A stretch of DNA of 64,000 bases. Source: Phyllosticta citribraziliensis. Taxonomy: Eukaryota. How positions within the stretch are numbered: position 1 is the stretch's first letter; each line of letters starts with the position of its first letter. The notes beneath the pieces were generated by a model. That model did not search any database. It saw nothing but the letters and a program-made list of their open reading frames with translations, and was not told the DNA's origin. A program made the translations under genes and the position numbers. The stretch lies in contig NW_027117351.1 in assembly GCF_038025025.1 (NCBI RefSeq), positions 372,001 through 436,000 of the forward strand, read 5' to 3'. This document shows positions 1-64,000 of the stretch, one piece after another.

Positions 1-47
1 GGCTTCGAATAGCCAGTTGGACGCCGCGGGGCACGGTGCAGACTTAC

Positions 48-100
48 GTTCCGGGCTTCTGGTCGGGAAAAGCGGTGAAGGAGACGGTCTTGACGCTCAT
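48..100 (-). CDS. PGM2: Phosphoglucomutase, first exon only (gene runs off the left edge)
   Basis: ATG at 100 gives MSVKTVSFTAFPDQKPG(T), the typical fungal PGM N-terminus (..F.DQKPGTSGLRKK). A GTAAGT donor follows at 47. Confidence 0.85.
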
Positions 101-1230
101 GGTGATTGCTTGGGAGGTAAACGAGGGTACGATGGTGGGAGAGACGCAGGAGAGGAGTGGGTGTAGTTGTGAGTTGAGAAGAAGGAGGCGGGCGAGTTGG
201 TACGGTGGGAGGACGAGGGAGACGTCCAAGCTCATGTCCGGGCGCCCGCCGCTGCAGACCCCCTGTCACCGCGTCAACCCCACCGTCTCTGCCCTCTTGG
301 AACCCCGACGAACCTTTCCCGTCAACCAATCAAGACCATCGCGGACGACATCCTGTTACACGCGCGACTGTTGAGAGGCCATGGAGCATGATCCTCTGCA
401 CGTCGAGACGCCAACCCTGCCACCCGCCACGTCTCCAACTCTACCTCAGTCAGGTCACGACTGAGTCTTCCGCGTGCTATTTTTGACACCATGATGCCAC
501 TGAATCTCGACAGCTCCCGGTGCCATTCCCATCCATCGAACATGGTGACTTCAGGATCATCTTTCACAACTACAGGGAGCTGGAGTGATTCCGCTCCTTT
601 CCCACTTCCTCGAGAACATTAGTCTTTCATATTTCCTGCAGGAGTATCACGGCTTTTGCTTTCCAGCCACCAACAAAGTCTCGGTCATTGAGTAGCCATC
701 GCTGTCGCGAGTCTGTGGATTATGAAGAGATCAGTATGAAGATCTTTGAACACCACTCCTCTCTCTCTCTTTTCCAGTAAACTCTTCTAGCAGTCATGCC
801 TTTTTTGATCTGTTATCCTTGTGTCTCGTGGGCTGATCGTAGGTATGAGTCTACGCCAGATCTTTCTCATTTCTTTCACTATTTCTCTCCTGCCTGTTGG
901 TGGCTATATCTTGCGGCACGCGCTGGCTATTGCCACACGTGAGCCACTCCCATGCTGCTCTTTGGGCGCAGTCACCAACCGACGGAGTTGGAAAAGAGAG
1001 CCTCCCGCAGGATGTTTGTCGGCGGCCGCTCTAGAAAACACCACGCCATCGACTTGCCACAAACCAACATCGCTCAACACTTATCGTTGGAATTGCTTGT
1101 TGGCAAACGCCACCAACCGCGAACTTGATCCACGACCTCAGCTTAAATGAGAGCCTTTGAAGTTCTCGGCTAGGTTCTCCCACTACTCTCAGAGCCCGCC
1201 AGCCTCATCACTTGAGCCATCACCATCGGC

Positions 1231-1774
1231 ATGGACGACCTTCGTATTGGATTCGTTTCCCTGGACGTCGCCGCTCCCCCGACAGAAGATGTCGACGCTG
1301 AACCACACCGACATGCTCCAGCCCAGTCCATTCCCTTCATCTTGGTCGAAGACACAAGCCCAGATTCTCACCCGCTCATCGAGGAGGAAGGATCCAAGAA
1401 CAAGGTCTTCATCTACCTGGCCGGAAACAAAAAGAAGCAGGGGTTTGTCCGCCTCGTTGGGGCCATCGACTCCCACTTCACGCAGCAATTGGCGGAACAA
1501 GTGGCTGCGGAGGTCAAGAAGCCGAAATTCCTCAACGACAAGCAGAAAGCGCAGCTCAAAAAGATTGTCGTCCAGCGGTATTCGGCGGATATCGCCAGCG
1601 TCCATTTCTTTGGGAGCAACAAGAGCCTGTTGATCGCTCGCGACATCCCCTTGAATATCAGCAAGGCGTAAGTTGAGACTCGCGCAAAGATCACCCTTAT
1701 TTGACCTAACACGAAGATACAGCGAAGATGGCGAGGAGAAGCCAGAGGCCAGCACAGTGGATGCTCACCATTAG
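1231..1774 (+). CDS. Hypothetical protein, ~163 aa, 2 exons (1231-1667, 1723-1774)
   Basis: 146-aa ATG ORF with coding-like codon use. Its apparent stop lies inside a GTAAGT donor (1668), with CTAAC branch (1706) and CAG acceptor (1722). Splicing extends the protein to ...AEDGEEKPEASTVDAHH*. No family recognised. Confidence 0.6.
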
Positions 1775-2124
1775 ACTTGTTGCGTTGAAGGAGCGAAGGG
1801 GGGTTTCCTAGACATTTAACACTGAGACTGCCCATCAGCACACCACTGGGTTGAGAGCAGTTATCCAAAGATTGATATTATCGAATTGCAAAACAGGAGC
1901 TTCTCAAGCAGGCCCATTTGCTTCATTGCCAGACGTTCAAGACATCGCTTTCCCTTCCTGAGCCCAAAGTGCAGTTCACATTCACATTCACATTACCATT
2001 GGCACGTCCCAAATAGTCTAGCGACGTAGCGCTCTATATATACGCTGCTCTTTTCTTCTCTTCTCCACTACACTATCGTCACCACTGCTGATACGTCTTT
2101 TTTACAACTCTTGTGTCTCCTGCA

Positions 2125-2350
2125 CACGCGCTCGAATCCTCCTTGACAGACGTCGCACGCTCTCTTGAATCCTCCCCGTCACGCAGCGCCCGAGTCCTTG
2201 AAGCATCCGAGCCTAGCAGTACCACGCAGATTCACGAAGCCTCCCTCTTTGTTGACGTGTAAGTTCACGACAGCTCCCTGATCGGTAGCGCGAGAGTTGA
2301 CGAATGCTCCTTGTCAGTTGCCGCTCAAGTCCACGAACGCTCCCTGCACG
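2125..2350 (+). repeat. Degenerate 33-bp-period tandem array (7 units) sharing the internal motif of the MITE family
   Basis: GAA-n-(G/C)C-TCC-like cores at 2134, 2167, 2200, 2236, 2269, 2302 and 2335 (spacing 33,33,36,33,33,33). Confidence 0.75.
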
Positions 2351-2357
2351 CGCGACC

Positions 2358-3157
2358 ATGGGTCTTTCCTGCGTGCTTGCTTGTGCTTCTGTCTTGATGT
2401 CTTGCTGGCGTAAGACCCAGGCCGGCGCAAGGGAAGATGGCCATGTGGTGAGGAACCAGGCACATGGTTCGCTGCGTAATGCGCCGGTGAAGTACAAGTA
2501 CAGAGACTGCCGCTCCCGTTTCTTGCGCCGCCAACCATCTCCCATCAAGACCGGCTCCTCAATGGCGGTCCTTGACCAAGATGTCAAGGTGGTGGACTTT
2601 GCCCCAGAGGTAATCAAGTCCTCCATGAATCTACACGGACAAAGCACACTGACACGAGACAGGATACTCAACTCAATCTCGCTCCCACCCCTCTTCACCT
2701 CCCAGCGGCAACCTTCCTCCGCACGACAGCGCTTGCTCGCCACTCACCATCCTCCCAAGTCGTTGCTGCAGCCAAGGAGCTCGAGTCGCGCGTCCTACTC
2801 CCCAACTACGACGCCGACAGCCTGATGATCGTCCGCCAGGTCGACATCAACCTCTGGAAGTTTGTCCGCTCCCACGCCGAGGCCCAATTCTGCAAGCTCG
2901 GCCACCGATTGTCGATGAGTGGCTCCGTCATCACCGCATTTGACGGACACGAGTACACAAGCGCTCAGCTAAGGGAGAGATGCGGCTTCCTGAAGGGCGA
3001 ATACGAGTGGAGGGAGAGCCAGTTGGCCAAGTTTCCGCCTGGTCCTGGCAAGGAGCATCGCTTGGTTGTCATGGCGAGCATCAAGCGGCAGTATGTCAGG
3101 TACCGCTCGGATTTCACGACGAGGTTCGGTTGGGATGTCGCTCCGCTGGAGCTTTGA
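2358..3157 (+). CDS. Hypothetical protein, 2 exons (start 2358 or 2562 to 2609; 2663-3157)
   Basis: A 53-nt intron at 2610-2662 (GTAATC...CTGAC...CAG) joins ...VVDFAPE in frame to DTQLNLAP...MIVRQVDINLWKF...WDVAPLEL*. Start codon uncertain. Confidence 0.55.
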
Positions 3158-4195
3158 AGGACGTTGCTTTTGGAATGGCATGGCACGCATGGTTGGATGG
3201 CATTCTGAAGCAGGTCGTATACCCCTGGGAGGATTCCCTACTCGCATGGAATGAGGCTTTTGTCAGGGCAGCATGAATCTCATCGCAGTTTGGCCTTCGG
3301 TCTTGCTGCTCATTGCTTGCTTCATCTCTCAGCTTCACAAAAAAATAACAGTGTTGCCCATGATTGACATGTCCAAGCAACCTGAGTATCCCCTGTCCTC
3401 AGTATTCCCCATCACGCGCATCTTCCGCCAAAAAGCCCAGCACCAACACCAAAATGCAAACCCACACAACTACCTCCACCAATAACACTCACCACCGAGA
3501 AACCACTCTCCCGGCCTCAGCCACCAGCCCAAATGCAAGTCGCCACACCCAGCCACGGCCCCCTCCACACCACATACGCAGAAGATGACTCGCAGGGACG
3601 CGCCCCCTCACCCATCCCGTCAGCTCGGCATGCGCGCTGACGTCAACCACAGCCGATCAAGCGCAAACAAGCTCAAGCTTCCGTCGCCAAAGGCTTTTCC
3701 CCGCGCTAGTTACTGCACTGCGCCCCCGCGGCTCGAGTGGAGAATTTGTACTGTCCATATTGCACGGCCACAGTAAATTCGTTGTGCGGATGCTTCTTGT
3801 ATGCTTCAATTTGGAAAAGGAAGCCTCGTGTTTATATCGCCTTGGTACTTCGGGTTGAATCGAGGAATTGGAACAGTGAATGGTGCTTGCATTCATCTAT
3901 TTGCGAGCTCGTCGTGGACTCACCATTCGCAAGTCGTCGCGAGCAAAACACCAGCCCTCTCACGGACAGAAGAAACCAACGAGTTCAAAAAAGGGCAAGA
4001 GCAAGAGCAAGGGAACTCATCAAACCCATCCCTCAAAAAGCAAGAAAGAAAACAGCCACCGTTTCGACTCCATCTTTTCTTTTCCACCTCTCCCCCTATC
4101 CGCCGCGCCAACAAAGGAAAAGCGGACTCTACTACCGAAGAGTGGGAGAAGGAGCACGACACCGAGAGCGAAAGAAAAGAAAAAGAGACTCAAAA

Positions 4196-4684
4196 ATGGC
4201 GCTATGCTACCGCCTCACCATCACACTCATCAACATCCTCTTCCCGCCCCTCGCCGTCATACTCCTGACAGGTTTCGGCATGGACACATTAATCAACTGG
4301 TACATCCCCTCATCCCCTCCCCATCCCCTCTCACAACCCAACCTTTCCCTCTTCCCCCTCGCCCTTCCAACAACTCAACTCACCACCACACGCAGTCTCC
4401 TCTTCCTCGCCGCTGTCCTACCTAGCCACATCCACGGCTTCTACATCTCATGCACGTATTTCGCGCGGCGCCGGCGCGTGCGCAAGGGGCGGTGGCCGGG
4501 CGGGCCGAAGAGCTTTGTTTCGTCCGAGGATGTGCTGTGCGGAGGGGCGTCGCCAGAGGAGTTGCGGATGTTGAGGAGGGGAGGGGGGAGAGGGAGTAGG
4601 AGGGGAAGCAGGACGAGGGGAAGTAGGAGGGGAGGGAGAGGAAGGGAAAAGGATGAGGGGGAGGAGGTTGTGGTGGTGTATTAG
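4196..4684 (+). CDS. Pmp3/YqaE (RCI2-like) proteolipid membrane protein with basic, R/G-rich C-terminal extension; intron 4300-4395
   Basis: INILFPPLAV...G.G.D.LINCLLFLAAVLPSHIHGFYI is the Pmp3-family pattern once the 96-nt GTACAT...CAG intron is removed. Confidence 0.8.
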   Translation: MALCYRLTITLINILFPPLAVILLTGFGMDTLINWYIPSSPPHPLSQPNLSLFPLALPTTQLTTTRSLLFLAAVLPSHIHGFYISCTYFARRRRVRKGRWPGGPKSFVSSEDVLCGGASPEELRMLRRGGGRGSRRGSRTRGSRRGGRGREKDEGEEVVVVY

Positions 4685-5589
4685 TTCGCGGAGGGAGCGT
4701 GGACGACGACGGATCCTCCACCACCTTATATTATTGCACCACCGCACTCGGCCAAAGAGGTACACAATTTTCATTGATGATGAAGATGTTGATGATGGCT
4801 CAACGCCAGCAGCGTAACAAAGCGCTACCACCACCAAACTGCCCCAAGGTCGCAACACCAACCACAGCGCACCCACCCATCCACCCATCCATCCACCCAT
4901 CCATCTGACAAGACAATCTCGCATAAGAGTCGTACGCTAGACTAAGCCAGACGACGCCAAGGCAAGCAATGAAACTCATCGAGTCGCCTACCTAGCCATA
5001 AAGAAAACGGGAAAAAGGAGAAAGGAGGTGTCCACTAAAGCAAACAAACACCTCGACGATGAACAGCGGAGAGAAGCAAAGGTCAGAACGAATACAGGCG
5101 CTGTGTAAAAGTCGCAGCATGGGTGCGAAGAGAGGGTCGGTTTATGGTTGATTGATTGGAAGAATGATGCTGTGGTCATGGAGACAGACGTGCGGGTAGG
5201 ACGGACAGGCAGGTGTGTGTAGACTACAGGTACAGAGCCTGAGCGTTTTTTTCATCCGTCCGTTGGTTGAGGATGAGCTCTGAGGAAAATGAGAATGGAC
5301 ATGCGAGTGTGCCTGGATGGAAAGGCAATGAAGTGTCAAGGATGATGATAATGATGATGGTGAAGGTAATGACGATGACAGCGTCGATGCGTCAAACGAA
5401 AAAACACTGCCTTCTCTCTCTCTTCCCCCTCTCTCCCTTTCTCTGTTCCTCCCCAACACGCACCACTAGCCACCACCCCACCACAAAAAAACAGACGGGT
5501 CAAGAATGAAGAAAAGAGAAAAAAATAAAAGAAGCCGCATTACAGAAATAAAGCCCTCAGTCGTCCATCCATCGTGCTGTGTTCGTCAA

Positions 5590-8500
5590 TCAGCGCCGCG
5601 ACGACGCCATCTCGCCAAAGCGGCCGCGCTCCTGCGTCGTGTCGTACGCCTGCAGCACGCGCGCCTGCGACTCGTCCGTCTGCGAAAAGGCGTACCCGCG
5701 CTGCTTGCGCATGCGCTGCACCTGGCGCACCTTGCGAATCGCCTTTTGGAACTGCTCCATCCTGTTTTTCGCTACCGTCAATATGCGTTGCACGAGATGA
5801 AGGGAGAGCAGAATAACGCACCGTGGTCGGTAATCCTGAATGTTGTACTTCTGGATTTCCTGGATGTGGTGGTAGGCTTGGGGATAGTACATGCGTTTGG
5901 CACTACACTGCGTTAGCGGCCCGGATTCATCTACAACGAAGCGTCATGCACTTACTATTTCCACGCAAAGTCTCGGATGAGACACAAGCACGGCAGGACG
6001 AGGCCCATGAGCCAAAAGACGGGGCTGGTGTAGAGATGCGGAATGACGTTCCTGAGCTCCTCGGATATGCCGACCATGGGCGCCACGTAGGCGTAGGCGG
6101 GCAAGAGAACCATCCACAGGATCATTGATCCGGGGATGGCGACAAAGGTGTACTTGGTCCAGATGTTTGTGATTAGTGCCGCCTTGCCCAGGACTGTGGC
6201 AAGGGCTGCCGTGTAGAGCGCACAGCCCCACACCCAGTGTCCTGCAACTCTGCCGTCGGCCTGGGGCAGATCCCACAGGTAGATGCCTTGACTGGCAATG
6301 TAAAGGAGCAAGGAGTGGTAGAAGCCGTTGCCAACCCAGGAGAAGAAGGAGTGCATCCTGAAAAAGACACCCTTTTGGCTGAGTTGGTAGAGTTGAGGAT
6401 AGCGGTCTAGCAGGCGGGCACTGACGAATTGGTCAAAGATACCGAGGACAAAAGGCGGCATGACGGTGAAGAAGACGTTGTAAAAGGATAAGGTCCATGA
6501 CTCGTAGATGACCTCTCCCGAGAAGGCGTTTTGGAACGAGTACCAAAACTGCGTCATGAAGAGGGCAATGTTCTTGTAAAAGGAGTAGAGGATGACTTTG
6601 CTGACACGTTGGTATGACCAACTGCCGTGCACGAGGAGGAGTTTGCGGAGGAAGCGGAATTGACCAATGGCGACATCAGCGCTTCTGGCGGCTTGTAGAC
6701 CTTCCATACCAGAGATACCAACGCCGACGTGGGCAGCTTGAATCATCGATACGTCGTTGGCGCCGTCGCCGATTGCGAGGAGAATGGCTTTGAGATGGCG
6801 TTTGACGAGCTTTACAACAAGAGCTTTTTGCAGGGGAGAAACACGGCTGGGATGGGTTAGCGCTGATACTGGTTTGTTGCGAGGGAACTTACCAGCAAAT
6901 GACTGCTTTGCACATGATGGCCAAATCCAAAAACAGCTTCTCCATATCTCTCTCCAACGCATAAGTCAGACTCTTGCCGTCAATCACCAAAGCAAGGCTC
7001 TCCAGCTCCGAGGTTCCCTCGGCCTGTGACTTGATGGCATTGAGCTTCTTTTGCAGATTATCCCTAGTCCCTTCGGCATTCTCTTCGTTCACAATCAAGA
7101 GCGTCATGTCTTCACTGATAAGTTTGCAACTCATGCCAATGTTGATGGCAGTCTCCTGACGATCGCCTGTAAGGACCCAAATCTTGATGCCAGCCGTCTG
7201 GAGCGTGTGGATTGTGTCGGGCACACCATCTTGAAGCTTGTCCTCGATGGCAGTCGCTCCAAGTAGCGTCAAGTCGTGCTCAATGATTTCGGCAGCCTTG
7301 TCGAGTTCTTCTGCACGATTTCCGCCCACGGTCGTCGCCGCGGCATCAAAGACTTGTCTCCACTCTTGATACTCGTTTTCGGGGATTTCACGCATAGCCA
7401 AGCAAAGAGTGCGCAACCCTTCCGCAGCGTACTCTTCAAGGTGTTGAAGAGTAGGTTCGGCGATGGGGTTGTTACTCTTGGCTAGACGCTCCAGGATCAC
7501 GGTATCGGCACCCTTGGTGTAGCAGATGATCTTGCCGTCGGGTGCCCTGAAGAGGGTGGACATGCGCTTGCGGGTCGAGTTGAATTCGCAAACACACAGC
7601 AGCTCGTACTCGTACTCCTCGCCGTCTACGGATATGATGACGGATCTTGGCTTGCGAGCGACAAATCTGTAGTCCAGCATGACAGCACCCTCCACAAGAG
7701 CGCCCTCGTCAGGAGACGCGGCTTGGTACTTGATCGTTCCTTTCTCGTTCGTTTCGGGGATGACGGTATGACAGGTGGCGAGGAGCGTGAGGAAGTGATG
7801 GATGATGCCGCGAGATGGATGATTCGCACGATTTTCCTTCAGCCTCTTAAAGTCGTGGATACCATCGCTGTCGTCGCCAGTAGCTCTTCTGTCCTCGGGA
7901 ACCTCGTCGGCATATTGAATCCCAGCTATTGTGCATTGGCGAAATTCCATCTGATTGCATGTAAGTGTGCCCGTCTTGTCGGAGAAGATGTACTCGATTT
8001 GCCCCAATTCTTCGACTAACGAAGACGTGCGGCAATTGGCTGGGGTTCCAGTCTGCTCATAATACATGTCCAGATCCGAGCCAATCAAGAAAGCCTGGTA
8101 GTACTTGACAATCTCAATCGTGACGAAGAGTGAGATGGGCACCAAGTTGGAATAGAGAACCCAGTAGGTCAAAAGGTCGAGAAAGAATTGACCGACCAGT
8201 GCCGTGGTTGGAAGCGAAAGGTATGCAAGCTTTTGTCTGTCTCTTGAGCGGACCGTGACATCGCCGATTGAGCTAATGACGCTCAAGGTGATGAGAATAG
8301 CACCCAGCATGAGAATCTGGTAGTTTACCAGCCTCTCAACATTGGTCTTTTTGATTGGCGTAGCAGTCGCATTCCTCATGAGCTTTGTCTCGTGGCCAGT
8401 GAACACGACGACACCGTGAATCCAAGGCGTATTTCTCAGAGTGGCGCCACGGAGGAGAAGCTGGTCAGGGGCCAGGGGGAGCTCCTTTTCGCCCCCGCCG

Positions 8501-9819
8501 GTCTGAACTGTCAAGGTTGCTTCGTAGGTGTACAAGCTACTGTTTGGTTGCTCCGAGCGGATTCGGCCCCCCAAGCGGCTGAGCTCGCTGGGGCTCACGA
8601 AATCCGCCGTCTCTGGAATCGCCTGCTTGATTTTCAAGTTTGTCTCTCCGTCCAGATTGGCAGTCTCAATGTAGCAAAGACCTTCGGGCTCGGAGGATGC
8701 AAAGAGGACCAAGTCCGCCGGGAAAGATTCTTCAGACTGGACGCGCACGATATCTCCAACGGCAACATTGACCCATTTTGTTTCTTGAAAGCTGGACCCT
8801 TTGAGCACGCGGGCCTTTGAGCTATTCAGAGACTTGTCGGATGCTTTGCGTCTAAAATCTTCCACCTGTTCCTTGATCGCAGAGACGAAGAGGACCACAA
8901 TCAGGGGCGCGATTGTGGTGTACCTGTTTGTAGGAGAGATGTCGGGTATTTGTTGGATGATGGCGGTGAACAAGAAGAAAAGATTAGCGTATTTGGAGAA
9001 TTGTTCGTAGAGGAATTTCGGGAGGAAGGTGATGAGGTTGTATTTGGCCGTCGATACGTGGTTGTCGACATACTTGTTGGCAGCGTTCGCCGGGGGGTTG
9101 TTCAGGTGGATTATGCGCGGTCCAAGGGTAGATGGGTCCGGCTGTGATCTTCCAAAGCCAAACTTGAAGCCAGACTTTTGAGTCTTTTGCGCCGGAGGCT
9201 GCGCACCAGCCCCTGCAGCGGCGCTTTTGGTCGCGTCTGCATTCCGTACGCCAGCCTCGGTCAGAGGCACGTCCATCTCCGAATATTCTGGCTCAAGTCC
9301 AAGCATGTTCTTGGCGCGTCCCATCAAGCCTCCTCCTAGACTCATGATGCTGTTACGATTCCGCGCGTGGGAAACTCCGCGAGAGGCGCCTCCGTTTTCC
9401 GCGTCATAGAGTCCGCCGGCGGCATACGAGCCTTGCATAGAACTGTCATCGTCGATGTCGGTGTAGCGCTGGTAGTTGTGTAGGTCTGAAGACTGCGAGT
9501 AGATCCTCTTGCCGCCCATAGCATACGGCGACTGCGCGGATATGCGGTTTGCCTGCTCATCATCGCCGAGCGCGTGAGCTCCAGCAGCTCCAGCAGCTCC
9601 TCTGCTCCCTCCGCCGCCAACAAAATCATCGTAGGACTCGGACGGGCGGGACGGTGGGATCGCGTGTTCCGTGGGGTTGATGTCGTACTGGCGCAACAAG
9701 TCATTGTCGTCGGCCGGAGGTCGCTGGCCGGACGAGTACACGGGGCCAGAGTCGTTCAGGTCCAGAAGCAAATCATCGTCCTGGGCAGAGGCCTGACCTC
9801 CAGGAGGCCGACCTGCCAT
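5590..9819 (-). CDS. DRS2: P4-type ATPase phospholipid flippase Drs2; introns 6847-6892, 5903-5955, 5762-5821
   Basis: Motifs LDGETNLK, DKTGTLT, LTGD, GDGANDVSM and the Drs2-type C-terminal RMRKQRGYAFSQ. Canonical splice sites restore the frame (ICCRVSP; FAWKYAKRMY; DYRPRMEQFQ). Confidence 0.95.
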
Positions 9820-10463
9820 CCCAGCCAGCAAGTGCTACGCAGCTTGTTGCGCGTAGCGAGCAAGGCGGGCTGGGGAGTCTGTGAGGAGAGGAGTGGATGG
9901 CGTCGTTGGCTCTCTTGTCGAAGGGTGCAGGCGAGAGCTAGCAAAAGAGCATCCCAGAGAATGCCTTGGCCGGCGGGATGGTTCGCAGAAAGGAAGTGTA
10001 AGAAGACGGGGGTTTGCGGAGCTGGGCACAGCCCCGGGGGCTTGGCAGAGGTTGAGCGTAGGATACGAGCTGATTCGACCGGTTTGGAAAGATTCGACAG
10101 AGTCAGGACGATCGGAGACGAATAGCAGGAATGTGAAGTGGCCCGAAGCTCAAGGCCAAAGGGTGCGAGCTGAGGGCTTGGACGGATTCGGTGGCTTTGC
10201 GGAGGAGTTGCAGTGCAGCGCAGCGGTGCGGACCTCTCTGCTGCGGACCTCGACTGCGCACTGCGGACTGGCTGCTGAGGACCCTGACTGACCACGGCGC
10301 CTCCACTTTGATTGGACAAGCTGCATTCATTCATCACCACCAACAAAGACCTCGCCGTCCAAACTAATACGTCACGTTTCAAACTTTCGGCTTCGACGCG
10401 TGCCGGCCCGCGCGCTTACGCTGCAATAAACAGTGTACAATACAAAGCTACATACAACGTGCC

Positions 10464-11581
10464 TCATCGGCTCGCCAGCATGTCCCTGACGGACCGCCAG
10501 TAATACTCGCGGACCCTTTTCTCAATCTCCTCCTTTGTAAGCCACTTGAACTCTGTGAATCCCAGCGCGCCAGCCGCAAGATCCGCCTGCCCTGCCATAA
10601 TGCGCGCCCTCATGAAAAACACCTTTTCGCCAATCTGCTGCAACTTTTGTCCGTTCCGCTCCACCTCTTGCCTCTTTGGGTCCTTGGTAGACCAGGTCTC
10701 TTCAAAGTGTCCGACGGGATGATTTGCGACCAACCATGTGTTCATGTTGATACCGCCGGTCTGCACCATAAGGCGCTCCGCAGCCTAGGCATGTTAGCTC
10801 ATGACCGAGTACAAGATTGCTCAACCCACCCATTGAAGCGGCTCTTTCCCCTTGAGCTGATCCTGGGGGAACCTCCATTCTCCATTGCGTTCCCTCACGA
10901 GCAGGTAAAGCGTCCGCGACAGCTTCCTGTTCAAGCTCGTGCGGTCTTCCAACTTGTCCGCTTCCGTGAGCCTGGATTGAGGCATCTCGAGCGGTTCCTT
11001 CTTGTTCAATTCCTCCGGCCCGGTAATGCCCACGTCGTCGGCGTCCTTGAAAATGGCCTCGCGCTGATGGTCTGGCTCGCTCTCCTTGGCGCCAGTGAGC
11101 GCTTCGTCGTTCCAGCCGTTGATGTATGCATTGTAGTTGCCGATTTCCCGGGGAATCGTCTTTCTCAGCTTGATCTTGCGCTTCCACTCAATGTCTCCGG
11201 GGGTGTTTTTCGGATAGTAAAAGTAACGCGTGAAGCCCAGGGCTAACCGCTCGTTGAGGCGACGCTGGTAGAGATAGAAGGCCTTTTCGAAAGGATGCAG
11301 GTCGCGTGTGAGGACGGGTGGCCGAGAGAGAAGAAGACCGGCCGAAACTTGGTACGCCTCTTGCGGAGCAGTATCTTTGACGACGGGAGGAATTGTTGCG
11401 TCTGGTGCGGGAGCTTCGACGGGAGCAGCGGCGCTGGCGAAGCGTCGACAAGATTCACATATCGAGCTGGTTGCTGGTCTGCCTGTGCTGGGTCAGCAGG
11501 GCGTCAATGAGAGAGCCGAGTGATGGCAAATGTACCAGACCGCGAGACCAATTGCCTCGCACTCCTCTGCCCGGCGTTCAT
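10464..11581 (-). CDS. MRPL17: Mitochondrial ribosomal protein mL46 (yeast MRPL17); 3 exons
   Basis: LSRPPVLTRDLHPFEKAFYLYQRRLNERL..FTRYFYY, RTSLNRKLSRTLYLLV...WRFP, GINMNTWLV..HPVGH, KVFFMRARIMAGQ, FKWLTKEEI. Introns at 11483-11535 and ~10785-10830. Confidence 0.9.
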
Positions 11582-11960
11582 GTCAGAGGTTATGCGCGGG
11601 CAATGACGTGGGGACAAGATGTAGCTCTGCGTCCAAAAAGTTCGCTTTGCCCATTCGACGAGTCGCCGTTGGCTCGGATGGCACGTGCATCAGCACATCA
11701 CGTGTAGAGGCTTGGCGTCGGGAACAAAACTCAGAGCGCGAAAATCACAACCTCTTTTCTTCTCTCCACGGCATCTTCCTTATCACCAAGGCTACCCCTT
11801 TCTTCCATGTAGCATTGGCCATTAATCTGATGCCCAGACGGATTTCGGCAGTCTTTTCGCTAGCGGTACCTTCACATTGTCAAGGCGTACTGTTAGATAG
11901 ATCCTGCATACACTCAACCCTGGCCTTGATTCTTTGATCCAAGACACGAGATCTCGGCTC

Positions 11961-12136
11961 CATAAAACGTGTCGAAGAACTTTGACCCCTCGGTCTAGCT
12001 GCAGTTATGAACAAAAGCTCCCTGAGCGCATGTGTGGTGGCGGACGACAGCTCCCTAGGCACAACTATAGCAGCGAACGAACGCTCCATCCGTGCAGCCG
12101 CAGTGCCAGGTCTCATTTCTTTCGACACCCACCGTA
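11961..12136 (+). mobile_element. MITE family copy A (left TIR eroded)
   Basis: Right end GGTCTCATTTCTTTCGACACCCACCGTA is nearly identical to copy E. Three 33-bp-spaced cores at 12013, 12046 and 12079. Confidence 0.75.
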
Positions 12137-12816
12137 GTCTCTCGATGAAGCGTCTCAGCTTGTGCTTTTGAATACCACATCTCAGAGACTTGGCGACTGA
12201 CCGGCCTGCCCCTTTCCCAGAGTCATGTCCAGCGTTGACGTGCTAGCTGTTCGCCATGGAACGTGGAGCCCTCCTGACTGCCGCATCGACACCACATGGT
12301 CCTGGGACATTTCATTGATCAAGTTTGGCTTTTTGCGTGTTCCATTCTTCCACACACCTGAATTTAGGGACTGGATTTTACATTATCCTTCTTGCCACAA
12401 CCTCACGGATCCTTGTGGTGCATGAGTTGAAACTACATTACACGGCCTAAAAATTGGATTGCAGAGCCAGGGGACAAAACGATTCCAAGAAAAGCATCCA
12501 AAGCAAGGCAGAGACAGACAAGTCGAACATGGCAGAAAACCACACCACACCAAACCCTTGATCATCTCGGGCGAACGACTACTGGAACAACCACTCGAGA
12601 ACAAAGCCAAACAAAGCCATCTAATAAATCTTCGGCTGTCTGAATGCTACCGACTGATCCACCGCCATTATTCATAGTTGCAGTATCGCAACGCCGACGC
12701 CTGTGCTTTCGTTCGCTGCCTCAATCTAGGTCGCTTCAGAAAGCCGGGTCTGGTCAGTGTCAACATCGTCAGTATCGCCACTGCCCAGAGTACTCACCTC
12801 CACGACAAAGGACCAA

Positions 12817-13902
12817 TCACTGGCCTCTGTAATACGGAGTATAGTTCTCATTGACGAACGTCGTATTCTCGTCAGCAATCGCCGCCAAGCCAGCCTCATG
12901 GCGAATAGCCGTCTTCAAGTTGCGAGGATACGGGCCGCCATTGGCGTTTTCAAAGTCGAGAAAATCGTTCCCCGTCTTGATCCAGGCCACAACTAGACGC
13001 TCGTCCTGGGCGACATGGTTCAAGCAATGGACCATGCAAGTGATGACCTGGTTCTTCCAGCCGTTGTGGTCATTCGGGTCCAGTCCCTCCATCTGGAAGA
13101 GCCACGACACGAGCGATCTGAACAGCTCGGCGGTTTGGACGGGGACCATGAACTCGACGCTGCACGCGCGGTTCAGGAACTCGGCCGTCAGGTTGCCAAT
13201 CCGGCGCACAAAGTCGGCCGTCTCCGGATGGTGGGCTGCTTGGCCGAAGGCGTCGGCGGGCCTCCACCCGTTGTCCCGGAGCCGCACTGCCCAGTTGTTC
13301 GTCTCCATCCACTCTTCGAACCGGTCCTGCACTTGGTTGGTGTAGTCAATGTTGGCGTGGTGCGTGAGGTGTAGGTTTGAGTCGTTGAACGCGTGGATCA
13401 GCTCGTTCAAGAACACCTGCGCCAGGACGACCAGCTCGTAGTGCAAATCCATCTCTTTGAAGTTGACCAAGTGGTTCGAGAGCGGCTCCTGCTCCAGGAT
13501 TGGTCGCACTTCACGGCGATGCATCTCCCAATATTTGTCATAGTATTTCCGGATTCCCGCGCGTGTGATCGGAGGCCATCGGGGATTGATGAAGAAAGGA
13601 CAGCGGCAGTAGGGGCAGTGGTTGTTGGAACCAAACCAGTTGTTGATGCAGTCGTTGCATAGGACGTGGCCGCAAGGAAGCTTGCCAGGCTGTGTTCCTC
13701 GCTTTCTCAACGACGGTCCGGTGCGGAATCCGAGCACATTGGCACAGATGCCGCAATCGTTTTCTCCTTCCGTGTCTGCTACAGATGCCACGGGCAATTC
13801 CTCGATGAATTTGCGCTGCACTCCCAGCAAGATGACGTCGTCATAATCGTTGCCATGGATGTAGTTATCAGGGAGGTACACAGGAAGTGGTTGTTGGGCC
13901 AT
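12817..13902 (-). CDS. Intronless RING-finger (C3HC4-type) protein, 361 aa, putative E3 ubiquitin ligase with unrecognised C-terminal region
   Basis: CGIC...LPCGHVLCNDCINNWF..NNHCPYCR in a long ATG-initiated ORF. Confidence 0.8.
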   Translation of the reverse strand: MAQQPLPVYLPDNYIHGNDYDDVILLGVQRKFIEELPVASVADTEGENDCGICANVLGFRTGPSLRKRGTQPGKLPCGHVLCNDCINNWFGSNNHCPYCRCPFFINPRWPPITRAGIRKYYDKYWEMHRREVRPILEQEPLSNHLVNFKEMDLHYELVVLAQVFLNELIHAFNDSNLHLTHHANIDYTNQVQDRFEEWMETNNWAVRLRDNGWRPADAFGQAAHHPETADFVRRIGNLTAEFLNRACSVEFMVPVQTAELFRSLVSWLFQMEGLDPNDHNGWKNQVITCMVHCLNHVAQDERLVVAWIKTGNDFLDFENANGGPYPRNLKTAIRHEAGLAAIADENTTFVNENYTPYYRGQ

Positions 13903-14961
13903 GGCGGATGAGGCGATGAATTTGCAGTTGCAAGGGCAAAGCAGTCACACTGGGTGAGTTGACAGGAGACTGAAGAGCGCGCGATCTGAGCTTCAAGCCC
14001 GATTTAAAAGGTTGTCGGTGAATGGAAAACACAAAGAAGACCCAGACGTATCTGATTCCAGGAGACAATCAAGTCGAATGACCTGGGAAAGAGATTGACG
14101 TTTTGATGGGAGACAAAACCGGCCTCTTTGTCCACTTTCTGCTTCTCTGATACTTTGACTATACTTTGAGGAATCAGAGGCCCAAGACCTTCATAGCTTT
14201 TCCGGTCAAGCCACAACGTGAGCTGAACAAAGCCAGGATGTAATCGTTTGGGTTTCAAAAGTTGGAGGACTGACTGTATACTATCTTCTTACCAGATTGT
14301 TAATTTGAAGTAGCGCTGTGTGTCGAAATGGGAATGCCATGGCTTTCAAGTAAACTTAGGGGAAGCTTGAGGGGCGGTCTTCTCTTGTAGTTGAATCAGT
14401 GAGCAGACATCAAGAACTGAACCGTGGCAATAGCGTTGGAGGGAAAATCGTGCTCCATTGTTGGCTTGATGAAAGCAACCATTTCGCTGGATCTCTGGCA
14501 GCCGGAAGAGGAAAGAAAGCATCCAGGCATCGTACAGCCTCGCTTCAATGGCACTCATTATTCTCATCAGAACAGTCCGAAAATCTTGAAAGCTTTTCCT
14601 GTCAACATGAAGAAATTTCGAGCGAGAGATGGATGTCGAGAGGAGCGCGAAGTGCAGACATCGACAAAATAAGGTTGTCAGCATCTTCCTATATCGAGTC
14701 TAGCGCCAAAATCGGTCCCAGCGCAGCGTATCCGAGTCCGATATCGCTCTCCATGCCGCGGGATTCGTCCAGAGTTCCGGTATCGTCATCCCAGGTGCCA
14801 AATGGCTCATATCGACCGAACATCTGCTGACGCGAAAGCATCTCAGTGACACTCTATGGTAGTTTAATAGCCTGTCAGCTCTACGCCTTCTCTATTTGCT
14901 GCTAGCACTTGCTGAGTACTTGATTGCTTTCCCCGAATGCGAGTGGAATTTTTCTTCGAAG

Positions 14962-16442
14962 ATGCCTGTCGCAAACGCTCATGTTGTTGTCATCGGGTAA
15001 GTCACTCTTGAAGCTAGAAGGCGCTCGTCTAAGCTGATTGATGCAGCGCTGGAGTGGTTGGTCTTCAGACGGCCGTGACATTCCTCGAGAATGGATATGA
15101 TGTTACTGTGATTGCGAAACATGTTCCCGGTGACAAGTCGAGTGAATATACTTCACCATGGTAATATTCTGTCTTTCATGTCGTAACTCAACGCCGGAAC
15201 TGTCTTGGTTATTTTCCTCGTTTTGTGTTTTTCGAAAAACACGTCGCGACGACACGCCCACCGCGGAGAAGCAATTCTGTGTATTCTTCTCCAAGCGAAC
15301 CGATCTGACGTTGAACAAGGGCTGGCGCGCAGTGGAGAACGCATTCTACCGCGCAAGACTTCGAGTTGCAAAAGTGGGATCTCGCAAGCTACACGAGATG
15401 GTTTCAGACAGTCGATGAGGAGAAAAAGAAGCCGGGACAGGCGACGAAGTCCGGCCTCGCGGTAACAGCCCAACATGTCCGTTGATTGGAGTAACCCGCT
15501 GACATCGAGGAGAAATTCAACAACGTCGTGTACTGGTGAGTGGGTGGGAATTTTCATCACGAGCCATGTTTCTAATGCCGGATTCAGGACCGAAAAAGAC
15601 GAGGAGATCAGTAACGGCCCAGAGAATGTGTGGTTTGCATCCCATATGCGCTCATTCGAGGTGATTCCTCAGTCATCCTTGCCAAAAGGTGCAATTGCGG
15701 GCGCCAGGTACGACGCCATCACCATCGACACGACAGTCTATTTGGCCTATCTTGTCGATCGCATAACGGCGTTGAGAGGGCGGGTCATCAAAGCTGAGCT
15801 GCCCACGACAAATGGTCTGGCTGGGGCACTTGCGACAGCTGCTCGCCTGCTTCCAGTCTACGGTGTCAACACACCAATTTCGGCGTTTGTGAATGCAAGC
15901 GGAATTTTGGCAAGAGAGCTCGTGCCAGACTCCGCCGTGCATCCCATCCGCGGTCAAACTGTCCTGGTGCGCGGCGTGCCGCCACAGCTGAGGACGATTA
16001 TACGTGGTCAAGGTGTGTCGTACGTCATTCCACGCGCTGCCTCCAACTCCACAATTCTGGGTGGGACAAAGCAGGTGGGGAACTGGAATCAAGAGCCCGA
16101 TGATGCGACAACCAAGTGGATCTTGGAGAGCTGCAAAGAGCTGGCGCCGGAACTGCTGAATGAAAAAGGCGAATTCGACGTGCTCAGCGTCAACGTTGGG
16201 TTCCGGCCGGGGAGGACAGGCGGGCCGAGATTGGAGGTGGAGGAGGTCCAGACGGAGGCCGGAAGGTTTGTTGTCTGTCATGAGTACGGGCATGCAGGTG
16301 CTGGGTAAGAGTCCCTGAGACATTCTTAATTGCTTTGCGTACTGACCTCAACAGATACCAGTTGTCTTTTGGTTCGGCAGACAAGACTCTTGGGCTGCTG
16401 AACGACCATTTTGAGAAGAAACTCACGCGCGCCAAGTTGTAG
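14962..16442 (+). CDS. D-amino-acid/D-aspartate oxidase (FAD), peroxisomal; 6 exons
   Basis: VVVIGAGVVGL (Rossmann fold), YTSPWAGA, VNASG, PIRGQ, ILGGT, VGFRPGR, H.YGHAGAGYQ.S.G and C-terminal AKL (PTS1). Introns ~14997-15046, 15161-15319, 15462-15509/15512, 15536-15587, ~16305-16354. Confidence 0.9.
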
Positions 16443-17012
16443 AGAAGGGCCAGAGATCTCATGGATGATTTCCGGGATTTCAACAAGATATCGCAAAGAA
16501 GTAGCGTTCTAGCGCGGCCGACAGCCAACGCACCGTGGCCGTGGAGAGATCTGATGGTTCCTAGATCTAGCTGCAGTAGCAAATTCCTGACGATGGTGCA
16601 TGAAGCATCTAGGAGCGCTGATTCGATTTGTTGGCAAAGTGCAGACGTGATGAAAGCAGCTGGGTTTCGTCCATCGCATCGCAGCGCTCAAAGAGCGGCT
16701 TGGCCGCGGCTGTGAGTGGAGGGAAGAAGGGAGGATTCAAACGGCTCGTTGATTGTCCATGGCGAGACAATTGCAGTGGTGAGACAAAGGACGGGATGTG
16801 TCGATGAGGTGGTCGTCGCGCGGCGAGTCAGCACGGGCGTGGGGCAGCGCGTCATTTGCCGACGGCGGCGGGACCGTTTTCTTTTCTCTTCCCTGTCTGC
16901 TACACCTCTACTTTTCCCCAGACTTCTCCGTCCTCCACGGCATGGAAAGTGCGCTGAAGCAGTCCTACTCACCCTACTCCGACGACTCTCCCATTCTCTG
17001 CTACCAGTCTCC

Positions 17013-18605
17013 ATGACTCTCCCCCAAGGCGGCCTCAATGGCCACTCGTCCACCAACGGAACCTACAAGTACGGTGCGGCGCCAAAACAGTCACACCCCA
17101 CGAGCTTGGTTTTGACTAACCAAAACACAGAGAGGATAACCGAACAACCTGAGAACCCCTACGCCAAGTTCATCCCCGACCAAACCATCGCCATCGTCCC
17201 CTCGTTTACCTTGGAATCCGGAGTCGAGCTGCGCAATGTGCCCGTCGCCTACAAGACATTTGGCTCCCTTTCGCCCGCCAAAGACAATGCCATGGTCATT
17301 TGCCATGCTCTGACTGGCAGCTCAGACGTCGGAGATTGGTGGGGTCCACTTCTTGGTGGCCCTGGCAAGGCTTTTGATATTTCTCGCTTCTTTGTCATTT
17401 GCTTGAACAGCTTGGGCAGCCCCTACGGCAGCGCGAGCCCAGTCACCAACAAGGATGGCGACCCTGAGCAGGGACTCTATGGTCCCGAATTTCCCCTTAC
17501 CACCGTTCGAGATGATGTGAATCTCTTCAAGCTCATCTTGGACGATCTGGGCGTGCGCCAGATTGCTGCCGTCGTTGGAGGTTCCATGGGCGGCATGCTA
17601 GTTTTGGAGTTTGCGTACTTTGGCAAGGACTACGTGCGGACCATCATCCCGATCGCCACCTCTGCGAGATACAGCGCGTGGGGAATCAGCTGGGGTGAGG
17701 CGCAACGTCAGAGCATATACAGCGACCCAAAGTACGACGATGGCTACTATGCGTTTGAGGATCCGCCATCGACTGGACTCGCCGCTGCGCGCATGTCGGC
17801 CCTCCTCACGTATCGCAGCCGCGATTCATTTGAATCCCGCTTTGGAAGAAACACGCCCGACCCCCTGAGGCCTCAAAATATCAACCGCATGCCACAGCCC
17901 GTCGCCGCCTCTGCCGTCAACGAGCACTGGGCAATCCACAACGATGGCCACATGAACGCCGGCTCTCCACGTGGATCTCGCCCTCCTAGCTCGGCGGACT
18001 TGCCTGCGAGTGCTCGCATCGAGGCAGAATCCCCGGCTCCCACCAACCTGACCGGTCCCATACGCAACAAGAAGAAGACGCCAACCTACTTTTCCGCGCA
18101 ATCGTACCTGCGATACCAGGGCAACAAGTTCATCAAGCGCTTCGACGCCAACTGCTACATTGCCATTACCCGCAAGCTCGACACGCACGACGTCTCTCGC
18201 GGCCGCGTCGAAGCCGCCGAAGACATGGAAGCCTCGAACGCATCGATTCAATCCACGCGCTCCCAGGCCTCGCTGCAGACCGCCCTGTCCCAGATCGCCC
18301 AGCCCACCCTCATCCTGGGCATCCAGTCCGACGGCTTGTTCACCTTTGCCGAGCAGGAGGAGCTGGCGGCCAGCATTCCCAACAGCGCGCTCAAGACGAT
18401 TGATTCGCCCGAGGGCCACGACGCCTTCTTGCTCGAATTCGAGCAGGTCAATGGCCATTTGCTCGAGTTTTTGCACAGGGAGCTGTCCGACATTATGCAG
18501 CGCAGCCCGCAGGAGATTGAGGTCAAGGGCGATGGCGACGGCCTGGGCGTGACGAAGAGTAGCACTTTTGGAGAGGCGGAAGTGGAGGACATCACGGCTT
18601 GGTAG
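17013..18605 (+). CDS. MET2: Homoserine O-acetyltransferase; probable intron 17074-17130
   Basis: CHALTGS.D..DWWG, GGSMGGM nucleophile motif, QSYLRYQG.KF..RFDANCY, SPEGHDAFLLE. Confidence 0.93.
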   Translation: MTLPQGGLNGHSSTNGTYKYGAAPKQSHPTSLVLTNQNTERITEQPENPYAKFIPDQTIAIVPSFTLESGVELRNVPVAYKTFGSLSPAKDNAMVICHALTGSSDVGDWWGPLLGGPGKAFDISRFFVICLNSLGSPYGSASPVTNKDGDPEQGLYGPEFPLTTVRDDVNLFKLILDDLGVRQIAAVVGGSMGGMLVLEFAYFGKDYVRTIIPIATSARYSAWGISWGEAQRQSIYSDPKYDDGYYAFEDPPSTGLAAARMSALLTYRSRDSFESRFGRNTPDPLRPQNINRMPQPVAASAVNEHWAIHNDGHMNAGSPRGSRPPSSADLPASARIEAESPAPTNLTGPIRNKKKTPTYFSAQSYLRYQGNKFIKRFDANCYIAITRKLDTHDVSRGRVEAAEDMEASNASIQSTRSQASLQTALSQIAQPTLILGIQSDGLFTFAEQEELAASIPNSALKTIDSPEGHDAFLLEFEQVNGHLLEFLHRELSDIMQRSPQEIEVKGDGDGLGVTKSSTFGEAEVEDITAW

Positions 18606-19059
18606 TCGTAGTTGTTTGCGGAAGCAACTGGAGTGATGGATTCGGGACATGTGTGATGGCTTACGATAGCGAGCGACATTCAACATTGACTCGGAATTTC
18701 AGTGATACACAATTATATTTTGGATTGGGGCATGTTGACAGGCGAAAGTTTGGCTTCTGCGATTCGAGCTGATGGGTTCTCCTCGTTGCTCTCCTTCGTA
18801 GACATGGAACCCTTGGGCGTACTGTTGGATATGACAACTTGAAAGCTCCCTACCAGTCCCCTGTTGCAGTGCAAATGCTTCGCTGTTGGCCCATTTTGCC
18901 ACGACTGGTGGCACCAAGCAGCTCTGTTGGGTCTTGGTACCGGGCAAGATGGACAACGAACAGCAGCGCATCCACCGAATTTACCATCTTCCCCCAATAT
19001 CCACACTTACTCCTCGCATCCCATCCTCCTCTGTCACTGCTGCGTAGGTATTTACACGC

Positions 19060-20142
19060 CTACAGCTTCCCCTCCCTCCTCAACCCCTCATACAGCGCCC
19101 ACGCGCCCAGCGCCTTGCTGTCGCGCCCGCCCCACCGCCACAGCTCCTCCAACCGCACAAGCTTCAGCGTAATCTTCTCGCCCTGGTCCCGCAACCCCGT
19201 GAGGCGGCCCTGCCACGACTCGAGCTCCTGCCGGCGCACGCGGCGCTGATGCAAGAACAGCGGGACAAACTCGTCGCAGCCGCCAGCACTGGGGTACATG
19301 GCAGGGGTGAGCTTTTCATCCGCGGCGTCGGTCGACGAGGAGGAGGAGGAGGTGGTGGTGGCCGGACACACGGGGACGTCGGACAGGGCGAGCGCCGTCA
19401 GGTCGGTGAGCTGGTCGTCGGCGACGCGCAGGCCGGTCTCTTCGTGGATTTCCTTGGCCGCGCCGCCCGCGAAGGTGCCGCTGTCGTCCAGCATGCCGGC
19501 GGGCAGCTCGGCGAAGGCGAGCGAGCCGGCGGGGATGCGCGGTTGCACGGTCAGGATAACATGTTTGTCTGTCTCCGCGTCGGCGGGCACGTCGTCGGGT
19601 TGCAGGATCAGCTGCGCGTGTGGAGGGTGGGCCGTTAGTTCATGGGATCATATGTAGCCAGCATTGAAGGAGAGGGATGATGGATGGAGAGATGGGTGGG
19701 CCGGCGACGCGGCGACGCAGGGAGCTACATAGCTTACCAGCATGCCCACGCTGCCGCCGCGCAGGAAGACGCTGCCGGGCAGAGCCTCGCCGGCGTCGGT
19801 CGAGACGACGGCCTTCAGCTTGACGAAGCCCAGCTTCTTGCCCTCGCCGCCGCCGAACCAGTCGCACGTCTGCACGTCGATCCGGCGCAGCGCGTACGGC
19901 GCCGCGTGGAACGTGTGCTGCTCGTCGCGCTGTTGCAGCGAGAGCGACCGCTGCAGCGTTGCGATCCAGTTTTTGAATGCTGGGAAGTTGAGCAGCGCGT
20001 CTTGGGACAGGTCTGGTGGGAGCTGCACCGGGCAGGGCGGAGTCGAGTTGGGGAGCGTGAAGGTGTGGGACATGGTGGATATGCGGAGCGCGGAGCGCGG
20101 GGCGAGTAGATGTCGTGTGAGGTGGTGGAGGCGGGGGAGCAT
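19060..20142 (-). CDS. Nudix hydrolase (ADP-sugar pyrophosphatase, NUDT14-like); intron 19612-19737
   Basis: LPGSVFLRGGSVGML, QPRIPAG, ELPAGMLD...AAKEIHEETGL (Nudix box), SAGGCDE, GEKITLKLV, DSKAL. A second in-frame ATG lies at 20073. Confidence 0.9.
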
Positions 20143-20497
20143 GTGTCGACGAGGTAATTGGTTTGAGATTGGGTTTGACAGTGGTTGGTGTTGGTTTGTG
20201 GAGGATTCCATTTTCGACGAACCGAAGCTCAGATATGACGTCGGTGGTTGGACCCTGGCTCATGGGCCCAAGCTCCTCCACGGAGTTTGAAAAAACGTTT
20301 CAATCCTAACTTGAGATCAACCTGCTGTATTTTGACTGTGGAGTGGGATTCTAGAGAGACGTTATGCTCATCGAGCAAATGGTTGTACATGGAATTTCCA
20401 ACTCTTGGGCACGCTCATCTAAACAAATCTATCTACATACTCAACAACCCAGGGCACATCAAACTCCAACGTCCCCATGGACCCTCTCTAGAAACAC

Positions 20498-22597
20498 CTA
20501 CCACGTCTCCTGCACCCAACGTCCTCCCCGAACCATCCCCCTGACCGTCTCGTCCGCCTCTTCCCTTTCCATGTCTCCCTCCTTGGCGATAACGTCCACA
20601 ATCGCTGCCCGCACCGCCTCTGGCATTTTCCCAGAGCTGCCACATACGTAGACTCGAGCCCCATCTTCCAAGAATCGCCAGAGTAGGCTTGCATGCTCGC
20701 GGATACGGTCCTGTACGTAGACCTTTTCACGCTGATCGCGAGAAAATGCGGTTATGACGTGCAGGCCGGCGGTCGCCGAGAGACGGGTGAACTCGTCGCC
20801 AAAGAAAAAGTCGGCGTCGGCGTTGCGGTTGCCAAAGAAGAGCGCCGTATCGGAAAGAGTCTGAGAGGGTGAGTCGGACTGCGGCGAGTCGCGGTCTGGC
20901 GTTGCGTTGGGGTTGCCGTGGTCATCGCCGTTGACAGGGGTCGATTGCTGGATTTGGCGCAGCCTGTATGCTTCCTTTTCTTGGATGATGCTGCGCAGAG
21001 CTGCAACGCCAGTGCCTGGGCCGACAAGAATCGACGGATTGGCCAAGTCCTGTTCAGTCACCTTCATTGCCCCCGACAGTACTTGGATGCGCAATTTTTG
21101 GCCAGGCTGCAAAGCGCTGAGGTACCGTGAACACACGCCCCACCGGATGCGTTTGATGACGGTGCGGTATTTGACGAGGGCCACTAGCAGCGTCACCTTG
21201 CAGTCCTTGTCCTTTGGATCGAATCTCGTCAAGTCGGCGCTGGCGATGCTAAACTGGCGTGGTTTCAGGGGTGGAATGACGCCCAAAAGATATTCAAAGG
21301 GAATCTTGACGGTCGTAAAGTCTTGCAATACTTCTAGTATGGAGCGCCTCGGGCGAGTTGCATAATCAAAGTAGTCTTCAATGTAGTCTGGGTCTTTGGG
21401 CCTGGCAAACTCCATCAGCCGCTCCTTCTGGTCCGCATCCGACGTGAAATATGACAGCGTCAGGAAAAAAGAGCGACGAGGGACGGCCATTATGTCCAGA
21501 TGGTTGGTGAGGATGCCAAATAGCGTAGCGTGAAAAGGACCTCGGCCAATTGGATGCTCGCGTGGTGGATTGGAATCTGGTTGCGAGTAGTCGTACTTGA
21601 GCTCAAGCGGGCGGAGAGCAATAGAAGCGTAGCCTTGGAGTTCGATAAACTCGTTTACGTCTTCGGGAAAGTTCTTGGGATAGATTTCCACCACATCTCC
21701 CGGGCTGTAGGTGAGCCTAGGCTTGGCAATTGGGTTACCAGAGGTCGAATCGCTTCGGGACATCTCGCGCGGAATGCTCAGTTCTATTTGACGAACATCC
21801 TGCCAGTGAGATTCTGGTGTCACGCGGGAATTGGATGTGACGTGAGCGGCCTCGTGGTCGGCTTCTTGACTGACGTGGACGTGATCTCTACGGGAGTACT
21901 CTTCAGGCGTGTCCAGAGCCTCAACATGGCCGTTGGTAGGATAATCAGGTTCTTGCAAGAGGTTCAAGGACCATCGCGGTTTTAAAAAGACATCGTCCGA
22001 AAGAGGTTGCTCTCCCGCGGGAAGAGGGAACTGGGAGAGGAGCTCGCTTCGAAGCTTGTCGAGCCATGGCAGAAATGAAGCGTCGACTCTGGCAGTCGTA
22101 GTCAGAAATTGAAGAATTCATGATTGGTCTATCAACCCACCCTTCTGGATGCTGCTCATCCGCCTCGCCAGCCTCTATTAGTCTTCTGGCGCCGAGTTGC
22201 TCTATGCGGTTGCCGAGTTTGCGATGAGCCCAGTTGAATCTGATAATCTTATCAGCATCGCTGCTGCTTTGCAGGATTCGACAACCTACTGTGGATACGA
22301 GCTGTCACCCAGTCCAAATGATGCAAAGATGCAGTTTACCAGAGCGTCCACAGGAAGTTTTCGACTTCGAAGCTTCCTGAAGAGGATTTGTGCATTGCGG
22401 GGCAAGTCGCCCTGTCCGGTGGTGGAAATGACAATGACGACAATCGAGGCATGACTTAGGGCTTGTGGGGTGATGGCGTTGAGAGGCTTGATTGTAGTCC
22501 AGATGCGCAGGCGACGAATCAGTTGGCTGACTTGGTAGGCTAGCTCTTCGGCATTGCCAGTTTCGGAGCCATACGCCACGAGAGCCGAGCGAGACAT
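20498..22597 (-). CDS. TAH18: NADPH-dependent diflavin oxidoreductase 1 (Tah18/NDOR1); introns 22240-22289, 22089-22140
   Basis: YGSETGNAEE, STTGQGD.P.N, FGLGDSSYP.FNW, RPRRSILEVL, PRQFSIAS, GPGTGVA, AFSRDQ, VCGSSGKMP and C-terminal QETW. Confidence 0.93.
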
Positions 22598-22662
22598 GGA
22601 GTTTTGGAGATGGAATGTTACGAGCAGCAATGGCCGTCGATTCAGAGCCGACGGCGATGTCG

Positions 22663-23588
22663 GTGCCAAGAATGGAAAAAGGCTTACTGCATTGGGTCAA
22701 GCGTAGGGCTGAGACGGACTCGCACATCACTGCCATTGACAAGATCCGAGCACATATTTTTATATTGCGTGGCAGCAGAAACCGAATTCTCTGGATTTGG
22801 CTGAGACGACGAATTCATAGATGCAACTGTGGCAATGGATGAAAGCTCCTCAAACGCGCAATTGTGCAAGCGGAAAATAGCCTCCTACGCCTCTCATGAT
22901 CGCTCTCCAGATGCAGCGGCGGTGCCAGCAGGTATGAATTCTTTCAACTCCTACAGTACTTTGCTTCACGTCCAATTCCCCCCATCTCCTCTTCGTCACC
23001 TTGTATTCCATCGGTACTCCTCTGCTCTCATCTCCCGGCCATCCCTGTTTCGCTATTGGCATCTTCGCTCCGCTACAGCGAGGTCTGCAGCGGAAGCATC
23101 TCAGCATCCGCACATCGTCCACGTCCCACTGCCGCAACTCACTTCAATCGCTGAAAAATTTGGCCCCCGTCAATTGGTTGCGACGTGTGTTGCATTCAAA
23201 GTAACAGACGGCCTAGCCTCTACCTCGACTCCTGCAAAAGTGGAGGAGAAGAGGACGTTCGAGCCGAATTTAGTTGCAGATGGCGTTGATCCGAATAGGG
23301 CCAAAGGTTTGCATTTCGAAGAACAACTCGTTGATGAGCACTTTTTTGACTCTCCAAGACAGCACTGCGTGGTCTCCATCACTCATCTTTTGCTGAAATG
23401 ACTTTTTTGCCTGCAATTGCGTATCGTTCGCCATATCACGTGCCTCGTCTGGACTTGATGAGTTGAACCGCCTGTCTTCGAGCGGCATAGGGATGTTTGG
23501 GTTGAGATGGGAACTGGTCGAATACAGAGGCAGTCTCATGCCAAGAATAGAGAAGAGCTTACTACATCGGGTCAAGCGTAGGGCTGAC
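22663..23588. repeat. Diverged direct repeat: 22663-22713 and 23538-23588 (43/51 identical), with weaker similarity extending ~100 nt downstream
   Basis: GTGCCAAGAATGGAAAAAGGCTTACTGCATTGGGTCAAGCGTAGGGCTGAG vs ATGCCAAGAATAGAGAAGAGCTTACTACATCGGGTCAAGCGTAGGGCTGAC. Confidence 0.85.
22766..22958 (+). mobile_element. MITE family copy B (degenerate), upstream of TAH18
   Basis: CTGGATTTGGCTGAGACGACGAA resembles CTGGGTCTGGCTGCGACAATGAA of copy E; internal ACTGTGGCA...GAAAGCTCC. Right end ATTCTTTCAACTCCTACAGTA resembles the family TIR TTTCTTTCGACACCCACCGT. Confidence 0.6.
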
Positions 23589-25151
23589 AGGTGCGAAATC
23601 GGACTCGGGCAAATCGACGCCATCAACACGCACCCGTTGACGCCGGTTCTTAATTCCAACGTCGACCGAACGCTGGACTGGCTCTGGCTGCCGGTGCCAT
23701 ACGAATCGACTCCTACCCTGAGACATCAACTTGTACAGCTTGTTGCAACACGTCGATATCTTCACGCAAACACGATGCACAGCAGGCTGTAGTATCCGTG
23801 GCTGTTGTCGGTCGATGCGTTAATTGCGCCTCTCAAAGCACTGGATCTACATGGATCTCCATGACATCAATGATCGCTCAAAAGCCGTCTGGAGTACGTC
23901 TCTCCAGCTTGTGGTTCCGGGCGGCACGTGGGCTGGCTTGGAGTGGGCGCTGGACGGGTGGTAAAGGCATTGCGAGTGGTTCTGTCAGCAGCACACGAGA
24001 GATGCCACGATGCGTAATCAGCGTCGAAAGCCGAGAGCAGGAGCTTTGACTTGTCGATTCGGCTCTCACGATGCTACGTAACAGATCTCCGCGACATTTG
24101 TGGAGCAGACTGGAGCTCCGCCGGTGGTCAGGCCCGTGCGAGTCGCCGCCGAGGGATGCGCACGTTGAGACGGCAAAGAGTGGTTGGCTGGCCCTGGAAT
24201 CCATTGTTGGGCGCCATGGAATGCTGCGGCAGGCTGCGGCGCGGGGGGAGGGGGGCGAGGCACAATGAGCCAACGCTGGCAGTGGCGACGGTTGTCTGCA
24301 GGGAGTCGTTGTGCCTGCGTGCGGTCGGTCGGTGAGGCGAGGATGGGCCATGCATGAGTTTGATGTTGGTGTGCCTGGCGGGTTCTTGAGCTTGAGGGCG
24401 AAAAACGAGAGAGACATAGGCGACAGTCGTCGGGATTTGCTGCGGCTTGGCTTGGTTTGGTTTGGTTTGTTTCTCTGGTCTGGCCACTGCAGTCGACGGT
24501 GATGACGGATGCCTCTTTCCTTGGTGGTGTGTCGTCATCGGTGGGTGCAGGGAGTGACGGGACTGGACTCCAGGGCAGCTGGAGACTGGCGCACCCGGCC
24601 TCAGGCGAACATCCCCGCCCGGTCCAGGCGACGGCGCCAGGAACCACCGACCACGCAGAGACGACATTCAACGACGAAAAGCAGCCGGCGACGGGCACGA
24701 AGCAGCGTCGACCATGGGCGCGCGTCTCTCCCTCTCGATGCAAGGTGGCAGTCGTGGTGGTGGGTGAGTGAGGAGAGCAGCGGCCGCAGGGATGACAAGG
24801 GCCAGCTCCCCGAAGCAGCCTAGCGCCACGCCCGGGCGCACCTGCGGCGGGCGACAGTACAAATTCTACATAGCAACGCTTGCACAACCTCCCCTTTCGC
24901 TCCTCGTCAAACACCAAACAAGCCAGACCTGTCAACTCCACGACCCAGATCCATCGCCAATCTTCCCCCGGGCACTTAGCTTCCCACCCAACCTCCCTCG
25001 TCAATTTCCCACCACTCCAGGCGGTTCTCCACCACCCAGCTAGCTCCTTCCGACACCAGACTCGACCAGGACACCCCGAGTTCTCAACCACACGCGCCTC
25101 ACGAATCCAGCTCGTGTCAGCACAAGACTTCGATCCTCCCGCGAAAGAAAA

Positions 25152-26454
25152 ATGTCTGCTCCTGTCGATAGCGTCACCGCCCAGATGGCCAACACCGCCC
25201 TTAACGAGCCCACCGGCACTGCCGACGGCGCCAGCGTCGGCGCCGGCGGCGACAAGCCCATCAACGCCTCGGAAAACGAGGCCGTCATCGCCAGCGCCGC
25301 TGAGGGTCGGCGACTCTACATTGGGAACCTCGCGTACGCGACCACCGAGGGAGAGTTGAAGGACTTCTTCAAGGACTACTTGGTGTACGTGGCACCTACC
25401 TACCTTACCTTAGCACCCCGCCAGTCCAGGAGCTTGGACCTTTGACCGCCTGCTAACGCGACGACGCAGCGAGTCCACCTCGATCCCCGTGAACCCGCGC
25501 ACCACCCGCCCCGTTGGCTACGCCTTTGTCGACCTCTCCACTCCCTCCGAGGCCGAGCGCGCCATTACCGAGCTCAACGGCAAGGCCATCCTCGACCGCA
25601 AGGTCTCGATCCAGCTTGCCCGCAAGCCCGAGGCTCACGGCGAGGGCTCCGGCAGTGGTGGTGAGGGTACCAACGGCACCGGCAACCGTCGCCGCTCCTC
25701 CACTCGTGGCCGCGGCCGTGGACGTGGCCGTGGCGGCCGTGCCAGCCGTGGTGGACGTGTAAGTTGTTAATTCTCCACCCGCGAGCTTGTTGCTGACCCG
25801 CGCCGCAGACCCGCAAGGAAGGTGATGCCCAAGACCCGGCTGCGGCTGAACCCGCCGACAGTGCCCCCACAAATGTACCGGGCCAAGTCCTCCCCTTGAC
25901 CGAGACTACGAACGAAGCACTCACGGCTGAAAAGGGAACCGACGGCACGACCAAGCCCGCCAAGCCCGTCGTCCAGAGGGAGCGCAAGCAACGCGGTCCC
26001 CCTGAGGATGGCGTCGCCTCCAAGACCAAGGTCATGGTCGCCAACCTCCCCTACGACCTCAAGGAGGAGAAGGTGAGTACTCTGATAAGTTTTCAACGGA
26101 CCAACTAACATCCACCAGCTCCTCGAGATCTTCCAGGACTACGAGCCGCAATCGGCCAAGATCGCCCTCCGCCCCATCCCCCGCTTCATGGTCAAGAAGC
26201 TCCAGGCCCGCGGCGAGCCTCGCAAGGGCCGCGGCTTTGGTTTCGTCACGCTCGCTACGGAGGAGCTTCAGCAAAAGGCTTGCTCTGAAATGAACGGCAA
26301 GGAAATCGAAGGTCGCGAAATCGCCGTCAAGGTTGCCATCGACAGCCCCGGCAAGGAGGACCAGGCTCCCGACTCGGCTGCTGAGGGTACCTCTGAGGAC
26401 GGTCCTTCCACCGCCGAGGGCTCCGGCAGCGTCCCCGCCCCCACCGCTGCTTGA
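25152..26454 (+). CDS. Two-RRM nucleic-acid-binding protein with central RGG tract (S. pombe Tcg1 / yeast Sbp1-like architecture); exons 25152-25384, 25470-25758, 25809-26072, 26119-26454
   Basis: RRLYIGNL (RNP2) and VGYAFVDL (RNP1); RGRGRGRGRGGR; KVMVANL and RGFGFVTL. Splice sites are canonical. Confidence 0.88.
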
Positions 26455-27992
26455 ACGACTCCAGTAGCACCATCAATGAATGCGTCATGACCCGGCGTGC
26501 TTCACCGCTCCCATTCGCTTTCCCTTTTTGTATCCATCATGATGAGGTCTTTGACGGAATGGGAAAAGTTACGATGTCACTGTCTTTTTGATTCCACAAC
26601 TTCTTTTTCTTTTCTCTTGGAAGGCGACGGAACGGCGGAAGGGAGTTTTCGGTGAGGCGCGGCATGGAACGGCATGAGCAGTCGGCTTTTTTTTACCTTT
26701 CGCTTTTCCTTTTGGCGACACCTGGGACAAACATTTTTTTCTCTCTTGTCAAAAGGGGAAAAAACTGTGGACTGGTGGAACGGAGGGAAGAGGGAGATTT
26801 TGCAAAAAAAGGGTCGGCTCATTGCCCCGCAGGCCGGGAATAATGGCGAATCAACGAATCACAATATCCAAATGACAGAGTAAATCCCCCTGACGAAGAA
26901 GACGACGTCGACGAAGGTGGGCGGAGGGCACTAGGGGGGTTTAAATAAGACGCGAAAGACAGATTACATCCTAATATAATCATGAACGACTAGGCTTTGG
27001 TCTCGTTGCTTTTTGCTGTTGGTTTTGTTGGGGTTTGAATGCGGTGGATGAGGGATGAGGGGTGAGAGAAGAGATGGCTGATGAAGTAGGGTTAAGCCAG
27101 TCTGATACCCATCTTACCGTACCTAGCATCATCAACGGTGGTGTGGAAGCTCGACGTGACGCAGGCAGGCAAGCAGGCCTTCCTTGCCACCAACATACAT
27201 GCCAACATGTACGTCAGTGTAGATAGACCGCCGGTAAGTACGTACGTGCGCGAGCACCTCGCTCGGTACAGTCCACGCATGTTGGTAGGGCAGGGCAGGC
27301 AGTCAACCAACGAACGACAAGACCAAACGACAATGTTCGACCGGTTCGACGACAACCCACGCAGCTAGCTGGTGTGTCTGCGGAGCCGCCGTTTCTTTCC
27401 ACCAGCATGCATGCACGGGCCACGACGTAGTCTGGCGTTGGTTGGCCCTGCTACCACGCGCATTTGCTTGCTTGCTTGCTTGCTTGTCTGCTACATATGT
27501 GTGGCTGAGGAGGAGAATGGTAATGTCGATTTAGTGATTGATTATTTAGTTGCTTTTATAGAATCGCACGCGCTTAGGGTTGGTTGTGGAGAGTGCTTTC
27601 GATCGTACATAGAGATAGAGGAGAAACAATGGGCTACCTCATGGGCTACGGGATAAGAGGGGGAAGAAAAGAGAAGAGAAGAGAGCAGGGAAGGGAAGGA
27701 AAGGAAAGGGAAGAAAAGAGACAGGGAGGACTGATGCTGGTAAGCAGTCAAGCAGGCCCTCCTGACGGGGTGATATATGGAGGGTGGATTGGTGGATTGG
27801 TGGATTGGTGGATTGCACGGTGGTGTGTGGGTGGGATAGGTGGTGTAGAGAAGACTAGACTAGCCAATGCCATTATGGATGCTTTCTCTAGAGCACAATA
27901 ACGACAACGACAACCTCGACGCTCTTCTTCACGCTGAACCAACGCCAGACAGACCCTCACCCACGTTTCCAAAGCGCATCGCCGGCCTTCCA

Positions 27993-29885
27993 CTAAAACG
28001 TCGTCTGCGCCAACCGACTCGCCGCATTCCGCGCATCGACGCGGTCGTCATCCTCCTCGGTCAACCCGGCCATGCCCTTGCCCGAGCCCGCGCGCTTGCG
28101 CAAGCTGTGCAGGACCTCCTCGTCCGACTCGTCTTCGGGGACGGACGTGTTGACGAAGCCGCCGCTGATGCTGCGACTGACGCTGTCCGGGCGGCGGGGC
28201 ACGCCGCTCCAGGCGTCGCCCTTGGGGCCCTGCGACGATGCCAGCGACGAGCGGCGCACCGTGGGATGCGCCTCGCGGCCCAGACGCGACAGGCCGCCCG
28301 ACGCGTCGATGGCGCGGATGTCTGGGCGCACTTGTTCGAGCGTTGCCAGCGTGCGCCGCTCGGCTTCGATCTGTCGGATCACGTAGTCGCGGATAGCGGC
28401 GCGGAAGTCGGTTGCTGTGCGCGCGAACCACTTGCGCCGCTCTTGCACCAGGTGCGTCGTTACGCGCCGGCACTTGTTGTCGAGGTATTCTTCGTGGTTG
28501 CGGGCTTCCTCCAGCGCCGTGATGGCCTCGTCGACTTTGTCGCGGCGGACTGAGGAGGAGGCCTTGAGCCGGTCAGCGGCGGCGAGCTTGCTGCGCGTCG
28601 TTTGCTGCGCTTGGAGCAGCTCGCGAAGGAGAATGTGGCGGTTGGTGAGGGTCTCTTTGACGATGAAGGCGTCATCGCTGTGGTACTTGATGGGGTCCCC
28701 GAGCGTCGTGGCTTCAGCAGTGCCTTGGGCAGCGTGGTAATCGCCAACGGCTTGAATCACTTTGCCCATGCGGCGGTACGCGTTGGACAGACCACCATGG
28801 GTTTCTTGAACATGCATCTGTGCAAGCTTGACTCCGAGATCTGCTTCTGAAAGTCCGAGCCCTGTTCACTGTTAGACCTGTCTTCGGGATTCACAGTCGA
28901 GCCATTTACCTCGTCGGCTCTTTACCACCTTGTCAATCTTTTGACCGGCATCCATGGTCTGCAAGTAAAACAGCTTGACTATGGGCCTGGCTTCCGCAAG
29001 CTCAGGAGTGTCATCCGGGGGCGGCGCGAATTGCTTAATGTACTTTCTCCTCACACCGGTTGCCGGCTGCTTGCGCCTGACGACAGGACTGTAGCCAAAG
29101 TCGCTCTCGACGAAGAGTATCGTCTCATCATCCCGGATCAGCACCTCATTGCCACAGACTATGTTCAACCACTTTTGTATCGAAGCCTTGACTCGCGACT
29201 CATCCTCATCGGTCCCAACACCAGCGGAAGTGACGGCCGGAGGAACGGCGGGCACGAATGCCTCTGGGTTGGCGGAAATGAGATGCTCCTGGTATTTTAC
29301 GAATTCGGAGTGCAGGCGTCGGACGTCGCGGTACTGGGTAGTGCGGAAGCGAGGGAGATTGGTCTGCCATTGGTGTCATTATGCATCCGCATCTACAATC
29401 AGGCGCTTCTGTCTTACGTATACATCAAAGCGCAGAATAGGGTCTTTTCGGCCGGTGCGCTCCAGCCCGGTGACCTTGGCCTGAAGCTTGTACTGCGGGA
29501 TATTCTGCTGGCGCGAGCCCCTCTGACCGTGGTAGCGTTGAGGCTCCTGACGCTGGGGCTGGGATTGGTCCGGCGTTGCTGGCGGTTGTTGATCTACGGG
29601 GTGGGCGTGGTGGTCCTGAGGTTGGCCATGTTCCCCCCACTGCTCTTGCTGATTCTCAGAAACTGGCTGAGTCTCATTGTCGGGTTCGAGACCTTCGGGA
29701 TGTCCTTGGCTGGGCTCGTCCGCAAATGGTCGTTCGGTCACTGCTTGCGATGGGTCCTCGTAAGGCGATTGCGGCGGGAGGGGCTCGGAGGGAATGTCGC
29801 CATGTTCGCCGAGAAGAGGGCGCTGGCCGCGGGGGGATGAGACCCAGGGAGAATTGTCTTCGGCTGAAGCAGAAGAGTAATCCAT
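27993..29885 (-). CDS. VPS17: Retromer sorting nexin Vps17 (PX-BAR); introns 29364-29417, 28862-28909
   Basis: LQAKVTGLERTGRKDPILRFDVYTNLPRFRTTQYRDVRRLHSEF, FVESDFGYSP, DAFIVKETLTNRH, C-terminal DARNAASRLA. Confidence 0.93.
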
Positions 29886-30022
29886 TGTGAGGATGGATGT
29901 GGTTGTGTGGGGGAGAGACGGCGCAGGCCGGACGGATGGTCGATTCGATTGCGGGCGGAGGTTGGAGCTCTCAGGTCAGCTGTGGCCAATGCCGAAATCC
30001 CTGCAACGCCGTCATCCCTGCC

Positions 30023-30203
30023 CAATGTGGGTGTCAAAAGACATGACAACTTCTGTCGTTACGGCTGGCCACAGGCAGTATTCATCTACGACGACGAAAC
30101 ATTTCAGTATCTGAGGAAACTGTCTTGCTCTGCCACAGCTGCATCTTGGGAGCATTTCTCACCACTGTAGACCTCGCGAGTCAATCTTTTGATACCCACT
30201 GTC
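30023..30203 (-). mobile_element. MITE family copy C (reverse orientation) in the VPS17/MEF2 divergent promoter
   Basis: Inverted arms GTGGGTGTCAAAAGACATGAC (30027-30047) and GTCAATCTTTTGATACCCAC (30180-30199). Reverse-complement cores at 30115 and 30148 are 33 apart. Length ~181 bp, like the other copies. Confidence 0.7.
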
Positions 30204-30289
30204 TTGGCGCCACCCGCCATTCCAATCACTCGCCTTCGTCTCCAGCCTACATCTTCTAGACAACCATCGCGGTTCGACTGACCTTGGGC

Positions 30290-33147
30290 ATGTTGCGGCA
30301 GCTCTCGTGGCGAGCACATGGACAGCTGCAAAATGGCGTCGGCTTGCGCATGTTCAGCGCTTCAGCGCGTCGCTATTCATCCCAACCAAGCGCCACGCCT
30401 CTCGCAAAAACGAGGAATATTGGCATAATAGCCCACATTGATGCTGTAAAACAGCTGAACCCATTCTCGTGTATAATTCTGACTCTTTTAGGGCAAAACC
30501 ACCACCACAGAGCGTATGCTCTACTATAGTGGATTTACCCGGCGAATCGGAGGTAAACCCTTTCCTTGTCATCGCTTCTCCTATCTTTTTTTCAATTGTC
30601 AACATCTTCTTAAACTTACAGTTCTCTGACTGGTTGATTCAAGAGGTTGATGAGGGCTCCACGGTCACGGATTTCCTGCCCGCAGAAAGAGCTCGAGGAA
30701 TTACCATCCAATCGGCCGCCATTTCTTTCCATTGGCCACCACTGTTGGCGAACCAGAAACAGGACTCCGCCAATAATGGAACCATCTCTCTTCCGAGGTC
30801 CGCCACATCTCACAACATCAACTTAATCGACACCCCCGGTCACGCCGACTTCACCTTTGAGGTTTTACGATCTCTTCGCATCCTGGATGGCGCTGTTTGT
30901 ATTTTAGATGGCGTCGCCGGTGTTGAAGCACAGACCGAAAAAGTCTGGAAACAAGCAAACCAGTATCATATTCCCAGAATCATCTACGTCAACAAGCTGG
31001 ACCGCGATGGAGCTGCGTTTGAGCGCACAATCAAAGAGATTGGGACGCGATTGCATTCTTGGCCTGCCATTTGCCATATCCCCTGGTGGGAAGATGGAAC
31101 AGCCAAGTTCGTTGGCGTCGGTGATGCTGTACACTTGAGAGGTATGATGTGGGAAGAAGGCGGCGATGGCAGGACGATCAAGGTCCACAGCTTGGAGGAG
31201 CTCGAAACCTCCCACCCCAAGTTTGCCCAAGAAATCAAGACTGCAAGAGAGGCCCTGGTCGAACTCCTCAGCGAGCACGATGACGACATGATCGAGACCT
31301 TTTTCAGTTGCGATGAGGATCACTTGGCCATCCCAGCGGTGGATATCACCGAGTCACTGCGAAGATGCACCCTGAAACATCCGCAAAAGCTCGTACCCGT
31401 CTACGCTGGTGCAAGCTTTCGCAACATTGGTGTTCAGCCCTTGTTGGATGCGGTCGTCGACCTATTGCCTTCTCCAGAGGAACGGCCGGATGCAAGCATC
31501 AAAATGGGTACCCTGAAAGGCACGCTCAGTGAGCTTATTAGTGGCAAGATGGCTCTCGAAGCCGTCACCCCAGAAGCAGACGTCAAAAAGAAGAAGAAAG
31601 TAGCGGCCAAGGCAACTGGTACGGCTGTGTCGAAACTTGGAGCTTGTGCTCTCGCTTTCAAGGTCGTCAATGACAGCAAGCGTGGCATTCTCGTCTACGT
31701 TCGTGTCTACAGTGGCACTCTGACACGCAACACTGTACTTTTCAACACCAATCTAGGGGTATCCGAGCGAGCGCAGCGCTTGCTCAAGATGTACGCCAAT
31801 GATGCTGTAGATGTGGAAGAGATTCCTGCGGGCCAAATCGGTGTTATTCCTGGGCTCAAACTCGCTCGGACTGGAGATACACTCATAGCCTACAACACGG
31901 GAGCTAATCCCAAATATGGCCCACCAGAACCTTTCAACAGCCTGCAATTACGTCCCATCGCGGTGCCGCCTCCGGTCTTCTTTGTAAGCGTCGAGCCCAA
32001 CAGTCTGTCAGAGGAGAAGACTGTTGCCGAACACCTGAGTCTTCTTCTCCGCGAAGATCCCAGTCTCAACGTCAGTCTTGACGCAGAGAGTGGGCAGACT
32101 CAGCTTGCAGGCATGGGCGAGCTCCACTTGGAGATTGCCAGGGACCGTCTCATCAACGACCTCAAGGCCAAGGCGTCGACTGGTCGAATCATGATCGGCT
32201 ACCGCGAAGCCATCGTCAGCGACTCTTCTCCTTGCACTCAACTATTCGACCGTGAGATAGGGGGCAGACGAGCCCGCGCCGGCTGCACGGCGAGCGTCAG
32301 TCCCTTCAATCCATCCACCGCCACGCCATCTTCCGAGCACACAACGTCGATTCCCCTGGACAGCTCCAACGCGTTAACAATCCACCACCCAACGCTATAC
32401 AGCGACGGCGAATCCGTCGACGACGCACCCGCCCTCCCTGAAACGCTCCCCTTTCAAACCATCATTCACGCACTGCAGACGGGGACAGCGGCGGCCCTCG
32501 CCCGCGGACCCCAGCACCGCTTCCCCATGCACTCGACCGCCGTGACGCTCACGCTGGACCCCTCGACGCAGCTCACAAGCGATACAACGCCGGCCGCGCT
32601 TTCAGGCGCCGCGCGCCTCGCCGTCGTCGCCGCGCTCAAGGACGCCGCCACCAAAGCCGACACGGCCCTCATGGAGCCCGTTATGCACGTCACCATCGCC
32701 GTCAACGAATCCGACCTCGGCGTCGTCGTCCACGACATCAGCGCCGCCCGCGGTGGCCACGTCCTCTCACTCGACGCCGCCGACGCCGCCGACACTTCTT
32801 CTGCTTCTTCTCCGTCCACCCCTGACACCGCCGCTCTCGCCGCCGACGACGTCGAAGCCCTCGACCTGCCGCTCATCGACCCGGCGCGCATCTATGCGCC
32901 GCCAGACCCGTTCGGCTCGTCGTCGGCCAGCGCGCGCAACGCGGCCAACGAAGCCGCGCGCATGAGCGGCGACCGCCAGCGGCAGATCACGGCCCGCGTA
33001 CCGCTGCGCGAGATGGTCGGGTACTTGAAGCACCTGCGCAGCCTGACGGGCGGGCGCGGCACGTTTGTCATGGGCGTGGATCGGTTCGAGCGCGTGGCAG
33101 CGCAGAAGGTCAAGGGCATTTTGGCGGATATTAGTGGGGGTTTTTGA
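30290..33147 (+). CDS. MEF2: Mitochondrial ribosome-releasing factor 2 (EF-G2mt); introns 30446-30491, 30553-30643
   Basis: Presequence-like N-terminus, [74 protein letters not shown]. Confidence 0.93.
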
Positions 33148-33940
33148 GGGAAATGTATGTGTGTGTGTGTGTGTGGGTTAGGGGCGGATGGTGGGGAGGA
33201 TACATGGACGGGGGAGATGCTCTCCACTGTAAAAAATAGGCTCTCTCTGAGCAGGAAGCAACATGTGTAGATCCAGGGCTTGGAAACGACACATCCATCA
33301 AACCAACGCGCCAAACGACTGAGTGAGTGAGCACGGGAAGCATTCAAGCTCCCAGGCGGAAAAACCAGCAGCGAGAAACGCAACAGAAGAAAGGGAGACT
33401 GCGAAGTCCGACGAAATATCTCTGAAAGGCGACGACTGCGCGTGCCACCGTGCTTTAAAAAGTTCATTCTACACGACGAGCATCTGCCTGGCTGATCATT
33501 TGTATTTACAATATAGAGAGTTGAGTATCTGCGTAGACAGACTACACTGTCTCGTCTATCTGTGTCTACATACGATACTCAAATCCGTCCATTCTCTTTC
33601 CGTCCGTCCATTTCAGAGGCCGGGGATTTGGTGGGAGAGAGAAAGGGGTAGGGAGAGAGGGGGTCGTGAGGGTAAGGGACGGTACGGTACGGTGTATACA
33701 AGACATTACCAGGATGGAACGAGGGTAGGGTAAGTTAGGGTGAACAAGGGGGAAAGGGGAAAAAGGAAATCGTGAGAACGGGGACCTCTCTTCTTTCTCT
33801 TCTCCTTCTCTGGTAAACGCACTGCGCCAATGCAACACGCTTCAGTAGTCACAAGACGACCCAACGCACCAACATCAAAAACAACAAAAAGGGGTCATAA
33901 AACGCTCAAAGAAAAACGACATCAACGACGGTAGGCAGCG

Positions 33941-36215
33941 CTATACAGCCCACTCCCACACATCAACGCCCAACTTCAACACCGCCACAGCAAAATGCGC
34001 GCCCAGCGTCGGCCGCGCGCGAAAGCTCTCAGCCGTCTCGCCCACGCTGTCGCCCGCCGTCCAATAGCGGTCGCCAAACGGCGCAGTGTTCTTGCCATTA
34101 GCAATCAGGGCGTAAAGATCATTGACAAACAGCGCCTGCGCATCGGCGTCGACGGTCGCGGCGGTCCAAATCTGCCAGTCGGTCTTGCCCCAGTTGACGG
34201 CGCCGTCGATGGCGACGCCGGCGGCGCCGCGCACGCTGGGGTAGAAGGCCGACGTCGCCGTGTACGTGGCGTTGGGGAAGGTGGCCAGGTCGAAGAGCAC
34301 GTCCGGGTACACGTTGAAGACGAGGAACCAGCTGCTGTCGCTGTAGGTTGTTGTGAAGTAGGACTGCCCCGTGCCCGACGACACTTCGCTGCCCAGCCCG
34401 TCGCTGCTCGTCTCGTTGCCGCCCCAGATGGCCTGCGCGAAGCTTTGCCCGACAGACGTGTAGTTGGCCTGAGATGTCAGCTTCCCGTAGGCCGTCAGTC
34501 CGACGGCGGCTTTGACGCCTAGGTTCGTCATGTTGGTGAAGGCGCCGAGCCCGTCGTTTGTACTGAGCTGGTTGGTCGGGTACAGCCCGTTGTCGACGAG
34601 GTAGTCGGCGTACTTCTTGAACAGCGTCGCGTGCGTCGATGCCCATGAAGTGTCGCCCGTGGCTGTTTGGTAGGCGAGCGCCAAGATGAGCAGGTTGCCC
34701 GACTCCTCGATGGGCATGGCTTCGTCGAGCCCGTCATCGTGGCCTGTGGCGTTGGGGTAGTGCGTGCCCAGGTCGTGGATCATGTACGGGTTGGGGTACG
34801 CCCCTGGCAAACGTTAGATAGACCAAACGCGAAGTAGATGTTGGAAAACTCACCAGTCTCGAGATATGCAAGCACGGGGTTGAGCAGCAGCTTGATCAGG
34901 TTGGGAGCAAACTCGTACAGAAAGGGGAAGCTCGGGAAGATGATGTCGATCGTGTTCAAGTTGCCGTTGCTGGAAATCTCCTTGATGAAGGCGTACGGCG
35001 CACTCGTGTCCAGCGTGCTGCCATCAATGGTAACGTCGATGCCGCCAAAGATTTGGCGCACAGACAGCTCGAGAATGGCCGTATAGTTGGAGCCGCCAGA
35101 CGAGTCGCCCACGGTCCGGATCTTGGCATCAAACGAGTCGGCCTCAGAGACGGCGTCGTCGTGGATGTCGAGAAAGTGCGAGGCGGCGCCAACAGTGTTG
35201 GGGTTGGCGGCGCGGTAGTAGCCCGTATAGGGGGTGCCGCGGTAGTTGATGGCGTCCTCCCGAACGTACCCAATGGCGTAGACGGCGCTAGCGGACGAGC
35301 TGACGGTCCCGAGATCAAAAGCAAGACCGACGACGCTGCCGCTCGACCAATCGCTGGTTGCGTTGGTCAGGGCACCGCTGCTGACAAACTGGCTGCGAAC
35401 TGTCGACGCTGGGCCAGACTGGAACGAGTCGGCTCGGGCCGCGTATACGGCCTCTCCCCACCCGGCCATCTGGTCCACTTCGGAGTAGGTGACCTGGTTG
35501 TTGGATCTCACCTGCCAGACGTGCGTGTCGTCGGTCGTGGTTTGGTTGAATGTCGAGGACGCCGACTGGCCCGTCCACGTGTCGTCAATGTCAGAGTAGA
35601 CCTGGACTGACGGGGTCGCCCCATTCCTGCCGCTCGCCGTGACGGTGAGGAAAGAAAAGGGCAGCGACTGGCGGCGCAGATTGTTGGGAGAAACTGGCGA
35701 GAAGAACTCCAGCGAGATGCTGGCATCGCCCGCGGTCAAGTCAAACGTCGACCGTGTCGAAGTGAATGATCCATTGACGACCGTGGCCGACTGGGTGTCG
35801 TCCTCGGGGGACGGAACACCAAACAGGTTGTAGGTAGTCCCATCCACACGGGCAATGACGGACCAGTTGAGGGCATTTGCGTACCAAAACTCGGGCTGGG
35901 CAGAGGGCAGATTGGCAGCTTGGTTGCCAGGAAGCCACGCTGAAGCAACGTTAGCTCGTGTTGACGCGCAGACAAGGTGCGGCTGAGAGCCACACCCGTA
36001 GCTAGTAGCTAGCTGCTGATGTGGGCGGGCATTGGCATGATGAGGTGCGGTGTGGTCCTCACATGCGGCAAACCAAGAGACTCACCTGAAAGGTACGGGT
36101 TCTTGACAGCCAATGGAAAAGACGGAGGCAAGATGGGGCTCCAGGTTGCAGCGCTGGTGCTAGCCACGAACAGCGACAGGACAAAGAGCCATGCCTGGCC
36201 TACTAGAGCTGCCAT
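33941..36215 (-). CDS. gtaA: Secreted glutaminase GtaA-family protein (DUF1793-type); introns 35940-36085, 34804-34853
   Basis: Signal peptide, then PPSFPLAVKNPYLSAWLP, FIKEISSNGN.NTID, HDLGTHYPNATGH, MPIEESGN, KTDWQ, F.ARPT.G.HFA. Confidence 0.88.
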
Positions 36216-38341
36216 TTTTTGATAGAAGGAGGTCAAGAGAGGGCCGAGGCTCAAGCAATAGCAGCATCCAACAGTGAATAAAATAGCGGCAGCCAGGCAC
36301 AGGAAGAGGGTATATTTAGCGGCGGCCCAAGTTTTCTGGCCTCCCCTACCTACCGCCTTTTTGCGTAGCGGCAGGAGGGGCAGCCTCTCGGCCTCGAGTG
36401 AGACATGTCGGTGGAGGCTTGCTCCCTTGGCGAGCCATGTGGACTGTCTGACGGATGCCGCCATAACTGCGGGCGATTACGAGCTTATGCGAGTGGCAGC
36501 GAGTTAGCTGTGGCTGCTGGACCCAGGAAAGAGGCACTTGGATTGTATGCTGTGTATGCATATCTAGGACGGGAGAGTAACGAGTGTAAGGGCTGGGCAT
36601 TGGAAGATCGCTACCTGGACGCGCCACAGGGAATAGTCGCAAAACCGGCGGCCGGTTGCGTCAGCCGGGATGATGGCATGTATTCTGGCTGTACTGAGGG
36701 CGTGCGTGCAAAAGACGTGCTTGGGTGGGTGGGTGTTGTGACGGGAGATCCATGCCCAGTCCACTGCTGATGTAACTTGTTGGCGTGAGGACCCAATAAG
36801 CTACTCGACGAGTCCTTGTCGACAACCCCGACCCCGACCCCATCCCCGACTCGGGCCACGGACGCCTCCCGACGCGGCAGATCAGGGCAACCGCTCCGCT
36901 CCCGAACACCAGAGCCTCTGCTTGACATGACATGCTGACCTGCAAAGGACGCGTACGTTGTGACCGGTGGCAAGCGAGCTCGATGAGGTCTTGTCCTGGG
37001 ATATTGACGTGCCTTCACGTGCTGTCGGGCGCACCACTCGACTCCCTTCGTGCAACTCCAACTCCCGTCGGCAGCCAGAATAATCAAGACTCGAGCCGGT
37101 TGGGCTTGACTTTCGACTCTAACTCTATTCTTGTTCTAATCTTGCAGCCACTCCCGCCGCCTCACGTCTGGGCCGTCTGCTCGTCGACGAGTCAAGCCGG
37201 GCCCGACCTCGTCCAAGCGGCATTCCGTCTGTTCGGCGTCCAGGATTCCTCAAGTGCAGTCCAGGTGCATGCGCTGGGGCAGAACGCCTGAGCCTGAGCG
37301 CAGCGTGCCAAGCGCCAGGTTCCCCGCGGCCCCAAGCATTCCACCCCAGTAGCCGCAGCGGGAGACGGCAGTCGTTCGTTCGCCAACCACGCCCTAATTG
37401 ACCGCCTTCCATTTTCCGCACGTCGACTCGACGGTTCAAAAGTAATAGTAGTTTGGTCGATAAACATCCTTTGCTGGCTGCTGGCCTGTGGCTACGTCAC
37501 ATGGTGGCTTGTGGGGGCCACCACTGGATACCGTAAGCCAAGTCCCCTGTGGACCCTCGGCCGTCAGCAAACCTCCGGAGGCTACTTCTCGTCATGCATC
37601 CTCCACACATGGGCTGATCCAATTCCTGTATGTACTTTTGATCCCCAGCGTCTCGATTCGGTACATTGGTGCCCCACCTGCGCAGCTGCCCCTCTTTTGT
37701 TCAGCTGCGCAATCATGTGCGAGGAGCCACAGCAATATCCGCTGTCCGATTTGGCCAGCGAAGAAAAGCCTTTTCCCAAGGTGGCATCTCTCGCTGTCTA
37801 ATGCGCGTGCTCAATGTTGGACCGCATGATCGGACGTGGCATGCGGCAGAGGCATTAGCGATTGTTCCACTGCTTCGTGCCGTGCAATTCCAATGAGCCA
37901 CTTGGCGGAACCTCCACGGCCTCTGTTCGGATGTTAGCGAGCCGAATATCCTATTCTGTGCGACAAATGAGTGCAGTGCACGTATGTAAGCTCCGTCTTA
38001 TACTCTCGGGCTTTGAAAAAAGCATCTCGCCCAAAAGCAATGAGCGGAAGCGGGCTCGGGGCGCAGTCAAAGCACCGTTGATTTTGGGCCCGGCATGGTG
38101 CGTCTACGACACTTTTCCACAACGCAGCGCCATCCCTGCCGCGGCCCGGGCAGGACTTCCAAAACCACTGTATGAAGGGAAAAAGATTGCGAAGCTTTTG
38201 GAAACAATGTTTGGTTTGAAGAATGAAACACTTACAGTTGTAGGTCTCTATATGAGCATGACGAGTGCGTAAGCTGTACACGACGACCAGACGTCACGGC
38301 CTGAACATGCAGGAGTTTCAAAACACCATGCTTGGAATAGT

Positions 38342-39502
38342 TCACTCCTTTTTACCGGCAGCTGCTGCAGCTTCTCTCTTGCGCTGGAGATATCTCTCCT
38401 TGGCGCTGCTGATGTCGTTGGTCGTCTTGCGACTCTTTGCCGCGTGCTCCAATTTGGCAGCTTCTTCAGCCTCCTGGTCCGCAGCACGCTTCGCCGCCTG
38501 TTCGAGCTGTTGCTCTACCAATCGGCTCTGGCGTTCTCTCACCGCGTTTCTATTGCTGTTGCGGCCCTGGTGGGCTTGCTGCTGGGACGACGACGTGCGA
38601 GACGAAGCTGCGGGTGCAGCCGAGGGCTGTTTGGGCTTGGGAGCAATATTCAGACCGGCCGTGAGGAGTTGGCGTTTGTCCGCGACCTGGCCTTCGTCGT
38701 TGATCATCACGTCGACGCCCTTTCCCTTCATTTCCTTGGCAAGTTCGGCATCGCTCTTTTGTTTGAGCTCCTCCTCACTTGGGATTTCCAAAGCACCCGC
38801 CTGCGCCTTTTCAGTAGCCTCGATGACCTCTTGGTGCCTTTTTTCTTGCTCATTCATCATGTTCTTGTAAAAACCCGACATGCCTGGGCCACGCTTCTTT
38901 CGCTCTGCCTCTTCTTTGCGCTTCTCCTCCTCCTCCAGCTTGAGCAGGTCCTCTTGCTGTTTCTTGTATGCCTCAGTCACAAATTTTTCCTTGTCGGCGA
39001 AATCATCGCCCTCTGCCTCTCGCTCTCGCTGAAGCTGCTTCTCCTTGGCGCGGAGCTGGTCGCGCTTGCGGACCTCGGCAGAAGCAAGCAGGCCCTCCAT
39101 GTATTTCGGCTTCCTCTGCGCAGCTTCCGCTCGCTCCTTTGCCTTTCTCGCCGCATCGTTTGCATGGAGCGCATCGTACGCGGCGTCGTAGTCGTAAACG
39201 CTGGGGTCGAGAGCTTCGGCCTCTTCCTGCTGCTTGCGCTGGCTTCGTAGGCTGGACAGATCCCCGTAAGGACTGACTTGGGATTTGGACGGCTGCTTGG
39301 ACGAGGTCTCCTTGGGACGCGGTTTCAATTTGGTGGAGGCCTTGGATGACGCGTCCAGGTCGAAAGCGCCAACCTCTTCCACATTGTCGTTGGCGGTGTC
39401 CTCCTTGTCCGAATCGTCGTCGCCAAAGAGCGCCTTGGGCTTGGCCCTCGATGGAGCTTGTCCGGGCTTTTTCTTGATGTTGAGCCCGTACTGCAGACTC
39501 AT
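38342..39502 (-). CDS. NSRP1/CCDC55-like (DUF2040) coiled-coil nuclear-speckle splicing regulator
   Basis: YGLN.KKK start, DPSVYDYDAAYD, PKYM..LL..AE.RK, EG..FADKEKFVT.AYKKQ, SAKERYLQRK. An alternative ATG lies at 39526. Confidence 0.88.
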   Translation of the reverse strand: MSLQYGLNIKKKPGQAPSRAKPKALFGDDDSDKEDTANDNVEEVGAFDLDASSKASTKLKPRPKETSSKQPSKSQVSPYGDLSSLRSQRKQQEEAEALDPSVYDYDAAYDALHANDAARKAKERAEAAQRKPKYMEGLLASAEVRKRDQLRAKEKQLQREREAEGDDFADKEKFVTEAYKKQQEDLLKLEEEEKRKEEAERKKRGPGMSGFYKNMMNEQEKRHQEVIEATEKAQAGALEIPSEEELKQKSDAELAKEMKGKGVDVMINDEGQVADKRQLLTAGLNIAPKPKQPSAAPAASSRTSSSQQQAHQGRNSNRNAVRERQSRLVEQQLEQAAKRAADQEAEEAAKLEHAAKSRKTTNDISSAKERYLQRKREAAAAAGKKE

Positions 39503-39677
39503 GGTGTGTTGTAGGGAGGAGATCATAAAGCTTGCACTGGTGAAGCATGGACGAAATCTGCTTACGTACGCGGATAATCATCGGCAATCCCTGCGCCTGA
39601 CTTGAACGTCACTCTGCATTTACCAAAGATGATCACGACAACTGCTTTCAGCACCACCTGCGACATGCGATACAAAC

Positions 39678-40709
39678 ATGACGTCTCCTACTTCCGCAGA
39701 CGGCCGGCTAGATGAAGAGTATGCCAGAGCCAACCCGTCCAAATTCCGCTTCAAATCAAAGTGTTCGCGCAGAGAGTGCGACGACGACGACCTCGACCAC
39801 CACCGCTCGCGGCGGCGCAAACACTCTGAAGATGGGACCGATTCCTCAAGACACGACCATGATCAGCACCGCCGGCGACATCACCGTCGTCATCACGGCC
39901 ACCATCGCAGTCGGCGCCAGGAAACTCCGTCCCAAGCCGCTGCTGAACCTGTGGAAGAAGAGCCGCTCTCCCCCAACACTGCATTTCGCCTCTCGCTATT
40001 TGACGCCATGGCCGACGATGAGGGTGCATTGTTCTGGGAAGGCGTGTACGGCCAGCCTATCCACACGTACCCTCGCCCCGACGGCTCGCCCTCGGCAGAG
40101 GATGCTGGGTTTCTAGAGTCCATGACAGACGAAGAGTACGCCGAGTACGTGCGCACAAAAATGTGGGAAAAGACGCACCAGCACGTCATTGAAGAGAGGG
40201 AACGGCGCGAGAGGGACAAAGAAAGGCGAAAGGCCGAGGAGAAGAGGTACAGAGAAGAAGGTGCCAGGAAAGAAAGGGAAGGCGAAGAGTTTCGGCGACG
40301 AGTGGAGGAGAGCCTGCGCAGAGGCGAGACCAGGCGGCAGGGCAAGAAGTGGAAGTCTGTCTGGGAGGCCTATCTCAAGAGGTGGGACGACATTGCTGCC
40401 GGCAAGAACAACACTGAGGAGGAGAGCCGCGGACCCAAGGATCTTTTGCCGTGGCCTGTGGAGAGTGGGAAAATGCGGCATGTGGGTCGTGAAGAGGTCG
40501 AGCGCTTCTGGCTCAATGTCCCGATCCCCGAGGGCGAGCTCATGGACACGCTGAAAAGAGAGCGAGTGCGGTGGCATCCAGACAAGATCCAGCAGCGGTT
40601 CGGCGGCGGCGCGAACGAGGTCGACGAGACCACCATGAAGGCTGTGACGGCCATCTTCCAGGTCGTGGATCGGCTGTGGGGCGAGATGAGGGACAAGGCC
40701 AAAGACTGA
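39678..40709 (+). CDS. Conserved fungal NFKBIL1-like protein (His/Arg-rich N-terminus, coiled coil, C-terminal RWHPDK)
   Basis: AFR.SLFDAMADDEGA.FWEGVYGQPIH.Y, MTDEEYAEYVR.KMW, PWP, LKRERVRWHPDKIQQRFG. Confidence 0.82.
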   Translation: MTSPTSADGRLDEEYARANPSKFRFKSKCSRRECDDDDLDHHRSRRRKHSEDGTDSSRHDHDQHRRRHHRRHHGHHRSRRQETPSQAAAEPVEEEPLSPNTAFRLSLFDAMADDEGALFWEGVYGQPIHTYPRPDGSPSAEDAGFLESMTDEEYAEYVRTKMWEKTHQHVIEERERRERDKERRKAEEKRYREEGARKEREGEEFRRRVEESLRRGETRRQGKKWKSVWEAYLKRWDDIAAGKNNTEEESRGPKDLLPWPVESGKMRHVGREEVERFWLNVPIPEGELMDTLKRERVRWHPDKIQQRFGGGANEVDETTMKAVTAIFQVVDRLWGEMRDKAKD

Positions 40710-41364
40710 GTTGCTTGCTCGCATTGCCATTCTTACCCCCTCCCCCCCGCCCCTTCTTCGCCCGTAAATGACTCCATTACCTTGAGAGGAGCATTGGTCA
40801 GAGTTGCGGATGGCACATGATCATTCTCTTCTCGCAGAGTACTCAGGCATCCACAATTCGACCCAGCTGCATCGCCTGGGCACGATTCGCCTAGACAGGC
40901 ACCTCAGCAAGCCGCCAAAGGAGCATTACAAAGCCACCACATAAACGAAGAAGCACGAGATACCCACTTAGATTCAGGGAACTCCTGCCAACATCACAAT
41001 TTCAAACCAACCCGAGCTCACCTTTCATCCTGCATAAGCGTGAGATAGCTGCCAACCATCAGAGCACAGCACCGTCACATCACCGCCATCCGCTCTCTCT
41101 CAGCACCATCTTCAAATCAGTGTCTTGTGACAACGTACTTCATCCTCCTCCACCTTATTCATCCAATCGAGCCCCATCGGACTTGGCTTGCTCGTCTCCT
41201 TCTAGCTCAAAACACCGCATCATCTGCCAATGGCGAAGAGCTTGCGAAGGCGGAGGGTGTTGCGAGAACATGAGAGGCAATCTTCTCCACAGATTTCCCA
41301 AAAAGCCGCCCGTGCCGGCCACAAAAGTTGTGGCACACACAACGAGAAAAGGGAACCAGTCTCG

Positions 41365-41460
41365 CCAATCAGGAAGCATTCATGTACAGTAAATGATGGC
41401 TGATGGGAGGCATCCATACCCCGTATCAACAACTGACAGATAGGGAGCATTCAAGCATCG
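41365..41460 (-). mobile_element. MITE family internal remnant D (reverse orientation, no recognisable TIRs)
   Basis: AGGAAGCATTCATGTACAG...CATCCATACCCCG...TAGGGAGCATTCA aligns with the reverse complement of the copy G interior. Confidence 0.5.
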
Positions 41461-41640
41461 AATGTAGTAGTCGGCAGCGCATGTGTGCCACGACTTTAGC
41501 AACCGAATCTCGGCGCAAAAGATCACAACGGAAGACCAATACATCCACACCTATCTATCCTTCATCACGCCGCCATCTACACAGTCGCCCAACCCCAGCC
41601 TTCTAGCACCTCCCTCCATTCTAGATATCTATAGTCATCC

Positions 41641-43643
41641 TTATTCCACCACCTCGCCGTTGCCGCCTCTCCGCCTCAGCACCCTCATTCTGACGCCTCG
41701 ACAGCGCAGCCCCGCCGCCGGCACGCCGCCGAACCAGTCGCGCGCGACTTCGACTTCGGCGCGCGGGGTGTGGAAGAGTTGGAGGTGGACTCCGACTCCG
41801 GAGGCCTTTCTTTCATCTTCTGCTGCTTCTTCTTTTTCTTCTTGTTTTCCTTCTTGTTTTGCGCAGCCATGGCGTGCCCCGTCGTCTTCCACGCCACCAC
41901 CACCACCACCAACCCACAACGCGCCCACCACCTCCCCCACAACCGCCGCCATGACGGCGACGGCGAGGTCGCGGCCGACACACGCGCGGCTGCCGCGCCC
42001 GAACGGCGCAAAGTGCCGCTTCATCTGCGCGACAGCCTCCTCCTGCCCCAACCCTCCCCCGCCCATCCACCTCTCCGGCACAAACTCCATCGGCGCCGCA
42101 AACAGCCGCTCGTCCAGATGCATGAACATGTGTGTCATGCTGACCGCGGTGCCGCGCGGGACGCGCCACGCGCGGCCGCTCGCGGGGTCCGTGTACGCGA
42201 GGTCGTCGTCGGGGGCGACGCGCGGCAGGCGGCCGGCGACGCCGTGGCTCAGGCGGAGGGCTTCGGTTATGCAGGCGGTGAGGAAGGGGAGGGCCTGCAG
42301 GGAGGACAGTGAGGGATGGGGACAAGGAGAGGTGTAGAGAGGGAGGAGTTCGGCGCGCAGACGCGACAGGTAGGGCGGGTGCGCGTGGACGTGGTAGAGC
42401 AGGACAGACAGGGCGTGGCTGGTGCTCAGCGTGCCGGCGCCGAGGAGGGTGAACAGCTCGTCTGGCAGCGCGGCGCCGCTGTGAAGCGTCGGATGCGCCG
42501 TAAGAAGACATCTCAGCAGCGTAGTCTCCTCTTCCACGACAGGGGCAGGGCATACAGGAATCGTCTTGTCTGCTGAAGAAGAGCTTGGAGACGGTGACGC
42601 AGAGGAGAGAGAGGCCTTCGCCTCGCGGATGCGGGCGTCGATGCTGTTTTGCACGTCGAAGAGCTGCTTGGTGAGCGGGTGGACGAGGGCGACGAGCCGC
42701 TGCGGCAGCCAGGTGAAGAGGGTGTAGACGAAGCCGACGTGCTTCATCAGGTGCGTGTTGCGGCTGAGGTCCTACATGTCGTGAACAACGCGTCAATCCA
42801 GCTTCTTCTCTCGCCATCGCCAAACAAGGGGTAGCTCGTTATTGACCCACGGGAAAGGGGTAGGTCGAAGGAGAAGAGACGTACCAGCATCAACCGCCAC
42901 CACTCCTCGCCCATGTCCTCGCGCTCCAACAATCCGAACCCCTCGCCCAGCGCACATGCGCCCACGATATCCGCACTGCACGCCGCGAGGGCCGCAGACA
43001 GATTGACGGCACCGCTGTTCTCCTCTTCTTCCTCACAGCCACCACCACCACCACCACCCTCATCATCGCCATCATCCCAGACAGCCCTCCCCCTCAAAAC
43101 CTCCCCCAACCGCCCAACCCCCCTCCAAACCACCTCCTCCAAAGGTCCCCCGACAACATTCCGCCGCGCCAAAAACGCCGCCAGCGGCTCGCGCCTGGCG
43201 CGATGCACCTCGTGCCCCACGGCGCCGACCGTCGTCCGCGTCGACCCAAACAGCTTCGCGTGCCAGGCGCACTTGTGCGTGCGCCGCACCCGCCCGCTGA
43301 CGTACAGCGCGGCGTGGAAGGCCGGGTCCGCGACGTGCAGCTCAGTCGGGCTGATGCGCACGATGGGCCCGTAGCGCGCGTGCCAGGCGCGCAGGCGCCA
43401 CACGAAGCGGCCGCTGCGGAGGACGTTGTCGTGGAATTCGACCAGGGGCGTTAGGGCGGCGTGCGTGGGGCCGGGAAAGGGGGCGAGGGGGCTGAGGTAG
43501 AGGCGGTAGATGGCGAGGAAGAGGAGGGAGATGGTGGTGAGGAGGGTCAGGAGTGTGAGGAGTGTGAGTGTGGGGGGTGTGGTGAGGGGGTGGATTGGAG
43601 AGGGGGAGGGGATGCCCAGGGGGCGCCATGGGGGCTGCGTCAT
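41641..43643 (-). CDS. Cytochrome P450 monooxygenase (trichodiene-oxygenase/CYP58-clan-like); intron 42772-42884
   Basis: N-terminal TM helix plus YLSPLAPFPGP, YGPIVRISP.ELH, AGTLST (I-helix), EALR, PERW, FGRGSRACVG (heme Cys). Confidence 0.88.
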
Positions 43644-45680
43644 CGTTCTCCGGATGCTACTGAAGGTACAGGTCGGTAAGGTACGTAGGTAAGGTCCGGT
43701 ACCATCTATACGGTAGGTAGTCGTGATGTCCGCACTTGGGACACTGCGATGCCGTCCGTCCGCTGCTAGCTAGAGTAGCTCAGCCGACGCTCGCCGCAAA
43801 TCGACCCAGAAGCGACGCCGCCTGCTGCGATAGCCACGGCCACAGGCACGAAGAGTCGACACGCCGCCAAACGGATCGCGAAGCCAGCCGCAGAAGCAGT
43901 AAATCGTGCACCAAAGTCGTGACGAGGCGCGTTAATCCGAGCCAAATCGTCGAGCCAGACAGCTTCACCTCCTAGCTAACTGTTCGCGTTAGCCATGCCC
44001 GTCACCGCCTCGCCAGAGAGGAAGACAAGAAGAAAGACACGAGCGGCGGAAGATGGAAAGAAGAAGACGTGGGCAGAGAAGCATCTCTTTCGTTTCGTCT
44101 GCGGACATACCACATAGCATGCGAAGGAAGCATTTGCAGTTTCACATGCACTTTTCCTACGGCGAAGGCATCTCAATCATCACTGTAGCAGCCAGATAGA
44201 CAGATAAACAGCGAGCGCGTCAACTTTGGCTCCGTTGTCCACTTCTCTCACATTGGCGTCGTTGTTGGATTGCAGGAAGATCGCACGTCGAAATTGACAG
44301 AGAAGTGGTGGTGGTGGTGGTGGGGAAGACCGTGTGCCATCCCTGCTCAACAATTCACTAGCCACCTAGCCAGCCAATCAAACGACATCGACCGTCTTCC
44401 TGCACGTCACTCGCGATATGACTGCCTGTAGCTGTACGTGTATGCAAGCTATCCATGTAGTATATGCACGTCAATTCTTGCACCGATGTCTATGTAGGTG
44501 CTTCAACTACAATGTGCTTACCTATCTACCTGCCTCCAATTGCCTGCCTACCTACACGGGCAGAGCATCTAGAGTGATTCTATCAAACACCCTCCTTCTC
44601 CCTCTTCCTCTTTCTCACAAACCCTGTCCGTTTTTTTTCTTTCTCGCGACGCCATGAGCCGGCACAGGGCCATGTATTCTGAGTATGTGGAGCGACAGCA
44701 GCTGCTGCAGCAGCGACACGACACCAGCAGGAGCCGGCGCGTCGCGTCGTATTTGCACAGCGCGCAAAGCCACACACGAATGCACGCACGCATCCCTGCC
44801 ACCAATGCCATTAAAACCCCGACGGAAGAGCGAGCGGAGCGGAGCGGAGCGAAAACGAAAAAACGAGACACGAGGCGATTCGGTCGCATGAATAGCAACA
44901 AATGCGAAAAAGGGAGCGAAAAATAAGCATGGGCATGTCATGAGCGTCACGTGTGCAAACACGGCCAGCAGGGCAGTCAATCAGTGTACATGGAGAAATT
45001 AGCATTACAGGCTGCGCCGTTGGTCTAGCTTGTGTGCAGTAAGCCAGTCGAGCGAGCGGGCGGCTGTTCAGCTGGCAGCATGGTGTGGCCAAGTCCACCG
45101 CAGACGGCGCTCGCTCGCTCGATGGCTAGCTAGCTAGCTAGCTGCATGCGCAACTGGCGCGTGTGTTGTGGTGGTGTAGAGTATGGTATCTGTACAGGTA
45201 GGTAGGTCGGGGGGAAAGGAAGTGAGGTCGTGACATGACAGTCGCCGAACTGAGCTTCGACGACGAGCTCAACGGCGCGCGACAAAAGAGCAGAAGCGGA
45301 AGAGAACAAGAACCGGCCCAAGCAGTCTCCCCCTCCTCCACACGCTCTGCCAATTGGAGGAAACATTGAGAATTTTTTCCGTGCCATTCTTCGTCTCCCT
45401 CTCTTTCTGTCTCAACAACGAGGCAATAATAACGCCGCGCACCGAACAGTACGCAAGACGGCAACAAGGAAAAAACTAGACCCACGACCCAACCGCCAGG
45501 AAAGTGTAGACGCCGCCGCTATGCATCCAAATGGGGCAAGAGAGAAAAACAAGATTACAAGACAAATAGGACGCCGCAAGCCTGATCCAATAGGACGACA
45601 AACACCAACAGAACCAAGAAGAGACGAATTGAAAAAGAAGCGAAACAGGACAGACTACTTCGTCATCATCATCATCCTCA

Positions 45681-47416
45681 TCATGGCAGCTCGGGTGGCG
45701 TCGGCAACCGCATCCAGCGGCTCTCGCCCTCCTTTTCACCCAAGACGAGGAGCTTGCGGCTCCCGCAGTAGCTGCCGGGTCCGGCGATGCTCTTGACGCT
45801 GCGCCACTGACCCGTCATGTCCTTGCCCTCTTCGAACGGCTGGTTGTACTCCCAGACGTGCTCGACAATCTCGCTACCCGGCTCCTGCATGCGGCGGGGG
45901 TTCTCGCCAGGAAGACCCAGCACGCGGGTGAGGATGTTGTGGATCGGGGAGTAAAGCCGCTCCGGGCGGCGGGAGATCCACAGCCACGACAGGGTGCGCT
46001 CATCATAAGCGGTGCGGATAAAGGGGTTGAGGTAGATGCCCGACGGTGCGTGAGGGTCGGCCGGGTCCCGCGGACGCTGGAGGTCGGCGTTGATCAGGCA
46101 ACACTCGGATGCATCCCAAAAGGTGCGGTCTTCAAAGCGGAAGCGCATGGCCGAGTGCGTCTCGTTGTTCTCGAGCGAAATTGGAATCTGAGACTCGAGA
46201 TGTCCGGCGGCTAGGGCGACGCCAAAGGCCGTTCCAGACACGGGATCCGCGGATAAAAGGTCGGGCGGAGACTGAAACCACTTGGCTTCGTAGCTCACCA
46301 TGCCGCCCCAGCAGGAGCGCACCCGCACGGCATCGAGCTGTTCTAGGATATCGTTGCGCGTGTCGGCGTAGCCAGCGTCGGGGAACCAGGGAAAAAAAGG
46401 CAAGCCCATGCTGTGGCCTTCAAGGTCGCGGCTGGCAAAGGTGTCGTAGAACTTGAAGGGGTTGGCGAAGTCGACAGCACAAGCGGCACGGTAGTTGGTA
46501 CGGCCGTCGGGACCCAAATTGGTGGAAAAGAGGAGCTGTGCAGCGTCGACGGGGTCGAAGTAGACGTCGTTGAGGAAGAGAATCTTGTCAAACTTGACGT
46601 CCGTCGTGTCCAGGGGTCTCATGGCGCGGTTCCTAACTTCGGCAAGATATGCAATTCTCTTGATGCGCTTCTCACCGTTGGGCAGCGTGACGCGGCGGAC
46701 CTCGTCGAGGGGAAGATGCTCGTGAACAATGGTAGAGTTGCCTAGAAAAGTTAATCGACGCCCATGCGCCAACAATAGAGCTACTTACAGGAAGCGTGAT
46801 TTTTGAAATCTTCAAGCGCGGCCTTGGCTTCGTCGTCGGGGTCGTTTTCGTAAACGCTCAAGTGAACGTTTTCCGGGCCCAGGAGGTCAACGAGATCCAG
46901 CAGGGCCTTGCCCCAGGGCCCGCCCAACAGACTGCCCTTGTCGTCGTAAACTGCAGACGCGATAAAGACCTTTTCGTTGTTGATGTTGCCGCGGCCTGGT
47001 GCCAGCGACGTGGTTGCTCTTTCGCGAAGCTCCTGGTAGTGCGCCGGCGCGTGGGTGTACGAGGGCCTCAGTATCATGGTGGTGGTGACGAGCATGACGA
47101 TGATGTATGGTAGTAATATGAAAGCCCAAAGCAAGCCCCGCACCAGGGTACGTCGCGGTCTTCGGGGCGTTGCCATGCTGCCGTAGCGGTAGACATGAGC
47201 CAATTGGTAGCCTCTGAGGGCGGGAATGTAGTGTGCAATGGTCCATGGCGACGAGCGGTCGGCGAGGTCAGGAAAGTCTTCAGTCTTGGGAGTGTCGACG
47301 CCAAAATCGGAGAAGGCACGATCAGAGGAATCGTCGTCGAAGTAGGGAGAGTCGTCAGGGCGCAGAGGCTCGTAGCGCGGCGAGCGCTGACGAGTCAGAG
47401 GGAGGTTGAAAGGCAT
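45681..47416 (-). CDS. GT69 (CAP59/CMT1-like) alpha-1,3-mannosyltransferase, type II membrane protein; intron 46742-46788
   Basis: Single TM helix, SVYEND, RIAYLAEVRNRAM.PL, KILFLNDV, AC.VDF, FYDTFA.RD, V.SCWGGM, SECCLI.AD. Confidence 0.9.
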
Positions 47417-48337
47417 GCTAGCGGTGCATGCGGAGGCCAGACAGGACAGAAGCGAAGGTCGAGGTGGGATGGAAGGAGAGGAGCGAGAGTTGGACGGCGA
47501 GTTGGGTGAAATTAGGCTGGGGGGCCGTGGAATAGGCTATCTTGGCAAAGAGGCAGGGGAGACGGCGATGATGAGGCAGTGCGTCGGCGCACCGTTACGC
47601 TACCTACGCGTGCGAGAAGGGGCGCAGATTATTGGCGAGCGGCGTGGTGGACGACGAGAGGAAATAAGGGCGAGAGGGAGAACGAGCGGAAGAGAGGTTG
47701 AACCAGCCACATTTCTCGTCGTCGTCGAGACGTGGACCATCGAGTACCGCGGGTCCCTTGATGGTGAGTTTCAGGGTCCCTGCCCCTGCCCTGCCACTTT
47801 TGCTCCGGCCGTCTCAGCAGCTATTTGCGTCCGTCCGTCTGCCCCGCCCAACCCAGCCCAGCTCAGCTCAAGCCGGGGGCCCTGTAGGGCTGCCGCTCCT
47901 CTCACTCTCTTCTAGGAGTACTCCATCGCTATCCATCTCCATCATCGTCGAATCGTCCATCGACCCCTCGCCGCCGTCTGCTGCTGCCTGCGACCACTGC
48001 CGGGGGCGCATTCTCGAAACCAAACACGAACACGCTTTTTCACTTTCACTGCCACGCCGCCAGATGTACCCAGGCTCCCCATCTCGCCCGAATGTTCCGC
48101 TTTTCTTTCGGCCATGAAAGCGCGGCGGTGTGACGTCAAACCCACGTCCGAAATTGCAAGTCCACAATGCATCACTGGTCTGTCTCTGTGCCACTGGTGA
48201 TGCACATCCACAGCGTTCCGTCAACCCGACTCTCCAGCCTTTGCGTGCCCCTATCATTGTATGTAGGTTTGGAAGAGAAACATGTACGCCGTCGGCGTTG
48301 GTGCGCTTGACCAAACTGCCTAAGCGCTTCTCACCAC

Positions 48338-48518
48338 CACGGTGGGCGTCGAAAGAAATGTGACTCCCTGGGTCTGGCTGCGACAATGAACGACTGCTTC
48401 CTAAGCGTGACTGTGGCAGCAAATGGACGCCCCTCTAGACGCAACCGCAGCAGCAGATGAATGCTCCCCAAGCGCACTCGCATTGCCCAAGGTCTCCTCT
48501 CTTTCGACACCCACCGTG
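48338..48518 (+). mobile_element. MITE family copy E, intact: 27-bp TIRs (23/27 match), CAC..GTG ends, 4-bp TSD CCAC
   Basis: Left arm CACGGTGGGCGTCGAAAGAAATGTGAC, right arm GTCTCCTCTCTTTCGACACCCACCGTG. CCAC at 48334-48337 and 48519-48522. Internal cores at 48392, 48425 and 48459. Confidence 0.85.
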
Positions 48519-48555
48519 CCACCAACCATCTTGGCATTCCCTTCAAGGTGCGTGT

Positions 48556-48657
48556 CTGGATATGGCTGTAGTGGTGAATGACAGCACCTTGGCTTCGTCT
48601 GCTGTGGCGAAAGAGCCTGCGGAGCTAGGACATGTCATTTTCTTCGACGCCCACTAC
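48556..48657 (+). mobile_element. Partial second MITE copy adjacent to copy E
   Basis: CTGGATATGGCTGTAG...GAATGACAGC matches the start of the element interior. It ends in the TIR-like GTCATTTTCTTCGACGCCCACT. Confidence 0.55.
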
Positions 48658-49374
48658 GCTGTGAACTTGGTACCTTTCCCGCTTCACCAAGCCCGTAGAT
48701 GTAAAGCTGTAGGTCCATCCACTGGGATCCAGATTCATGATTGGCTTGATGCCTCGTTGAAGAGCTAGGAAGTACGGGTCATTCCGATCGAGGCTGGAAT
48801 AGGTATCAATTTCTGTCATGATTGATGTCAGTTTTCCCAGGGGCAGACCCAGACATGCAAACTTCGCATCAAATCCAAGTTCGGTAGAGGTCGAAATCCT
48901 TTGCCTGGCTGTCCTCTCCTAGCTGTGCTGTGCCTGTTGGATAGCAGGTGGGAATCGTAAGAGCATGGGAGACTTTGGGCTTGTTACTCGGGATCGTCCT
49001 TGGTGGCACGCTGCTTCCCCTTTGGCAAAACTCCAACCACGGGAGGATATTGTCATTGGTGGCACATGAGAGGTGCTTCATCTGGCCGCCAATTGAAGCA
49101 GGCTGCTCCGCCGAGTCCTGCTTATGTCGTTGAGCGGCGTGGTGTTGCCCTGAAAATTTTCTGCTCCTCGGTCACGTCTGCTCACCTCCAACCCCATCCC
49201 CACCCCCATCCGCACCCAACACCGCCTGTCGCTCCTCCTCCCTCCCGTCCACGCTAACAGGCACGGACCATCAACACCACGGTATCCGGCCGCCCACGTC
49301 TGCTGTAAGTCTTCTCCTCTGCCGCAACCCTTTGTTCCATTGCCACTGCCACGATCTGCTTGACTACGCCCAAC

Positions 49375-52195
49375 ATGGCCTCCGTCAGGACTAAAACTGA
49401 CACGGGAGTAGAGGACCTCGCGTCCTACTTCAAGCGCATCAACTTCGACCTCGATCTCTCACCCTCAGCTCGCAAGCCGTTGCCCAAGCTCAAGCCCGTC
49501 ACAGCGAATACATCTCGCAAGGCCATCTCGGCCGCGTCGTCCAAGCCGCGAAAGGCCAGCTCGGTCGCACCGTCCGAAGCTTCTCAGGGCTTCGTCAAGT
49601 ACACCTACCATTCGTCCAGGCGTCTTTCTCCCAGCGCGAGCTCATTCGTTCCGTCAAGACCCATCAAGGGAGCTCAATCGCCGGCCGACCCGTTTCAGGA
49701 CTCGAGCCCTGTGGATCCAACCCAAGGTAAGCTTCAGCCTTCCTTCGTCAATGGTCACCGCAAACCTCTACCAATTCCGTCCCAAACCCCCGTCTCGACG
49801 ACATTCGGCTGATAATCACAATGATTCCAAAGCTAACGCCAGCTCAGGCAACACCCCGGTCGACCCGCGTTACGAGGCCTTGGGCGAACAAGAAAAACGT
49901 CTCTTGGCCATCTTGAAGTCTCCCCGAGGAAGCCAACAACCTTTCCAGCTCATCCAAAACGAATCTCCGACAAGAACGCCTCCCGTTGTTTCCCACGACA
50001 GCGAAACTTCTCCCTGTAGCGTCTGTCCATACGATACAGCAACTTGCCCTTGCCCCTTGCAATACGCTCAATTCGGCATTGAGGAATTTGCTGTGGAGAG
50101 TGATTTGACATCCCGTCACGTCACACCGGAGTTCGAGGTCCCAGGCTCAATCGACCTGTCCAAGTCCCCGAGCTACACCTTGCCAATTTCGGCTCTTCCC
50201 CACACGTTGCGATCAAGTTCGATCGACGCAACAATGCCTCCACTCGGCAACTTGTTCGGCTTGGGCAACAGCCGTTATGCTCCTAGTCGCCCGAGTTCCC
50301 TATACAATCCTCTCAATCCTGTCTCTGCGGACCGCACTCCTCCGGTTCCTCTCGCCAATGAAGAGGACTTGCAGCAGCAGAGTGCCCTGCAAGCCGATCT
50401 TCAACGCCAAGCTCAGCTCAAGCGCGAGGCCGAGCAAGCCGCGGAGGTTCGCTTGATAAGGGAGCAGGAAGAGCGTGAGCGCCAGCGTCTCGCCAAATTC
50501 AAGGCGGACAAGGAGGAGATGGAGTGGCGCTTGGCCGAGGCCAGGCGCGCTGCTCAGTTCAAAAGAGAGCAGGAAGAGCGTGAGCGTCAGCGCCTTGCCA
50601 AAATCCAAGCTGAAAAGGTGGAGGCGGAGCGTCGTGAGCGCGAAGAAAGGGCCAGGCGTGCTGCCCAGCTCAAAAGGGAGGAAGAAGAGCGTGAGCGCCA
50701 GCGTCTCGCCAAGCTCAAGGCAGAGAAAGAGGAGGCGGAGCGCCGTGAGCGCGAAGAAAGGGCCAGGCGAGCTGCGCAGCTCAAGAGGGAGCAAGAAGAG
50801 CGTGAGCGTGAGCGTCTCGCCAAGCTCAAAGCAGAGAAAGAAGAGGCCGAGCTTCGCGAGCGCTTCAGGCGCCAGGAGGAAGCCAAGCGTGCTCAGCTGA
50901 AAAGACAGCAAGAGGAGCGCGAGCGCCTGGCGAAGATTCAGGCCGAAAAGGAAGAGGCCGAGCGCAAGGAGCGTGAACGTCAGCTGCTCTTGCAGGCGCA
51001 GCGCATCGATGCTATCGGCCAGATTGAAGCCTACGTCAAGGACAGCAGCATGAAGTACGGCATCCTCATGAAGCAGACTGACGACGAGATTGACCAGCAA
51101 GCCTCGGACCTTGAGAGCTTCAACGACAAGATCGCCGCCAAGAAGACTGAGTATGCCAAAATTGAGCAACAGCTCAAGAACTTGGGCGTAGAGCTTCAAG
51201 GTATGGCCGCTGCGAAGGTGGGAATGGACAAGGACCTTCGTCAGCTTGTGGACAACAAGACCGAGTTGCTGTCAGCGGCTCAGAAGGTTCGAAATGAAGC
51301 TGCCGAAAAGACGAAGACGCTCAAGGAAAAATCTCTTTCCTCCAACGAGGTCGCCAAGATTCTTGAATTCATCAAGCCAGAATTCGAGGTAAGTAGTGAT
51401 TGCTTTCGGATGAATGATCCCTACTGACTGACTGCCCAGACTCCTGAAGTCGAGCTTTCCAGGCTGTCTCTCAGCGACAAGCCCGAGTGCAGTGATGACG
51501 ATAGCGAATCCTCTGGCAACGAAGATGGCTTCGTCGACTTGGGTGCCACGCCTGCTCCGGCCTACTGGAAGCTTGACGACACTGGTGTCGAGGCCGACCG
51601 TGTGGTCAAGCTGGTCAATCTCCCGACCAACATCACGGTAGTCACCATCCAGGCTCTCGTCTGGGGTGGTCCACTGGACCGCATCGTCTACACGCCTGGC
51701 GAGAGCACTGCTGAGATTCACTTTCTGATCGGCCAGGACTGCCAAAAGTACTACAAAGCTACGGCCAATCACATTCCGTTCCCTGGCAACGAGGAGCGCC
51801 TCGTCAGAGTCGAGAAGTGTCCTCCCAGCCCCCGCCACCCATTCCTCCGCTACGCCTGGGAGGAGAAGCTTACCCGCTACGTTCTTGCCACTGGCATCCC
51901 CGAGGGCTGGACCAAGGCCGAGTTGAAGAAGTTTGCCGGCTCCCACAACAGAGAGGTCGAGCAAGTCCTCTTTGGCAAGGATTCCAGTGGTGTAAGTCGA
52001 GGGAACATCCAACCGCTGAATTAAAAGCTAACCGCATCCCAGAAACGCCTGTGTGAATTCCGCTTCCTCAACATCTTCCACGCCAACGCTTTCAAGTTTC
52101 TGATGAAGCGCGACATTGACTTTTACAAGGTCAAGACGGAGTACAGCAAGGACCAGTGCGCCGTCCACCGCGGCGTCCACACGCAGCCGCGCTGA
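49375..52195 (+). CDS. Large protein with Ser/Pro-rich N-terminus, E/R/K tandem-repeat helix, coiled coil and C-terminal degenerate RRM pair; exons 49375-49726, 49848-51388, 51440-51991, 52043-52195
   Basis: Three canonical GTAAG..CT(A/G)AC..CAG introns join four ORFs in frame. RVVKLVNLP....V.GG.L...AEIHF....C..YY and CEFRF.NI..A.......Y.KD.C resemble fungal Nrd1/Mrn1-type RRMs. Confidence 0.8.
50460..50985 (+). repeat. Coding tandem repeat, ~5 units of 105-117 nt (35-39 aa)
   Basis: Unit approximates REQEERERQRLAKLKAEKEEAERREREERARRAAQLK. Confidence 0.9.
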
Positions 52196-52971
52196 GGCGT
52201 CAGTCTTTGACCGGCTAGACTGGCTCGTCGTCGCAACGTCTTTATCGAACGCGTTGTTCTTGCTGTCGTCCTACTTGCTTCCGACTTTGCGTCCTGCAAT
52301 TCTTGCGCTCGCGTGCGTACAGCGACTCGTCGTCCCTTTTTCCGGCTGGTCTTTTTCACCATCCTCTCCAATACCTGTAATTTATCAAAACCTGGGTCTA
52401 CTACTGCTGCTGCTGCCTTTCTTTTGCCTTGCGGTGAGCTGGGCTGTCTGTCTGGTAGTGGCTTGGGATGAGCGACGGAAATCGACCCGGGGGAAAAATT
52501 CTGCACTTCTTGCTTTGGTGGCGACGGTGGCGGTTGCTTCTGATGATTGAATGGGGCACAATTGGGGTTGTCGTGGTCATGGATGGGCTGATGGCCCTCG
52601 CGGTCTGAGCGAGTAGGTAGCTAGCTTGATAGGTACTGAAAACTGGCCATGGGATTTTCAACACTTCAAACCCTGCAATCGATTTTGCCTTTGCCTTTGT
52701 GTGCTTCGAGTTGCTGTGTGCTTGGATGACGTGATTGTGGTGGTGGTGGTTGGTGTCGATGGTGACTTGGAGGAGATGCAAAGAGCAGCGCACGGTGGGG
52801 GTGGCCAAGCAAATAAGACTCCCCCCTACCCATGTAGCTGCTCAATATACAAGTGTGTATGTGTGCGTGGGTGCGGTTAATTTGGGACTCGGCACGCAAA
52901 CAATATCAATCAGGTTCGACCGGCACGCGCATCGCATCGTTATCGAGTAGATGAAGAAGGAAGGCGCGCGG

Positions 52972-53962
52972 CTTCTTCTTCTGCTTCTTCTTCTTCTTCT
53001 TCTTCTTCTTCTCCGTCTATCCCCAGTCACCACACCACCTACACCAACCAACTCGATCGATCGATCGACGCTGGAATGCTCTGCCTCCTGGGCGGGCGGG
53101 CGGCCAGGCAGGCAATCGTCGCAGTGCCAGCCAGGCCAGCGTGCGAATGCTGCCGTCCTTGCTTCCTTGCTTGTGAGCGAGGCCGATGCGTGCGTAGGTG
53201 CGTGCCCTGGCTGGTTGTGTGTGTGTGTGTGTGTTGTGTCCCGCGACGACTTGCGTTGGCACGTTTTGAGAAGGAAAGGAAAGAAAGGGGAGGGGAGAGG
53301 GAAGAGTACGCCGGCCGGTTGCTCTGGTTGGTGTGTGCCGTGCTTGCTTGCTTGCCTGCTGAGACGGGACTCTTGGGGAAGGCTGGCTGGCTGGCTGGCT
53401 GGTCTATGTTCGTTTCGTCAGTCGTAGTCTGCTGCAGGGCGCGTTGTTGTGGAGCTTGAGCGTGTAAGAAAAGTCTGCAGTCTATGTCGTTGTGTATCTA
53501 TGTTTGATGTATGTACAGTACATATGGGGGGGTGCTCATGTATGGGGCATGTTTGTATCTACAACCAACCAACCGACCGACCGACCGACCGACTAACCGA
53601 CTAACCGACACAGCCAGCGCAGCGCACCACCCATGCATACCATCACACATCAGCTTGGCTGTGCTCGCGTTGCGGTAGTCGTCGGTCCAGGCGCGCCCCG
53701 CCCCGCCACGCCCGGCGGCGCTATCGACGGGATGGACCCGTGGGCGGCGCGGCCGCGGCCGCCGCACTGCCACTGCCACTGCTGAACAAAGCGAAAAGCA
53801 AAAGGGAAAAGGTTGAATGCTTGAACCTGAACCTGAAGTCAATAAACGCCTCCTGCGCCTCGATCGGACTAGAAGGGACGAGACCGGACCGGACCGCAAG
53901 ACCGCACTGGACCGGACCGCAAGACGACCGCACCAGAATATACTAGACTAGACTAGACTAGA
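52972..53962. repeat. Microsatellite-rich intergenic region
   Basis: (CTT)n ~52972-53011, (GT)n ~53216-53234, (GGCT)n ~53381-53402, (CCGA)n ~53572-53608, (GGACC)n ~53883-53918, (CTAGA)n ~53943-53962. Confidence 0.9.
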
Positions 53963-54170
53963 GTGGGTAGATTGAAAGAAGGGAGAAGGGAAGAAGCAAA
54001 GGGAAAAACGCCTGGTGGTATGAACTAGAACGACAATTTTGGCAAGATGGTGTGGTGGTAGCAATGGAAAAACGAGGAAAGAAAGAAGGAAAAAGAGGGG
54101 ATCTGTACACCGGCTTGTATTACACGGAACAAGAGCAGGATGTATGTATGGATGTGTGTGGGTAGCAGGC

Positions 54171-55394
54171 CTAGAAAATGGTAATGGTGCCCGAATCGTG
54201 CTTCTTGCGAAACCAGGAGCGCTTCTTGCGCAGCGAAAACGTGGAGCGCGTCGACAGCGACGCGGCGTTGGTCGAGCACTTGGGCGACGCGGGCGGCGAG
54301 TCGTCGTCTTCCATGACGCTGATGACGGGACCGGCGTCGTCCTCATCGTCGTCGTACGTTGCGGGGGGTGGGGGAATGGTGGTGGTGACGGGCGGGTCGG
54401 CAAAGGCGACGGAGACGTGGACGACGGGGATGGCGACGGCGACGCCTTCGCAGATGGGCGGCGGGATGGTGACGTCGGAGACGGACGAGCCGGCGCTGCT
54501 GCCGCTGCGGTCAGAGTTGGCCCACGAGGCGCGGCGCGAGGGGCTGCTGCTGCTGGGGCTGCTGCTGCCGGTGGTGTCGGAGAGCGTGCTGGCAGACGAC
54601 TGCACCGAGCGCTTCTTCTCGAGGTATTCTGGTCGTTGCGGGTTAGCCGACAGTGTTTGGACAGGTAGAAAAGAGGGATACTCACGAGAGCGTGCCGAAG
54701 AGCCGCTCGAGCCCGATTTGGTCGAGGTGGATGAGCTGTCGACCGTCTCGCCGTCTGATGTCAAGTTAACAAGTCGTTCCTCGTCATGTTGCGTAGGAGA
54801 CTTGCCTTCATTCTCCTCGGCCATGGGCTCAATCTGCTGCAGCCGGATGAACGACGAGGCGCGCGAGCTGGGGTGCAGCCGCCTGGGACGGCCCTTCTTG
54901 CGGCCAACAAACGCGGGCGTCTTGCTCGGGTCGTATGTGAATTGGTTGGGAGCAACGAGCGAGTTGCGCGTCTTGAGCGTCATGGTGTCGGCGGGCTGCT
55001 TGGCCGTTGACGACGCCGGCATGGGAAAGTCCAAAGACAGCATGACGGACTCGATGGAGAGATCGCTGCTGCGATGCTTCAGCGTCCGCAGGTTCGGTGC
55101 GCTGGTGGAGTTGCGCAGAACCGGAGCAGAAAGCCGTTTGAGCGACTCGTTGCTCTTGGTACGGTTCATGACGGGTCGCCAGCTGGCCCTCTTGCTCTCG
55201 GGTTGGGCTTGAGGGTCATCTTGTGGGACCTCCTGGACGGCGACAGTTGGTATAGCTCCTGATTGAGGCTGAGGCTGTGCGTCGTTTTCCTTTTCCAATT
55301 CTGGGGTTTGTTTTTCGGCAGTGGCTGTTGGTTCTTTTTGCTTTTGTTTGGAAGCCTTGAAGCTCTTGGCTCTAAGCTTGGAGAAGATGGACAT
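54171..55394 (-). CDS. Hypothetical Ser-rich, largely disordered protein; probable in-frame introns 54755-54805 (GC-AG) and 54629-54685
   Basis: 407-aa ATG ORF (MSIFSKLRAK...KKRSWFRKK) containing two intron-shaped segments with donor, branch site and CAG acceptor. Confidence 0.7.
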   Translation of the reverse strand: MSIFSKLRAKSFKASKQKQKEPTATAEKQTPELEKENDAQPQPQSGAIPTVAVQEVPQDDPQAQPESKRASWRPVMNRTKSNESLKRLSAPVLRNSTSAPNLRTLKHRSSDLSIESVMLSLDFPMPASSTAKQPADTMTLKTRNSLVAPNQFTYDPSKTPAFVGRKKGRPRRLHPSSRASSFIRLQQIEPMAEENEGKSPTQHDEERLVNLTSDGETVDSSSTSTKSGSSGSSARSREYPSFLPVQTLSANPQRPEYLEKKRSVQSSASTLSDTTGSSSPSSSSPSRRASWANSDRSGSSAGSSVSDVTIPPPICEGVAVAIPVVHVSVAFADPPVTTTIPPPPATYDDDEDDAGPVISVMEDDDSPPASPKCSTNAASLSTRSTFSLRKKRSWFRKKHDSGTITIF

Positions 55395-57261
55395 TTTGGA
55401 GGGTGTTGTAAGGAGTGCAATGACGAGTCTTGGCTGGCGCCCAAATGACTAAATATTCTGGGGCGGGGTCGAGGTCGAGATCGAGTTCCCCCTGCAAAGC
55501 TTGACGTGATGAAGGTGGTCCGAATCCGGATTGGACAGGCCCGTCAGTATGGAATGGCGCAGTCGATCCGGAGAGGCGGTGCCAGCCCAGGGGAGAGGAA
55601 CTGCCAAGTGTGGAAATTTATCAGACCTTGATTGGACGACGACGTCAGTAGACGCAAGGGATGGTGAGGAAGGAAATGCACAACAACAAGTGATGAATGA
55701 GAGTGCACCCGGTTAAAAAGTACAAGGAGAGTTGCAGGGTGGTGGGCAACGCAGCACGAGACTGTCGTGTATCTATATCCAACAGAGGCATCCGAGTGAT
55801 TGTCACGCTAAGGCAGGGGCTTCACCTAGGCATGCGAGTGGCAGCAGTTCTCGAAGTCTTCTAGCCGCGGTCGCGATTCGATGGGCAAGAATTGTCCTCG
55901 GAAAAGCCATCAAGCTTCGCTTCCAAGGCCGAGTGGCTGAAGTTGGCTGGCTAGGCGCTTTTGGTGGAGGCTCGAAGAAGTGCGCCAATCTCACAAGCTG
56001 GTCTCTGCGTTGGGTAAGACGTCTGCGCATGGGAGCGAATGTCGTCGATTGGACGGGAATTGGTCATGTATTCCAGGTGACACGGTGACGGGTTGAAAGC
56101 TTGAGGCAGGGTTAGCAGCTGAAGGGAAAAAGCAAACAAGCAATATTGAGCAGCGAGTGAGACAGCAGGCCGGTAAAGATCTAGGACCGGTTCGAGGCAT
56201 GGTGGTTGTCGGGCCCAGCAGATAAGGAACACAGGGAGGGTTGACGGCGCGGATGGTCGAACCGCAGGGAAGATGGTCCCGTCAGCCAGGCTAGGCGCAC
56301 AGGCAGGGCGGGAGATGGACAACAGAGTTTCGGAGAGCTTGTCTGCGCCGTTTCTCATGTTTCGATAGTCGACGGTGGAGCACGTGTTGAGGGCGACGGC
56401 GAGCGCCACAGCGGAGGGCGACGAGGAGGCGCTGGTGGTGAGGAACTGAGGATAGACGAGGAGCTGAGCGAAGCTGAGCGAGGTTCTCGACCTCTGGTTG
56501 ACAAGAATAGCGCCCCTAGGCCTAGGTACATCTAATGTACTTGGGTTGTGGTCTGGCCACGGCAGTGGGCCGGAGTTTGTGCCGGGCCGAGACGAGACGG
56601 GATCGCGTGGGCCGGTGCTTTCGTCATCCCATCCCATCCGCCCCAGCCCCAGGGCAGCCGACCGGAGGACGACGACGACACCTCAGGGCACACCTCAGGC
56701 AGCCGAAGAGAAGGACATGTCATGACGCCCGAATGCTCCCAACAACACTAACCTACATACTGACGTCGACCCTTTGTACCCTGGCTTCCTTCACTCTCTC
56801 CCGTCGCCCACTCCGCGCCCTTTCCTTCCGTTCCGTGCTTCTTCTGTGCCATCCATCAACCCGGTCCTGTCCTTCCCGTGGCCTCCACTACTTGAGCCAA
56901 GCCTACGCCGCCGACCGAGGAGCGCGACTCCAGCTCCACCACCACAACGCGCTCGACACCCATTCGACCACCACTAACCCGACCGCCCCGCTCGCTGCCT
57001 CCTCTTGATTCGTCCTCTCCTGCGCCTGCGCACGAGACCCAAGACTCCCGAGTCGCCATCCTGTCCCGTCGCCCTGACCTGCGCCGCGCGCCTCAGCCGC
57101 CTGAGCCCATCCTTCACCACCGCGACTGCAAACGCCCTTTCGCATCACAACATTTCCCACCCCGGCCGGCGCGAACCTCCCGCCTAGCTCGTCCTCTGCC
57201 TAACCGCCTCGGCTAACGCGCCCGAGTGTCGGCAGGCAGGCAGGCCTCTTCCCACCTCAAC

Positions 57262-60182
57262 ATGGCCCCATCCGCACAACCACCGCCTGCCGATCGCAAA
57301 CGCGTCAAGGTCTACGAGTTGAAGAATGGCGACTGGTTCGACAGGGGCACTGGCTTCTGCACCAGTGCCATGGTCAATGTGCGTCGTCCCCTCCCTCTGC
57401 CTGATTGCGCCGACTCTGCGCAACCTGCTGACGACACTCGCCACACCCAGGACGAACCGCGCATCTACGTCCAGTCCGAAGACGACCCCCAGCGCGTCTT
57501 GCTCGAAACAAGAGTCACCAAAGACGACGGATACCAAAAGCAACAAGGCGAGTTGCCGCCCAACCACCCGCCGTCCAAGCATTGACGCTGAGACCTGCGC
57601 AGATACCCTCATAGTGTGGACCGAGCAAAATGGCACAGACATGGCGCTTAGCTTCCAGGAAGCAGACGGGTGCGGGGCAATATGGTAAGCCACGTTTCGC
57701 CCTCGTGGACATGAGAGCCACTCTGCTCACGCCTGCCACAGGGACTTCGTCAGTGAGGTGCAGTCGCGCCTTGCTGCGCTTTCAGGAGCTGGTGAGTATC
57801 TGCGACCCGTTCCTTCCCGCCTCCTCCCGCTGATTGCATCTTTAGACGATGGTCTCTCAGACGATGTCATGGACATGCATCCCATTATGCTCCCCGATCC
57901 AGAGCTTGGCAACCTCGCCGATATTGAAACCATGATCAGAGCCGCCAGCGCCGCTCCCACCGGACGCGACGCCTTGGCCAGGTTCGTCATGTCAGCCGGA
58001 TACATTCCCAAGCTCGTCCCGCTGGTCGAAATCGCCGAGGATCTCGAGAGCCTGGAGGACCTACACCGCCTGTGCAACATTATGAAGACGCTGATATTAC
58101 TAAACGACTCGGCCATCATCGAGCACGCCGTCGCCGACGAAGTCATCATGGGAGTCGTGGGCGCGCTCGAGTACGACCCAGACTTTCCCACACACAAGGC
58201 CAATCACAGGCAGTACCTGGCGGACAAGTCGAGATACAAGGAGGTTGTCAAGATTGAGGATGTCGGCACCAAGAGAAAGATCCACTGCACCTACCGCTTA
58301 CAATACCTCAAGGATGTCGTGCTAGCCCGCATCCTCGACGACCCCACCTTTTCCGTGCTCAATTCTCTGATTTTCTTTCACCAAGTTGATGTTGTCACGC
58401 ATCTGCAAGCGAATGCTGCATTTCTCAAGGAGTTGTTCGGCATCTTCAGGGCAGAAGAGACCGACATGCAGCGCAAAAAGGACGCCGTGCTGTTGATCCA
58501 GCAATGCTGCACCATTGCCAAGAGCTTGCAGGGAAACTCACGCGCACAGCTCTACTCAAACTTCCTCGGTGGAGGCCTGCTCAACGTCATTACCTTTGCC
58601 CTGCGTAATTCGGATGCGGCCGTCCGCGTCGCCGGAACTGATATTCTTGTAGCCCTGATTGACCACGACGCCATCATGGTCCGCAGCCAGATTTTCAAGG
58701 CCATTAACGAAAAGACCAAGCCCCTGACTGACACTTTGATTGAGCTGTTGTTGGTTGAGACGGACCTGGGTGTCAAGGCCCAGATGGCAGATGCCATCAA
58801 GGTTCTGCTGGATCCCAATGCCAACCATGCCACCATGGAAACTCTGGGACGCGCCAACAGCGAATTTTTGGCCAAGACCCGTCACCCTGCACATCCCATT
58901 TCTGGGACCGACACCTTTATCCAAAACTTCTACGACGAGTCGGCCAAGAAGTTGTTCCAGCCTCTCAAGGACCTGCAAGGCAGAGAGTCTAGTAGGCACG
59001 CCCAACTCCATTCCTGAGCATAACTGACCATCTGCAGTGGACAACCTCTCCATTCCACAGGTGTCGCTATACTCACATCTTGTCGAGGTCTTGTGCTTCT
59101 TCATACGGCAGCACTCTTTCAGGAGTAAATACTTTATCCTGTCCGAAGACCTCGCCTCCCGCGTGGCGCAGCTCATGGCTTGTCCCGAGAAGCATCTGAA
59201 GCTGACGGCACTGAAATACTTCCGGACGTGCATTGGACTGCACGACGAGTTTCACAATCGCCAAATCATCCAAAACCGGCTCTTTGAGCCGATACTCAAC
59301 ATTGTCTTTGAGACGATGCCGCGGGACAATCTGCTCAATTCCGCATGCCTCGAGTTATTCGAGTTTGTCAAACGCGAGACGATTAAGCCCATCATAGACC
59401 ACCTTGTGGAAAACTATCGGGAAAAGTTGGAAGGCATCACCTATGTCCCGACATTTCAAAGCCTGATTCTGCGGTACGAGCAGCTAAACGAGCGTCCCGA
59501 GCCGACGGCGCCCAACTCGTTTGTGACTGACGACTCGGACTCTGGGCGACACCCAACCATTAATGGATCACGCCTTCAAGGCCTCCGAGACATGGACGCT
59601 GAAGAAGAAGCCTACTTTAATGGATCAGATGACGAAGACGACACGGCTCTCCCATCTGTCGACCTTGATGTCAAACCCAACGGCGCCGTCCGGCCGCTCG
59701 TCGACTACCCAGAAGAAGACGACGACGACGAGGACGCCATGGACGTGTTGCAAGACGAAAACGCGCCAGCGCTCTCGACCGAACTCGCCGGCGAGGAGCG
59801 CGCGGGATCGACGCCATCGACCGGCGCACCACCCACACCTCCGACGTCGACGTCACCACAAGCATCACCACCGCGGCAGCAAACGCCGGTACCGTCAACG
59901 CCGCCGCCCGAGCGGCTATCGGAGAAGCGGCGCCGAGAAGAAGACGACGAGGACGAGCTCGGCAAGCTGTCGCAGCAGACGAAGCGGCGGTCGTCGTCGA
60001 TGAGCAGCGTCGGCAGCAATCTGGGCGTGTCGGGCGGCGGCGGGGGTAGACCGAAGAGAAAGGGGTCGGCGGGGCAGGCTGGTAAAGACGGCGGAGGAGG
60101 GGGAGGCGGGCCGGGAAAGGGCATTGCGATTAAGCTGCCGCTGAAGGCGAATACCAAGGGCGAGTCGGGAGGGAACGAGTGA
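57262..60182 (+). CDS. PSY2: Protein phosphatase 4 regulatory subunit 3 (Psy2/SMEK); introns 57379-57450, 57548-57602 (GC-AG), 57685-57741, 57792-57845, 58992-59037
   Basis: EVH1-like RVKVYEL....W.DRGTG, YQKQQDTLIVW, MALSFQE..GC..IW; LEYDPDFP, TYRLQYLKDVVLAR, RDNLLNSACLELFEF. Confidence 0.95.
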
Positions 60183-60604
60183 GTTTTGTTTCGAGAGAGT
60201 GAGAGAGATATCAATGACGCGATGGGAAATCTTTTTTTCTTTCTTCCTTCTTTCTTCTTTCTTGTTCGTCTTCCTTGACCTTGCTTGCTTGGTCCTCCTC
60301 CCGGTGGATGATGTTGCGAAAGGTGTACATGTGTCTATCTGTCTGTCCAGCCTGGCGATACCCCCCCTCTCCCTGTCTCCCCACCCTCCAAGCTCTGAAA
60401 GAGCTCATCCTCCTCTCCCTCATCTCGTCCTCCCATCCTCCGCGCCGCGCCTTGCCGTGCCCTGGTGTCTGGCACAGCGTAGTCAGTAGGTACATGTAGG
60501 TAGGAAGGTATTATATCTTGGCGCTCTGGTTGGCGCTGTTGCTGTGTGTACATACCCACGTACCTACCTATCTACCGCGACTTCGTAGTAAAAGGTCGTG
60601 GCTC

Positions 60605-60690
60605 GCACAACCTCCCAACCAGTCACTGCACGCGACGCGTGAATGCTCCCTGAAGTCGTCCATTTCAGCACTTGAATGTTCCCCGTCAGC
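60605..60690 (+). mobile_element. MITE family internal remnant F
   Basis: GAATGCTCCC at 60641 and GAATGTTCCC at 60674 (33 apart), with a weaker core at 60608. Confidence 0.45.
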
Positions 60691-61629
60691 CGGCCTGGGC
60701 TTGATAGGTATCAACGACGGGCTCTTCCTTCGGCCCCGACCAACCGAATCGACCCCACGCGGGCGCCTTGCCGCATCGGGCACCCAGCGAGCGAGCGGGC
60801 CGCAGGACGCACGGACGGCGGCCGCATCTGGGCCCAGGAGCTGGAGCGCGGCGGGCGGGGCGGGGATTTGCCTGTGATGGTCGAAAGGTGGGAAATTTTT
60901 TTCGACGGCACATTAGCCATGACTCGAGGCGCGAAGTCAATTCTGATGCTTTTTGCGACGTCGTGCGGTGACGACCGCGCTGGTACATACATACATACAT
61001 ACATACATACGCGCCCAGTACTGACGGTCGTCGTTGTTGTGAGTTGGGCTTGTTGGCTGCATAAGGTACTGCTAGGTGGTAAGGTAGATACGGCATACTC
61101 GGGCTTGAGGAGTGAGGCGTTGTTGAGTCGCTCTCATCCCACCCTGCGCTCCCTCCGACCAGACCGAGCCGAGCCTTCTTCGTCCTTGATACAGACCGTA
61201 CGTATCGGCCATCTGACTCGGCCGACTGCTGCTTTTCTCGAGGCCTCGTCCAGTCCATTCCCCCCCCCCTCCCTACCTTCGACATACCGCGCCTTCTCCG
61301 CAGCAGGCAGCGACGACAGGACCGCTCCGTCTGTCTGCCTGTGAGCCAGGTCTTTGGAGAGCGAGCGACTTTTGGAGTTTTGCGCTCGCTGTGGTGGAGA
61401 AGAAAACTCCCGGTCGTCGTGGCATTTCCTGCCCTGCCCGTCTGACAGCCCCGCCTGCAGCCTCGCGTTTTTCCAGCAGCAGCAGAGGTGTTGTTGACGT
61501 TTCTGGCGGCGCGGATTGTGTTGGTTGAGGATATCGCGAATAAGAGCTTGGGCTGCATTTGCGACAGAGAGAGAGAGAGAGAGAGGCGACGCCTGCAGAA
61601 AAAGGAAGGACCTGATTGAGGTAGACATC

Positions 61630-62904
61630 ATGGCGAACGACTCGTCCCCCAAAGCCACGGCAAACGTTTCGACGACTACGATTCCTGCCGCCGGTATGGA
61701 TGCCAATGGGAACGATATTTCGCCGCACCAAGCAGCCGACGCGTCGAACGGCAAAGGCGGCGCCACGACCACAACCACTCCCACGAGCGGCGCGGCCGCG
61801 ACGTCGTCGATGTCGTCTGCCGGCGACGGCAGCGGCGAGGACAAGAGCAAACTCCGCGCGTGGCTCCAATCGCGCACCGAATTCATCCGCACGCGCTTCT
61901 TCTGGTACGCGCTGGTTCTCGGCCAGGTGCTCGCGCTGTGCATCACGTCGACCAACACGTTCTCGTCGCTGCTCAGCGAGCAGGGCACGTCGATCCCGGC
62001 CTTCCAGACGCTGTTCAACTACGTGCTGCTGTTCGCCGTGTACACGCCGTACACCATCTACCGGCTGGGGTGGCGCGAATGGGCCCGCGGCGTCATCCTC
62101 AAGGACGGGTGGCGGTACATCTTGCTCAGTTTCTTGGACGTCGAGGGCAACTACTTCACCGTGCTGGGCTACCGCTACGCGACCATCCTGTCGCTGCAGC
62201 TCATCAACTTCTGCGCCATCCTGTCCGTCGTCGTGCTGTCGACGCTGCTGCTGCGCGTGCGCTACCACGTCGCGCAGTACGCCGGCATCGTCATCTGCAT
62301 CGGCGGCATGGGCCTGCTGCTGGCATCCGACCACATCACGGGGAGCAGCAGCGGCGCCGCCAGCAACCAGCTCAAGGGCGACCTGTTCGCGCTGCTGGGC
62401 GCCCTCATCTACGGCGCCACCAACGTCTACGAGGAGTGGTTCGTGTCCAAGCGGCCCGTCTACGCCGTGCTGTCGTCCATGGGCCTGTGGGGCACCCTCA
62501 TCAACGGCACGCAGGCCGCCATCTTCGACCGCGCCTCCTTCTCCACCGCGACCTGGAACGCCCCCGTCGCCGGCTACCTGACCGGCTACACGCTCGTCCT
62601 CTTCCTCTTCTACAGCCTGGCCCCCCTCGTCTTCCGCATCGCCAGCGCCGCCTTCATGAACATCAGCCTGCTGACCGGCAACTTCTGGGGCGTCGTCATC
62701 GGCATCCGCGTCTTCCACTACTCCATCCATTGGATGTATCCCATTGCCTTTGTGCTGATTCTGTTCGGCCTCTTTGTCTATTTCTTGAGCGAGAGCGTCT
62801 TTGGCGAGGCCAAGAAGCCGTGGTTGGGCGAGCGCCAGGAGGAGGGCGTTGATGGCGTTGGCACGGCCAAGCGGATGGTCCAGCATCCCGAGGCGCTGGT
62901 TTGA
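61630..62904 (+). CDS. SLC35F1/F2-family (DUF914) DMT-superfamily transporter, intronless
   Basis: LGQVLALCITST, IPAFQT.FNY, DVEGNYF.V.GY.Y, GD...L.GA..YG..NV.EE, SAAFMNISLLT; about 10 hydrophobic segments. Confidence 0.9.
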   Translation: MANDSSPKATANVSTTTIPAAGMDANGNDISPHQAADASNGKGGATTTTTPTSGAAATSSMSSAGDGSGEDKSKLRAWLQSRTEFIRTRFFWYALVLGQVLALCITSTNTFSSLLSEQGTSIPAFQTLFNYVLLFAVYTPYTIYRLGWREWARGVILKDGWRYILLSFLDVEGNYFTVLGYRYATILSLQLINFCAILSVVVLSTLLLRVRYHVAQYAGIVICIGGMGLLLASDHITGSSSGAASNQLKGDLFALLGALIYGATNVYEEWFVSKRPVYAVLSSMGLWGTLINGTQAAIFDRASFSTATWNAPVAGYLTGYTLVLFLFYSLAPLVFRIASAAFMNISLLTGNFWGVVIGIRVFHYSIHWMYPIAFVLILFGLFVYFLSESVFGEAKKPWLGERQEEGVDGVGTAKRMVQHPEALV

Positions 62905-63194
62905 GGGGGGGGGGAAGGAGTTTGGAGAGGGCGTCCGACTGCTTGGTCCTTATACCCGTAGACGGAACGCTTGTATTGCTAGACAACGTCACAGCTTGAC
63001 TATGCACAGTGCCCCGAAACTCGCGTGGATCAGATTGCGTGAGTGTGGATTACATGAGTTGATTCAGCAGATCACGGCAAGAGTTATGGCATGGAAAGAT
63101 GGAGAATGAGCCCCTTCTTGATACAATCAGTCGACCCGATATCGAGACGCCCTATCCCAATCCCAACCACTCCCACCCACCCAGCCACCGAGGC

Positions 63195-63367
63195 CACAGT
63201 GGGAATCGGGAAAATCCCGGATCTGGCTGTAGCAATGAACGACTGCTTCTTAAGCGTGGCCACAGCGGTGTATGAATGCTCCCTAAATATAGCTATAGCA
63301 GTGCATGAATGCTCCCTAGACGCACTCATACTACTGCCAGGCCTCATTTCTTCCGACTCCCACTGTG
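63195..63367 (+). mobile_element. MITE family copy G, intact: CACAGTG..CACTGTG ends, 4-bp TSD AGGC
   Basis: Left arm CACAGTGGGAATCGGGAAAAT, right arm ATTTCTTCCGACTCCCACTGTG. AGGC at 63191-63194 and 63368-63371. Cores at 63241, 63274 and 63307. Confidence 0.85.
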
Positions 63368-63379
63368 AGGCCGTCACCG

Positions 63380-64000
63380 TCACAGTTTACTCTCCCTCGG
63401 TCTCCCCTCCTCCACACCACTCATAACACGCGCAGGACCCAACGCCCCACTCATCTCAAACCGCTCAGCCTTTGCCTCGTCGTCACCATCGCCAAAGAGC
63501 ACCCTCTCGCGCCCGCCCCGCGTCGACCACCACGCCACAGCCACAAGACTGCGCTCGGGGTCCATCTCGCCGCCCACCAGCACCTCCCAGAAGCGGCGGC
63601 GCACGACGTCGCGCAGCGGCTCGTCCGCGATGGCGTTGACGAGGTCGGCGCAGAGCGGGAGCCACTCCTCGAGCAGCGGGACTGGCAGCAGAGGGAGGGC
63701 GTCGAGCAGCGTGAGCGCGAGGACTGCCTGCTCTGACAGTGCGGCCTCACCCGGCGCCAGCGTCTCGGCGCCCGGTGGTGGCGGCGAGGGCGTGACGGCC
63801 GTGGGCAGCGGGGTTGCGGGCGCCGACAGCGCGCGATGGTGGACCAGTTCGCAAAGGGTGGCGGGGAGGTCGGGCTGCGACGACGACAGCGGCGAGGGCG
63901 GCGTCGTCACTTGCATCAGCGTCTTGAAGGCGAGCCGGAACTGTCGCGGCGACAGGTTCGCAGGGAAGGCGGCAAACAGGCTTGACACGTAAAAGGGGAG
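63380..64000 (-). CDS. PEX8: Peroxin Pex8, C-terminal part (gene enters from the right edge)
   Basis: FAAFP.NLS.RQFRLAFKTL, LSEQAVL.L.L.DALP, RFWEVL..GEMD.ER....V.WW.TRGGRE and terminal SKL. Confidence 0.85.
   Translation of the reverse strand, partial: LPFYVSSLFAAFPANLSPRQFRLAFKTLMQVTTPPSPLSSSQPDLPATLCELVHHRALSAPATPLPTAVTPSPPPPGAETLAPGEAALSEQAVLALTLLDALPLLPVPLLEEWLPLCADLVNAIADEPLRDVVRRRFWEVLVGGEMDPERSLVAVAWWSTRGGRERVLFGDGDDEAKAERFEMSGALGPARVMSGVEEGRPRESKL

Follow-up and report, generated by a model that had tools for sequence, protein, structure and literature searches.

The 64-kb stretch of DNA analysed here, called the window below, is gene-rich and carries between its genes the copies of a short MITE, the best preserved of which lies at 48338-48518 (Table 1). 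All copies are intergenic in the window, and several are located just upstream of genes, namely those of MRP-L46 and of the MEF2/RRF2-like protein, or in the divergent region that separates the CAP59-type mannosyltransferase gene at 45.7-47.5 kb from a coiled-coil protein gene. The protein encoded by the MEF2/RRF2-like ORF (30442-33147) shares 67-70% identity with those of other Botryosphaeriales and 88% with those of Phyllosticta citriasiana and P. capitalensis. This 88% identity places the host among the Dothideomycetes, near Phyllosticta, in agreement with the ascomycete origin supposed in the earlier note. No transposase domain is present in the 23 long ORFs of the window that were scanned against Pfam. 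The ORF adjoining the main copy (49412-51427), which has no Pfam match, encodes tandem units (RERQRLAK.KAEKEEAERRE) in a long, charged, coiled-coil-like array, apparent at the DNA level as repeats of ~105 bp, 69-76% identical, at 50422-50977.

Table 1. Copies of the MITE family in the window and parts of the best-preserved copy.
Feature	Position	Strand	Evidence
Best-preserved MITE copy, 181 bp, CAC...GTG ends	48338..48518	+	nhmmer E 4e-54; contig breakpoints in related organism
Left terminal inverted repeat, 27 nt	48338..48364	+	85% complementary to 48492-48518
Right terminal inverted repeat, 27 nt	48492..48518	+	pairs with 48338-48364
Left CCAC of 4-bp flanking duplication	48334..48337	.	read from sequence; flank tabulation
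Right CCAC of 4-bp flanking duplication	48519..48522	.	read from sequence; flank tabulation
Internal region, some three tandem subrepeats of ~35 bp each, core ATGAAYG...GCTCCCTA	48376..48480 (approximate limits)	+	
Second complete copy, 173 bp, both ends CACAGTG, AGGC at 63191-63194 and 63368-63371	63195..63367	+	nhmmer E 2e-50
Third copy, 176 bp; decayed left end (CATAAAACG), right end ...CCCACCGTA; no clean duplication	11961..12136	+	nhmmer E 1e-50
Decayed copy, 193 bp, duplication gone	22766..22958 (profile match from 22762)	+	nhmmer E 6e-12
Decayed copy, 181 bp, ~240 bp upstream of MEF2/RRF2-like ORF, duplication gone	30023..30203 (profile: 30202)	-	nhmmer E 1e-8
Copy without left end, 22 bp downstream of main copy	48541..48658	+	nhmmer 48541-48621 E 2e-3; right end 19/24 to end consensus; inverted-repeat pair
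Internal fragment of copy	2247..2371	+	nhmmer E 3e-6, profile positions 53-137
Weak candidate for a solitary left end	16531..16598	+	nhmmer E 3e-3; 17/24 to end consensus

The main copy consists of the letters CACGGTGGGCGTCGAAAG...CTTTCGACACCCACCGTG and reads in its context ...tcaCCAC/CACGGTGGG...CCCACCGTG/CCACcaa, the slashes marking its borders. The 181-bp segment, its 27-bp terminal inverted repeats with 23 of 27 positions paired and the CCAC on both sides, as described in the earlier note, are all reproduced from the sequence and by inverted-repeat pairing. Across the family the inverted repeats measure 18-27 nt, with the consensus CACAGTGGGYGTCGAAAGAAA. The interior is built of subrepeats, whose core occurs at element positions 49 and 120 in the 48338 copy and 41, 78 and 111 in the 63195 copy; with a custom script, the halves of the consensus align with a score of 38, whereas 500 shuffles reach 27 at most. 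The script thus detects subrepeats that direct-repeat detection on single copies did not. The element is non-coding, with stops in most frames and a longest possible peptide of ~60 aa.

A search of the 64-kb window with an nhmmer profile made from three copies (48338, 63195 and 11961) returns five near-full-length copies and three fragments. These eight correspond to about one per 8 kb, within the range of one copy or remnant per 7-10 kb given before. The profile recovers the previously listed copies at 11961-12136, 22766-22958, 30023-30203 (reverse) and 63195-63367. A further one, listed at 48556-48657, is indeed a homologous copy on the forward strand, but its extent is 48541-48658 and its left end is absent; the fragments at 2247-2371 and, weakly, 16531-16598 are additions to that list. 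BLAST against the window gives two further full-length relatives of the 48338 element at ~70% identity. The ends are likewise enriched: an 18-nt end motif has four matches with up to three mismatches in the window, versus 0.12 expected, and at 11 sites at least 16 positions agree with the 24-nt end consensus, versus 0-4 such sites in 20 shuffles. Self-comparison of the whole window shows this MITE family to be its sole dispersed repeat family.

Copies are also found in two public sequencing runs, X1, which contains pieces identical to the window, and X3, whose contigs are ~90% like the window and come from a related organism. Position 48383, inside the element, is overlapped by 39 X3 contigs and nine X1 contigs, and the summed X3 depth is 774 in the bin of the element versus about 200 in neighbouring bins. 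X3 contigs holding other copies, with flanks unlike the window and unlike each other, start at 48337 (six contigs) or 48338 (eight contigs), and the match to the window ends at 48518 in five X3 contigs with discordant flanks. When the copies are aligned with their flanks, similarity between them ends at CAC on the left and at GTG on the right. The contig pile-up and breakpoints therefore show that the family is multi-copy in at least two organisms and that its termini are CAC and GTG, an independent confirmation of the ends first read by the earlier note. One X3 contig, in which 25 letters of the right end and the CCACCA flank are joined to the downstream gene (a side of fewer than 30 letters), weakly suggests that the 48338 insertion is older than the split from the X3 relative. 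An empty site was also looked for in the sequencing contigs: among the 15 of 54 joints listed, none removes exactly the element and one duplication.

Perfect 4-bp repeats flank two of the five copies having both ends, CCAC at 48338 and AGGC at 63195, and the remaining three have mutated ends without a clean repeat. For both intact copies, 4 bp is the only perfect length among the 2-10 bp tested, so that the length previously assigned to the two repeats holds, as does the presence of AGGC on both sides of 63195-63367. An exact 4-bp match at the spacing of the element occurs by chance at 0.58-0.69% of window positions and, by arithmetic from this background rate, two or more perfect 4-bp repeats among five copies have a probability of ~5e-4. 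Among the decayed copies, the 11961 flanks match at one of four positions (GCTC/GTCT) but at four of five when taken one base longer (GGCTC/GTCTC); the flanks of the other two are ATAT/CTTT and CCAA/GGCA. A perfect 5-bp repeat is present at none of the five copies, the 11961 flanks being the best. Nor do any of the five carry TA on both sides outside their ends, the feature that the earlier note had named as pointing to a Tc1/mariner MITE.

The ends of mimp elements (Fusarium, Tc1/mariner) contain CAGTGGG, and the ends of the present family contain the same motif from their third base. Mimp and impala elements also resemble it in size class and in intergenic, often promoter-proximal positions. 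They differ from it in that the element here is two bases longer (CA...TG) in copies with unrelated flanks and has a 4-bp duplication instead of TA. A Tc1/mariner (mimp/impala-like) assignment was rejected on these grounds, as the flanks are not TA and the CA/TG bases belong to the repeat.

We considered whether the family might be no transposon at all, but a hairpin-forming repeat that was dispersed by some other means, beside which the 4-bp repeats would have arisen by chance. The duplications are only two, every copy is intergenic, and the element as single-stranded DNA is predicted to form a long hairpin via its ends (-33.4 kcal/mol), folding slightly better than its shuffles (z -2.5), all of which would agree with such a repeat. 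Two perfect 4-bp repeats at independently defined ends, with the probability given above, argue against it, as do the classic MITE build (inverted ends, sharp edges, many copies with unrelated flanks) and the absence of any Rfam family match for the element, and we regard this explanation as highly improbable. The 48338 family is an old, decayed, non-coding MITE family, because it combines a non-coding sequence, subrepeats and a hairpin with an identity of 53-70% between pairs of copies, intergenic positions and no transposase domain in the scanned ORFs. We infer that it spread by cut-and-paste and that it is now inactive.

The mutation pattern of the copies is dominated by transitions. The pairs formed by the 48338, 63195 and 11961 copies differ by 41-45 transitions versus 6-20 transversions, the two best copies by 45 versus 6. 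Among 74 polarised differences, GC-to-AT changes (34) are modestly above AT-to-GC changes (26), and CpA and CpG contexts are both represented, without a clear bias for either. RIP may have contributed to the divergence, although elements of this family fall below the length generally held to set it off. The MITEs of Zymoseptoria tritici, as described in the excerpted text of PMC4522978, are similar in being shorter than 200 bp, in lying in gene-rich regions and in showing elevated transitions and no clear CpA bias. They differ in their duplications: among the 12 families (of 13) with a stated length, nine have 2 bp, two 5-6 bp and one 8-9 bp, and none has 4 bp (PMC4522978, same excerpt).

As to its origin, we propose that the MITE family derives from a cut-and-paste transposon, and that this parent most likely belonged to the CACTA/Mirage/Chapaev(/Transib) clade and would be Chapaev-like in its 4-bp duplication, a reading to which we give a probability of about 0.55. 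The Chapaev duplication is 4 bp long, and transposases of the CMC/Transib clade are DDE enzymes carrying C(2)C and H(3-4)H motifs, those of CMC being of the Transposase_21 type. Under this proposal, a DDE transposase whose gene lies at another place in the genome would bind the inverted ends, and perhaps the subrepeats too; acting in trans, it would cut at the CAC/GTG termini, and the element would insert at a 4-bp staggered cut whose repair would leave the 4-bp duplication. In the published descriptions, EnSpm, Mirage, Chapaev, Transib and their relatives (CMCT clade) have common 5'-CA..TG-3' termini and 2-5-bp TSDs (PMC12730594, excerpted text), CMC ends are invariably CAC/GTG (PMC6004678, excerpted text), and TSDs measure 2-4 bp in CMC and 5 bp in canonical Transib, with 3 bp or TA in some Transib relatives (bioRxiv 10.64898/2026.08.26.747230, excerpted text). 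For the 4 bp of Chapaev, the published support consists of the ranges, 2-4 bp for CMC and 2-5 bp for CMCT. The present family has 5'-CAC...GTG-3' termini and, in CCAC and AGGC (n=2), a duplication within the 2-4 bp of CMC. A CMC-clade parent, Chapaev-like in duplication length, is thus best supported because the CAC..GTG ends and the 4-bp duplication match the published descriptions of the clade. The putative link to Chapaev itself is drawn from just these two features, the end sequence and the duplication length.

Some observations weigh against the Chapaev-like reading. The duplication is kept in only two of five copies, the 11961 flanks match best at 5 bp, as a Transib-type duplication would, and six of the 14 X3 contig starts fall at 48337 instead of 48338, the latter two points bearing on the 4-bp length. 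When the family is compared with non-autonomous Chapaev/CMC elements, the CAC...GTG termini, the short (4-bp) non-TA duplication and the internal subrepeats are shared. Unlike them, it has ends starting with CACAG/CACGG, not CACTA, and is without a linked transposase; moreover, Repbase entries for fungal CMC come only from Basidiomycota and Mucorales according to the excerpted text of PMC5751038, whereas the host here is a Dothideomycete. In metagenomes, a 20-nt end pattern has no match. A 17-nt end pattern has at least 120 loci, and the 120 listed, each screened with the profile, were rejected as chance matches, their best E values being 0.044, 0.044 and 0.55; two of these loci (L032 and L010), aligned by eye, have only the searched motif in common with the element.

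Another superfamily making 4-bp duplications (Ginger, Sola, Academ or an undescribed lineage) may alternatively have provided the parent, the CAC..GTG ends being then coincidental. Duplications of 4 bp are made by Sola and Academ, and no transposase is linked to the element. Ginger ends start with TGT, and Sola termini likewise differ from CAC..GTG; Ginger1 itself was rejected, as the termini here are CAC...GTG and not of the TGT...ACA type. For Ginger1, the 4-bp length of its duplication alone agrees (PMC10045372, excerpted text). Abundance in fungi also speaks for such a parent, since Ginger is reported to be ubiquitous in fungi and Academ to occur in most fungal taxa, with CMC expanded mainly in Basidiomycota and Mucoromycotina (PMC5751038, excerpted text). 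The known termini speak against it: IS481EU, a lineage compared with Ginger, is described with TGT..ACA or TG..CA (PMC10045372, excerpted text), and CAC..GTG ends are a stated hallmark of CMC (PMC12730594 and PMC6004678, excerpted texts). All these points considered, we hold a parent from another superfamily to be possible, if distinctly less probable than one from the CMC clade.

PiggyBac and Kolobok were rejected separately, the duplications CCAC and AGGC not being the TTAA target; TTAA is the target of Kolobok. PiggyBac is described with 4-bp TSDs and CC..GG termini (PMC10045372, excerpted text).

The same letters can be read with a shorter duplication. Both intact repeats end in C, and therefore the usual 3-bp duplication of an EnSpm/CACTA-type MITE, CCA or AGG, followed by an element with one more base at its left end (CCAC...GTG), fits the intact flanks equally well. 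CAC..GTG ends are taken as EnSpm-like, and fungal EnSpm elements combine them with 3-bp TSDs (PMC12730594, excerpted text), and the X3 contig starts at 48337 agree with the additional base. The eight of 14 starts at 48338 oppose it, and a C at that place is expected in about a quarter of random flanks. Furthermore, the base beyond GTG is not G (it is C in one intact copy and A in the other), so that the ends would be asymmetric, and of the other copies one has C before CAC and another has A. An EnSpm/CACTA-type MITE with a 3-bp duplication is, in our view, very improbable. EnSpm/CACTA proper was rejected, as the ends are CACGG/CACAG instead of CACTA and as 3-bp flanks, taken with symmetric ends, match at one of three positions in both intact copies; the asymmetric reading just given keeps a small probability.

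The family consensus and both ends of the 63195 copy start with CACAGTG, which is the RSS heptamer of V(D)J recombination and differs by one base from the Transib end CACAATG (PMC1131882, excerpted text). This raises the question of a Transib-like MITE, with an RSS-type terminal heptamer and a parent lineage making duplications shorter than the canonical 5 bp. The 11961 flanks, with four of five positions matched at 5 bp, would fit a Transib-like origin, Transib relatives with 3-bp or TA duplications are known (bioRxiv 10.64898/2026.08.26.747230, excerpted text), and the two target sites here are GC-rich, as in Transib. The canonical Transib duplication of 5 bp (as defined in the excerpted text of PMC1131882) was nevertheless rejected, since it is perfect in none of the five copies; the duplication here is 4 bp. 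Inspection of the sequence gave no A-rich nonamer at Transib spacing and no recognisable heptamer-spacer-nonamer layout. The host range is a further point against it: Transib was reported in 2005 in no fungus except soybean rust (PMC1131882, excerpted text) and in 2017 in none of the fungal genomes of a survey (PMC5751038, excerpted text). We judge a Transib-like MITE of this kind to be very improbable. A broader and still doubtful idea is that the family comes from an undescribed Chapaev- or Transib-like lineage in Pezizomycotina, with RSS-type ends (CACAGTG...) and 4-bp duplications, which would once have produced thousands of MITE copies in Phyllosticta-like fungi.

Judged from the literature, the family is probably undescribed, and it is of a familiar kind. 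No work on Phyllosticta MITEs or DNA transposons was found in the literature, and six end motifs of 11-13 nt were also searched there: 71 papers contain one of them, and of the 20 listed none concerns transposons and none has either 13-mer. The earlier view that CAC-ended DNA transposons are not known from ascomycetes is too strong, since CACTA En/Spm elements have been annotated over 0.2% of the Zymoseptoria tritici genome (PMC4522978, excerpted text). Fungal CMC is wider than its Repbase entries, as found in the survey of PMC5751038 (excerpted text), and the excerpted text of an earlier survey places CACTA-like transposases in Rhizopus, Coprinopsis, Phanerochaete and Cryptococcus and names no ascomycete (PMC1636069).

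On present evidence, the element is what past transposition commonly leaves behind, an ordinary relic, and its interest is modest unless the parent is a Chapaev- or Transib-like transposase in Pezizomycotina. With such a parent, the clade from which RAG1 arose would be known from a wider range of hosts. If the undescribed Pezizomycotina lineage proves true, this RAG1-related clade would be extended to a group where surveys report Transib absent and CMC expansions mainly elsewhere. The practical use is nearer. Phyllosticta repeats are mostly unclassified, as are 87% of the interspersed ones in P. ampelicida (PMC12506662, excerpted text). Masking and the prediction of genes would therefore gain from a defined MITE family that recurs about every 8 kb in gene-rich DNA, and its copies could serve as markers when species of the genus, quarantine crop pathogens among them, are compared. 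The copies lie mostly between genes and several just upstream of them, so promoter sequence may have come from them.

Minor observations concern single copies. Position 48383 is A in the 48338 copy and G in 39 X3, nine X1 and one X2 contigs, and A is therefore a private change of this copy. A small cluster surrounds the same copy: besides the truncated copy that follows it downstream, an 11-nt stretch upstream (48316-48326, CTGCCTAAGCG) resembles the internal core motif of the element. This cluster, spanning 48316-48658, suggests repeated insertion at or beside older copies. Finally, the decayed copy at 22766-22958 is bracketed by a 49-bp direct repeat, 88% identical and 875 bp apart (22664-22712 and 23539-23587), which may belong to a further small family of repeats or have arisen by duplication in place.
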